Shown in pieces: positions 1-64,000 of a stretch of DNA of 64,000 nt. Within the stretch, counting starts at the first letter, position 1. Each line of letters opens with the position of its first letter. The stretch comes from Octopus sinensis (Eukaryota). The position numbers and the translations under genes were made by a program. The stretch covers positions 7,688,001-7,752,000 of the forward strand of contig NC_043000.1 in assembly GCF_006345805.1 (NCBI RefSeq). Reading direction: 5' to 3'. The notes under the pieces were generated by a model. The model was not told the DNA's origin and did not search any database. It saw only the letters and a list, made by a program, of their open reading frames with translations.

Positions 1-417
1 GAAGTTTATTTTCCAACTGCATGGTTTCTGGTTCAGTCCTGCTGTGCAGCAGCTTGGAAAAGTGTCTGCTCCTATTGTTCCAAGCTGGCTAAAGCTTTTT
101 GTGTGTATTAAGTTGATGAAATTTAAAAGAAGTCTATGTATATGTGTGCATTTGTGCCTACCATGTGATAGCTCTGAGTAAATTTTACTGTCATTCAAGC
201 AGTGTTCTTTATTTCAATCTTCTGTGTAAACATGTCCAGCCATGGGGGGGGGGAGATATTACCATGCCTGGAAACAAGTTGATGACAAAAAGGGGCATCC
301 AACCATAGAAAGATCTGTCTCAGTGAATTTTGTTTGCTCTATGCATGCATGGAAAAATGGATGTAAAACAATGATGGTGGCAGAGGCAGTGATGGCAGCG
401 GTGGCACCATCAGCGGC

Positions 418-1194
418 TGTTGTTCCTAAACTTGGAAAATGGGTGCCTCATGAATTGTCTGAAAGCAACCGCAGATCCTGAGTTGACATCTGTTCTTCTC
501 TCCATTCTTGTGAACTTATTTCATCCTTTTTGGATAGACTTGTGATTGGTGACGAAAAATGGATCTTCTATCGAAATGTTAAACATCGTAAACAGTGGCT
601 TGGTAAAAGGGAAACAGCTCAACCACAACCAAGAGGGGAACTTCATGGGAAAAAGGTTCTTCTCTCTATCTGGTGGGATTGCAAAGGAGTAATTCGCTTT
701 GAATTGTTACCACCTAATGCAACAATCAATGCTCAAGTTTACCGTTAGCAATTCGAGCATTTGAACCAAGCTTTGAAGAAAAAAAGACCTGAATTGAAAA
801 GGAGTGATGTTTCATCAGAACAATGCGCAACCCCACACTGCAAATATCACATCACCGAAGATCGAAGAGCTTGGTAGGGAAAAAAAATTCCTCATCCACC
901 TTATTCTCCCAACCTTGCTTCTTCAGACTACCATTTGTTTTATAGTTTACAGAATCATTTGGGGGACATAACTTTCGCAAGCCAGGAGGAGGTCGAAACT
1001 TACATTTCAGAGTTCTTCGCTTTGAAACCAAAAGAGTTTTACATTGATGGGATTAAAAAGCTTGTAAATAGATGGAAGGCAGTCACAGATAATCAAGGAA
1101 AGTACATTGATGATTAAATTTCAATTAAATATAACGTTTGATCACTTGTTTTATTTATTCAAAATTCGGACAGAACTTATGGGATGACCTGATA
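418..1194 (+). mobile_element. Mariner transposon remnant (5'-truncated, disrupted DD34D-type transposase plus right TIR)
   Basis: Motifs KLGKWVPHELSE, GDEKW, LSIWWDCKG, HQNNAQPH and HPPYSPNLASSDYHLF are spread over three ORFs with stops and frameshifts. A mariner-type TIR end (cggacagaacttatgggatgacctga+ta) lies at 1167-1194. Confidence 0.92.
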
Positions 1195-1536
1195 CATACA
1201 CATTAATTTCATGAGTAGGTTGTTCCTTTGATCAGATCAGTTGGAACATTGATCATTGCAATTGATGGAGTGCCATTGGTTGCACTTCTAGCTTGGTACC
1301 GTGTCTGTTTATATACTTTTAGAATATATGTTGTTGTTGTTTGAACCTAGCTCAACACTGACTAAGCAAACCCATGATCAATAGTATTCCACCCTGACCA
1401 TCCTCTTGTACTTTGTTTTCTTTTTCTATTTAGAGCTAGATTATCCAAGTATACCTCCGTTTTCAAAACTGCAGGGTGTATTTTGAGGGAAATTTGGATG
1501 TTATTTCCTACAAATTGATTAACCCTGTAGACAATA

Positions 1537-1722
1537 CAGTTCTAGATTTAAGAGATGAAGAATTATGTACATTATTTACATTCGACGGATATTTTGTCCT
1601 CATCTTGTTGTGTTGTTAGTTACACGTTCAGCTGCTATATACTCCCAGCCTCATCAGATGTCTTGGGAAAATTTTGAACTGGTGGGTTGTTCTCTCCTAT
1701 CCTAAGGTATCCTTTGTTGATT

Positions 1723-1759
<37 letters not shown>

Positions 1760-1918
1760 CTATTATTATACCTTATTATTATTATACCTTAGGAATGAGA
1801 ACCCAGGTTCAAAATTTCACTAAGACACCTAAAGAAGGCTGGTGGGTATATCAGCTGAAACGTTGTGTTAACAACAAACATGATAAGGACAAATATCTGT
1901 CGAATGTAAATAATGTAA
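1537..1918. mobile_element. Fold-back element, hammerhead family A (two inverted tail arms joined by (TAT)n)
   Basis: 1537-1712 is the reverse complement of about 1785-1918. Both arms match the arms at 3205-3345 and 3700-3880. Degenerate hammerhead motifs at about 1622-1662 (-) and 1824-1869 (+). Confidence 0.8.
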
Positions 1919-3254
1919 GTAATGAAACCTGTAGATGTTTCCTTGTTGGCTCAAATCAGAATATATCTGAAGGAAAGTTGTTAGATGGGACAATAAACAT
2001 CAGAATGAAAGACTATTTGTAATATATCCTCTGTTGTTTGGTTAACAACATATACAGGTACTGAGAAGCAGATTAGCGAACTGATTGGTACATTTATTTT
2101 TCTTCTTAACGATGAAAGCTAAACATATATCCTTTTGATTCTCCATGAGGGATTGTGCTGTGATCAAGATCAAAAAGAAATATTCACTCGCAAAAATACT
2201 GTGGATTTGTAAAGAATTCTGAAAAGACTTTAAAAATGTTACCATTTTTTTTTTCCATTGTTTTGTTTTAGATTCATTGAGCCTGAGGAGATAAAGAATT
2301 AAAGATTCATCAATCTTTTGATCTTAGTGTAATATTGTTCTGAAAATAGGTTGGGAAAACATGATGGGAAGTCATCGGGGCTGTTAGCATAGTCAGTTGA
2401 CTAAAGGCAAACTTCAAGAAAGTACTTTACAATGAACAACAAGAAATATTAAATAGCACAAGACTGAAAATTAAACTTTATGTAGGCTACGTTTGAAGTT
2501 CAAGAAATCAAAGAATATGTTTGTTATGGTGACTTTCTGTGATCTTCCTTTGAGAAAAGAATGACACCATTTCAAAACAGAACTAACAGTCAACAATATT
2601 TCCTTGGAAATGTCGTATAAAATGCCATGGTCTCCAGCACTAAAGGAACGTTATGGTATTTCTGAATATCAAGGGAAAGTGTGAAGCTTGTCAATATACA
2701 TTTCGTGAAGTACATAAAAATTATAAATTCAGTCAGTTTGAAATGTGGCTTGAAGGAAAGTTATGATTAAGGTCAGTTAAAAAAAAAAGGAAAAATAAAA
2801 ATAAAAGTAACTTAACCCACTTAATACCAATAATATTTCCAGTTATTATGGATATATTGTTATAATTATTGGGAGATAATGAATAAAAAGAAAAATTGTA
2901 TCGTACTAGGGGAGACAAATGGATACAAGCTAGTCTCTGGGGAAAAGATCAAACAATCCGAGTAATTAAGAAAACCATGTCAGGAGGACAGGAATGGATA
3001 AAGTTGCCTTAGATTTCAAATTCCGGAGAAGTAGCAAATCACATCACCGTCATCGTTGTCGTCATCATCATCATCATCATCATTCATCATTCACTATCAT
3101 TGTTTTAACATGCATTTTTTCATGCTTGTTTGGGTTGAAGTAGATTTTTGACAGCAGGATGCCCTTCTTGTTATCAGCCCTCACCTGATTCCAAGTAAAG
3201 TAATAATTCATTATTTACATTTGACGGATATTTGTCCTCATCTTGTTTGTTGTT

Positions 3255-3300
3255 AACACAACGTTTCAGCTGATATACTCTCCAGCCTTCATCAGGTGTC
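3255..3300 (-). ncRNA. Minimal type I hammerhead ribozyme
   Basis: Minus strand reads GACAC CUGAUGA A GGCUG gagaguauau CAGCU GAAA C GUU GUGUU. Stem I is GACAC/GUGUU, the core is intact, stem II is GGCUG/CAGCU, stem III is the loopless palindrome ACGU, and the cleavage triplet is GUU. Confidence 0.85.
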
Positions 3301-3346
3301 TTGGGGAAATTTCGAACCTGGGTTCTCATTCCTAAGATATTTTTCG

Positions 3347-3377
<31 letters not shown>

Positions 3378-3756
3378 TCACTGCCTGGAATCAAACTCGG
3401 AATCTTGGGGTTAGTAGCCTGCGCTCTTAACCACTATACCATATACCCATGGGCATATGGCATAATGGTTAACCCCAAGATTCTGAGTTTGATTCCAGGC
3501 AGTGACCTGAATATATTAATTATAATGATAATAATAATAATAATATAATAATAATAATAATAATAATAATAAAATATAAATAATATGGTTAATCCCAAGA
3601 TTCTGAGTTTGATTCCAGGCAGTGACCTGAATAATATTAATAATAATGATAATAATAATAATAATAATAATGATAATAATAATAGTAATAATAATAATAA
3701 CATCAAAAAATACCTTAGGAATGAGAACCCAGGTTCGAAATTTCCCCAAGACACCT

Positions 3757-3800
3757 CACCTGATGAAGGCTGGAGGGTATATCAGCTAAAACGTTGTGTT
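3757..3800 (+). ncRNA. Mutated hammerhead ribozyme copy (family A)
   Basis: cac CTGATGA A GGCTG..CAGCT AAAA CGTT GTGTT; the GAAA box is mutated to AAAA. Confidence 0.65.
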
Positions 3801-4578
3801 AACAACAAACAAGATGAGGACAAATATCCGTCAAATGTAAATAATGTAAATAATTCCTCATCTCTTAAATATAGAACTGAAGCAATATTTCCCCTTGATT
3901 GGACAAGTTTCCACAGGAGTTTGTAAACAAGGACACTGTTTTTATGATCCTGACATTTGTTTACAATTATCATGTGATATCAAGGCAAGATCATACACCA
4001 ACACACACATACACACGCTGAACATCTTTCCGTTTCCATCTACCAAATTCTTTCGCAATTCTTTAGTCAGCCTTGGACTATAGTAGAAAAAAAAATTACC
4101 TGAGGTGCTTTGCAATGGGACTGAACTTGAAACCCTGTGGTTGTGAAGCAATTAAAAATAATGGAATTCAGTAAAATCATTTTGAATATTTCCTGACTAC
4201 AAAAATAACACGATACCAGTGACAGGGATTGAGCTGAAGTACTTTGACACAGAAGTTCAGTACTTCAAAAGCATGCATCATATAAAGCTTATATATTGCC
4301 TGTAAGATTATAGTTTCCTTTTCTAAAACCTAAAAGTAAAAATAAAATGTTGAAAAGTGACGCAAATGAAGATCGTAATCTAAAAGCTAACCTATTGATT
4401 TATCTCAATACTTTAACTCAAAGACAAAGATATATTTAAGTCAGACACCGAGCTGCTAATGTGTTCTGTTTTATGGCCATGATGCTGTTGTTCGTCAAAA
4501 ATAGAACATTGGTAACATAAAGAGATTCATATCAAATTAGTGACAAAATTTTGTCGATCGCATAATTTTGTAATTCAG

Positions 4579-4619
4579 GCTCAGTCTTACATGACATTTC
4601 TTGAAATAAAATATGTGAG
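4579..4619 (+). CDS. Putative internal coding exon of unidentified host gene (AQSYMTFLEIKYV-R)
   Basis: Acceptor ttttgtaattcag and consensus donor GAG|gtaagt. The 41-bp exon ends in phase 2 (AG), which matches the phase-2 start of the 6526 exon (AG+A = Arg). Confidence 0.55.
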
Positions 4620-5629
4620 GTAAGTTAGCTGCAGTTGGAGTCTGGATTGAATGAAACAAGAGGAAAAAAGCAAAAGAATTCGTTCTGTTGTATTGTATGA
4701 CATTATCCAAGTTGTTCAAGGATGTCAAATCATGATAGAATATGTTACATTATATATGCATTCTTCAAAAGGGATATGAGATTTTATGGATTTTTTTCCT
4801 GATCATTTAACTATTGCATAAACTACTGCTAGTGCTTAGGGAGTTGAGTTTAGGGGGAAATATTAAAGGGTGTTCGAATTCATGTTTGCTGGCAACAAGT
4901 TCAAAGATTTATGAATAAATTCAGATTTGATCAGCTTGTTCTTTCATCTCTTTGGGATTGTTAAAGGGGAAGAGTGACTTGTGTATGGGGTTTCCATTTG
5001 ATGTGAATTTCATGTAAACCATATCTCAAATCCTATTATATAATCTCTATAGTTAACAAATATCTTCTCCAAAAACAAATTAATATTTATCTACATGGAA
5101 AAATTTCCACAATATTATAGGAAAAATATTTTTATGTCCCTTTTCTCTATTTGAATTAGTTTGATGGATCTAGCTTCTCCAAAGATATTCTGTGATGTAC
5201 TTGGAGACCTCATCAATGATTTTTTCCTGGGGGTGGGGACTATTGGGTATTTTTTGTCTTTCAACAATCAAATATCTTCACCCAGGTGACACTTGTTTAC
5301 AATTATCATGTGATGTCAAGGCAAGATCATTTACCAACACACACATACTGAGCTTCTTTCAGTTTCCCTTTTCACAATGCTTAAGTTAGCCTTGGGCTAT
5401 ATATAATAGAAAAAACATTTGCCCCAGGTGCTTTGCAATGAGACTGAACTTGAAACCATGTGGTTGCGAAGCAAGTAAAAATGATGGAATTCAGAAAAAT
5501 CATTTTGAATATTTCCTGACTATGAAAATAACACGATACCAGTGACAGGGATTGAGCTGAAGTATTGTGACAAGGATTGCATTCAAGTACTGTGATCAAA
5601 CTCTAGCTTGTGCCCATTTAGCACTAGCC

Positions 5630-5900
5630 CTAGTAGTGCTGCCCCTCCCAAGGCTTACACTGTCTGATCCACAGCCACCTTGAAGCAATCTCATCTGCCT
5701 CCTTAGCCAAATTAATAACCTTTTTCCTTACTAGTCTCTGTGATACCCAGCATGTTGTAGGATCTGCAGAGGAACTGATCTCAAACCTTCGGCATTCCAT
5801 CTCAATGGAATTACACCTCATCTACCACCCATTGCCATAGATTCACCAGCTCAGCATATTTCCTTCTCTTTGTCGCATTCATCTCCTCAACATATTCTTT
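5630..5900 (-). mobile_element. Hero-like non-LTR retrotransposon remnant (restriction-like endonuclease C-terminus)
   Basis: Translates to RRKYAELV..RCNSIEMECRRF..AKEADEIASRWLWIR, matching the KY..L..EVGCRGF..ASRWLW pattern. Confidence 0.65.
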
Positions 5901-5974
5901 CCAGAAAATAGAAATTCTATCTTTCGTTTTTGGATTTGGTTTGCAAGATTCTTATATGAGTTCGTGTGTTGAAG

Positions 5975-6330
5975 CATATTTTGTTGTGTCTGGGGAGAGT
6001 CATTTTCTTTTTGTGCCTTATAATGTAACACACACACCGGTAAAATTTCCACTTATTTCTTATTTTTATTTTCCTATATATACATACATACACACATACA
6101 TACGTACATGCATAGGCACGCACACACACACTGACCCACACACATGTGCACAAACAAACAAAAAGGAACGCAGTGTAAATAACGGACAGAGTCAAGACTA
6201 TTGAAAAGGTTGCAAGATGCAACAAAAATTTTAGGAAAATAAAAATAAGAAATAAGTGGAAATTTTACCAGTGAGGGTGTTACATTAAAAGGCACAAAAA
6301 GAAAATGACTCTCCCCAGACACAACAGAAA
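5975..6330. repeat. Fold-back repeat (about 95-bp inverted arms around a CA-rich spacer)
   Basis: tgttgtgtctggggagagtc...ttttccta (5982-6076) is inverted at 6232-6325. Confidence 0.8.
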
Positions 6331-6525
6331 TTCTATCCTTAATAGCTTTTAGACCGTATGTTTCACACTTGGATAATTATGCCAATGCTTTTCACTGTTT
6401 TAAGCCACATTTAATGATGGATGCAAGTAGAATAATCTACCTTCTATAATGATAAACACGAAAATTTATCTGTCCATCCCTCCATCTGAGATTCCTGTAT
6501 TACAGTCTATATTTGCTCTCCATAG

Positions 6526-6613
6526 ACATATTATACCTTTTTGGAATCAGGATGATTCTGGGATTGTAAATCCGCCCTTCATTTGGTTCTCAAACATCCA
6601 GCATTGGAATCAG
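6526..6613 (+). CDS. Putative internal coding exon (HIIPFWNQDDSGIVNPPFIWFSNIQHWNQ)
   Basis: Acceptor tatttgctctccatag and donor CAG|gtctga. Only one frame is open (phase 2 to 0), and it is compatible with the 4579-4619 exon. Confidence 0.55.
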
Positions 6614-6944
6614 GTCTGACAGTTGAAAATTCAAATTTTGAAAGAAATTCCAAAAATTTGTAAAGTTACAAGTTTTTCATTTAAATTGTATTTACAGTAA
6701 TACCATATTGTTAGGGTACCAATGAATACTTTATTATTATTGCTCTCTTTAGTTTTGGGCACAGGCCCAATTAACCCTTTCAGGAGCTGGCCTAAAAGTC
6801 TGCACGGAGTGTGGCTTTTAAGCTAGTACTCTAATAATTTTATCTACTATAGGCACGAGGTTTGAGATTCTTTGAAGAGCAGGTCTAGTCAATTACATTG
6901 ACCCCAGTGCTCAACTGATACTTATGTTTTCTGTTCTGAGTTTC

Positions 6945-7170
6945 TGGAGAGGTCTGAGGCTGGCCAGTTGATGTTCGTTTCAATGCTGAACCACTAGCTC
7001 TGAAGTTGGTAAACCATAATAAAATCATGTTTTGAGCCGGTACGGGATCTTGTCTACCAAGCCTAAAGTGCACATAGAACGCTCTTTGCATTGCAGTTAC
7101 TGATTTGTTGTTCTTGATAAACGTTTCCACAATGAAAACATGATACTCACCTGTCCAATCCATCTGGATA
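6945..7170 (-). mobile_element. Tc1/mariner-superfamily transposase N-terminal remnant (DUF4817-like HTH)
   Basis: MDWTGEYHVFIVETFIKNNKSVTAMQRAF...VP..ILLWFTNFRASGSALKRTSTGQPQT resembles the DUF4817 pattern. Confidence 0.7.
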
Positions 7171-7237
7171 ATCTGAAACAAGATGAAACAAAATGGCATT
7201 ATGTGTACATTTGGAAAATAAAAATACTTTTTTCATT

Positions 7238-7451
7238 CTCTTTTACTTGTTTCAGTCATTTGACTGCGGCCATGCTGGAGCACCACCTTTAGTCAAGCAA
7301 ATTGACCCCAGGACTTATTCTTTGTAAGCCTAGTACTTATTCTATTGGTATCTTTTGCTGAACCACTAAGTTACAGGGACATAAACACACCACCATCGGT
7401 GTCAAGCAATGTTGGGGGGACAAACAGAGACACACAAACATATACGCACAT

Positions 7452-7482
<31 letters not shown>

Positions 7483-7825
7483 GATATATATATATATATA
7501 TATATATCACGCGATCACGCGACCGACCAGACCATCAGATGTTGTTACACATCGCTGAAATCGCGATCCTATGACTGTGAATCTGCTGCTGCTGCCCCTA
7601 ACCACTGGGGCCATGGCGCCTCCACTGGGGCCATGGTGCCTATATATATATATACATATATACGACGGGCTTTTTTCAGTTTCCATCTACCAAATCCACT
7701 CACAAGGCTTTGGTCGGCCCGAGGCTACGGTAGAAAACACTTGCCCAAGGTGCCACGCAGTGGGAATGAACCTAGAACCATGTGGTTGGTAAGCAAGCTA
7801 CTTATCACACACCCACTCCTGCACC
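7238..7825 (-). mobile_element. tRNA-derived SINE family 1 with a nested fragment of SINE group 2 (about 7508-7630)
   Basis: Reverse complement of the 8267-8680 element. The nested piece sits in the internal (TA)n. Confidence 0.85.
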
Positions 7826-7911
7826 ATTATTTATTTTATTTCGCTTTTATTAAACCTACAACTGTATCAGTTCATTTTGCCCCACTTTGTATTATCTTGT
7901 AGCTTCCAGGT

Positions 7912-8180
7912 TTGATGATGTGATTGTTTATGTTTTAAATGACATTGTAGGGTAGGTCTAAGAGGCTAGATCTAGCTGGTTTAAACCCTGCACATTCAAA
8001 CCAGCCATATCAGGCTCAAATATTCTACCTATTTTATGTTCAAACTGGCCAGATCCAGCCACTCTCACCTATCCTACAATGTCATTCTAAAAATTAACAA
8101 TCACATCATAAAAATCTTGAAGTCATTAGATAGTACTCGGTTAATTGAAAACGATGTGAATAAATAAAGATAAATTTGAT
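7912..8180. mobile_element. Inverted pair of piggyBac-type MITE fragments
   Basis: Both arms are homologous to the TTAA-flanked MITE at 35883-36105. Confidence 0.6.
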
Positions 8181-8266
8181 TCTTATTGATATTCATTATC
8201 TACAAGCTAAAGAAGTATGGCTTATACACTTGGAGTGAACTGAGTCACATTAGAGCTTTAACTAAA

Positions 8267-8680
8267 GGCATAGGAGTGGCTGTGTGGTAAGTAGCTTGCT
8301 TACCAACCACATGGTTCTGGGTTCAGTCCCACAGTGTGGCACCTTGGGCAAGCGTCTTCTACTATAGCCTCTGGCCAACAAAAGCCTTGTGAGTGGATTT
8401 GGTAGACAGAAACTGAAAGAAGCCCGTCGTATATATGTATATATATATATTTATGTGTGTGTATATGTTTGTGTGTCTGTGTTTGTCCCTCCAACATTGC
8501 TTGACAACTGATGCTGGTGTGTTTACGTCCCCATAACTTAGTGTGGTTCGGAAAAAGAGACCGATAGAATAAGTACTAGACTTACAAAGAATAAGTCCTG
8601 GGGTCGATTTGCTCGACTAAAGGCGGTGCTCCAGCATGGCCACAGTCAAATGACTGAAACAAGTAAAAGAGTAAAGAGTA
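8267..8680 (+). mobile_element. tRNA-derived SINE family 1, full length
   Basis: Head ggcataggagtggctgtgtggtaag..gggttcagtcc (A/B boxes), internal (TA)/(TG) tract, tail ..gactgaaacaagtaaaagag. More than ten copies in the window. Confidence 0.9.
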
Positions 8681-8894
8681 AAGCTTTAAACTTGCAGACA
8701 GAATTAGGGAACTGATTGTCTCATCAGCTTAGCATGTAGATTAACAACAGGAACATAGAGACAGAGGTTATAAAAAAAAAGGCAGGAGATGCTGCTGATG
8801 CTGATGATGATGACAGTGGTATTGTGCAGAAATTAAAATAATCTTAGAATGATGGATTCCTTTATGAGAATATGTTTACCGTGGCCACTGCCAT

Positions 8895-11435
8895 CATTGT
8901 CACCACCATCACCCTCTACCATCACCCTCTACCATCACCCACCACCACCAAAACCACCATCACCCACCACCATCACCCACCACCATCACCCACCACCATC
9001 ACCCACCACCATCACCCTCTACCATCACCCACCACCACAAAACCACCATCACCCACCACCATCACCCACACCACCAACCCACCACCATCACCCCCACCAC
9101 CATCACCTCTACCATCACCCACACACCAAAAACCACCATCACCCACCACCATCACCACCCACCATCACCCCCACCATCACCCACCACCATCACCCTCTAC
9201 ACCTCACCCACCACCACCAAAACCACCATCACCACCACCATCACCCACCACCATCACCCACCACCATCACCCACCACCATCACCCTCTACCATCACCCAC
9301 CACCACCAAAACCACCATCACCCCACCACCATCACCCACCACCATCACCCACCACCATCACACACCACCATCACCCTCTCCCATCACCCACCACCACCAA
9401 AACCACCATCACCCACCACCATCAACCCCACCATCACCCCCACCACCATCACCCCCACCATCCACATCACCCTCTAACCATCACCCACCACCACCAAAAC
9501 ACCCCATCAACCCCACCCCATCACCCACCACCATCACCCACCACCATCACCCACCACCCATCACCTCTACCATCACCCACCACCCCAAAACCACCATCAC
9601 CCCCACCTCACCATCACCCACCACCATCACCCTCTACCCATCACCCACCACCACCAAAACCACCATCACACCCCCACCACCATCACCCACCACCATCACC
9701 AACACCATCACCCACCACCATCACCCTCTACCATCACCCACCACCCCCAAAACCACCATCACCCACACCATCACCCACCACCATCACCCACCACCATCAC
9801 CCACCACCATCACCCTCTACCATCACCCACCACCACCAAAACCACCATCACCCACCACCATCACCCACCACCATCACCCTCTACCATCACCCACCACCAC
9901 CAAAACCACCATCACCCACCACCATCACCCACCACCATCACCCACCACCATCACCCACCACCATCACCCTCTACCATCACCCACCACCACCAAAACCACC
10001 ATCACCCACCACCATCACCCACCACCATCACCCACCACCATCACCCACCACCATCACCCTCTACCATCACCCACCACCACCAAAACCACCATCACCCACC
10101 ACCATCACCCACCACCATCACCCCCACCCTCACCCACCACCATCACCCTCTACCATCAACCCACCACCACCAAAACCAAACCACCATCACCCACCACCAT
10201 CACCCCACCACCATCACCCTCTACCATCACCCACCACCACCCAAAACCACCATCACCCACCACCATCACCCACCCCACCATCACCCACCACCATCACCCA
10301 CCACCACCACCATCACCCTCTACCATCACCCCCCACCACCAAAACCACCATCACCCACCACCATCACCCCACCACCTCACCACCCACCACCATCACCACC
10401 CACCATCACCCTCTAATACCCATCACCCACCACCACCAAAACCATCATCACCCACCACCATCACCCACCACCATCCACCCTCTACCATCACCCACCACCA
10501 CCAAAACCACCATCACCCACCACCATCACCCACCACCATCACCCACCACCATCACCCACCACCATCACCCTCTACCATCACCCCACCACCACCAAAACCA
10601 CCATCACCCACCACCATCACCCACCACCATCACCCACCACCATCACCCACCACCATCACCCTCTACCATCACCCACCACCACCAAAACCATCATCACCCA
10701 CCACCATCACCCACCACCATCACCCTCTCCATCACCCACCACCACCAAACCACCATCACCCACCACCATCACCCACCACCATCACCCTCTACCATCACCC
10801 ACCACCACCAAAACCACCATCACCCACCACCATCACCCACCACCATCACCCACCACCATCACCCACCACCATCACCCCTCTACCATCACCCACCACCCCA
10901 AAACCACCATCACCACCACCACCATCACCCACCAACCACCATCACCACCACCATCACCCACCACCATCACCTCTACCATCACCCACCACCACCAAAACCA
11001 TCATCACCCACCACCATCACCCACCCACCACCATCACCCACCACCATCACCCTCTACCATCACCACCACCACCACCAAAACCATCATCACCCACCACCAT
11101 CACCCACCACCATCACCCACCACCATCACCCTCTACCATCACCCACCACCACCAAAACCATCATCACCCACCACCATCACCCACCACCATCACCCACCAC
11201 CATCACCCTCTACCATCACCCACCACCACCAAAACCACCATCACCCACCACCATCACCCACCACCATCACCCTCTACCATCACCCACCACCACCAAAACC
11301 ACCATCACCCACCACCATCACCCACCACCATCACACCCACCACCATCAACCACCACCATCACCCACACCTCTACCATCACACCCACCACCACCAAACCAC
11401 ACACCATCACCCACCCCATCACCCACCACCATCAC
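8895..11435. repeat. G-less C/A-rich minisatellite with a 13-bp base unit and higher-order variants
   Basis: Units CACCACCATCACC, CTCTACCATCACC and CACCACCACCAAAA recur in ordered blocks over about 2.5 kb. Confidence 0.95.
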
Positions 11436-11856
11436 CTGATTGTCTCATCACTTAGCATGTAGATTAATCAACAGAACATACATACAGAGGTTATACAAAA
11501 AAAGTGCAGGAGATGCTGCTGATGCTATGATGATCACAGTGGTATTGTGCAAAATTAAAATAATCTTAGAATGATGGATTCCTTTATGAGAATATTTATA
11601 CCGTGGCCACCCTAGCCATCATTGTCCCCACCATCCACCCACCACCATCACCACCCCCACCATCCACCCTACTCCATCGCACCCTCTACCATCACCCTCT
11701 ACCATCACCCACCACCACCAAAACCATCATCACTGGTGCCTTAATTAGGGAAATTAGATTTGCTTGTTTCTATTTAAGGTAGATCAATAAGTTTCGATTC
11801 AAATATATCTTTATTTGATATATGATGATAAAGTTTCTTTGGGAGACTGATACTTT

Positions 11857-11867
11857 ATACATATATG

Positions 11868-11900
<33 letters not shown>

Positions 11901-11941
11901 GTATACAAATACATACATACATACATACATACATACATACA

Positions 11942-11972
<31 letters not shown>

Positions 11973-11995
11973 GTATATATGTATTTATGTATGTG
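11857..11995. repeat. (TA)n/(TACA)n microsatellite
   Basis: Directly visible. Confidence 0.95.
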
Positions 11996-12404
11996 ATGTA
12001 CAGGAAGAGATGAGGTACGGTGAGATGGATTGTTTCAATTTCTATTTTTAAGTACCTCCATTGTTCTTGAATATATCTGTCTTCCTTTATATTCATTTTA
12101 CTGTTAGGAACATTCCATAGAAGTCATCTTGTCGAAGGAAGACTCTACAGAGAGGGTCGACTTAATTCTTTGTGTGTGTGTTTCTTGTGCACACACATTC
12201 ACACACATCGCCATTGCTGTCATCCTCATCATCATTGATGAAACGTGTTGAGGCAGTTTTCTACAGCTGGACTCCCATTCTTCTAGTAATTCTTTCTTGT
12301 TTCCTAGTAAGGTATATTCTGTTTTTTTGTTAACAAAAATCCACACCTATGCATTGGCATTATTTTACCTGAAAGACTAGGAACTTATATGCACGCACAC
12401 ATAT

Positions 12405-12550
12405 ACCTACCTACCAACCTGTCTTTATCTGTCTGTTTGTTTGTCTGCCTGTCTGTCCATCTGTTTGTCCATCCTTCTGTCTGTCTGTCCGTCCATCTGT
12501 CAATCTGTTTATCTATCTGCCTGTCTGTTTGTCTATTTATCTGTCCGTCC

Positions 12551-12621
<71 letters not shown>

Positions 12622-12652
12622 CATCCATACATCCATCCATACATACATACAC
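12405..12652. repeat. (TCTG)n/(TCTA)n microsatellite
   Basis: Directly visible. Confidence 0.95.
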
Positions 12653-13871
12653 TAATACATGATTATGATGGCCTCATCTTATCAGATGATATCCATCTCA
12701 CATTCACCCTGATTGTTCTGATTTACTTTCATCCCTGAATGTGAGTGGATATGACTTTTCATGCCACACATCCATTGCCATAGGACTTGAAAAAATACAA
12801 AACAGGTCAAGAAATGAAATGATGAAATGATAGACATCTGTATGCTTTGGATTTAAGTGATGGAAGCTTGAACAGCACTTTTGCCACTCTCTCGGTTGCC
12901 ATGGTAGGTTCCAGTGACAAGCATTACAAGATGACTGATACCGTTGTGACTGCAAGTTTTATGTCAAAGTATCTTTCTCCTAGAAGAGAGCTGTCTTCTT
13001 CATGGCTTTGGTGAAAATAACAGGAGCCTCTTCTACCCTTGGGAAATCAATTTAATCTATAGATGGAAATTTGACAGGTACTACCAGAACAAACCTGGTA
13101 GTAATGGCGATTAAGAGATGACCCTATACCCTCAACAACTCCAGAACCCTTGAACTGAAGCCTCACTGCTGAAGGAAGTTTCATATCATACTCAGGACAC
13201 ACACACACACACACACAGCTCTTGTACAGTTCTCATCCGCTTTTTTCACCCGGAAGCTATCAGTTAGTCTGATGCTTATGGGGGCCATGCAACAGAAGCA
13301 AACCCCAAACCATGTAGTTGCAAAGTTGACTTCTTATCCACAAAGCCATACTTGCACTTGTGTATCTTTTGGTATAGTGGCACATTCAGTATGTAACAGC
13401 TGGAGGGAAAGAGAATTGCACCAGTAATTAGCTGGTGGTGGGGGGAAAACACAGACAGAAAGGCTCACACGCATGCACACAATTTTTGTTCCTTTTTCCA
13501 TTTACCATTTTATATAACGCTGTTCAATATAACAAATACAGATCACTTCATATACCTTTCCTCCACAGAAGAAGTGTTAAGGTTGCATCCTCTGGTAAAG
13601 AAGATTGGCCTGCAAGAATCCTGTGCTAGTGCCATGTAAAAGCGCTCATGTTGGTGGCTTGTTAAAAACACCCGGCACTCACTGCAAAGTGGTTGCTTTT
13701 AGGAAGGGCCTTCAGCTGTAGAAAGCAAGCCAAATCAGACTGGAACCTGGTGCAGCCTCCCAGCTTGCCAGCTCTGGTCAAACTGTTCAACCCATGCCAA
13801 CATGGAAAGCAGACATTAAAGGATGATGACATTAAAGGATATATATATATATACACCCACATATAATAATA

Positions 13872-14160
13872 ATATTAGGGATTATAACTCCAAACTTACA
13901 GAGAAAAATTCAGTTTAGTATTAAATCAAATTTCACAATATAAATATATAATATATAAAACAAAAAGTACAAAAATGAATAAGCAATATACAATAAGTAA
14001 TAAGTAATACTTATATATTTACTTATTATATATTGATTATTCATTTTTGTACTTTTTGTGATCTAGTTATATGTTTTAAAAAATATGTTTTATTTTTTAT
14101 TTATGATTCGGTTTATGTCTGTCATTGTTTGAATTGCATAATAGTGGTTTTTCTCTAATT
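13872..14160. mobile_element. Fold-back element related to hammerhead family C, lacking a recognisable ribozyme
   Basis: Its start resembles 34419-34495 and its end (cataatagtggtttttctctaat) resembles 34735-34757. There is an internal palindrome at about 13960-14058, and it is flanked by (TA)n. Confidence 0.55.
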
Positions 14161-14859
14161 TATATATATATATATATTATATATATATATATATATATGA
14201 TGGTCTTCTTTCAGTTTCCTTCTATCAAATCCACTCATAAGGCTTTGGAAGTCACTTGCCCAAGGTGTCATGGAGTGGGATTGAACCTGGAACCATGTGG
14301 TTGAGAATCAAACTTCTTACAACACATCCACACCTGCACCTATTCATGCATCATACTCTCCCAATCTTCATGTTTGTCTTATAGCTGTTTCCTTTCACAC
14401 TTTACCAATCTTCCTCAAGGGGCTTTCATAAGCATTTATACTTATATGTATGTGTGTATATGTAAAATGTATATATGTGTGTATATGTATGTATAAATGC
14501 TCTTCCTTTCATATCCTCTCAAAGTTAGCAATACTAAAAGTTATTAAAATGTCAATGAATAATAAAATGTTGGAATACACAATGTGGTTGTATTGAATGA
14601 AAAAAGGGGAAATGAGCTGGATTATGTAAACTTTTCTCTACACCTGTATTTACTCACAACAGATACCTTCCAATTGAAACCAAACAAAAGTGAGATTATG
14701 ATTTTCAAAACCTGAAAGACGCATAAAACCACCTCACATTTCAGCTTTGTTTATCTACCTGTGCTGAATGTGAGAAATTTGCATTTTATAGTGTTTTTGA
14801 TATATTTTTTATTATTGTGTTTTTAGAGGAGATAACTTAGTATTTTTCAACTGTGATTT

Positions 14860-15200
14860 GGTATGTGTGTGTGTGAATGTATGCATTTATATGTGTGCGT
14901 GTGTGTGTGTGTATGCATGTATATATATATGTGTGTATATATATATGTGTGAGTATATGTGTTTATGTGTGGGTGTATATATATTGTGTATGTGTATATG
15001 TATGTGTGTTTATATATACATGTATGTGTATATATATATGTATATGTGTGTGCATAAGTGCGTGTGTGTGTGTGTGTGCATATATATGTGTGTATATGTA
15101 TGTATAAATGAATATGTATGTGTAAATGTATATATATGTGTGTATATGTATGTATAAATGTATATGCAAACATGTATGTATATACTATATATGTATGTGT
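14860..15200. repeat. Degenerate (TG)/(TA) microsatellite
   Basis: Directly visible; source of several spurious ORFs. Confidence 0.95.
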
Positions 15201-15681
15201 GAGGTTGATATATACAAATCCATAACAAATAAAACAGCATCCCAAAGATTGGCCCTTCTTTTCAAATCCAAAAGCTGCTTGAAAAAGTACCTGCAAACAA
15301 TTATTATATGTCTACAAAACTCTGATGAGATTTGCAATGGAATATTCTTGCGACATCTGGGACTGCGCTACTGCTGTACACATAAACATCTTCATCTTAG
15401 TGAGGGTTAGTGACAGGAAAGGCATCCAGCTGATGAAAATTTGCTTCAACGAATTCCATCCAACCCAGGCAAGCATGGAAAAGTGAATATTAAAGCAATG
15501 ATATATATATTTGTATGAATGAGAAAAGATGTATGTATATTTCTATAATTAAATACACCACAGAACTTTTACTGTAAACCATCAACATAGAATTACCAGA
15601 CAGGAGACATAATTTGTGTGTGTTTCTATGTGTGTATGCACTTGCACACATATACATTAATATTGGAACGAATAATCACAG

Positions 15682-17665
15682 CAGGTGTCAGATTTCATCG
15701 AAATGATAGTTTAGTATGTTGCTTTCAATTCTCACTGCTTAGAATACTAAATACTATGTTGATGCCTTAGTAGCTAATGTAATGGACAGAAATAAGCTAC
15801 ATTCATATTTATACATGATGGCTTGGTTGTATTTTATTCTTGTTTAATTCTTTTGGTGCTTATTTACCTTCTTAATTTTTCACCTAAATGTTACATGTCT
15901 TCAATTCCTTGTTAAACAGTGTATATTCTCAATTTGCTATTAAGCATTAAACATCCCCAATTCACATTAAATATTACATACCTTCAATTTCCCATTAAAT
16001 ATTACATATCTTTAATTCCTTATTACATAATACATACCATTAATTCCCCACTAAAAATGAAACATCCTCAATTCACATTAAATATTACATACCGTTAATT
16101 CCCCATTAGATATTACATCATCATCATCATCATCATTTTACATTTGTTTTCCATGCTAGCATGGGTTGGACGATTTGACTGAGGTCTGGCGAACCAGATG
16201 GCTGCACCAGGCTCCAATCTGATCTGTCAGAGTTCCTACAGCTGGATGCCCTTCCTAATGCCAATCACTCCAAGAGTGTAGTGGGTGCTCTTACGTGCCA
16301 CCAGCACGACGGCCAGTCAGGCAGTATTTCATATCCTCAATTCCACATTGAACATTACATATCTTCAATTCCCCATTAAACACTCCAAAACTAAAATACA
16401 ATCAAGTTATCAACAGTATAGTAAGGTTTCATGTATAAATATGAATGTAGCTCATTTCTGTCCATTACATTAGCTACTAAAAGCATCAACTTAGTATTTA
16501 GTATTCTAAGCAGTGGGAATTCAATGGAAGGTATTTATACTGATACTATAATGGGTTCAGCTTTTCAGACTTACCTGATCTGCTTCCTCCTCTATTCAAG
16601 CATACTTGACTCATTCATCTATTCCTCTTTCATCATCCATATTGTGTTGATTCTTCCTGGCTTCACATTAGAACTATGCTCAATCCTTTTATCCTCAGAA
16701 TGTGTCCCCTCTGAAATTCCGTCCCTGATCATGATTTTACTGCTGTCATAGACTTTGACTTACATCAGTTAATGACATCAATTTTACTAGTTTCTTAGGC
16801 CTGCAAAGGCTGAGGGCATTGCTTCTTCTTCCTGAGCTGAAAAAAAATTACATGAATGATTTGAACCTGAGCATAAAGGATTGAAGATATGAAATATTTT
16901 ATAAGGAACTGAGGGTACGCAATATTTAACAAGGAACTGAGGGTACGCAATATTTAACAAGGAAACTGAAGGTATCATTATGATCGTTTAATGTTCGCCA
17001 TCCATGCTGGTATTATTTAATGAAGACTTGAGGGTGTTTAACTGAGAATTGAAGGTATGTGCTGTTTAATTGGGAATTGAGGGTTTGTGCTGTTGAATGG
17101 GGAATTGAGGATATGTGCTGTTTAATGGGGAATTGAGGGTATGTGCTGTTTAATGGGGAATTGAGGGCATGTGCTGTTTAATGGGGAATTGAGGGTATGT
17201 GATGTTTAATGGGGAATTGAGGGTATGTGCTGTTTAATGGGGAATTGAGAGTAGGTAATGTGTAATGGGAAATTGAATGTATGTCATATTTAATGTGAAT
17301 TGAAGGTGTTTAATTTTTATTGGGGAATTAATGGTATGTAGCATGTTATGGGAAATTGAAGGTATGTAATATTTAATGTGAATTGGGAATGGAGGATTGA
17401 GAACACACACTGTTTAACAAGGAATTGAAGATGTGTAATATTTAATGAACATTAAGTATCTGACAGGTGTAAAATTAAGAAGGTAAACAAGCACAAAAAA
17501 ATGAAACAAAAACTAAAACACAACCAAGTTATCAATACTATAGTAAGGTTTCATGTATAAATATGAATGTAGCTACTAAGGCATCAACATAGTATTTAGT
17601 ATTCTAAGCAGAGTGAATTGAATGCAAGGTATTAAACGATCATTTTGATGAAATGTGATACCTGC
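15682..17665. mobile_element. Foldback-like composite with long inverted repeats and an internal 28-bp minisatellite
   Basis: About 15682-16115 is inverted relative to about 17240-17665. 16385-16545 is a direct copy of 17510-17635. GGGGAATTGAGGGTATGTGCTGTTTAAT occurs in tandem at 17045-17390 and as its complement at 15950-16115. Confidence 0.7.
16118..16325 (-). mobile_element. RTE-associated 3' UTR fragment with (GAT)n tail
   Basis: Conserved ttaggaagggcatccagctgtag..ccaacccatgctagcatggaaa..(gat)n. The same tail follows RTE coding ends at 24120-24600. Confidence 0.7.
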
Positions 17666-18159
17666 AGTTTTAAGGTATACATGTGCAAGTGCATACATGC
17701 ATGCACACAAACACCAATTATGTCTTTTATCTGATAGTTCTGTGTTGATGGTTTACCGTAAAAGTTCTGCGGTATGTTTAATTGTATAAATATATGCAAC
17801 TTTTCCCATTCATACAAGTGTACATCATTATTTTAACGTCTACTTTTCCATGTTTACATGGGTTGGATGGAATTTGTTGAAACAGATTTTTTTCAGCTGG
17901 ATGAAAATCATCCTGTTTTGAAGCAAGGTCCTATTTCCTCATAATCATACATGTTTTCATGCAAGTTTGGTAAAGAAGGACACTGCTTCCATATCTGCCA
18001 AATCTACTCACAAGGCTTTGGTTTATAGTAGAAGACACTTGCCTGAGGTACCATGCTGTGGGACTGAAAGCGAAACCATGTAGTTAGGAAGTAAATTTCT
18101 TACCACCAAGTGACACCTATGCATATATATATCTTTAACTTCCAAAAGGTTTACATAGT

Positions 18160-18560
18160 CGCAGGAGTTGCTGTGTGGCAAGTAGCTATAGGCACAGGAG
18201 TGGCTGTGTGTAAGTAACTTGCTTACCAACCACATGGTTCTGGGTTCATTCCCACTGCGTGGTACCTTGGGCAAGTGTCTTCTACTATAGCCTCAGGCCG
18301 ACCAAAACCTTGTGAGTGGATTTGGTAGATGGAAACTGAAAGAAGCCTGTCGTATATATGTATGTGTGTATATGTTTGTGTGTGTCTGTGTTTGTCCCCC
18401 TACCATTGCTTGACAACCAATGGTGGTGTGCTTATATCCCCATAACTTAGAGGTTCAGCAAAAGAGGCTTACAAAGAATAAGTCCTGGGGTCGATTTGCT
18501 CGACTAAAGGTGGTGCTCCAGCATGGCCGCAGTCAAATGACTGAAACAAGTAAAAGAGAG
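18160..18560 (+). mobile_element. SINE family 1 (duplicated head), preceded by an inverted partial copy at 17990-18120
   Basis: Matches 8267-8680. Confidence 0.88.
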
Positions 18561-18655
18561 AGAGATAGAGAGAGTAAAAAGAGTATAGTAAAAATATCAG
18601 CTGCTGAATCTCATGACTGCAATATTGAATCAGTATAACTTTTAAGTGCTGTCAG

Positions 18656-18755
18656 GGTTTATCATATTTCAACGTAACCGGAAGTCAGTATTTGCAATAT
18701 ACCAAGAAGGCTTGTCATGGTTGCATGGCAATTAGAATTGTTATTCCTGAACTCT
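18656..18755 (+). CDS. Weak candidate exon (GLSYFNVTGSQYLQYTKKACHGCMAIRIVIPEL)
   Basis: Single open frame, phase 0 start (fits after 6613) and good donor CT|gtgagt, but the acceptor is poor. Confidence 0.25.
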
Positions 18756-20467
18756 GTGAGTAAATGCCATTCATCAAGTCTGAGTAATGATTTGATATGA
18801 AAATTTACATCTACAGGTTGTGGTTATCTAATTAGAAAGTCTATTTGTAGAAAAATAGTTCTGCAAAAATGTATTTTGATGCTTCATAACCTGGTTTTCT
18901 TGCTTATATGAAATCCCCTTCATTATCTATGATTAGTCTTAAGTTATAGCCTTAAGTTGCATCACCTTTGTGAAATCTCAATACTGAGAAGTAACAATCT
19001 TTGTGTCAATCAATGAATGTGATTAGTGCTGTACCTGGAGAGATATGTTGCTGTTGGTTCATAATTTCAATTAATTAGACCAAGAACAGAAGAGTTCAGT
19101 GCTTTGTTTAATACCATACTGAAGCGTAAGCCAATTGGTATGAATTGTTGAACATAAGTTTTCAGTGGCTGAGTATGAAAAATATTAATCAAAATACTTG
19201 TCTTTCAAAACCTTTCTTTTGTTCATATTCATCTGTTGGAGAATGATATCCTTATGCTTTTACAATATTCGCATATTTTAGACATCTAAATTAGCATATT
19301 AGAAACAACCAAATTATGCATGTGGTTATTTGATTGGAAACTGCTGCTGCCTATAGTTGCTTATGGAGTAAGAAAGAAGGAGAGATTGAGAAAGAGAGAG
19401 AGAGAGAAAGAGAAAGAGAGAGAGAGAGTGACTACTATAAGATGAGAGAGAGAGAGTGACTACTATAAGATGAGAGAGAGAGAGGGTGACTACTATGAGA
19501 TGAGAGAGAGAGGATAAATGTTTTTATTAAAAGGAGAAAACCATTTCTAGGTTTTTTGTTTTTCTTTTCTGTTAAGAAATCTTTTGCTATGAGTGAAAAG
19601 AAGGAAAAAGCATCTTATATTTCCCTATTTATATGCTTCCACTCTGTTCACCTCTCACTGCATTTCCCTTTATCCTCATTTCTGTCCATCTGTTACTCAA
19701 CTTTCAGACTCCCATGAACTTACTTACACACCTGTGACACTTCTCTTACACTCACCTTCCTGTGACTTGAGGGTGCACTCTGACACTTCTTCACCATCAT
19801 ATTTGCTTTTCTTTTTTGCAGCTAGGGTAACCATATATCTCATGACATCAAGACACTTTTTCCTGTCCCTCTGTTATTCTTTAAACTCGCATCACCTGGC
19901 ATTAAGCCATCTCTCTTTCAATACTACTCCCCCATCAATTCATGATGTTTAATGAGAGGTGACATCACTAGTATTGATGCCATGTAAAAAGCACCCAGTA
20001 CACTCTGTAAAGTGGTTGGCATCAGAGAAGGCATCCAGACTGGTAACTGTGTTAAAGCAGATAATATAGTTTTCTGGCTCACCAGCTCCTGTTAAGCCGT
20101 CCAACCCATGCCTGCATGGAAAATAGACATTAAATGATTGTGATGATGATAAACACTCCTAGAGTTCAAAGCAGTTTCTAACATTTGAAGAAATTTATAA
20201 ATAATGGTATAACATACTGCAGGATTCTGGAATGCATTTTAAAATGTCAAATATAATAAAGGAAAAGAAGGAAGCTGTATAAAAACAAAGAAAAAAAAAT
20301 GCTGTTAAAATAAATATCTGTTTTGAAAATCATGCATTCTGTCTAGTTTCTGTTCAGTGAAGATGAAACACAGACATTATTCAAATACACAGTTTTCAAA
20401 TATACTAAACAATTGGAGTATTTTCAGCAAAATGACTATGACAAATTTACGAGAGACTATATGTTTA

Positions 20468-20728
20468 GGAGTGGAGACACATGGCCTAGTGGTTAGAGCA
20501 GCAGACTCGCAGTCGAGGGATTGCGGGTTCGAATCTCAGACTGGGCGATGTGTTTGTTTATGAGCAGAACACCTAAGCTCCATGCAGCTCCAGAAGAAGG
20601 TAATGGTGAACTTCTGCTGACTCTTTCGCCACAACTTTTTCTCATTCTTTCCTCCTGCACCTTGCAGCTCACCTGCGATGGACCGGTGTCCCATCCTGGT
20701 GGGGAACGTATACACCAAGGAAACCAGC
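20468..20728 (+). mobile_element. tRNA(Arg)-like SINE group 2
   Basis: Head tggcctagtggttagagcagcagactcgcag..gggttcgaatc; shares its head with 29393 and 50542. Confidence 0.8.
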
Positions 20729-20799
20729 TCTATCCATCTGTTACTCAACTTTTAGACTCCCCTGAACTTACTTACCCATCCATGTTATAGTGAAAATCA

Positions 20800-21087
20800 T
20801 AAGTCTTGTGAAATATAGCTATCCAGGGTGTCCTGGCCAAAACATTAATTTATTTTGACGTTTTCCAAGCTGAGAACAAGACCATTTGTTAGTTGTTTTA
20901 AGCTAATGACGTTTAAACAAGGAATGCTCTTAAGGAAGGCAGAGTTCTTTCTGTTTCCTTCCTTATGAGCATTCCTTGTTCAAACATCATCCTCTTATAA
21001 AGCGGTCTGGTTCTCAGCTTGAAAAATGGCAAAATAAATTAATGTTTCTGTCAGGAAACCCTAGGTAGCTGTATTTCACAAGACTTG
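20800..21087. repeat. Near-perfect palindrome (about 140-bp arms)
   Basis: aagtcttgtgaaata...aaggaagg mirrors ccttcctt...tatttcacaagactt, centred at about 20945. Confidence 0.85.
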
Positions 21088-21252
21088 TGGTTTTCGTTAT
21101 ATTATTATCTTTACTCTGTTCACTGTGCAAGAACTATACTACTTGTTGAAGCCTTACCACACATGCACACATACACATGTGTGTGCATGACTGAATTTTT
21201 CCTTTATGGTATCACACTGCCCCTGGCTGTTTATATTAAGTTATATATATAT

Positions 21253-21526
21253 GGAGAGAAGATTTTTTTCTCAAAGAGTTAAGATTGAGAAAAGAACCTT
21301 TTTAGAAAGTCGAAAGGCACGAACCTTTGGGAAGAGATAACACAAAATGCATGTGGCTTTTGCTTTTAATACTTGCTTGAAAACATTAAGAACTGAAAAC
21401 GCTTGCACATCTATAAAAGCAAAAGCCAAACACATTTTGTGAAATCTCTTCCCAAAGGTTCGTGCCTTTCGACTTTCTAAAAATGGTTCTTTCTCAATCT
21501 TAACTCTTTGAGAAAAAATCTCTCCA
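21253..21526. repeat. Fold-back repeat (about 115-bp arms, 45-bp spacer with a possible decayed hammerhead)
   Basis: Arms 21253-21368 and 21414-21526. The spacer reads tgcttgaaaacattaagaactgaaaacgcttgca. Confidence 0.8.
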
Positions 21527-21788
21527 AATATAAGTGTATCAAGGAATTCCCAAATACTCCACATTATATATGTTGTGTGTGTGTGTATTAAATAAGTATA
21601 TATATAATATATAATATATAATATATATAGGTATATATATCTCTGTGTGTGTGTGTATGTATGTATGTATATATAATATATATATATATGGAGGTTATGA
21701 GAGGTAGTGGTTTAGTGAGACCCAAAGGTGTCACGTAATGCTGATAAAGTGCTATGGAAAGACCATAGTTAACCATCTTCTCACACCA

Positions 21789-21834
21789 TCTCCAATGAAG
21801 AGATATAATAAATATACTAGAAACAGCTGTAAGA
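21789..21834 (+). ncRNA. Degenerate type I hammerhead motif
   Basis: tct CCAATGA A gagatata ataaa tatacta GAAA CAGCTG TA aga. The palindromic stem III (ACAGCTGT) and GUA site are retained, but the core is mutated. Confidence 0.5.
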
Positions 21835-21947
21835 CCTATCTATAAATGTTCTATCTACACAGCCTTTGTTTTTTTTATTTCGTTATGGAAATAAATTATA
21901 TATTATATATATATATTAAAAAAGGAGATGTGGAACACGAGTTGTGA

Positions 21948-22280
21948 TATATAAAAAAGGAAATGAGAAAATGCTGACAAAATAATTTAAGTAAGGGGAG
22001 TGTATTTAATTAGGTTGAAAGTTCTTTTTACGGTTGCGCATTTGTTATGCTTATCAAAAGATATTTTGAGTGAGATAAAGTTCTTTCTGATAGATTTTTT
22101 CTCTTATCTGGATAAGAGAAAAAAATCTATCAGAAAGGAACTCTATCTCTCTTAAAAAAATATCTTTTGATAAGCATAACAAATGCGCAACCGGTAAAAA
22201 GAACTTTCACCTAATTAAATACACTCTCCCTTACTTAAATTATTTTGTCAGCATTTTCTTCATTTCCTTTTTTTTTATAT
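21948..22280. mobile_element. Fold-back element, hammerhead family B (about 165-bp arms, no spacer)
   Basis: Palindrome centred at about 22110. The right arm has ttt TTGATAA GCAT aacaa ATGC GCAA CCGG TA aaa (22164-22199), a decayed hammerhead with stem II and the ACCGGT stem III preserved; it is mirrored at 22027-22062. Confidence 0.7.
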
Positions 22281-22520
22281 ATATATGTATTGATGTATGT
22301 ATGTATGATGGATTTCTGCAGTAATCTACCAAAGGTTGTGGTAAAAGATATTTTCAAATGTGTCCACACACTAGGATTGAACCCAGAACCAAGATATTGT
22401 GAAGCAAGCTTCTTAACTATATATCCATGTCTGCACCCATGTTTGAAAGCTAAGCATTTCTGGAGAAAAGCATATTCTTTTGGCGAATACATATATATGT
22501 ATATAATACATATATACATT

Positions 22521-22604
<84 letters not shown>

Positions 22605-23104
22605 CATATACATATACATACACACACATAATATATATATATATATATATATAATATATATATATATATATGTATATACAGCTGCTATTAAATTATATTA
22701 TTGTTGAATGAGTAACATTCTGTTTTCTAAAAATAAAACCAAAAAACTGAAAAAATCTCATCTTGCAGTTTAAATTAAAATTGTTCTTGATTTCAGAGTT
22801 TCTTGTCTCGTCATTCATTAACTTGTTCTGCGGCAGTATAGAAATATCTGGTGATTAGATTATAAGAAAGTCTAATTTGTGTCCAAGGCTATGTAATATA
22901 TCATTTTGAGTCAATTCAACTGTATGTTTCTTTAGTGATCATTTTCACTCTGCACAGATATTTATGTAGACAATAAACACAAGATTCTGAACAGAGGTAG
23001 ATCAAATGATTATATCGTTATTTTTGGCTTTAAAATAATGTGCATCAGTGGCTGTCTCCACATCACGTTCTATCAAGATGTATCTCATATATATGAGAAA
23101 TATG

Positions 23105-23136
<32 letters not shown>

Positions 23137-23138
23137 GT

Positions 23139-23267
<129 letters not shown>

Positions 23268-23499
23268 TTATATAGGAGGAAAGTAAGAAAAATAAACGGA
23301 AATGCACATTGTAAATAAAAAAAAAGTAAATGCTTTTTATGAAAAGTAACGAAAGATATATACAATTAGATGAACTGAGGTGGGAATACAAGTAATAAAA
23401 GTCATTATTGTGAATTGTTAAAGAGATTCAAGCATACTGGTGGTTTCGTAAGTTACTAGTCATTGCTTTGAATAATGCTTAACAACATTAATAGCAACA

Positions 23500-23782
23500 T
23501 AGAGGGATGTCATCGCAGAGTATACACACAGCAAGTTTAGATGGGCTGGACACATCACCCGGCTCACTGATAATCGGTGGACCCATGCAGATGTCGAGTG
23601 GTACCTGCGCAAGTGAAACGACCACCCAGAAGGCCTCCACGATGGTGGAGTTACGATTTCAGGAGAACGATTGGGATCACGTGGATGAGAAAGGTGCGAT
23701 CCAGAGAGGAGTGGACAGCGTGCTGTGACCAGCGGTGTCAAATGGATGCCTGACGGACTGGTCGGTCAAGGTGATCAAGGTG
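23500..23782 (+). mobile_element. RTE-clade LINE 3' remnant
   Basis: One frame gives KFRWAGHITRLTDNRWTH..EW, a typical RTE C-terminus; short tandem tail caaggtgatcaaggtgat. Confidence 0.7.
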
Positions 23783-24119
23783 ATATATATGATATAAAAT
23801 GAGTAAATATTCAAATGAATATTCATAAAGATATTATTATTATTATCATTATTATTATTATTATTATCAGCGGTAAATCTAAACAATTGATAATAACAAC
23901 AACAATAATATTAATCACAGCAAGCAATATTAGCATTAAATAGCAATACAATAAATTCATAATTATAATAGAGGTTACATGAAGCACCAGCTTGCTAGAA
24001 AGGAGAGTCAAAATCCTCAACTTATTTACCAATCTCACTGAAAATGCATGATGTGTGTGTGTTTGTGTGTTTGTTTGTTTGTGTGTGTGTGTGTGTGTTG
24101 TGTTTGTGTGTGTGTTGTG

Positions 24120-24600
24120 TGTGAAGTAGATGGAACATGTGGAAGTGGAAGACCTAGGTAGACAAGGGATGAAGTACTGAAGAATGACCTGAGGTTGCTG
24201 AACCTTTCAGGTGAGATAACAAAGGACCAAGATGCTCGGTGCCTTGCTGTATTTAAGAAACCCTTGTCTTCTGCAGCAGAAGTGTTGAGACGGGTCCCTC
24301 TGGTGCTGTAAAGCACTCATGGTGGTGCCACGTATAAAAGTGCCTGTGCTGTGCCATGTAAAAGCACCCATGCAATGCCATGTAAAAGTGCCCCTGTGCA
24401 GTGTCGAATAATGGTGCCCATGAGTGCCACATAAAAGCTACCATGTGGTGCCACATAAAATCACTCATGCAGTAAAGTGGTTGGTGTTAGGAAGGGCATC
24501 CAGCCGTAGATACCATGTCAAATCAGACTGGTCAAACTGTCCAACCTATGCCAGCATGGACAATGGATATCAAATGTTGCTGCTGCTGCTGCTGATGATG
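24120..24600 (+). mobile_element. RTE-like LINE 3' end with (GAT)n tail
   Basis: VDGTCGSGRPR*TRDEVLKNDLRLLNL..KDQD is a decayed GRPRKTW..V..DL motif, followed by the shared 3' UTR. Confidence 0.7.
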
Positions 24601-24802
24601 ATATATATATAAATAATTAAATTTAAAAAAAAACACTTTTTATCAATTCAGTAATGAAAAATTAAATTATACCATTTAGAAAAATAACTTATATATAGAA
24701 AGATTAAATATAAGATAAAAACATATAACAAATGTTAAGTAATGTTAAAAAATAAATAAAATTTATATATTTAAGTTTGGAATAATATTCCCTCACATTA
24801 TT

Positions 24803-24861
<59 letters not shown>

Positions 24862-25255
24862 CTAGCAGTATCGCCCGGCGTTGCTCGGGTTTGTAAGGGA
24901 AATAACTATATAAGCATTTTTAGAGATGTAAAGTATAATAGCTATCTCAATATGGCTAACCACAAAGGGGGGGGGTGTTACTGTAGCTTTTTACGTTCTG
25001 AGATTTAATAATACATTTTTAGAGAGTTACTTCCCTTATATAATAGCAAAAAAATGCATTAAAAATGGGAAAAAATGATGGTAAATCTTTTTTTAAATCG
25101 TAGACTAATCGTAGATGTTCGCTAATACCCAGAAGGGCTCGATATGAATCACGACTATAAGATACCCGGTTTTGGTTAAACTGCACCGCAAAATGTGGGA
25201 GTAAGGAATCTAAATCGTAGGAGACAGACACACAACTTCACTTTTATATATAAAG

Positions 25256-25256
<1 letters not shown>
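24862..25256 (-). mobile_element. Non-autonomous Helitron
   Basis: On the minus strand: 5' A|TC start, 3' hairpin cccgagcaacgccggg, then CTAG|T. No TSD; inserted next to (TA)n. Confidence 0.85.
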
Positions 25257-25293
<37 letters not shown>

Positions 25294-25819
25294 AGTATAT
25301 ATTTATTTACAGCTGCTGTCAGATTATCTTATTCTTGAATGATCAACATTTTGTTTTCCAAAAACCAAACCAAAGAACAAAATAATCTCATCTTACATTT
25401 TAATTTAAAACATTTATTGCTTTCAGAATTGTCTCATGCCTCATGCCTTTTTCATTCTTCTTTTGCACATGAACCTTTTGTTGAGCCTGGGGCTATAGAT
25501 ACTTAGGTACTTGGCCCAGGCTGTGACTAACTTAATAGCACCACCTGGGGAAGACAATTATGTTTCATACTACAGTCATTTTTTAGGCATCATAACCCAT
25601 AAAATATAGGAGAAAACACTTACCCAGGGTGCGACACTGTCAGGTTGAACTTGAGACCATATGACTTAGAAGCAAACTTCTTAACTCCACAGCCACACCT
25701 GAGAATAATGTTCTGAGTATGACATTATGCTGCATCCGATGATGAGGCTTTAGTTTGGGAGCTCTGGAGTTGTGGGGAGCGTGAAATCTCCCCTTAATTA
25801 CCATTACTCCCAGGTCCAT

Positions 25820-26056
25820 TCTTATTTCTTTATTGCCCACAAGGGAACTAAACACAGAGGAGACAAACAAGGACAGACAAAGGGATTAAGTCGATTACAT
25901 CAACCCCAGTGCGTAACTGGTACTTAATTTATCGACCCCGAAAGGATGAAAGGCAAAGTCGACCTCGGTGGAATTTGAACCCAGAATGTAACAGCAGACG
26001 AAATTACACTAAGCATTTCACCCAGCGTGCTAACGTTTCTGCCAGCTCACCACCTT
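25820..26056 (-). mobile_element. SINE family 3 (Meta-domain-like core)
   Basis: Core gcctttcatcctttcggggtcgataaattaagtacc on the minus strand; copies at 38510-38830, 38900-39100, 39700-39900 and 42890-43100. Confidence 0.8.
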
Positions 26057-29000
26057 ATTTATTTCAGGTCAGAATGGACTCCCAGGTCCATTCTGACCTG
26101 AAATGGTAGTCCCTGGCTAGTTTCCAATATATGGGCAAAATAGGTTTTGTAAGAGTAGATTGAGCTCCTTAGCTGCAGTGAAAGCAATCCATGTCAGGGA
26201 ACTCCCAAATCAATCCCCTCTTCCAACATGCCATAAACCAGCAGAGAAGAGGATGGCTAATGAAACTAGCATCAGGTACTTCCATTAACGTAGTTTCATA
26301 CCTTGGAAGCAAGTCTCTAACATTAGTGCACATTCTGCTGCAGGCAGAAGTAGTGGGAAATGATGATGAATGCTTTTACAAACTGTTGGATGCTGCTCAG
26401 TTATATGAACTCTAAACACTACTTATGCTCTAGTAACTAAACTTAGTGGACTATATTTCTGATGGAGCCATACCCCACTCATTAATATTTACTGTATCAT
26501 TGTTCTTTCACTTTTTTTTCTGGAAACTAAACATGTTTTTTCCAGTTGTTAGCTCAATTTTTTTTCTTTCTAATAAATACATTCTCTATATATTTTGAAT
26601 GTAGTTATTTTAGTATTTGATATATGAGACAGTCGTATATGTAAGCATTGCTTGTTAATGTGTGTGTATGATAAGTAGTGTGTGTGTATGTAACTGGAAA
26701 GATTTATCTTGACTCAGATTATTGACCAAACTCTTATCCAGATCTCCATGTCTGGTGATTCTGATGTCTATATAGATTCCCTGTCTACATTCTCTTATAT
26801 TATTAAATCGATATTTGAATAGTTGAAAGATTGCTTGCTTCCCTTATGCTCTGCTGCACTGTTTCTCAGAAAACTAGTGATAGCTATCATGTTTTTCAAG
26901 ATATTTTCTACAGAAAATGTTTAGCATTGCTTGATTTACTTTCCCATTCCCCTACAAAGAATATATAAATATAATTTAATTTTTTTTGTATTTTATCTAA
27001 AGATTCTTTTTTATTCTTTCTTATTACTTTTGTAAGTTTGATTAAATCTTTTCCTTGCTTTACTTAAAAATTATGTCCTTGAAGAAAGATTTGGAAGATT
27101 TTTCTTTTTTCAAGTTAACTTTGGAAATTAATATCTACATTTAAATAATATTACCTTTTTTTATATAATTTCGCCAAAACTAAATTCAGAAAGCCAAGCA
27201 AATCTCTTATATCTTCACTTACACACATACACACACACCAACTAATTTTTTGTTGTGTAACTTTAATTTGACATATGTTAATATAAATGGAAAAAGTTTC
27301 CTTTAAAAATTATAAATGGTGATGAAATAAAAAGAAAAGAAAAAATTTTGAAAATGTCTTATTTGTGGTTATTTTGGTTACATAAGGTGTATTTAGGTGT
27401 AAATGGCTAATGATTTTCACGTTTGAAATTTTTGGCAGACTAAAGAAATCAATCTACTCACTATGTATCTAGTAGTAAATTCTATAAGGTCAGTATAACC
27501 TTATTCTGAAATACAGTACTTGAATAACTGACCAAATATATTCAATTTTAGTTGATTGAGGAGGCTGATGTCAGGCTTATTTGTCAAGTGTTATTGCTTA
27601 TAGTTTAGGAAATAGTTGAGGAAATGATATTAAAATGCTGAAGAATAAGTGAAATGTAGAACCAGATTATTGTTAAAGGGTTGGCAGCCAGCATCGCTTT
27701 TATTCTATAGAGTTGCATTAGAAGAGAAAAATAAGTTTTTTCTATTATGGGTATGCAAAATGGCAAGAATCACACCAATGATGTGTAGATCCATTTTTAA
27801 CATGCTCCTCCTTGCTCAGATATGAACACAGCCTTTTGCTGTTGAGTTTTGTCTCAGGGAATGACTTATACTTATTGATGTGTATAAATATACTCATTCT
27901 AAGTGACATCAACGGACAATAAAACATCAGTGTTTCAGCCTGGTTGTACCTCCTCAGTGATAGACATCACCTGGTCTTTTGGAACTAGACAAAGTCAATT
28001 GCTCCTATCAATTGTTTTTTATCAAGAAAATAAGTGGGTGATATGTTCAGAAGAGCTTATATCAGCAGATATTTTATGTGCTACTATGGGAAAGATTAAG
28101 AACATGTATATATATATAATCCAAATGGAGATAAACATTTTTGTTCCATGTGGCAGGCTTGACAATTGATAGGGAATTTCTCTCTTAATATGAAACCAAT
28201 GGTGGCCTTAACCCATAAATAAAGAATTCTTATCCACCAATGCAGTGGATTCACATTGTTTGATATTAAGGCATGCATAAAGTGATCAAACTTAAAGTAT
28301 TCAATTAAAGTTTCTTGTTAATTTATATTCCAAACACCACCTCATTAATGACAAAGTAATTTTACTAAATTCTTCATTATTTTCAAAATTAATTGACGCC
28401 AAAAGTAGCAATACGTAACAAAGGAGTTAAAGGCATTCCAGCCATAACTATTCTGTTATTTAGTGTGTAATTTCTAGAAGATTTGGTTGCTGTTTGAGCA
28501 GACCGAGTAGCCATATAGAGGCTTCCTTATTAACTTGAATTGAAAGATGTAAATATGAAAGGTCATACAAGAATGTTTTATAACTTTAAATGTTACATTT
28601 AAATGTCTCATCAGGCAGGGGATTATAGAAACCTTTTGTCTAATCCCATTCTTTTACTACAGTAGATCAGCTTATTGAATATGAAGCTACCATTATGATT
28701 TTCTCAATATTTTGTAATAGATATTTTTAATGTGAATTTTTCTTAATTCCACTTTGCCAGAAAAAATTGCTCAAGACTTTGAAGAATGACTACAGCAGAA
28801 ATGAGTAAGTAAATTTAGTTCAATTCTTTTGCTTATACATACATACATACATACATACATACATACATACATACATGCATGCATGCATATGTACATGTGG
28901 TGTATGCAGGAGATTTGAAGTAAGACACCTACCTTCTCTTTGTCAACGCAGACCTCTCCAGTGGTAATGCACCCTTCCACATGGCCTGACCCAAACGCTA

Positions 29001-29392
29001 AAAATAGCAGGTGCTTCCCTCACCTTGTCGAAGCACTCACATGTCCAGCTCTGTCGGCTACCCCAATCAAAAAAGGCCCAATCGTCCCCTGCCTGTATGC
29101 ACGTCACTGCCGCACATTTCCTCTTCTGGTCAGCTCCAAAGTTCTGGTCAGCTCCCCAGCTGCTGACGTCATCCCACAATACATAGATGCATGCATGCTT
29201 GGCTGTGTGGTTAAGAAGCAGGTTTCCCGACCATGTGGTTTCAGGTTCAGTCCAACCAAAATGGACATTAAACAATGCTTTTGCTACTGATGATGATGAT
29301 GATGATGATGATGTGTGTGTGTCATCATCATTTAGCGTCCGCTTTCCATGCTAGCATGGGTTGGACTTATATATATATATATATATGTATAG

Positions 29393-29702
29393 GTGGAGGT
29401 GCAATGGCCCAGTGATTAGGGCAGTGGACTCGCGGTGGGAGGATCGTGGTTTTCGATTCCCAGACTGGGTGTTGTGAGTGTTTATTGAGCAAAAACACCT
29501 AAAGCTCCACGAGGCTCCTGCAGGGGGTGGTGGTGATCCCTGCTCTACTCTTTTGCCGCAACTTTCTCTCTTTCTTCTGTTGGCCTGCTCTCTTAGCCAG
29601 CGGGGTGGTGTCATTTGAAGGCTAAAACAATGCAAAGCGCATTGTGACCAGCGATGTGTAGCAACATCTGATAGCCTGGTTGGTCACGGTGATCATGGTG
29701 AT
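29393..29702 (+). mobile_element. tRNA(Arg)-like SINE group 2, tail variant Y
   Basis: Head nearly identical to 50542, but with a different tail (ggctaaaacaatgcaaagcgcattgtgaccagcgatg). Confidence 0.85.
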
Positions 29703-29957
29703 ATATATGTATAGGTTCATTTGTAGAAATACATAAATCCAGAGGTGACTGCAAGATGGCAATGTAGCTGAAGATTGATGGATGGTGGCAAAAGGAGATA
29801 ATCACCTAGGGTTTTACCCTTAAAAACTAGGCTTTTCCCTCCTCCATATTTTAAAGAGGTCTCAGGCCAGCAGTGTTTGGGGTCTGAAGATATGCTGTAA
29901 GGCTAAACCCCTTATGAAACCCAGGGTAACCCCATAAACTGGACTACCCCACTATAT

Positions 29958-30000
<43 letters not shown>

Positions 30001-30053
30001 CACACATACACAAAAGGCTTTGATAAACCACAATCTACCCTCATTGTTTACAT

Positions 30054-30363
30054 CATGTATGTGTCAGTGTTGTGTCTTTGGATAGGCAACACAAGCAGTG
30101 TCCTTCCCAAACCTAAATTATTAATATTAATTATGCAACGTATAAAGTAAATGATTTCCCATTCACTCTAAATATGCTAATTTAATGCATGCAATTCAGT
30201 AACTGGCTTCTATTTTAATGTTAGACAGGCACAATATCGCCCGTCTTTCATGTTCATTCTATATATTAAGCATAACGATATTAATTGCGAGTGCAGCTTT
30301 GATACAATGAATATAATGAAAGTAACAGCAGAAGCTAAACTGCCTCTGTAAGTGGCTATTACA

Positions 30364-30395
<32 letters not shown>

Positions 30396-30740
30396 ATGCA
30401 TGCGTGTGCGCATGTGTGCATGTTTGTGTGTGCATGTATGTGTCAGTGTTGTGTCTTTGGATAGGCCACACAGCAGTGTCCTTCCCAAACCTAAATTATC
30501 AATATTAATTATGCAACGTATAAAGTAAATGATTTCCCATTCACTCTAAATATGCTAATTTAATGCATGCAATTCAGTAACTGCTTCTATTTTAATTGTT
30601 AGACAGGCACAATATCCCCCGTCTTTCATGTTCATTCTATATATTAAGCATAAACGATATTAATTGCGAGTGCAGCTTTGATACCTGATATAATGAAAGT
30701 AACAGCAGAAGCTAAACTGCCTCTGTAAGTGGCTATTACA

Positions 30741-30774
<34 letters not shown>

Positions 30775-30810
30775 TGCATGCGTGTGCGCATGTTGTGCAT
30801 GTTTGTGTGT
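30054..30810. repeat. Tandem duplication of about 379 bp
   Basis: Units start at 30054 and 30433 and differ mainly by small indels. Confidence 0.9.
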
Positions 30811-30943
30811 GTTTATGTGCTGATATCACATCTTTACATTATATGTTTGTTATGGTTAATGGATCTAATTTTCAGAGAAATATTTCATTTCATGTAAGTG
30901 CATAAAGCAATATATTTAATATATTCGTATTCGTCATCATCAG

Positions 30944-30990
<47 letters not shown>

Positions 30991-32250
30991 ATCATCATCA
31001 TCATCATCATGTCATCATTTAATGTTTTTTTTCTCAATTCTGTCATGGATTGGACAGTTTGACATAAATCAATGAGCGTAAGGGCTGTGTTGAGCTTCAA
31101 TATTTGCTTTGGCTTAGATCCTACAGTTGGATGCCCTTCATAATTCTAACCACTTTACAGAGTGTACTGGGTGCTTTTCTTTGTGGCGCCAGCACTAGTC
31201 AGGTCACCTAGTTCTTGCAAAACAAGACCTCCTCAACTGATTGGGGAATAGTATTGAAGGATGTGAAAGCATTGAAAGAGGGACAGGAACAAGTGTCTTG
31301 CTGAAGAGCAGACCACATGGATCCCCAAGCTGGAAAAAAAGGGGAGAGAGAGAGACAGATGGTGAGAGTGTACTCTCAAAGTACAAGGGGAATATGAGAG
31401 AAAATAGAGTTAGAGGAACAGAAAAGGTGGGTATGTAGGCATAGGTTTGGGGACAGAGGGTGCAAGGGGTGCAAGCATAACCCTTAAATTAAAATTTTTT
31501 TTTTGGTGAGTTGATGAAAATGCTTTGAACAGCCTCCTGAAGAATTGGGTTTGCACCCTTAAGGAAATTTTGTTCCTGCGCTTATGTGTGTAGGTAAGTT
31601 CACTATGAAAAGAATGTGACTGACAGATGATTAGTGATGGAGATCGACATTGATGTAGTGAATATTAGTTTGTGAAAGGGGAAAGAAATAGGAGTTGGTC
31701 AGGGAGGAGGAGAAGGATGTGGTAAGAGATAGTGGTAGGGATACAATGTGAAGGGTAGGGGGATAAATAGTCTCATTTACAGCACCTGAGAGAGTAGTAT
31801 TGCAATTAGGAGACTGATAGAGGGACAGGTGTTAGAAAATGAATTGTGGGCAAGGGTATGACAAAATCTCAATTTTGCTGAGATGGACAAGTATAGCATA
31901 TTGCCATTCATCTCAGTTCCCTGTCATGTCCTTCGAGATGATCAACATTTTGAGGTCAGTCTTCCCTACTTCTTCACACATCTTCCTGGTTTCCCCTTTT
32001 CCACAAGTTCCATTCACACTTAGCGATCAGTGAATCTAAACACACCTCATGACCATACCAGTGCAGTCTTCTCTCATACACATCTGATGTCTCTTATGTC
32101 TAGCTTTTCCTCTCTACAGATTTGTATCTTATTGTGCATGCATACATCCACACTGACATTGAGCATGCTAGTTTCATTTCTTTTTAGTCTTCATTTCTCC
32201 TCTGCATTCATAGCAGGGTTTATTATTATTATTATCATTATTATTATTAT

Positions 32251-32635
32251 TGCCTTTGCACAGCTTCTAATGCTGGAGATGTACTGCGGTGTCAGCTGTT
32301 CACTACCAGTGAACTAAGGTAACACCTCTTATTTTTTGAGCACATTCCAGAGTATCCGGGCAGTTCCAAGCAGTACTGTTTTCTGCAAGTGCTCCACCCT
32401 TATTGCAGCCCCTATTTGTTCCACGTACTTCTCAAGATTTTTGCTCTCTGTTCCCAGGGCTCTAACAATTATTGGTACTACTACCACCTTTTTCTTCGAC
32501 CACAACTGCTTAACTTCCCAACCTAACCTGTCATATCTCTCAACTTTCCTTTCTTCCTTATCGCATACCTTGTTGTCAGCTGGGCAGGCTATGTCTATGG
32601 TCCAGCATAGTTTGTTTTCTCCTGTTTTCTCTTTG
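32251..32635 (-). mobile_element. R4/Dong-clade LINE 3' end inserted in (TAA)n
   Basis: Open frame IDIACPADNKV..KVERYDRLGWEVKQLW..VVPIIVRALG..LQKTVLLGTARILWNVLKK* (stop at 32329-32331), with (TAT)n tracts on both sides. Confidence 0.85.
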
Positions 32636-32655
32636 TTTATTATTATTATTATTAA

Positions 32656-32700
<45 letters not shown>

Positions 32701-33539
32701 TACTACCTATAATTGGTCCTCTTCAGCCTCACATGTCAAAGGTTCAAACTAAGAGAGTTCACTTCCAGAACAATATAAAGAAAATCATCAGTTTTTCACT
32801 TAGATATTGTTAACGAGGACATGCCTTATGACATTCACAAATGTACATGCATACACATACTCACATACACTTTCACACACATATGCAATAACGAAAAAAG
32901 AGAAAACAAGAGGTTAAAAACTTTTCAGAAGTCCTGTGTGTGTATAAACACATACACATGTACACACACACACACACACACATTGTAATCACAAGCTTGT
33001 GTAGGCACAGTCGTGACTGTGTGTTCAGAAGTTTACTCCCCAAATTGTCCAAGATGCCATGCAGTGGGACTGAACCCAGAACCATGTGGTTAGGAAGCAA
33101 ACATCTTACTGCACTGCCATGCCTGCACCTTTGTCTATGTACATATAAGGCATATCTAGGTGTGTTCAGTTTCCTGTCATAAACTTAGATATCTATTTCG
33201 TATCAAACTAAGCCTTTTAGCTGATTTCTATCCTAAGACTTCCTCTGCAACACCTACAATCACTACCACATTGCAAGAAGCAAGATAAGGCAGCAAAGAG
33301 ATTACTGCCCAGTATGAGATCTTGTGTTAATTCATTTTTTTTTCTCTCATACTTCTGAATGTGATGTAGTTTGATTTTAACATTTTGGTCACATATAAGT
33401 CATCATTTTCTATCATGTAAACTCCAGGAACAAGTTAGGCTTCCATTTTCCCCTTCAGTTTCTTTATATATTGTTCACCCTTCTTTATCTTGATATGAAT
33501 TAATGTGTATTTTTATTTTGTGGCCACTTTCCCAGCAAA

Positions 33540-33966
33540 TGGCTGTGTGGTAAGTAGCTTGCTTATAAACCACATGGTTCCGGTTTCAGTCCCACTGCAT
33601 GGCACCTTGGGCAAGTGTCTTCTACTATAGCCTCATTGCCAACCAAATCCTCGTGAATGGATTTGGTAGACGGAAACTGAAAGAAGCCCATCGTTTAATG
33701 TATATATATGTATATATATATGTATGTGTGTGTGTGTATGTATGTGTGTGTATATGTTTGTGTCTGTGTTTGTACCCCCAACATCTCATGACAACCGATG
33801 CTGGTGTGTTTACGTCCCTGTAACTTAGCAGTTCGGTAAAAGAGACCGATAGAATAAGTACTAGGCTTACAAAGAATAAGTCCTGGAGTCGATTTGCTCA
33901 ACTAAAGGTGGTGCTCCAGCATGGCCACAGTCAAATGACTGAAACAAATAAAAAGAGTAAAAGAGT
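33540..33966 (+). mobile_element. SINE family 1
   Basis: Matches 8267-8680. Confidence 0.88.
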
Positions 33967-34378
33967 TACATTTGGTTGTTTCTACTTAGCTGTGTAGTAA
34001 GAAGTTTGCTTCCCAACCACATGGTTCTGGGTTCAGTCCCTCTGCATAGCACCTTAGACAAGTGTCTTCTACTATAAAAGCCTTGCAAATGGATCTGGTA
34101 GATGCAAACTGAAAAGGCACCCTTCATATACACATACGTAAATGTGTGTGAGTGTGTGTGCGTGTGTGTGTATCATCATTATCTAACGTTTGTTTTCCAT
34201 GCTGGCATGGGTTGGACAGTTTGTGTGGTGCTGGTAAGGCCAGGAGCTACACCAAGCCCCATTGTCTGTTCTGGCTTATTTCTATGGCTGGATGCCCTTA
34301 CCAATACCAATTAATTCACATAATGTACTGGGTGCCACCACTAGTGCTTTTTGATGTAGCCACCAGCATATATATATA

Positions 34379-34412
<34 letters not shown>

Positions 34413-34418
34413 ATAAAT

Positions 34419-34759
34419 ATTAGGAATAAATCAAATTTGCAGGGAAAAATCAGATTTAGGATTGAATCCAATTTTATAGTAAAATATTATATTATATTAA
34501 TTAGAGATAAAACCACTATTATGCAAATCAAACAAAGAAAGACTTAAGCCAATACATAAAATTTTTTATATAAATTAAATATAATTAAAATAATCACTAC
34601 GATCGTTTTGAAACCACCTGAAGAATGTCTCATAGAAGTGCTGACACGAAACGATCGTAGTGGTTATTTTAATTATATTTAATTTATATAAAATTTTTTA
34701 TGTATTGGCTTAAGTCTTTCTTTGTTTGATTTGTATAATAGTGGTTTTATCTCTAATCA

Positions 34760-34760
<1 letters not shown>
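34419..34760. mobile_element. Fold-back element, hammerhead family C
   Basis: Arm 34500-34608 is inverted at 34649-34757; the spacer holds the 5' half of the ribozyme. Flanked by (TA)n on both sides. Confidence 0.8.
34612..34665 (+). ncRNA. Type I hammerhead ribozyme
   Basis: AACCAC CUGAAGA aUGUC-13nt-GACAc GAAA CGAUCG UA GUGGUU. Six-bp stem I, intact core, palindromic stem III ACGAUCGU and GUA site; one A-C mismatch at the base of stem II. Confidence 0.85.
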
Positions 34761-34797
<37 letters not shown>

Positions 34798-34998
34798 TAT
34801 GTGTGTGGCACCAGCATACATATATATATACATGCTCTTACATACGCACGCGCACCTTTGTTTTGGGATCACCACTACTTTATTATCTCCCCTTCTTCCT
34901 AGCTCTCCTGTGTGACCCCTCTGTACAGCATTCACCATGATAGATCGCTAGCCACTAAACCTTTTTCCTATTTTCTCTCCCTGTTTATTTCTGTGTTC

Positions 34999-35034
34999 CT
35001 TTCTGTCAAAGAGCATAGGCTCGAAACGTAAAAG
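34999..35034 (+). ncRNA. Variant or decayed minimal hammerhead within a (TA)n-flanked repeat (about 34850-35120)
   Basis: CTTT CTGTCAA A GAGC atag GCTC GAAA C GTA AAAG. Stems I, II and III are present, but the CUGANGA box is divergent. Confidence 0.55.
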
Positions 35035-35148
35035 ACTTTCGCACTTCCTGAGTGTTAAACTAATACATCTGCTTGTTGTTTACACACCCATCTTCGTCTT
35101 TTGTTTTTTTGTAAATTCTCATTATATATTTATATATATACATTCACA

Positions 35149-35190
<42 letters not shown>

Positions 35191-35882
35191 GGCATGTGTG
35201 TGTGTGTGTATGTTACTGTCTCCTTGCCTTGACATCATGTGATAGTTGTAAGCAAGTGACACTGTCATACAAGCAGTGTTCTTCATCTTTCAATCTTCCA
35301 TGAAATCAAATCTGGTCATGGGGAAAATATTACTTTGCTTTGAAACAAGTAAGGGTTAGCAACAGGAAGAGCATTTTGCAACCCGGAACCATGTGGTTGG
35401 TAAGCAAACTTCTTACCACACAGCCATACCTAGTTTCTTTTCTAGCCTATGGTATTCAAAATCGCAGTGCAACACATTTGTATATTTTGTGTGTTTCATT
35501 ATAGTTCTGTTATCCTCTTCCATCCTTACACCAAATTTCTTCCAGAAAAAGAGAAAAAAAAAATCTATATTATTTATCTGAGCAACAGCGGTTATTATCT
35601 TCCTTCCATATTCAGTGTGAATATCTGCAGATTGTAGATAGTAAGTCTGCAGACATTGTGATTGCATCAGAGTTTTGGACTGCAGGTCATGAGGTGAAAT
35701 ATTTTATGCATTTCATGTCACTTGTACTTCTTTTATGATGAAATGTTAGAATTTTTCTCTAAACTATGATTCCAAGACAAGCTAATGGCTAGGGTTTTAT
35801 GTGGTTGCATGACCTGCTAGAATTTACAGCAAAAATTCTTTTAAATGAAGCACTACATCATCATCATCATCAATGTTTTTAA

Positions 35883-36105
35883 CCCTTTGGCATTCAAACC
35901 GGCCACATCAGGCCCAGATGTTTTACATGCTTTATGTTCAAACAGAGCAGATCTGACCTCTCACCCCTACCCTGCAATGTCATTCTGAAAACTAAACAAT
36001 CACATCATTGAAATCTTAAAGCTACAAGACAATGCATGGTTAATTTAAAACAATGTGAATAAATAAGCATTATATATCTGAAAAAATAATCTGGATGCTG
36101 AAGGG
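35883..36105. mobile_element. piggyBac-type MITE
   Basis: TTAA|CCCTT...AAGGG|TTAA termini. Related pieces at 7912-8180, 51615-52245 (split by a SINE) and 61197-61283. Confidence 0.75.
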
Positions 36106-36264
36106 TTAATTTTCACTTTTCAATGGTTGCATGGGTCAGGCAGAATTTGTTGAGGCAGATTTTCTACAGCTGGATGTCCTTCCTGTCACTCCATGACCAA
36201 ACATGTTTCCCCAGAATATTAAAGACAAAAGACACCTCTTCTCATGCATGTTAGTGATGCCTAC

Positions 36265-36495
36265 TCTTTTACTCTTTTACTTGTTTCAGTCATTTGACTG
36301 TGGCCATGGTGAAGCACCGCCTTTAGTCGAGCAAATCGACCCCAGGACTTATTCTTTGTAAGCCTAGTACTTATTCTATCGGTCTCTTTTGCCGAACCGC
36401 TAAGTTACAGGGACGTAAACACACCAGCATCGGTTGGGGGGACAAATACAGACACACAAACATACACACACACACACACACACCACACACACACA

Positions 36496-36526
<31 letters not shown>

Positions 36527-36672
36527 CATGTATACAACGGGCTTTTCAGTTTCTGTCTACCAAATCCACTCACAAGGCTTTGGTCGGCCCGAGGCTATAG
36601 TGGGAGACACTTGCCCAAGGTGCCATGCAGTGGGACTGAACCCAGAACCATACCACACAGCCATTCCTGTGC
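36265..36672 (-). mobile_element. SINE family 1
   Basis: Reverse complement of 8267-8680 with small deletions. Confidence 0.88.
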
Positions 36673-38509
36673 TTGTTTACAACTATCATATGAAGATGAG
36701 GAGATAATAACAAACACATACACCCACACACACACCTACACACACTCTATCCCTCTCTCTCATGCATGCACACACATGCATATAACAGGCCTCTTTCAGT
36801 TTTCTTTTACCAAGTCTAATTATAAGGCTTTGGTCTAGAGTTGAAAACACTCACCAAAGGTGCCATGCAGTGAGACTGAACCTATAACCATATGATTGGC
36901 AAGCAAGCTTTTTACTACACAACCAGGCCTGTGCCTACAAAATAAAAAAAAAAACCCCAGAATATTGGGTAATGTAGTCTCAGGTACACTGTTTTAGTTA
37001 TCTTTTATACAGGATGGAAGACAGTGTCCAGAACCCTTTACAGGGTCTCCCAGACTGGTGGAAGGAATAGTGGAAAGTATCTTCAAACCAGAGACCTGAA
37101 TGCTTATAACAGAACAAAGTCAGAAAGTGTCAGACATTGAAAGTGTCAGGTAGTGGTACTGAAATAGCGATTGATTAAGTCTGTTACCCTTTAGTCCATA
37201 ATGATACCTGGGAAAATAGAAGAGATGGTCACTTCTAGGATATCATTGCTCAGAAATCTCTTTGATCCAGGCCAGTTTCAGAAAAGAACAACAACTGGTT
37301 CCAAAATAACTTGCAAATGTTTTGAATTTGTAAAGCGATCTAAATCCTGCCCTTGCCATAAACTAAATACAATAGGAATCAATAAGGGAACTTCTCTGTG
37401 GTAGATTGAGCAGCCAAAAATAGTAGCCAAATTTTCCTCAGTTCTTTGCTATTCTAAAGAAAGGGTAGGTTCATTGATTCTAGATACGCTACATCTAAAT
37501 AAATGATGGGTTTATCACGACCAGAAAAGTTTATGATGAGAGTTTTGTTTGACTTGTGTTTGGTAACAACATTAACAAAACAAAACCCATTAGAAATGAA
37601 CAAAAAAAAAAGAAACAAGCCACATATAATCTATTTCACTTCCTTCCTGTTTCATTTGTTATTCAATTCCGGTGTCAATGCAGCAATGAAACTGTCAAAA
37701 TTAGAATGAGATGTACATACATGTATATATACACACACATGCACATACACACACACACACATGTATATAGTTTAACTAAAATGAATATATCACTGACATT
37801 ATATTTACACAAAATAGTGCAATTTTCGATGACCCAGATAAAAAAAATCCTAAGAGTTTCTCTAATATATATTAGTGTTGAATTTGGTTTTAATGGCTTA
37901 CTTAGAAATCCTTTAGCTTAAGACTAAAGGGTTTTCCATTTCCCTCTTTTAAAAACACTTGAAATTTTTTATGGGGTGGATTTGTTACCAATTTTACTTA
38001 TGCACATACTTATACTTACCAATTTCCTCAATCTCAAATTTTACCATTATATTCTTAGGTTAGGTAGAGTTGAATTTCTCCCTATTCACTTTTGGGTCAC
38101 AGCCACAAGAGTTTGGTGAATTATTCTGCTTCAGTCAAAGGCATTGTTGTAGTTACCATTGTTGTAGTTTCTTCATCATCAGTTTCCAGTCTCTTCCTTA
38201 TCCCACTGAGGTCGGTCAACTTTGCCTTTCATCTGTCTAGTGACAAAATAAATAAATAAATAAAAAACTTACTCTTACTCAAGGACTGGAATTTTTGGTA
38301 TTGACTTACTGCTTCCCTTCATGTTGGAAATGTCAGAAAAAATGTTGGAGAAAATGCTTTGTGGTATTTATTCTTGCTCTTTAGAAACTAAGTTCAAATC
38401 CATTCTGCTGAGGTGAACTTTATTTTCATCCCCCAGGGGTCGTTAAAATAAAGTAGCCATCAAATACAGGGGCTGACTGTGTTGTCTAAACTGCCTGTCC
38501 TCAATTCTT

Positions 38510-38830
38510 ATTTCTTAATTTATCAACCCCGAAAGGATGAAAGGCAAAGTCGACCTCGGTGGAATTTGAACTCAGAACCTAACGGCAGACGAAGTACCTA
38601 TTCCTTTACTACCCACAAAGGGCTAAACACAGAGGAGACAAACAAGGACAGACAAACGGATTAAGTCAATTATATCGACTCCAGTGTGTAACTGGTACTT
38701 AATTTATCAACCCCGAAAGGATGAAAGGCAAAGTCGACCTCGGTGGAATTTGAACTCAGAACCTAACGGCAGACGAAATACCGCTAAGCATTACGCCCAG
38801 CGCGCTAACGTTTCTGCCATCTTGCCACCT
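38510..38830 (-). mobile_element. SINE family 3 with partial tandem duplication
   Basis: 38515-38593 is repeated at 38698-38776. Confidence 0.8.
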
Positions 38831-39699
38831 TGCCCTCAATTCTGCTGACCTTGTGCCTAAATAAGAAACACTCTTCCTCATCCTGCTACTGCTGCTGCTG
38901 TTGACAGAATTGTTAGCTTAGCATGTTGAGCAAAATGGCTAGTAGCATTTCATTCATCTTTACATTCTGTGCTTAAATTCTGCCAAGGTTGAATTTCCCT
39001 GTCATTCTTTCGGGGTCGATAAAATAAGTACCAGTTGAACACTGGGGTTGATGTAATCATCTAGTCCCTCCCCGATAATTTTAGGTCTTGTGCCCATTAT
39101 AGAAAAGAATAGTATTATTTACTTACTCACGTCCTTCGTTCCCAATGGAGCATAGGCCACCAACGACTTTTCTCCTCTGCTCTCAAACTCTGGGCTGTCT
39201 TTTCTTCTTCCAGGTTAAATTGGTCTTGAATTGTCATTGATGCATCTGAAACTTTGGGTTTTTTTTTCTTGCCAGGGGTGTTGGCCCTATGCGAACCTGT
39301 TTTTGCCTCTGCAAAGAGGTGATACATGTTAGTCTGGCCTCTATCCTTTGACCTGTCGTGCATGGGAGGCCCTACACAGATTTTGCACTCCATTGGTATA
39401 GCTCTCAGAGTGGTTGTGGTACACAAGTCACCACATCATGACAAGGAATGGACCTAGTGATGGATTATTGTTATCATTCACCCTTCAGAATTATTGACCT
39501 TGGGTCAAAATTATCATTATTATTATTACCTTTGTCATGGGTCACTTAGGTTAATGGTACAGAGTGCTGATCTGAAGTTTAAGAAATATGAGGTACAATT
39601 CTCTCTAGTGGTTTGCCAGTCACTTTTTAGAAAGGCAGTGAGCTGGTAGAATCATTAGCATGACAGGCAAAATGCTTAGTGATATTTTATCTGGTTATA

Positions 39700-39900
39700 A
39701 GGCGGCGAGATGGCAGACATGTTAGCGCGCCGGATGAAATGCTTAGTGGTATTTCGTCTGTCGTTATGTTCTGAGTTCAAATTCCGCCAAGGTCGACTTT
39801 GCCTTTCATCCTTTCGGGGTCGATAAAATAAGAACCAGCTGAACGCTGGGGTTAATGTAATCGACTTATTGTCTCCTCCAAAATTACTGGCCTTGTGCAA
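39700..39900 (+). mobile_element. SINE family 3
   Basis: ggcggcgagatggcagac..gagttcaaattcc..gcctttcatcctttcggggtcgat. Confidence 0.8.
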
Positions 39901-40101
39901 AAGCTTGATCTCATCATCCTCATCCTCATCATCATCATCATCATCATCATCATGAGTTTTCTTCTTCCTTCATTTTTGTTTGCATCTTTTGCTGAGTATC
40001 TTTTCAACACTTGATGTTGTTGATGTTGTTGATGTTGTTGTTGTTGTTGTTGCTACTGCTGCTGCTGCTGTTGCTGTTACAGCTTATATTTTGTTTTACA
40101 G

Positions 40102-40205
40102 ACTTGAAAAATATTACACCTACATTATTGAAAATATTCATTCCACAAGATCTTCTGATTTCCTGGAAGAGGAAAGAGGAGAAGTTTTGAAGAAACTCAG
40201 TGATC
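40102..40205 (+). CDS. Putative internal coding exon (LEKYYTYIIENIHSTRSSDFLEEERGEVLKKLSD)
   Basis: Strong acceptor ttttgttttacag and donor ATC|gtgagt. The 104-bp exon has a single open frame (phase 2 to 1) and protein-like composition. Confidence 0.65.
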
Positions 40206-40362
40206 GTGAGTATACGTCTTATGCTTTTATAAACGTTTTATATGAATAGTGATACAGATTTTTTATTGATTGATTTTTAATAATGTGATGTATATTAGTT
40301 GCGTGACTAATTGCCATTTATGAAAATTAAATGCTTTTTCACACCATTTCATCCTGTGTATA

Positions 40363-40403
<41 letters not shown>

Positions 40404-40407
<4 letters not shown>

Positions 40408-41959
40408 TTGCGGCCAAAATGTTCAGATTTTGGTGTAATTTGAGAGGATAATACAAAAGTTATGGATGATTTAGTGATTTACTGCAAAACCCATGGCGGC
40501 CAAAATGATCAGAACGGTTGAAAAAATAACAAAATAATCAAAAATGACAGAGAATACTGGAATTATTTAATATTAGTGTGAAGCCCTTAGTTTCAATCAC
40601 ACTCTGACATCTTTGACTGCATGAGGAAATAAAATTTTCAATTTCTTGCTGGGTGATCTTATCCATTCTCCTGAAGGGCATTCCATAATTGGTCAGTTGT
40701 TTTAGGATTTCTGGCTTTCGAACGTTCTCCTAGAATATTCCATACATTTTCAATAGGATTGAGATCTGGGCTTTGAGCAGGCCAATCCATAACAATAACC
40801 TTTTCAGCCTTGAGGAAGTTCATGACCACCTTAGCCTTGTGACATGGGGCATTGTCCTGCATGAATATGGGTGGTCGCATAGTTGAATTTCTCAGCACAG
40901 GCAATATGGGTGGTCGCATAGTTGAATTTCTCAGCACAGGCAAGACATGATCTTTTACTAGTTGTTTATAAACTCCTGCATTTACCTTTCCATGTAATCG
41001 CACTAAAGGGCCCACACCATCTCTAGATATCATCCCCCAAACCATGACACTTCCTCCACCGAATTTAACACTAGTCTTAAGGCATTTAGGCGACAATTTT
41101 TCACCTACTTTTCGACGAACGTACCTTTTCCCATCTGAGCCAAATAACATAAACTTAGATTCATCACTGAAATGCACCGTTTGCCATTTTTCTTGAGATC
41201 ACGACACATGTTCGGTTGCAAAGGTAAGACAGCACTTTTTATTCTTGGAGCTGATTAGTGGCTTCACTGCAGGTGCTCTTGCTTGTAGGTCATGTTCAAC
41301 TAAACGACGAGACACAGTTTTTCGAGATAAAGTTTTCTTCAATACAATGCTCATTTTCTGAGAAACAGCAGCAGCAGTTTTAAATCTGTCCTTTTTAACC
41401 AACTTTACCATAGCACGATCTTCTCTCTTGGTTGTTTTTCTTGGCCTACCTGTAGACTTTCTTGCTTCACACGAACCACAATCATCGTAGACCTTAAGAA
41501 TACCGTGTACAACACTTTTTGACTTGTTAACAATCTTTGCAATAGATCCAATACTTAAATTATCCTTCTTTCGAAGCTTAATAATCTGCTGACGAATTGG
41601 TAACGGAGTAAGTGGCATTATATTAACAAAGTACACTGCAAATATTCTTACTAATGTTTAGTAAACGAAGTGTCACGTAAACAAATTCAAAACATTAGAG
41701 TTCGCCGGTTAAATATACTAAAACACAGAGTAAAAGCAACCGTTCTGATCATTTTGGCCGCCATGGGTTTTGCAGTAAATCACTAAATCATCCATAACTT
41801 TTGTATTATCCTCTCAAATTACACCAAAATCTCGGCAATAACAAATAATATCGTATTTATTGTCTGTGAAAATTATAGAATATAAAACAACATTGATAAA
41901 AAATTATACATACTTTTCTGACGAAAACAATGCCGTTCTGAACATTTTGGCCGAAACTG
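40404..41959 (-). mobile_element. Tc1-family DD34E transposon, IR/DR type, near full length but inactivated
   Basis: TA|CAGTT..AACTG|TA termini within (TA)n. TIRs carry a repeated ggccaaaatg(t/a)tcaga site. Transposase motifs GRPRKT, FSDESKF, VMVWG, MQDNAPCH and WPAQSPDLNPIE (34 residues between D and E). Confidence 0.95.
40568..41618 (-). pseudogene. Tc1 transposase pseudogene
   Basis: In-frame TGA at 41199-41201 joins the two ORFs. There is a 39-bp in-frame duplication at 40864-40943 and frameshifts near the C-terminus. Confidence 0.9.
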
Positions 41960-41962
41960 TAT

Positions 41963-41998
<36 letters not shown>

Positions 41999-42029
41999 GA
42001 TATAGATATATACGTACATACATACATAC

Positions 42030-42080
<51 letters not shown>

Positions 42081-42492
42081 ATAATACATTTACATACATA
42101 ATACATACATACAGAAAAACACAGACATAAACATATGTTCACTATAATGTCTACCTCTAGCTATCTATCCCAGCCTCCCTCACCATCGTTCTATCTATCT
42201 ATCTCTCTATCTATCTATCATATTTTATTTGTTTCAGTCATTGGACTGTGATTATATAAGAACCACATGTGTGTGTGTGTATTCAGAGCACACTTATTTC
42301 TCTTTGAGTTTACAAAGATACCTCCTTCTACCTCCTTAAAATATCCAGTTATGCAAGTTTCATAAACAGCAAGACAGGTTCGAGGATTCCATAAATATAG
42401 TTATTTACACAAATCTTTCAGAGCAAAATCTTACAGACATAAAGGTGGTTGTACACATTTCTAAACTGGTCATTCATTACAAAATACATTGG

Positions 42493-42494
<2 letters not shown>

Positions 42495-42525
<31 letters not shown>

Positions 42526-42890
42526 TTAACATCCGCTTTCCATGCTAGCATGAGTTGGATGATTTGAATGAGGTCTGGTGAACCAGATGGCTGCACCAGA
42601 CTTCAATCTTGATCTGGCAGAGTTTCTACAGCTAGATGCCCTTCCTAACACCAACCACTCTGAGAGTGTAGTGGGTCCTTTTACATGCCACCGGCACGAC
42701 GGCCAGTCAGGCAGTACTGACAACGGCCTTGCTCAAATGGTGCTTTTTATGTGCCACCTGCACAGGAGCCAGTCCAGCGGCACTGTCAATGACTTCACTC
42801 GAATGTGTTTTTTCGTGTGCCACCAGCACAAGTGCTAGTAAGGCGACACAGGTAATGATCATGCTTCAATGGTGTTTTTAACGTGCCTAA
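42495..42890 (-). mobile_element. RTE-associated 3' UTR element with (GAT)n tail
   Basis: Same family as 16118-16325 and 43260-43640, with internal gtgccacc..gccagtc repeats. Confidence 0.75.
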
Positions 42891-43257
42891 GGGTGGTGAG
42901 CTAGCAGAATCGTTAGCATGCCAAGCAAGATGCTAAACAGGATTTTGTCTGTCTTCGTGTTCTGAGTTCAAATCCTGCTGGGACTGACCTTGTCTTTTAT
43001 CCTTTCGGGGTCAATAAAATAGTCACCAGTTGAGCACTGGGATTGATGTAATCGACTCACTCATCCTCAGAAACTGCTGACCTTGTGTTAAAATTTAAAG
43101 CCAATATTATTCCCAAATATTGGGAGTGGGTGGGTGTTTGCCTTTCCTCATATTTTTACAGCATTTTTCATAATTTATTTTGTCATTCTCACTTTTGGTT
43201 TTAAGCCACATAACTAATATATTTTCCGGCATACAAATCGATGTGATATATATATAT

Positions 43258-43644
43258 ATCATCATCATCATCATCATCGTTTAACGTCCGTTCTCCATGC
43301 TAGCATGGGTTGGACGGTTCGACCGGGGTTCTGGGGAGCCAGAAGGCTGCACCAGGCTCCAGTCTAATCTGGCAATGTTTCTACAGCTGGATGCCCTTCC
43401 TAACGCCAACCACTCCGTGAGTGTAGTGGGTGCTTTTTACGTGCCACCTGCACAGGTGCCAGGCGAGGCTGGCAACGGCCACGGTCAAATTGGCGTATTT
43501 TATGTGCCACCGGCACGGAAGCCAGTCGAGGCGGTGCTGGCATCGGCCACGAGTCGGATAGTGCTTTTTACATACCACCAGACCAGGGATCCTGGCTGGT
43601 TCAATTCGATTTCGATTTCGCTTGCCCCAACATGTCTTCACAAG

Positions 43645-43645
<1 letters not shown>
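43258..43645 (-). mobile_element. RTE-associated 3' UTR element with (GAT)n tail
   Basis: As above; a CpG-rich, apparently young copy. Confidence 0.75.
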
Positions 43646-43688
<43 letters not shown>

Positions 43689-45987
43689 TAAACATGTAGT
43701 GTAAACATGTAGACATTGTTACACTTTTGCCAAATCCTGCTGCATTTCACATGGAAATTTTGGTCTTCCAAAGGTGTCTTGGTTTCTAAGTCAACTTATC
43801 AACCCATAGTTTTTGGATGGAATTTTTGGTCTGAAAAGTTTGATTTGTGTGCTGGAAAATACGGCACATTTGTCTATTGTATAAAATGTATATGCATGTA
43901 TGCAGATGCACGTGTGTGAATATGTGTGAGTGTGTATATGCATGTGTATATGTGTGCATGTATGTCTTTTGTGTATATGTGTGTGTATGTATGTATGTGT
44001 TTGCATATTTTACAATTATAGGATATTTACTCTGAGGGTCCACTGATATTTGGGGAATAAGACAGTTGCTGAGAGGAAGAATTGCCCTTTAAGATCAGAG
44101 TGAATATACCGCTAAACCTTAATAGTTATAGAAAAGGAAATCTGTCACAGTTTACTGTTAAGTTTGATTGTTTCTTTATGTATTTCGTAATGGATTGGTA
44201 TTTACTCTTAGCATTTGAGGAATAAACAGTTGGGGCAAGAAGCATCTGCCAAATGAATCAAAATAATGCAAACCAACTCCTTACAGCTGTAAAACAGGAG
44301 ATTAGCTGTAGTTACCACATGTGCAAGCATGGCTGTGTAGTGAGAAGTTTTCTTTCCAATCACATTGTTCTGAGTTCAGTCCCACTGTGTGGCACTGTGG
44401 GCAAATGTATTCAGCCTTGTGAGTGGGTCTGGCAAACCTTACCTCTTTTCCAAGCAAGGGAATATTTCCCCATGGTCAGAGATGTTTTTTGCAGAATATT
44501 GGAAAGGAATGACATTCATTTACAACAGTCACGTGATGTCAAGACCATGAGACATGAATACTCACACACTAACATTTGTATACATACATGTATATATGCA
44601 TAGATAGATAGATACATACACACATACATTTTCACACACATGCATGCATACTTACAATTAACCCTGTCACTAATCCTTTTCCTCTCCTCTGTTCCATATC
44701 ATTCTCCCCACTCCTCCCCTCTTACTTATCATTCCTCATCCTTCTCCCTATGATTCTCAGCCACTCTCTCTTCTGTTTTCTCTCAGTAACAGGGGCCACT
44801 TCATTATGAGGTGAACATTACTTGTGCAGGTGCCACAAATTGAGTACCCAGTACGCTCTGTTAAGTTGTTGGTGTTAGGAAAGGTATCTAGCCTAAGAAT
44901 TCATGCTGAAGTAGTCACTGAAGCATGATGCAGTCCTCTGACTCTTTAGACACTGTCAAACTGTCCATCTCATACCAGCTTACCAGTATGGAAGCTGGAC
45001 TTTAATGAAGATGAGGATGATGACAGTGATGGTGATGATGATGATGATGTTGTGTGTGTGTGTGTGCATGTGTATGTAGGTATGTAGATAGGTAGGTAGG
45101 TATGGTTGGATGTACATACAGCCTGCAGTGTAAGACATACCCTTCATCAGCTGTCAACTGAAGTTCACAATGATTTCAGCACTTCCTTTTATATTGTATT
45201 GGTATCTTTAGTAGTGCCAGCCATCATTGATGCTGCTGCTAAGGAATGTACCAATTCTTTTGACTCACATTGTTGTATGTTTTTTTCTCTCTCTCTCTTA
45301 ATATTTATGCAGCTGCAACATAAAACCACAGGTTGCTGTAACCACTCAACCAGGCAGTAGCTATTTCGTTTTAGTGTTTGATCAGCATTTGCTTTTGGCT
45401 CTCAGCTTTTGTCTTTCTCTTCTATATTCATGATGAATCACTTTCCCCCTTCCATCTGCATTTTGAAAATATCTCTTCTGCTCACCAACTCAAGGTTGAA
45501 CATCACGAGTGTGACTACAAACCCATGACATACCTCTACTAAAAGCATTATACATTATCATTCTCATACCTGGCGATTCCTCAAATTCTTCATATTCTAC
45601 ACCTTCCATTTTATGTGCCTGTTAAATATTGCCCTTCCAAATCAGTCAACTTGACAACCAGAATTTTTTTCTCTCAAGTCAGACGATGCAGTAAGGTTGA
45701 GCCATTGCTTTGTAATTTCTGTATGATTTGGAATTCACCTTCCACTCATTAGCATCATTCACTTTAGATCTCAGCTTTCCTTTCCATGTATTCTTGCTTT
45801 CTTTCTTTGCTCTTTCTCATCTTGCTCATGGAAAACTACAGGGTGCAATTTGTTATTGACTCTCATATGTCTATATCCATCCTAACACCAGTCCACTAAT
45901 GGATATATGTATATATATATATGTGTGTGTAAATGTTGAACAATGAGAATGAGTGCTCAGTAACACATTGGTGGATAAAATGTCTTT

Positions 45988-46466
45988 ATTTGTGTATTAA
46001 GGCTACCATTGGTTTCATATTAAGAAAAATATCTCAGTATCCTAACAATTTTTAAAGCTGATCACATGGAGGAATGGTGTTCATCTCCATTTTAATTGTT
46101 AAGATATTTATAACATTGAAACCATTGGTAGCCTTAATACACAAATGCGTGTGTATATAAAGTCAATTCAAGGATGTCATATCCTCATTAGGGATTAATA
46201 AATCCAAACTTTCACTGGTTTAATCTCCATTACATTATACCATTGGTTCATATTAAGAAAAATATCTCAGTATCCTAACATTTTTAAAGCTGATCACATG
46301 AGGATGGTGTTCATCTCCATTTTAATTGTTAGATATTTATAACATTGAAACCATTGGTAGCCTTAATACACAAATGCGTGTGTATATAAAGTCAATTCAA
46401 GATGTCATATCCTCATTAGGGATTAATAAATCCAAACTTTCACTGGTTTAATCTCCCTTACATTAG
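45988..46466. repeat. Short fold-back with hammerhead-like 3' half, tandemly duplicated (234-bp period)
   Basis: tttgtgtattaaggctaccattggtttca is inverted as tGAAACCATTGGTAgccttaatacacaaa. 46004-46237 is repeated at 46238-46466 with single-base deletions. Confidence 0.65.
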
Positions 46467-48004
46467 AAGAAGATCTCCATGATGTGTTATGGATTATTAT
46501 TATAGTTAAAATTAATAAGGTAAGAAAATGGAGTGTTGAGGATGTATAGTTAATTTATAGTTAACTCTCTATTTTCTTACCTTATCAATTTTACTTATAT
46601 ATATATCAAATGGATGTGTTATAAAACTATTCCACATGCACATCCAATAACAGCCATACCAACAATCCAACATGCCTCCATCATCAGCTGCCCCATGGAT
46701 ATCACTAAGGTTTTGACACCTGATATATATATACATATATCATGGTATCACAGTATCAACCAAACAATTGGATGTTGTTATACATCACTGGTCACAAATG
46801 TGCCTCACATTGTTTTAGCTTTTGAATGATGCTAACAATTCCCCTGACTAAAAGGCTATTCCATCACTGGGTTACCCATTTACAGCTGGACTGGAACATT
46901 GTGAAATAAAGTGTTTTGCCCAAGGACACAACCTGCCACCTCATCCGGGAAGTGAACCCATGATCTAGCATTTGTGCAATACCCTAGCCACTAAGCCACA
47001 TGCTTTCACCCCTCCCCACACCTGTGTTGTTACTGCTTTTAAACTCAAACAGAATCCCAGGTATGGCTTCTGTATTATTTCATATAGAATTTGGATGAGT
47101 TGTTTCATTTTTGTTTCAAAATATCAATTGACACCAAATGATTTAAAAACCAATCAAATGTTTTTTTTGTATTACAAGTTTACTGTTTATAGCTAATAAG
47201 TCAAAAATTTATAAATAAATAAATAATTTTTTCATTTTTATGTATTCTCTGAACAGGAAACAATATGAGATTAGAAGTCAATAATTATATAGATACAAAA
47301 ATTGTGATTGATTTTTCTGAGATATTTTTTACCATTATTATTTACAAACATGGATGTCATTTTTATATTTAAAGAAAATATCGGTGATAAACAATATACG
47401 AAAATATTTCCAGAGTGTTATCAGTTGCTAATAACAACCAGGGCTATTTAAAAATGATTTTGTTTTCTATTTTATTTTTCATTGTGTATATTTTGAGCTT
47501 CTGTTCAATGGCTAATGGGCTGGAATTATCACTTCCAATTTAGTTTGGGAAATTGGAGAGATAAATAATAGCTATGCATATTCATATATAATGACGAAGA
47601 ATACACTTCCATCAGCTAGTGTGAAGAAACTGTTACTCAATATTTTATAAATAACAGGAGCATGATGACACCTCTAGACTAAAAACATGATATATCAGAA
47701 GATATGCCAGCATTAACTATCTGATATCAACTGCATGTTAAATGTTATGACATGCTCTTAAAACATATAATGGTGCAAAAATTATATAGAAAATAGGCAT
47801 ACATAGAGATAGCAAAAGCTTATTATAGATCTCTTTTTTTTTTCTATATAACCCTAAATGTAAACTTTTCCTATCTAAATGGAGATTATGTCATTGTAGT
47901 ATATATAGAAAAGGAAAATAACATGTTTGGAATAGGAAACTGACAGATATGAGACATGGTGGATTGATTTCACATTCAGTTCAAACATGCCTCTTAAATT
48001 AATC

Positions 48005-48530
48005 AAGAGAAGCTGGTATACTCTGTTTGATGTGCAATGTCAGTGTGCATGTGTGATGGAGCACGGGTGCATTGAGAGAGAAGTTGCATTGAGGAGATTG
48101 CACTGTGATGTGGATGGATGGGGACAGTTGCATAAAGAAGTGCTGATCACTTAAAGTAGAGGGAAGTTGTGGAAGAGGAAGACCCAGGAAGACATGAGGC
48201 AAAATATTGTAGGCCAAATTGAAAATGCTGAGCCTTACAAAAGAGATGACAGATAACTGAGATATGTGGTGCATTGCTGTACTCAAAAAGACCTGCCCAC
48301 CACAACAGAATGGAGATCTTAAAATGAAAGCGCCATATAAAAAACATTGGTGTGGGTGCTAGTGCTATGTCAAAAGCTCTGGTGTTGGTGCCACATAAAA
48401 AGCATTGGTGATAGTGCCATATAAAAAACCCAGTACACTATGTAAATTTGTTGGTGTTAGGAAGGGCATCCATCAGCAGAAATCAAGTTAAAACAGACTA
48501 TGGAACCTGATGCAGCCCCTGGCCACACCA
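48005..48530 (+). mobile_element. Old RTE-like LINE 3' remnant
   Basis: Translates to VEGSCGRGRPRKT*GKIL, followed by the shared ttaggaagggcatcc UTR. Confidence 0.6.
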
Positions 48531-49144
48531 GGTTCCACTGATTAGTTCTGTTCAATGAAACTTCTCTACTGAATTAGTGTTGGAAGAGAGTGGAGTGGAA
48601 ACTTGCTATCTTCCTGTTTGAGGCAAGGCAAGCCAAAGCAGGAAAAAAAAAGCCAAGAGGAAGAGGGCTTTGAGTCCAGTTTTATATAACACTAAGGTAC
48701 CTTTAAGCTGTTAAGTAGGTACTAGTAGAGATAGATTAATAGCCTTGATTTGTATGCAACTCAAAGAATATGAACCATTGATATTTTATCTGGGTAATTA
48801 TCACTTTATCAATTCAATCTCTGACAACTTTTACTTCATTAAAAAAATCAAATGATTACAAAGTAATCATAACATCTTAGATTCTCAAAGACCCAGCTCA
48901 TTAAAATTAACCGAAATTTTAAAATTCCATTCATAGAAAGAGAGAAAATATGTTAATTTTTTGTCAAGTTCAACTTTTAGCATGTGTAGTTGGTTATTGT
49001 TTGATGAATTTACTAGAGAACTTTTTAGGAAAACGAAGTTCTCAGTCAGCTCCCAAATATTTAATGTTAGTTTCTTTTATTAGAGATGTAACTTGAGAAT
49101 TGTTCTTTGTAGGTAGGAAACTGTAGTACTTATGTCTTTCCTCA

Positions 49145-49580
49145 AGGATTTTTCACTGCCGACGCATTGATCGGGTTCCTACAGCCAGTCTTCATCATCA
49201 CCTGAATCGCCGTCCCCTCCCTTCGGTGCTTCTACAACGGCGCTTAAGGTGGTTCGGTCATGTATCCTGGCGTCCAGAGAGTGAACTGGTTCGCGATGTC
49301 CTCCTCCCACCTCCACTTCCCAACTGGTGCAAATGCACGGCCGGGCAGCAGAAGACCTGGGCAACGACGATAAAGGAGGACCTCTCCGAACTCTCAGGTC
49401 CGCAGGTGGTCGGTCTGTGCAGATGGAACCACGAATGGCTCACTATCTCCAGTGACCTCGCACAGGACTGTCGAGCGTGGACCGCGATGGTTTGTGATGC
49501 CGTTAGGAACAGAGAAGAAGCTGACTCAACCCGCCCTGAGTGAATGCCATCACATGTACAAGTACAAGTAAAGTACAAGG
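49145..49580 (+). mobile_element. RTE-clade LINE 3' end
   Basis: LLQRRLRWFGHVSWRPE..GQQKTWATTIKEDL..LAQDCRAW, with a (caagta)n-like tail. Confidence 0.85.
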
Positions 49581-50541
49581 GAACAAATCAAGTGAAGCTA
49601 TTCCTGACAAAGTTACCAGAAAACTGAGGGCATTTCTATTTCTATGTTATCAATTGACATGGTAATATTAAGAGCCAATGTTTCTTAGATCACACTCTAC
49701 TTTCTGAATAAAGAAAACCAGAGGATAGGATGGTTATGACTGGATTGCCTTTTGACCATAAGCCTTCTCAATCTGAGTGAATTTAGTGCTAAACAACAAC
49801 AATAGAGATTAATCAATAATATTTTTGGTTAGAGCTACAGTTGAGCCCATAAGGGGCTCATCCATCATCATCGTCATCATCATCATCATCATCGTTTTTC
49901 ATGCTGGCATGAGCTGGATGGCTCGATAGAAACTAGGAAGACCAGGGGTTGCACTAGGTTCCATAGTCTGTTTTAGCTTGGTTGCTATGGCTGGATGCCC
50001 TTCCTAATGCCAACCACTTTACATGGCACCATTACCAGTGCTCTTTACATGGTACCAGTACCTATACCAATGCTTTTTAGTTATATAATAATTCTTGGCT
50101 CAAACCATTTCTTTTCTGGAACACTATTGGAGTTCTTAGAGAGAAAAAGGAATACCATAATAAACCATTTCTCCTGCCATTTAATTCAGGGTCAACATTC
50201 CCTGTTGAAAGAAGCTTATTAACTCATGTTTTTGAGTTCTCACTTTTATCTGAAATCATTTTCTTTCTTTGTGGCAAATATTTGAAATTCTGTTTTGATA
50301 TGGCAGGACTCTTGAAGAATTGAAAGAGCTGCATTTAATATAAACAACCTTTCTCAGTCTGTTAAATAATTCAAAAAACTATTTCACCTAATATTAAACC
50401 AAAAAGGTGACACAAAAGTTTCAAGAATGTCAACTTGGCTTGATGGACCTTTCTGTTTTGTGGCTGTTTTAACACCCATCTTCATTTTTATTGTGTATGG
50501 CTTGTTGTTTTAGGTACTTCACACATGTAGTTTTTATTTTG

Positions 50542-50925
50542 TGGAGGCGCAATGGCCCAGTGGTTAGGGCAGCAGACTCGCGGTTATAGGATCGCGGTTT
50601 CGATTCCCAGACCGGGCGTTGTGAGTGTTTATTGAGCGAAAACACCTAAAGCTCCACGAGGCTCCAGCAGGGATGGTGGTGATCCCTGCTGTGCTTTTTC
50701 ACCACAACTTTCTCTCACTCTTACTTCCTGTTTCTGTTGTAACTGTATTTCAAAGGGGCGGCCTTGTCACTCTCTGTGTCACGCTGAATATCCCCGAGAA
50801 CTACGTTAAGGGTACACGTGTCTGTGGAGTGCCCAGCCACTTACACGTTAATTTCACGAGCAGGCTGTTCCGTTGATTCGGATCAACCGGAACCCTTGTC
50901 GTCGTAACCGACGGAGTGCTTCCAT
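50542..50925 (+). mobile_element. tRNA(Arg)-like SINE group 2, tail variant Z
   Basis: Head tggcccagtggttaggg..ggtttcgattccc; tail ccccgagaactacgttaagggtacacg..gtaaccgacggagtgc. Confidence 0.88.
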
Positions 50926-51064
50926 CCAGTTTTTATTTTAAAGATGGCAAAACACTTTACGAGAAGAGATTTTATTGCTGTATCAAAAGGTGAGAGTGAG
51001 AGTAAATGTTAGCCATTGATTTAACATAAAATTACACAAAAGAATAATGAATAAATAAATAATA

Positions 51065-51472
51065 ATGTGGTAAGAAGCTAGCTTCCTAGCCTCATGGTTC
51101 TAGGTTCAATCCCACTGCAGGACAAGTTGGACAAGTGTCTACTGCTATATATAGCCTCAGGACAATGAAGGCCTTGTGGGTGGATTTGGTAGATGGAAAC
51201 TGAAAGAAGCCCATTGTATACCTATATATATGTGTGTCTGTCTGTGTGTTTGTTTCTGTCCCCCCACCACTGCTTGACAACTGGTTTTGGTGTGTTTACA
51301 TTCTTGTAATTTAGCAGTTCAGCAAAAGAGACTGATAGAATAATTACCATGCTTAAAAAAAATAAAAACAAGTACTGGGGTTGATTTATTCCACTAAAAT
51401 TCTTCAAGGTGGTGCCCCAGCATGGCCACAGTCTAATGACTGAAACAAGTAAAAAATAAAAGACAAATAAAA
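51065..51472 (+). mobile_element. SINE family 1, older subfamily
   Basis: Diverged match to 8267-8680; a similar old copy lies at 58665-59110. Confidence 0.8.
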
Positions 51473-51681
51473 ACACTTGCTGTTAATTAGTCCCTGGTCA
51501 GCTCTGATCAGACAAGCAAATTAATCATCAAAGGCCTCCAACCATAACTACCTTGTTTTCCTTTCAGACACTTTATTTCCCAGGACTTAGATTACTCGAT
51601 GCGTCCTTCCCTTTCAACTCTAGCATTCAGATTATTCTGTCAAAATTAATGCTTATTTATTCACATAGTTTGAATTAATCA

Positions 51682-51830
51682 TAGGAGTGGCTGTATGGTA
51701 AGTAGCTTCCTTATGAACCACATAGTTCCGGGTTCAGTCCCACTGCTTGGCACCTTGGGCAAGTGTCTTCTACTATAGCCTCAGGCCTTGTGAGTGGATT
51801 TGGTAGATGGAAACAGAAAGAAGCCCGTCG

Positions 51831-51879
<49 letters not shown>

Positions 51880-52087
51880 ATATGTTTGTGTGTCTGTATT
51901 TGTTTCCCCAACATCGCTTGACAACCGATGCTGGTGTGTTTACCTCCCCGTAATTTAGCAGTTCAGAAAAAGAGTCTGATAGAATAAGTACTAGGCTTAC
52001 AAAGAATAAGTCCTGGGGTCGATTTGTTAGACTAAAGGTGGTGCTCCAGCATGGCCACATTCAAATGACTGAAACAAGTAAAAGAGT
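51682..52087 (+). mobile_element. SINE family 1 nested in a piggyBac-type MITE
   Basis: MITE halves at 51615-51681 and 52088-52245 rejoin across the SINE. Confidence 0.85.
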
Positions 52088-52623
52088 ATCTCATTGCTTC
52101 AGAATTTCAATTTCAATGACATGATTTGTTTATTTTCAGTATGACATTGTAAAGTAGGTGTGAGAAGCCAGATCTGGCCAGTTTCAACATAAAACAGGTA
52201 GAATATTTGGGCTGGATACAACCAGTTTAAATACTAAAAGGTTAAGTCAATAGGATATGATTTCAAGGAGAATTGGTGCTTATTTCTAGTATGGCAGCAC
52301 CCTAGTTGGTTCATGGCAGTTAACGATGATTGTGAATATGAAATGTAGATACAATATGCCTGAGAAATATGTAAGTTATTCTGAGGATTTAGTGTCCATT
52401 GTGTAGGGGATCAATGCAAGGTTTATGGAGTATAATATCTTGCTTTATTGTAGAGGACAATAATTTGTATTCTTTGAAGTTTGTCATGATCTATGGCTGT
52501 AAGGATTGGCAACTAGGTAGGATTGGCATAATTTATATTAGCTCTGATATATTTTCAAAGGGTGTCATTTTATGTGTGTATATGTGTATGTATGCACACA
52601 CAAGCTCATGTAGTCATATAAAG

Positions 52624-52941
52624 ACTCCGCCGGTTACGACGACGAGGGTCCCAGCTGATACGATCAACGGAACAGCTTGCTCGTGAAATTAACGTGCAAA
52701 TGGCTGAGCATTCCACAGACACGTGTACCCTTAACGTAGTTCTCGGGGATAATCAGCGTGACACAGAGAGTGACAAGGCTGACCCTTTGAAATACAAGTA
52801 CAACTCATTTTTGCCAGCTGAGTGGACTGGAGCAACGTGAAATAAAGTATCTTGCTCAAGGACACAACGCGTCGCCGGGAATCGAACTCACAACCTTACG
52901 ATCATGAGCCGAATGCCCTAACCACTAAGCCACGCGCCCTC
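52624..52941 (-). mobile_element. tRNA-derived SINE (head type 2, tail Z)
   Basis: Head gcgcgtggcttagtggttaggg..gagttcgattccc resembles 58081; tail resembles 50790-50922. Confidence 0.85.
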
Positions 52942-53006
52942 ACTGTATTCATATATGTATATATAAATATGCATATGTAGATATGGGTGTATGCATATGT
53001 TTGTAT

Positions 53007-53051
<45 letters not shown>

Positions 53052-53187
53052 ATAAGTAATAATTTTATATTCAGGTATAAAGACCATTCGCAGTATTCAG
53101 CTACCTGATGTTATCAATAGTTTGTAGGTATATACCACTGGGTTTATTTCAGCAATTCCTTTGTGTCTGTAGACTTTGTAAAATTAC

Positions 53188-53372
53188 GAGAGAAAGAAAA
53201 TGGAATTCGTGAGGCTCTGTATTTACTATGCTCATTTTTATCCATTGTGCACCGGTACCTCGCTGGTGGGATGCTGTACAAATAATTGTGGTACATTATA
53301 GGTACTAGTGCACAATAGTTTCAAACAATCATAGTAAATAAAAGTTTCAGGAATTCCATTTTCTTTCTCTCT
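53188..53372. repeat. Fold-back repeat (about 70-bp arms)
   Basis: gagagaaagaaaatggaattc..gtgcaccggtacct is inverted as aggtactagtgcac..gaattccattttctttctctc. Confidence 0.75.
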
Positions 53373-53417
53373 TATATATATATTACTTTTATATATAAAG
53401 ATATATATATATATATA

Positions 53418-53798
53418 TCTTCTCTCTATATATAAACGGCAGTTTGTCTGTGCGTTTTCTGTGTGTCTGTTTGCTTGTACCCCACCCTGACCACGGCTTT
53501 CAACCGATTCTGATGAACTTGACACACACATAGCCCAATGTCATAATTCAAAACTAACGCAGCGAAAATTTTGAAAGTTCCCCCAGTTCTGAAAAAAATC
53601 GATAAATTCGACATGGGTCGAGATTTAGAACACAAAACCGCAAACTGTCTAGGGGACGCAACTCCACCTTTTTTAACTAAAAAAAATTTACCATCATTTT
53701 TTTTTCCATTTTTTTGCTATTTTTTGGCTATAACTCTCTAAAAATGCTTTATAGTTATTTCCCTTACAAACCTGAGCAACGCCGGGCGATACTGCTAG
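53418..53798 (+). mobile_element. Non-autonomous Helitron
   Basis: A|TC start, 3' hairpin cctgagcaacgccggg then CTAG|T. The 3' part is shared with 24862-25256. Confidence 0.85.
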
Positions 53799-53807
53799 TA
53801 TATATAT

Positions 53808-54240
53808 AATTTAGTGTACATTTGAACACAAAGAGGCGAGCCTTAACAGGTTGCCTTACATACTAGAAGGAACAGTCAAAAAGTCCAAACCACAGTAAAG
53901 AGCAATTTTATTTTGTCTCTAATTTATATGTTACTGTTTTGGTGTATCCGCTGATGAGAACTTTGCCTTGCAAATTATCTTATTTGCTAATTAAAGTTCG
54001 AAACATAATGTCCAGCTGTAAAACATGGTAAATCTTTTTATTTTTCATTCCCTTCAAAATTGCTCTTAACTGTGGTTTGGACATTTTGACTGTTCCTTCT
54101 AGTATGTAAGGCAACCTGTTAAGGCTTGCCTCTTTGTGTTTAAATGTACAGTAAATTTTATATGAAAAATATGTCTATTGACTTTGTATACATGCTAGGC
54201 CACTGGTAGAAAAATTTCTATAATTTTTCCTACCCTATAT
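53808..54240 (+). mobile_element. Fold-back element, hammerhead family D
   Basis: Arm 53808-53909 is inverted at 54056-54160 with the ribozyme in the spacer. 54150-54240 is homologous to 56090-56190. Confidence 0.8.
53945..54018 (+). ncRNA. Type I hammerhead ribozyme with long stem II
   Basis: CUGAUGA (53951-57), stem II GAACUUU/AAAGUUC with an inner GCAAAU/AUUUGC hairpin, GAAA, stem III ACA-uaa-UGU, GUC site. Stem I (auccg/cagcu) is partly mismatched. Confidence 0.8.
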
Positions 54241-55398
54241 TAATTTTAAGAAATTATATATATATATATCTGTGTCATGCTAAATCTCCCTGAGAAGCAT
54301 GTTAAGGGTACACACGTCTGTGGTGTGCTCAACCACGTGGGTTAATTTCACGAGCAGGCTGTACCATTGATTGGATCAACTGGAACCCTCGTCATCGTAA
54401 CCGATGGAGTGCCAGTTAGTTATATAGTTTATAGATCCAATATGGTTAAAATCAACAAAAAAATTATTCCGTCCACTGAGAGATAGATATTAATTTAATA
54501 CACATTACGAAAGTGCTACTAATAGTTTCATACTTTTACGATGATTTAAATGGGTATATTTTTAGATAATATGACATGCATCTCCAAGCAATTTTCTGGC
54601 TCTTTTTATGCATTAGACGTATTTTAAAAAACAGGACACTGGACATTGAGAAAATAAGATGAAACAAGAAGAAAAAAATGAGCAAAGAATATTGATGTAA
54701 AAGTGGAAGGAGAAGAAAGAAATGAAAGCAAGAAAACCAATTTCCCCATCCCTTCTGCATCTTACTACTCATTTTTTTTTCTTTCTTTCTTCCTTTCTTT
54801 CTTTTTTTTTTCACTGCCCAGTGAAATATATCTAATGCATAAACAGAGCCTGAAAGATTGCTTGGAGATGCATGGTGCATTTTATAAATATGCCTGTTTA
54901 AAGTATCATAAAAGCATGAACCTATTACTAGCTCTTTCATAATGCATATTAAATTGTTATATATATATATATATATACTTACATATATATATGTGTATAT
55001 ATGTGAAGGTGCATGGCTTAGTGGTTAGGGCTATAGCAAAAAATACTTATCCATGCTGTCATGCAGTGGGATTGAACTTGGAACCATGTGGCTGGGAAGC
55101 AAACTTCTTACTTCACACCCATGCTTGTACCTGTTGCCATGTTTGTCACCTATTTGTGACACCAGTTCCTGATTAGTCACTATTTTCCTGTATATCAGTG
55201 GCATTGAGGTTTTGCCAGCAATGATGATAGTGAATACCTGTTGCTGATAAAGTACAAGCATGCAGAAATCACATGATCTAGCAGTTCTATCATTGCCGCT
55301 GCTGGCCAGTTTATGTCTGCCACTGATTTTTCTGTGCTATTAAGCACTAAGCATTACTATGGGATGTTCTTTCAAGATGTATACCACAGTATTAGAGC

Positions 55399-55445
<47 letters not shown>

Positions 55446-55447
<2 letters not shown>

Positions 55448-56203
55448 CGGTGTACATTTAAACACATAAGGAATCCACTCGTGGGATCCAACATGCTAGA
55501 AAGAACAGCTAGGTTCCATAACCACAAAAATTAGGGATAAAATTTGACAGGAACGAAATGAAAAAATAAAAACATTTTACCAATAAGTTTCCTGGACCAA
55601 TTGGTTTCTGATTTTAGTTTAGAAAGCAAATAACATTTGCTCACGAGGTGAAATCATCCTCAACAGGTACACCTTGGGTTAAATATATAAACACGAGGCA
55701 ATCAAACTATGTGCCTCTTGTTTATACATCCTAAGTTTTTCAAAATCTACTGCGCAGATGCAGCCCTTCACCGGCAATAAAAAAATGCCAACTTTTAAAA
55801 ACTGAAAATTATCCAAAAACTTGCAATACTTAATCATATCAAAGGGAAATGGAAATTAATTAAAATTTTCATTTCCAGTGGCCTAACGTGTAAAACTTTA
55901 GTCCAAAGACTATGTATTAGTCATAACATATAGTATACATTTAAACACATAAGAAATCCACTTGTGGGATTCAACATGCTAGAAAGAACAGCTAGGTTCT
56001 ATAACCACAAAAATTAGGGATAAAATTTGACAGGAACGAAATGAAAAAATAAAAACATGTTGAATCCCACAAGTGGATTTCTTATGTGTTTAAATGTATA
56101 CTATATGTTATGACTAATACATAGTCTTTGGACTAAATTTTTACACGTTAGGCCACTGGAAATGAAAATTTTAATTAATTTCCATTTCCCTTTGATATGA
56201 TTT
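55446..56203 (-). mobile_element. Hammerhead family D element with terminal direct repeat and inverted partial copy (Penelope pLTR-like)
   Basis: 55453-55575 is repeated at 55936-56058 (period 483). 55831-55978 is inverted at 56056-56202. Flanked by (TA)n. Confidence 0.85.
55591..55667 (-). ncRNA. Type I hammerhead ribozyme (C3U variant)
   Basis: Minus strand reads CCUG UUGAGGA UGAUUU..GCAAAU guu AUUUGC..AAAUCA GAAA CCAAUUGG UC CAGG, with palindromic stem III ACCAAUUGGU and a GUC site. Confidence 0.8.
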
Positions 56204-58080
56204 AATATATATAGATAAATAGATAGATAAATAGATAGATAGATAGATACACACAATTATACAGATATATATATGTAAAATGTTTTTATGCTATTAATAA
56301 AAGAAATTTAACATTTAATTGACTGATCACTCAATATTTTTTCGTAGAGTACTTATTTATTATAAATTGCTTCATGAAAATGATTGATAATAACTTTGAA
56401 ATCTTGGCTTACTCTGACAGTGGCTAGAAAGCCAAATCTTTGAAGTCACAGTCAACTCGTTTCTTGTAAAATTAGAAATCTTCATCACCTAATTAGGCAT
56501 CAACTCCTGTATTCGGAGGTGGAGTACAGCAGCTCCTCTGTTTGTACCCTAAATTCATTAATATACACATGCACACACACACAACACACACACACACACA
56601 CACACCATGCACACACATTCATATGTATAGCTTTACAACTTTCGGTTGTTTGAACTAAAAAGTTGTACCTTCCCTCCACCCCACTACAGTAGCTAGAGTG
56701 TGTGCCACCTAGGGTAGCCCTTCAGTTTGTGAGCCCCAGGCCCCACAAAAAATACATATTGTCTACAACAGACCCAAAAGTGGTGCTGCCCCCATAAATG
56801 TGCTGCCCAGGGCAGACCACCCCCTTTGACCCCTGCTCTGGCTATGCTAGTGCGCTTCCCCCTCATGGCTTATGATCCCATTAACCCATTTGATACCAAC
56901 CTGCTTGAAACAGCCTTTAGTTCTATGGTAAAAGCAAAAAAAATTCTTGCTTTGTTGTGCTGTAGTTTTAAATTTAATCTTTCCATTATCATTTTACATA
57001 AGAACCTTTTGTGAAGTTCTATGCCGAATATCAGCTTCGTAATGAAAGCATTTGTTATTTTACTAACTTGCTTTAATTTCATGATTATATTTTTCAAAAT
57101 TAATTTAAAAACATTGGCAATGTTTTCCATTAGAAATATGGCCACGGAAAGGTTATGTAAATAAAAAAAGATAATAAACAAATTAAAAGGAAAAATATAA
57201 ATGAGTATTGTTTAGCAATTGATCAGATTTAAAATCTTTTATTAACTTGAGCATAATTTCACATTATAGTTATTACAGTTTCCATAGTAGACAACTAATA
57301 ATTTTGAACATAATATAATTGCAGTCCACGGAAAAGAGTTACTTATTTCTTCTCTCTTTCTCTCCCCATACTTTCTCTCAGAATAAGATGTAACTGCAAG
57401 ATTGTATTCTGTTGGGAAAAATATTCCGATCAATATTGCTTTTCTGTTTATCCAGTAATTATGTGAGAAAAAATGTTGGATTAATCGGACACATATATTG
57501 GCGATGTGTAAAGGACACTTATGATCTTACTATTAGAATTTGGCAGATACTTCACTTAGTATTGATATTATTCAGGAATAGTCAATAAATATACATTAGC
57601 ATATTCCCTTCATTCATAATACCTATAATGTATATATATATATATATAGAGAGAGATTTAGATATGCATCCATAGGTCTTGGGGATGTCAGTGTAACCTA
57701 GCTCATTGGATATTAAATTTGGGAATAGGTTTATATTTCATAGTTGTGATATCGCAGAATTCATTTATATAACCTGTAAAAATGGAATATTGGATGGGAG
57801 ATAAAAACAAGTAAATAAATTAATTAAACAAAGCATACCATACTAAAGTATGTGATATCATTGGCATTCAGCACATCTGACCACATGCATTCCTGTATCT
57901 AGCTTACTGTTCTAAGTTTAAATTCTAGCAGAGGTCGATTAGTAAACTATTAGAGCTGATGCTGGCTTCCTAGAAAGCAGATTTTGTGACTGAACAAAAT
58001 GATGGTGCAATGTATGTAACTTCAAGACCATGCATGCAAAGACAGCTACTGGAGACGGTTAACTAACCAATCTAGTAAGT

Positions 58081-58335
58081 GGAGGCATGTGGCTTAGTGG
58101 TTAGGGTGTCAGACTCATGATCGTAAGATTTTGGTTTCGATTCATGGACCAGGGGACGCATTGTGTTCTTGAGCAGAACACTTTATTTCATGTTGCTCTT
58201 GTCCACTCAGTTGGCGAAAATGAGTAATCCTGTGACAGACTGGTGTCCCATCCAGGTGCGGAATATATACACCATGAAACTAGGAAACTGGCCCTTATAA
58301 GTCAGTTTATCTTGAGAAGGTAACTTTACCGTTAC
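58081..58335 (+). mobile_element. tRNA-derived SINE (head type 2, tail X)
   Basis: Head resembles 52941; tail gactggtgtcccatccaggtg resembles 20676-20728. Confidence 0.8.
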
Positions 58336-58819
58336 TTTTTACTAATCTAGTATTATTTCAAGAAAACAAAGTGGTTAGAAATCCAGAAGGACATTTAAGA
58401 ATAAATCAGCAAACTGTATCATTAATTCTTGGAAATTTATGCATAAACTTCCAACCATCTATCATAACAAAATGTATGTTTTATTTTTAGCTAAATGTAA
58501 TCCTAAAGAATTAATAATTCATATTTCACATCCTCAGTCTTATTGTATCTATTACTGTCACTACCACTAAGTTGTTAGTCAAATGTAGCTCTTCTCTTTA
58601 CTCAAAAATGACTTAAGCTTAGACACAAGAAATCATCATTTTATATATATGTATATACATGCAGATGAGGCTGTGTGGCAAGAAGCTTGCTTCCTATCAA
58701 CATAGTTCCAAGTTCAGTCCTACTGCATAGCACCTTAGGCAAATGTATTCCACTATAGTCTTGGGCCAACTTAGGCCTTGTGAGTGAATTTGGTAGATGA
58801 AAACTAAAAGAAGCCTATC

Positions 58820-58850
<31 letters not shown>

Positions 58851-59949
58851 TGTATTTATGTATGTATGTATGTATGTATGTATATTTGTGTGTGTGTCAT
58901 TGTGTCTGTGTTTGTCCCCCACTACCACTTAACAACTGATGTTGGTGTGTTTACATTCTCATAACTTAGTGGTTCAGCAAAAGTGACTGACAGAGTAAGT
59001 ACCAGGCTTAACAAAAATTAAGTATTGAGGTTGATTCAGTTGACTAAAAGTTCTTCAAGGCAGTGAACCCAGCATGGCTGCTGTCTAATGACTGAAACAA
59101 ATAAAAGATAAAAGATATATATATATGTATATATCTAAATTACTTTGATTTTTTTTCTCTGTCTCGTTATTAATTTCTTTAACTATGGATAGACGTTGCA
59201 TGTTGGTACAGGTGACTCTGTGTGGTAAGAAGTTTGCTTTCCAACCACACAATTCCAAGTTCAATCCCACTGTGTGTGTGTAAGTATCGTCTTGTATAGT
59301 TCTGGGACAACCAAAGCCTTGTGAGTGAATTTGGTAGATGGAAACTGTAAGAAGCCTATCATGTGTGTTTGTGTAACTCCTTGTCTAAACATCATGTGAT
59401 AGTTGTAAACAAAAGTCACCACTAAGCCAGTGGTGTCCTTCATACCTAATCTTCTCTGAAAACATGTCTGGTTATGGGGAAATACTGCCACATATGGAAA
59501 CAAGTGAAGTTTGACTAAAGGAAAGGTATTTGGCTATAGAAAATCTGCCTTAAAATTCCATCCAAAACATGTTATCATGGAAAATTTAAGCAGAATGTTA
59601 GTGACATCAAATCTCACTGATAAAATATCTATATTTTTATCTATTAGAAAGGAATTAATGTTAGGATATTATAATTCATAACAGTAGCTCCTTGATCTCT
59701 GAAAATCCTGCTTTGTACTACCCCAGTCAAAGCCTACATAATGTGCTTGCCATCACTCTCTTGTTATCCCTACTTTGTTGTACTCCTGCTAACCCTGGAC
59801 TAACACTTTGACTTCAGTTGATTCTCAAACTGCATCTACCTGGAATTGCTTCTCTGCTTTATGCTCAAAGTGAACATTAACTGCATCAACCTCATCAGTA
59901 GAATAAGTTACCCTCTGAGGATAAACAAATTAAAATGAGGAATCAAAGG

Positions 59950-60630
59950 TACTGTTGAATCAGCTAACTTCAAAATCCACTATTAACCTTATATGTAGGT
60001 AAGGTTGGTACCATGGGACCAACGAAGACAATTGAGAGGCACTCCCAAGGTCTCAATGCCTGTATTAATTGACCCATAAGGAGTTTGTGGATGTGGGGTG
60101 TGAGTTTGTTGCATGTAGAGCAAGCAAGTGTCATCTTGTGGATTTCATCAAGGGAGAACGACAGGTTTTGTACTTTACAGCAGTGAAGTAGGTGGGTCAC
60201 TCCTGGGTGGTACAGTTGTTTGTGAAGAGTTACTAGTGTGTAGGGTCTCTTGTTGCTACATGTCTTGATAGCACATCTGCTGCTTTGTTTGAGTTCCTGG
60301 TCTATAGGGGATTGTGAAATTTGCCTGAGAGGTTGAAGCGTCAGTATATAAATTTTTTATGTTTGATTTTTGATGTCTCTTATTAAAGATCATCAGTACC
60401 GAGTGTTGATTGGTAACAATGTTGCAGTATGGGGAAGCATTTATTAGGTGGTGCCATTTGTGGCAACATTCTATGATTGCACAGGTTTCACTCTCAAGAA
60501 TGGATTGCTGTTTTTCTGTTTGTGAAAGAGACCTTGAATAGAAGGCCACTGGCCATCCTTATTGTGATAGCGTCCCTCCCAATGCTAGGTCAGAAGCATC
60601 TGTTTTGATGGTAAGTGGTATTCCAGGTTG
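59950..60630 (-). mobile_element. Ty3/Gypsy pol remnant (RNase H and integrase zinc finger)
   Basis: TIKTDASDLALGGTLSQ, VAFYSRSLSQTEK, YRPG, ADVLSR, LHKQLYHPGV..CSTC and RPWECLSI, with stops and frameshifts. Confidence 0.85.
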
Positions 60631-60719
60631 AGATGAGGATGAATTATCAAGACCTCATTTTATCTGAAGGATTATACATTTTGAGTACACTGTAACTAAC
60701 TTTTCACTCAGCAGGGAAG

Positions 60720-61196
60720 ACTGTTATGAATCATAATATCCTATCATTAATTCCTTTCTACAATAGTAAATAATAGATAAAAATATAGTTATCTTATTTT
60801 GTATTGAGTACAAAAATGCGGCATAGTGTCGAATGATGTTCATAGATGGACACTGCCTTTACTTAATATAAAATAATGCACCTTAATCATTGGACAGCCA
60901 TGAGTAACGGATTAGATAGTGAGCAGAATAAAGTTTGAATAAAATTCATCATAAACCAATTCAAAGAAGGGTTTTATTCAAACTTTATTCTGCTTACCGT
61001 CTAATCCGTTAATCATGGCTGTCCAATGATTAAAATGCCTTGTTTTATATCAGGTAAAGACAATATCTGTCTATCAACGTCATCCAACACTCTGCCACAT
61101 TTTCGTATTCAATACAAACAAAGATATCTGTATTTCCATTTATTATTTACTATTGAAGAAAAGAATTAATAATAGGGTATTATAATTCATAACAGT
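60720..61196. mobile_element. Long palindromic MITE-like element (about 225-bp arms)
   Basis: actgttatgaat...attcataacagt termini; the arms mirror each other around a spacer at about 60945-60972. A further end fragment lies at 59620-59686. Confidence 0.85.
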
Positions 61197-61599
61197 GTGA
61201 GAGGCTAGGTCTTGCTGGTTTAAAAATAAATCCAGTGAATAATTTAGGTTGAAAACGGCCAGTTTAAATGCCAAAGTGTTAAGCCTGATGAGTGCTTAGT
61301 ACATTAACAAGAAACAATGTTCAGCCATATTCTAGAAAGAACTTTCTGTCAAAATACTTCCTGTTTACATTATGTGTTTATTTAATTGTGGATTTTTGAG
61401 TGAATTTCTTTGGATTTTTTTTTCTTCTTTTAATTTCTGACTATAATTGCAGTTGATACCTCAGTTAGTGAGTTAGAATTGGTGATATTATCATATTATT
61501 TAGCAATGGTTTATTTATTTTCATCTGGTAATGATTTAATTAGAGAAAAAGAGCTTCGATTTAAAGAAAATAGACAGTGATATTTCAGTGCCATCTGTA

Positions 61600-62050
61600 C
61601 ATACCAGTGTCCTAAGTGATTCTGACTAGAATTTATATGAAAGTAGACTGATCACATGGATAATCATGACATAGATGCTTTCATCACTGATGTGGGTCTT
61701 ACAAAATCTTAGAAGCAAAACCCACTGAATATTGTTTTCAGGTTTTTCTTTAAGAAATGTTTGTCAGGATGAACAGTGTGACCCTAGGGTGTGCATGTCA
61801 ATGGGGCAACACCATGTTTTTTTCATATAGATGGAAGAAATGCTGGCATACCACAGAATGCTTTTTCTAATGGGAGTTGTACAGTTTCCAAGATATGAAG
61901 TGTACCAGAACAAGAATTCAGCTCTGAAATAGGAAATTGATGTCCAGGAATTGATACCTTGCAAATGTGTGTGAAAACAACTATGTAAATACTGACTTAG
62001 CCTACCTGGGTAGATGAATGTGACGTGTCTATTGGTGAAAATCATCAGTA
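61600..62050 (+). mobile_element. Highly decayed piggyBac-like transposase fragment
   Basis: MEEMLAYHRMLFLMGVVQFPRYEVYQ resembles the piggyBac EEM.AF.GL..LMG...P...YW motif. Confidence 0.4.
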
Positions 62051-62409
62051 AAGGTCAAAACTACATCCAAAATAATCGGTAACAATTTATATTTGTGTGT
62101 GTGTCTTTGCGTGTTCCCCAAGCATTGCTTGACAACCGATATTGGCATGTTTATGTCCCCGTAGCTTAGCAGTTTGACAAACGAGACTGATAGAATAAGT
62201 ACTAGGCTTACAAAGAATAAGTCTTGGGGTCAATTTGTTCAACTAAAATTCTTTAAGGCAGTGCTCCAGCATGGCCACAGTCAAATGACTGAAACAAGTA
62301 AAAGATTAAAAGGATCTTTACATACTATCATCAAGTTTCATCTAAATTTATGCAATAGTTTTATTTTTATTATTTACCTGGGTGCCAGGGATTCTTTTCC
62401 ATCCCAATT

Positions 62410-62945
62410 ATGAAAAAACCAAACATTTTGATGTGGTGTGAAAGAAGGAAAGTTGTAAATCTAGTCAAGCTAACAGTTCCTCATGAAGATAATATGGACG
62501 CCACTTGGGCTCAAAAGATTGACCGTTATGTAAACCTCCTCGAGGAATGTGAAGACGCAGGCTGGAAAGCAGAGCATTTTCCAATCAAAGTCGGATGTAG
62601 AGGGTTTGTTGGACACAGTGTGAGATGACTGTTGTTATCATTAGGCCTAACTCATCGTAAAGTCAATACCACCATGACCAATATCCAAACTACAGTGTTG
62701 AAGGCTAGCCACTGGGTTTGGTTAAAAAGAGATGATGAGTGATGACTAGAAGAATATTGAGCTCTATTTGATAACCAGCTGATCAAGCAAGTGGGGCCTC
62801 ATATCAGTGAGTGGGGCTGGTGTGCATTGATACCGTTGAGAGGTAGGCCCCGAAACAGCACGCATTCTCTCCCGATGACCCCATACACTTGCTGGCTTCC
62901 GGTATGCGGAGTTTTTGACTGGTAGCTCTTGCATGTGCAAGTTGT
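62410..62945 (+). mobile_element. Hero-like non-LTR retrotransposon 3' end (RLE domain and 3' UTR)
   Basis: KPNILMW..KLTVPHEDN..KIDRY..L..C..AGW..PIKVGCRGFVG..KASHWVWLKR. Confidence 0.8.
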
Positions 62946-63263
62946 TTGCAAGACATATTTATATACTAAACAAGTAGCTTTTAATCAAAATCTCTAGTTT
63001 CTGACAAGATTGTATTCTAACATAATTTTAAAAGTTAATATTTTATTTTCAATTCAAGAGTCTTAATTATGATTTTTGGTTGGTGTAAATTTTATGTCTT
63101 TGTGCCTCTCTTACAAGATAAAAACTTAAATATATCACTAAGTTTTTGAGAAACTTGTTAATTTTTTTAGCTATTCATCACTAAGAGACTACAGTATTGG
63201 TCATTAAGTGAATTTTAGGGAGGTTGAGGCAGGAAAATGAATCCTATATTTATAAATCTTCAT

Positions 63264-63830
63264 AGGCATAGGAGTGGCTGTGTGGTAAGTAGCTTGCTTA
63301 CGAACCACATGATTCTGGGTTCAGTCTCCCTGTGTGGCACCTTGGGCAAGTGTCTTCTACTATAGCCTCGAGCTGACCAAAGCCTTGTGAGTGGATTTGG
63401 TAGATGGAAACCGAAAGAAGCCTGTCATATATATAATAATGTTGTGTGTTGTGTTGGGTTCCCCCCAACATTGTTTGACAAACTGATGCTGGTTGTTTAC
63501 GTCCCCGTAAACTTAGCGGTTCGGTCAATTTTCTCGACTAAAGGCGATGCTCCAGCATGGCCACAAGTCAAATGACCTGAAGCAAGTAAAAGAATAAAAG
63601 AATAAAAATAGAAATTCCTGTCATATATATATATATATGTATAGGTATGAGTGGGTGTATATGTTTGTGGTCTGTGTTTGTCCCCCCAACATTGTTTGAC
63701 AACTGATGCTGGTGTTTACGTCCCCGTAACTTAGCGGTTCGGTCAATTTTCTCGACTAAAGGCGATGCTCCAGCATGGCCACAGTCAAATGACTGAAGCA
63801 AGTAAAAGAATAAAAGAATAAAAATAGAAA
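63264..63830 (+). mobile_element. SINE family 1 with duplicated 3' half
   Basis: Both tails (about 63420-63612 and 63617-63830) share the same internal deletion junction (ggttcggtcaattttctcgac). Confidence 0.85.
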
Positions 63831-64000
63831 TTTCGTTTATCATTTCCTTGACTGTTGATGTTCTGTGGGATGTCATTATGTTGGTCTGTCGGAGTGACAA
63901 GGACGACCAAATCATCTTTAAGGATGATTCATGACATGCACAGTGACTTTGTTTTAAAGTGAAGTAGCATTGTGTATCATCATTCACATTCTCTCATCCA

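What the first reader, a model, noticed from the sequence alone, without database searches (positions are those of the whole stretch)
55446..56203. Family D: 483-nt monomer with terminal redundancy, inversion and circular permutation between copies
Seen: read in ribozyme sense (minus), the copy runs R-X-...-hammerhead-R, about 1.25 monomers with a period of 483, capped by an inverted 147-bp piece. The diverged copy at 53808-54240 reads hammerhead-R-X and is capped by a different inverted piece. The two ribozymes differ in all stems yet both keep the GCAAAU/AUUUGC inner hairpin. Inference: variable start points and more-than-unit length are what reverse transcription of a circular or tandem ribozyme-processed RNA would leave behind (retrozyme-like).
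Basis: partly seen in the sequence, partly recalled or inferred. Interest (0 to 1): 0.72.

Follow-up and report, generated by a model that had tools for sequence, protein, structure and literature searches.

The report
Penelope-type hammerhead retroelement stumps
This is a broken-off, partly mirrored copy of a very abundant non-coding repeat that carries a predicted self-cutting RNA; its two fixed ends on TA runs make it most likely an ordinary passenger of a Penelope-type jumping gene rather than the footprint of a circular RNA.

Summary
The anatomy is real. The copy holds a 613-nt direct piece of period 483, a 147-nt inverted cap and a type I hammerhead fold; a 65% identical copy lies at 53809-54254. 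'Circular permutation with variable ends' is wrong. All four outer ends fall at two fixed sites about 100 nt apart, each on (TA)n; only the inner 5' breakpoints vary. About 2,000 contigs in each of two public runs match the monomer and show the same TA-joined ends. Partial tandem, head-to-head inversion, optional tail, hammerhead, microsatellite target and a predicted retained 75-85-nt intron make up the published insertion signature of Penelope-like elements (PLEs). The cap follows its neighbouring arm at 6 of 6 sites where the two repeats differ, so the template likely held two already different monomers, not one circle read round twice. Best reading: a non-autonomous PLE derivative, the class also called animal retrozymes. 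No partner reverse transcriptase, cleavage, splicing or circle was shown. New member of a known kind, with an unusually long tail.

The parts
55401..55444 (.). (TA)22 target run at End A of copy D
55445..55495 (-). 3' copy of R after the predicted intron: hairpin, conserved TGTGTTTAAATGTAC block, fixed 3' End A
   Evidence: TA loose end at the equivalent place 55928 in one contig of run X14
55496..55580 (-). Predicted retained spliceosomal intron, 85 nt (GTAAAA ... CTGTTCTTTCTAG); splicing not shown
   Evidence: donor and acceptor blocks conserved with copy E
55591..55667 (-). Type I hammerhead fold: stem I 4 bp, core UUGAGGA (U3), long stem II with inner hairpin, palindromic 10-nt stem III, predicted cut after GUC at 55595
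   Evidence: compensatory variants; activity untested
55668..55825 (-). Spacer X between tail and hammerhead; non-coding
   Evidence: longest stop-free stretch in the monomer 58 codons; contigs span the tail-X junction (table 8)
55826..55927 (-). Optional 'tail' of about 97-102 nt between End A and End B
   Evidence: TA loose ends at 55826 (15 contigs X1, 2 X14, 4 X15) and 55831 (10 contigs X1); same segment ends copy E
55928..56058 (-). 5' copy of R (upstream monomer), truncated 6 nt into the predicted intron
56056..56203 (+). Inverted cap, head-to-head, ending at End B; 3-nt CAT microhomology at the inner junction
56204..56249 (.). TA / (ATAG)n flank at End B of copy D
53809..53909 (-). Copy E inverted cap, ending at End A on (TA)n 53799-53808
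53910..54254 (+). Copy E direct piece: end of X, hammerhead (core 53951, cut after 54012, stem I decayed), predicted 75-nt intron 54028-54102, R, tail to End B on (TA)n 54255-54269

Best explanation
D and E are 5'-truncated, head-to-head inverted copies of a high-copy non-coding 483-nt repeat with a predicted type I hammerhead, and they were likely inserted by the reverse transcriptase-endonuclease of a Penelope-like element acting in trans. Shown: the repeat, the inversion, two fixed 3' ends about 100 nt apart on (TA)n, variable inner breakpoints, family-wide recurrence. Inferred mechanism: a partial-tandem donor locus is transcribed into a linear unspliced RNA, possibly cut at its 5' end by the upstream hammerhead. 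The PLE protein nicks both strands of a (TA)n run. Each nick primes reverse transcription at one of two internal start sites (A or B) through UA/UAU pairing. The two cDNAs stop at different places and are joined by microhomology. D used A for the long arm and B for the cap; E used B and A. That swap, plus different 5' truncation, is what looks like circular permutation.
For: End A sits 5 nt past GTACA(C/G) in both copies and End B just past TTAAG in both. TA loose ends recur at 55826/55831 in three of four runs' listed rows and at 55928 in one (24 of 477 rows shown). 1915 and 2101 contigs laid in X1 and X2, and listed contigs span the tail-X junction. Published PLE signature: partial tandem, adjacent inverted 5'-truncated copy, optional tail, microsatellite bias (PMC8557442); head-to-head is the usual arrangement and microhomology joins occur (PMC3846280); a purified PLE protein cuts and extends both target strands from two internal start sites that define the tail (PMC11167929). 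PLE hammerheads have a short helix I, long helix II and palindromic helix III (PMC4209133), as here (stem III self-duplex -13.0 kcal/mol). Intron-like GT...AG segments of 85 and 75 nt start 14-15 nt after the cut site in both copies; Penelope's pLTR holds a 75-bp intron (PMC8557442). Two unrelated hammerhead-bearing, microsatellite-flanked inverted families occur in the same window (three hits with 4/4 stem I against 0.03 per shuffled window).
Against: No autonomous partner was found: no PLE RT or GIY-YIG among 50 of 56 ORFs scanned, no genome held, no metagenome match. The tail is about 100 nt against the published 30-40. No target-site duplication can be read in (TA)n. D's U3-G8 core and E's broken stem I may be inactive, and the hammerhead is not the lowest-energy fold (-12.6 against -16.7 kcal/mol). 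No spliced joint appears among the 15 of 25 joints listed. A snap-back model explains the cap equally well. Only two full copies could be read end to end.
Confidence: 0.78

Rival explanations
1. Same family, but mobilised from a hammerhead-cut, ligated circle of about 483 nt that reverse transcriptase reads more than once round (classical animal retrozyme model).
For: Type I hammerhead, 32% GC, tandem unit; circles are proven for coral, mussel and axolotl retrozymes (PMC7229834) and proposed for PLEs (PMC4209133). D's direct piece starts 19 nt after the cut-site equivalent. Palindromic stem III suits dimer cleavage in tandems.
Against: D has one hammerhead. The two R repeats differ at 8 of 133 while arm and cap differ at 1 of 147 (p 0.015), and at four of the six sites (those listed) the family majority (83-99% of depth in X1) has the 3' R base while arm and cap share the rare one. 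The monomer is longer than the 170-400 nt of validated invertebrate circles and folds only modestly better than shuffles (z -1.65; 3 of 60 as good). In the anole PLE, ribozyme mutants inserted normally in vitro (PMC11167929).
Confidence: 0.2
2. PLE-derived, but the cap is made by snap-back: the single cDNA folds at the CAT/ATG microhomology, copies itself, and is cut or stops at site A or B.
For: The cap mirrors the adjacent arm, rare bases included; 3-nt microhomology closes a 77-nt loop; self-priming was proposed for PLE inversions (PMC3846280).
Against: Needs a second, unshown step to explain why caps stop at the same two sites; two-strand priming from the same start sites is shown in vitro (PMC11167929).
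Confidence: 0.3
3. These are just 3' stumps of an autonomous PLE; the 483 period comes from one truncated copy landing beside another.
For: Most PLE insertions are 5'-truncated; two listed contigs (1139 and 1336 nt) carry about 1 kb of other sequence upstream of X that I could not read (table 8).
Against: The tail-X junction is spanned by listed contigs in three of four runs, so the short non-coding unit is a family feature; both copies reach a stop codon about 21-23 codons after the start of the predicted second exon.
Confidence: 0.15
4. One-off local duplication and inversion, or a palindromic DNA transposon (MITE).
For: TA flanks and inverted arms resemble Tc1-type MITEs; a Tc1 element on (TA)n is in the window.
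Against: About 2,000 contigs per run match; inner breakpoints differ between copies and among listed opposite-strand joints (55625, 55712, 55726); left and right ends are not fixed mirror images (A with B); hammerhead covariation.
Confidence: 0.03

Closest known systems
Insertion architecture of endonuclease-bearing Penelope-like elements (PMC8557442, PMC3846280, PMC11167929)
   Same: Partial tandem, adjacent head-to-head inverted 5'-truncated copy, optional tail at one end, hammerhead in the terminal repeat, microsatellite target, predicted retained intron, microhomology at inner junction.
   Different: No ORF; tail about 100 nt instead of 30-40; intron predicted downstream of the ribozyme (in D. 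virilis Penelope the intron ends at the 5' side of helix I, PMC4209133); partner element not identified.
Animal non-LTR retrozymes (PMC7229834; bioRxiv 10.64898/2026.07.22.740005)
   Same: Non-coding, low-GC tandem unit with a type I hammerhead, dispersed at high copy; 483 nt lies within the 51-972 bp range of the preprint.
   Different: Neither copy has two hammerheads (the preprint's criterion for an active retrozyme); no circle shown; longer than validated invertebrate circles; inverted caps and two fixed 3' ends were not seen in the passages I read (the word 'inverted' has 0 occurrences in PMC7229834).
PLE minimal/variant hammerheads (PMC4209133)
   Same: Short helix I, long helix II, palindromic helix III suited to dimers, high within-genome variability with compensatory changes.
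   Different: Helix II carries a 36-nt insert with its own hairpin; D has U3-G8 rather than C3-G8 or the published U3-A8 variant; whether U3 is family-wide could not be read.

Membership tests
Penelope-like element (EN+) insertion | Partial tandem plus adjacent inverted 5'-truncated copy | tested here: met
Penelope-like element (EN+) insertion | Two alternative fixed 3' ends (optional tail) | tested here: met
   Both copies and contig loose ends; length about 100 nt, not 30-40
Penelope-like element (EN+) insertion | Type I hammerhead motif in the terminal repeat | tested here: met
   D by descriptor, 0 of 5000 shuffles; E core canonical but stem I 2 of 4; Rfam models do not hit
Penelope-like element (EN+) insertion | AT-rich or microsatellite target | tested here: met
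   All four ends on TA runs; TA and one CA loose-end consensus
Penelope-like element (EN+) insertion | Retained spliceosomal intron in the terminal repeat | tested here: inconclusive
   GT...AG segments of 85 and 75 nt in both copies; no spliced joint among 15 of 25 listed
Autonomous Penelope-like element | ORF with RT and GIY-YIG endonuclease | tested here: not met
   Longest stop-free stretch 58 codons; none among 50 of 56 window ORFs
Non-autonomous PLE derivative | Terminal repeat shared with an autonomous PLE of the same genome | not testable with these tools
   No genome held; contigs cannot be fetched; metagenome scan empty
Animal non-LTR retrozyme | Non-coding low-GC tandem unit with type I hammerhead | tested here: met
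   32% GC, period 483; tail-X junction recurs
Animal non-LTR retrozyme | Two consecutive units with complete hammerheads | tested here: not met
   One hammerhead each in D and E; other loci unknown, listed pieces do not span even one monomer
Animal non-LTR retrozyme | Self-cleavage and abundant circular RNA | not testable with these tools
   Only contigs were served; no holder on record as RNA

The most novel reading that the evidence does not exclude
A very high-copy mini-element that joins the two literatures in one 483-nt unit: a dimer-type hammerhead that can release monomers and circles, a retained spliceosomal intron 15 nt after the cut, and two PLE priming sites a full 100 nt apart, each behind its own covarying hairpin. 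It would be the smallest natural substrate showing which RNA (unspliced linear tandem, cut monomer or circle) a Penelope protein actually copies, with thousands of copies recording the choice.
Probability: 0.2. Interest if true: 0.58.

Novelty: new member of a known kind. Interest (0 to 1): 0.3.

Why it matters
Whether animal retrozymes move through circles or as linear passengers of Penelope-like elements is open; the 2026 preprint links them by phylogeny in frogs and says its life-cycle evidence is limited. A family with thousands of copies, two fixed 3' ends and internal divergence between tandem repeats lets that be tested from one assembly. As it stands the locus is a clean instance of published PLE architecture; the long tail and predicted intron are details for specialists.

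Tried and rejected
Rfam at gathering over the window: 0 hits; at E up to 10 over 53500-56500 no hammerhead model hit D or E, and a 20.9-bit HH9 hit at 55228-55301 (cut-off 52) lies outside the element and is taken as chance. No own genome. Pfam on 50 of 56 ORFs of 100 aa or more (left out: five in the CCA repeat 8837-11462 and one at 23063-23365): no PLE domain. nhmmer with the D/E alignment found no third copy in the window. Metagenome pattern scan: 0 matches. No RNA holder listed; runs X14 and X15 are only guessed to be RNA and are contigs, so their thin cover of X and the hammerhead is not used for or against expression or circles. 'Goes back 483' joints are not circle or tandem evidence: my reference was cut between hammerhead and R, so they only restore the normal order. 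Summed contig depth steps up at End A and End B but the tool says it is no copy number, so I give it little weight. A-to-I editing as the source of R-R differences was considered and dropped: the differences are C>T and G>A in both directions, and the family majority sides with the 3' copy. Free folding does not recover the hammerhead (z -0.94 and -0.87). Earlier findings by place and sequence: none. Paper searches for a prior description of this family (hammerhead + Penelope + octopus; hammerhead ribozyme + cephalopod) found none; the host guess behind those searches is recalled, not tested, Repbase/Dfam were not searchable, and bioRxiv supplements were not seen.

Full report
Setting. The window is AT-rich, repeat-dense eukaryotic DNA with 110 tandem-repeat rows. 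No genome is held for it. Its repeats resemble octopus repeats from my memory; no call tested that. Public runs of four coded organisms hold part of the monomer.

Observation. Read on the minus strand, copy D has a direct piece from 56058 to 55446 with period 483. The repeat R occurs at 55440-55578 and 55923-56061. An inverted cap, 56056-56202, mirrors 55832-55978 at 146 of 147 bases, with a 3-nt CAT overlap at the inner junction. A type I hammerhead fold lies at 55667-55591: stem I CCUG/CAGG, core UUGAGGA and GAAA, a 6-bp outer stem II with an inner hairpin, a perfect 10-nt palindrome as stem III, and GUC ending at 55595. None of 5000 dinucleotide shuffles of the monomer met that descriptor. 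Copy E (53809-54254, plus strand) is 64-65% identical, has a canonical CUGAUGA core and an 8-bp stem II, but its stem I pairs at 2 of 4 positions and it failed the strict descriptor. Rfam hammerhead models hit neither copy, and free folding does not give the ribozyme. No third copy is in the window.

The ends are fixed, not permuted. In D the sense 3' end lies 5 nt past GTACAC and joins (TA)22; call this End A. E's cap ends at the same place, 5 nt past the same motif, on (TA)n. D's cap ends at or just past GATT(AAG); call this End B. E's sense 3' end lies 4 nt past TTAAG on (TA)n, the aligned position. So D is A plus B and E is B plus A, and the segment between the sites is about 97-102 nt in both. 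The four inner breakpoints all differ: intron +6 and exon +1 in D, about 40 nt before the core and intron +29 in E. E's direct piece is shorter than one monomer, so it is a truncation.

Family evidence. I laid one monomer (55566-56061) on contigs of 4 of the 24 runs listed. 1915 and 2101 contigs were laid in X1 and X2, and 68 and 103 in X14 and X15, which are only guessed to be RNA. Among 24 of 477 loose-end rows shown, TA runs join at 55826 (15 contigs in X1, 2 in X14, 4 in X15), 55831 (10 in X1) and 55928, the End A equivalent (1 in X14); none of the six X2 rows shown is a TA end, and one X15 row shows a TA run at 55618, away from both sites. Listed pieces cross the tail-to-X junction in X1, X2 and X15, so the 483 unit is a family property. 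Opposite-strand joints occur at other places in X2 (55625, 55712, 55726). In the inner hairpin, 66-77% of depth has U for C at 55639 and 72-76% has A for G at its partner 55627, a compensatory swap; X14 and X15 show an unrelated hairpin sequence there. Structure is kept, the GCAAAU/AUUUGC letters are not. Position 55663 (U3) is not among the 40 of 148 variant rows shown, so I cannot say whether U3 is private.

Template test. If reverse transcriptase had gone round one circle, the two R repeats would start identical and then drift like arm and cap. They differ at 8 of 133, arm and cap at 1 of 147 (Fisher p 0.015). In the 50 nt present three times, six sites separate the repeats and the cap follows the adjacent arm at all six. 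At the four of these listed the family majority matches the 3' repeat (83-99% of X1 depth). The template therefore likely held two different monomers, as an aged partial-tandem donor would. Later gene conversion between arms could mimic this, but E's arms differ at 6 of 108 and another palindrome's arms are 96% identical, so conversion is not general here. Against my reading: D's direct piece starts 19 nt after the place where the upstream ribozyme would cut, which fits a ribozyme-made 5' end.

Predicted intron. Both copies have GTAAA 14-15 nt after the cut site and CTGTT(C/T)TTCTAG 85 or 75 nt later; these blocks are conserved between the 65% identical copies. E and the loose-end consensus of 18 and 19 contigs have ATG just before the GT; D has TTG. 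Both copies reach a stop about 21-23 codons after the acceptor in that frame. No spliced joint is among the 15 of 25 joints listed. D's cap begins exactly at the first base after the acceptor; E's does not, so this may be chance.

Comparison with print. PMC8557442 (passages): PLE insertions are 5'-truncated partial tandems, often with an adjacent inverted copy and a 30-40 bp tail at either end, hammerheads in the pLTR, microsatellite bias, and a 75-bp intron in Penelope's pLTR. PMC3846280 (passages and Discussion): head-to-head is the usual arrangement, microhomology joins occur, self-priming is proposed. PMC11167929 (parts 1-2 of 4): a purified anole PLE protein cuts AT-rich DNA on both strands and starts reverse transcription at two internal sites that define the tail, with no strand difference; ribozyme mutants still insert. 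PMC4209133 (parts 1-2 of 4): PLE hammerheads have short helix I, long helix II and palindromic helix III, pairs on opposite strands 100-700 bp apart were seen, and a circular template was proposed. PMC7229834 (passages and section 14): circles of about 170-400 nt proven in coral, mussel and axolotl. bioRxiv 10.64898/2026.07.22.740005 (parts 1-3 of 5; supplements not seen): animal retrozymes as non-autonomous PLE derivatives, 51-972 bp, one of nine tested dimers cleaved. PMC13282606 (passages): 31 recently active PLE families in Octopus vulgaris, no mention of hammerheads; relevant only if my host guess holds. Two earlier AI notes on other genomes reached the same PLE reading; they are not independent support.

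Mechanism. Shown: anatomy, two fixed ends, microsatellite joins, recurrence, covariation. Inferred: transcription of a partial-tandem donor; a PLE protein in trans nicking both strands of (TA)n; priming at A or B on each side; microhomology joining of two truncated cDNAs. Snap-back synthesis of the cap is the main mechanistic rival. A circle may exist for the family at loci with two ribozymes, but neither copy here has two, and the monomer's circular fold is unremarkable (-102.9 against -93.6 +/- 5.6 kcal/mol; 3 of 60 shuffles as good). No partner ORF was found.

Verdict. Real feature; new member of a known kind. It works like a PLE insertion on four tested features, fails the autonomous test, and its partner, cleavage, splicing and circles are untested. 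The 100-nt tail, the long stem II insert and the predicted downstream intron are the unusual details. I found no description of this family, which do not cover repeat databases. Interest 0.30.

Noticed in passing
window:34484-34774: Unrelated palindrome on TA-rich flanks (arms 96% identical) with a minimal hammerhead at its centre, core at 34618 plus strand, 4/4 stem I, palindromic stem III: a second PLE-type stump.
   Followed up: partly
window:1537-1923 and 3199-3879: (ATT)n-associated inverted repeat family with a minimal hammerhead, core at 3295 minus strand: a third PLE-type family.
   Followed up: partly
window:40405-41960: Tc1-type transposon on (TA)n with inverted ends and a split transposase (DDE_3 at 40662-41198, HTH_Tnp_Tc3_2 at 41202-41657).
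   Followed up: partly
window:60259-60558: Remnant RNase H domain of a reverse transcriptase (PF17917).
   Followed up: no
window:53679-53808 and 24852-25093: Copy E sits in the (TA)n end of another repeat whose terminal 75 nt are 97% identical to 24852-24926.
   Followed up: no
window:20786-21101, 21246-21532, 21947-22282, 53185-53374, 54483-54964, 60720-61196, 45988-46465: Further palindromic elements, several on TA-rich flanks, without a hammerhead hit in my relaxed scan; 45988-46465 combines a 234-nt tandem with an inversion.
   Followed up: partly
window:55832-55870 and 54207-54236: A hairpin of different sequence but the same position precedes End B in D and E, as another does before End A; each priming site may need an upstream hairpin.
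   Followed up: partly
window:8901-11436: 2.5-kb degenerate (CCA)n array giving long stop-free frames.
   Followed up: no
window:30054-30811: 378-nt tandem duplication, 96% identical, bounded by (TG)n; no hammerhead hit.
   Followed up: no
window:6888-7232: Helix-turn-helix DUF4817 fragment on the minus strand.
   Followed up: no
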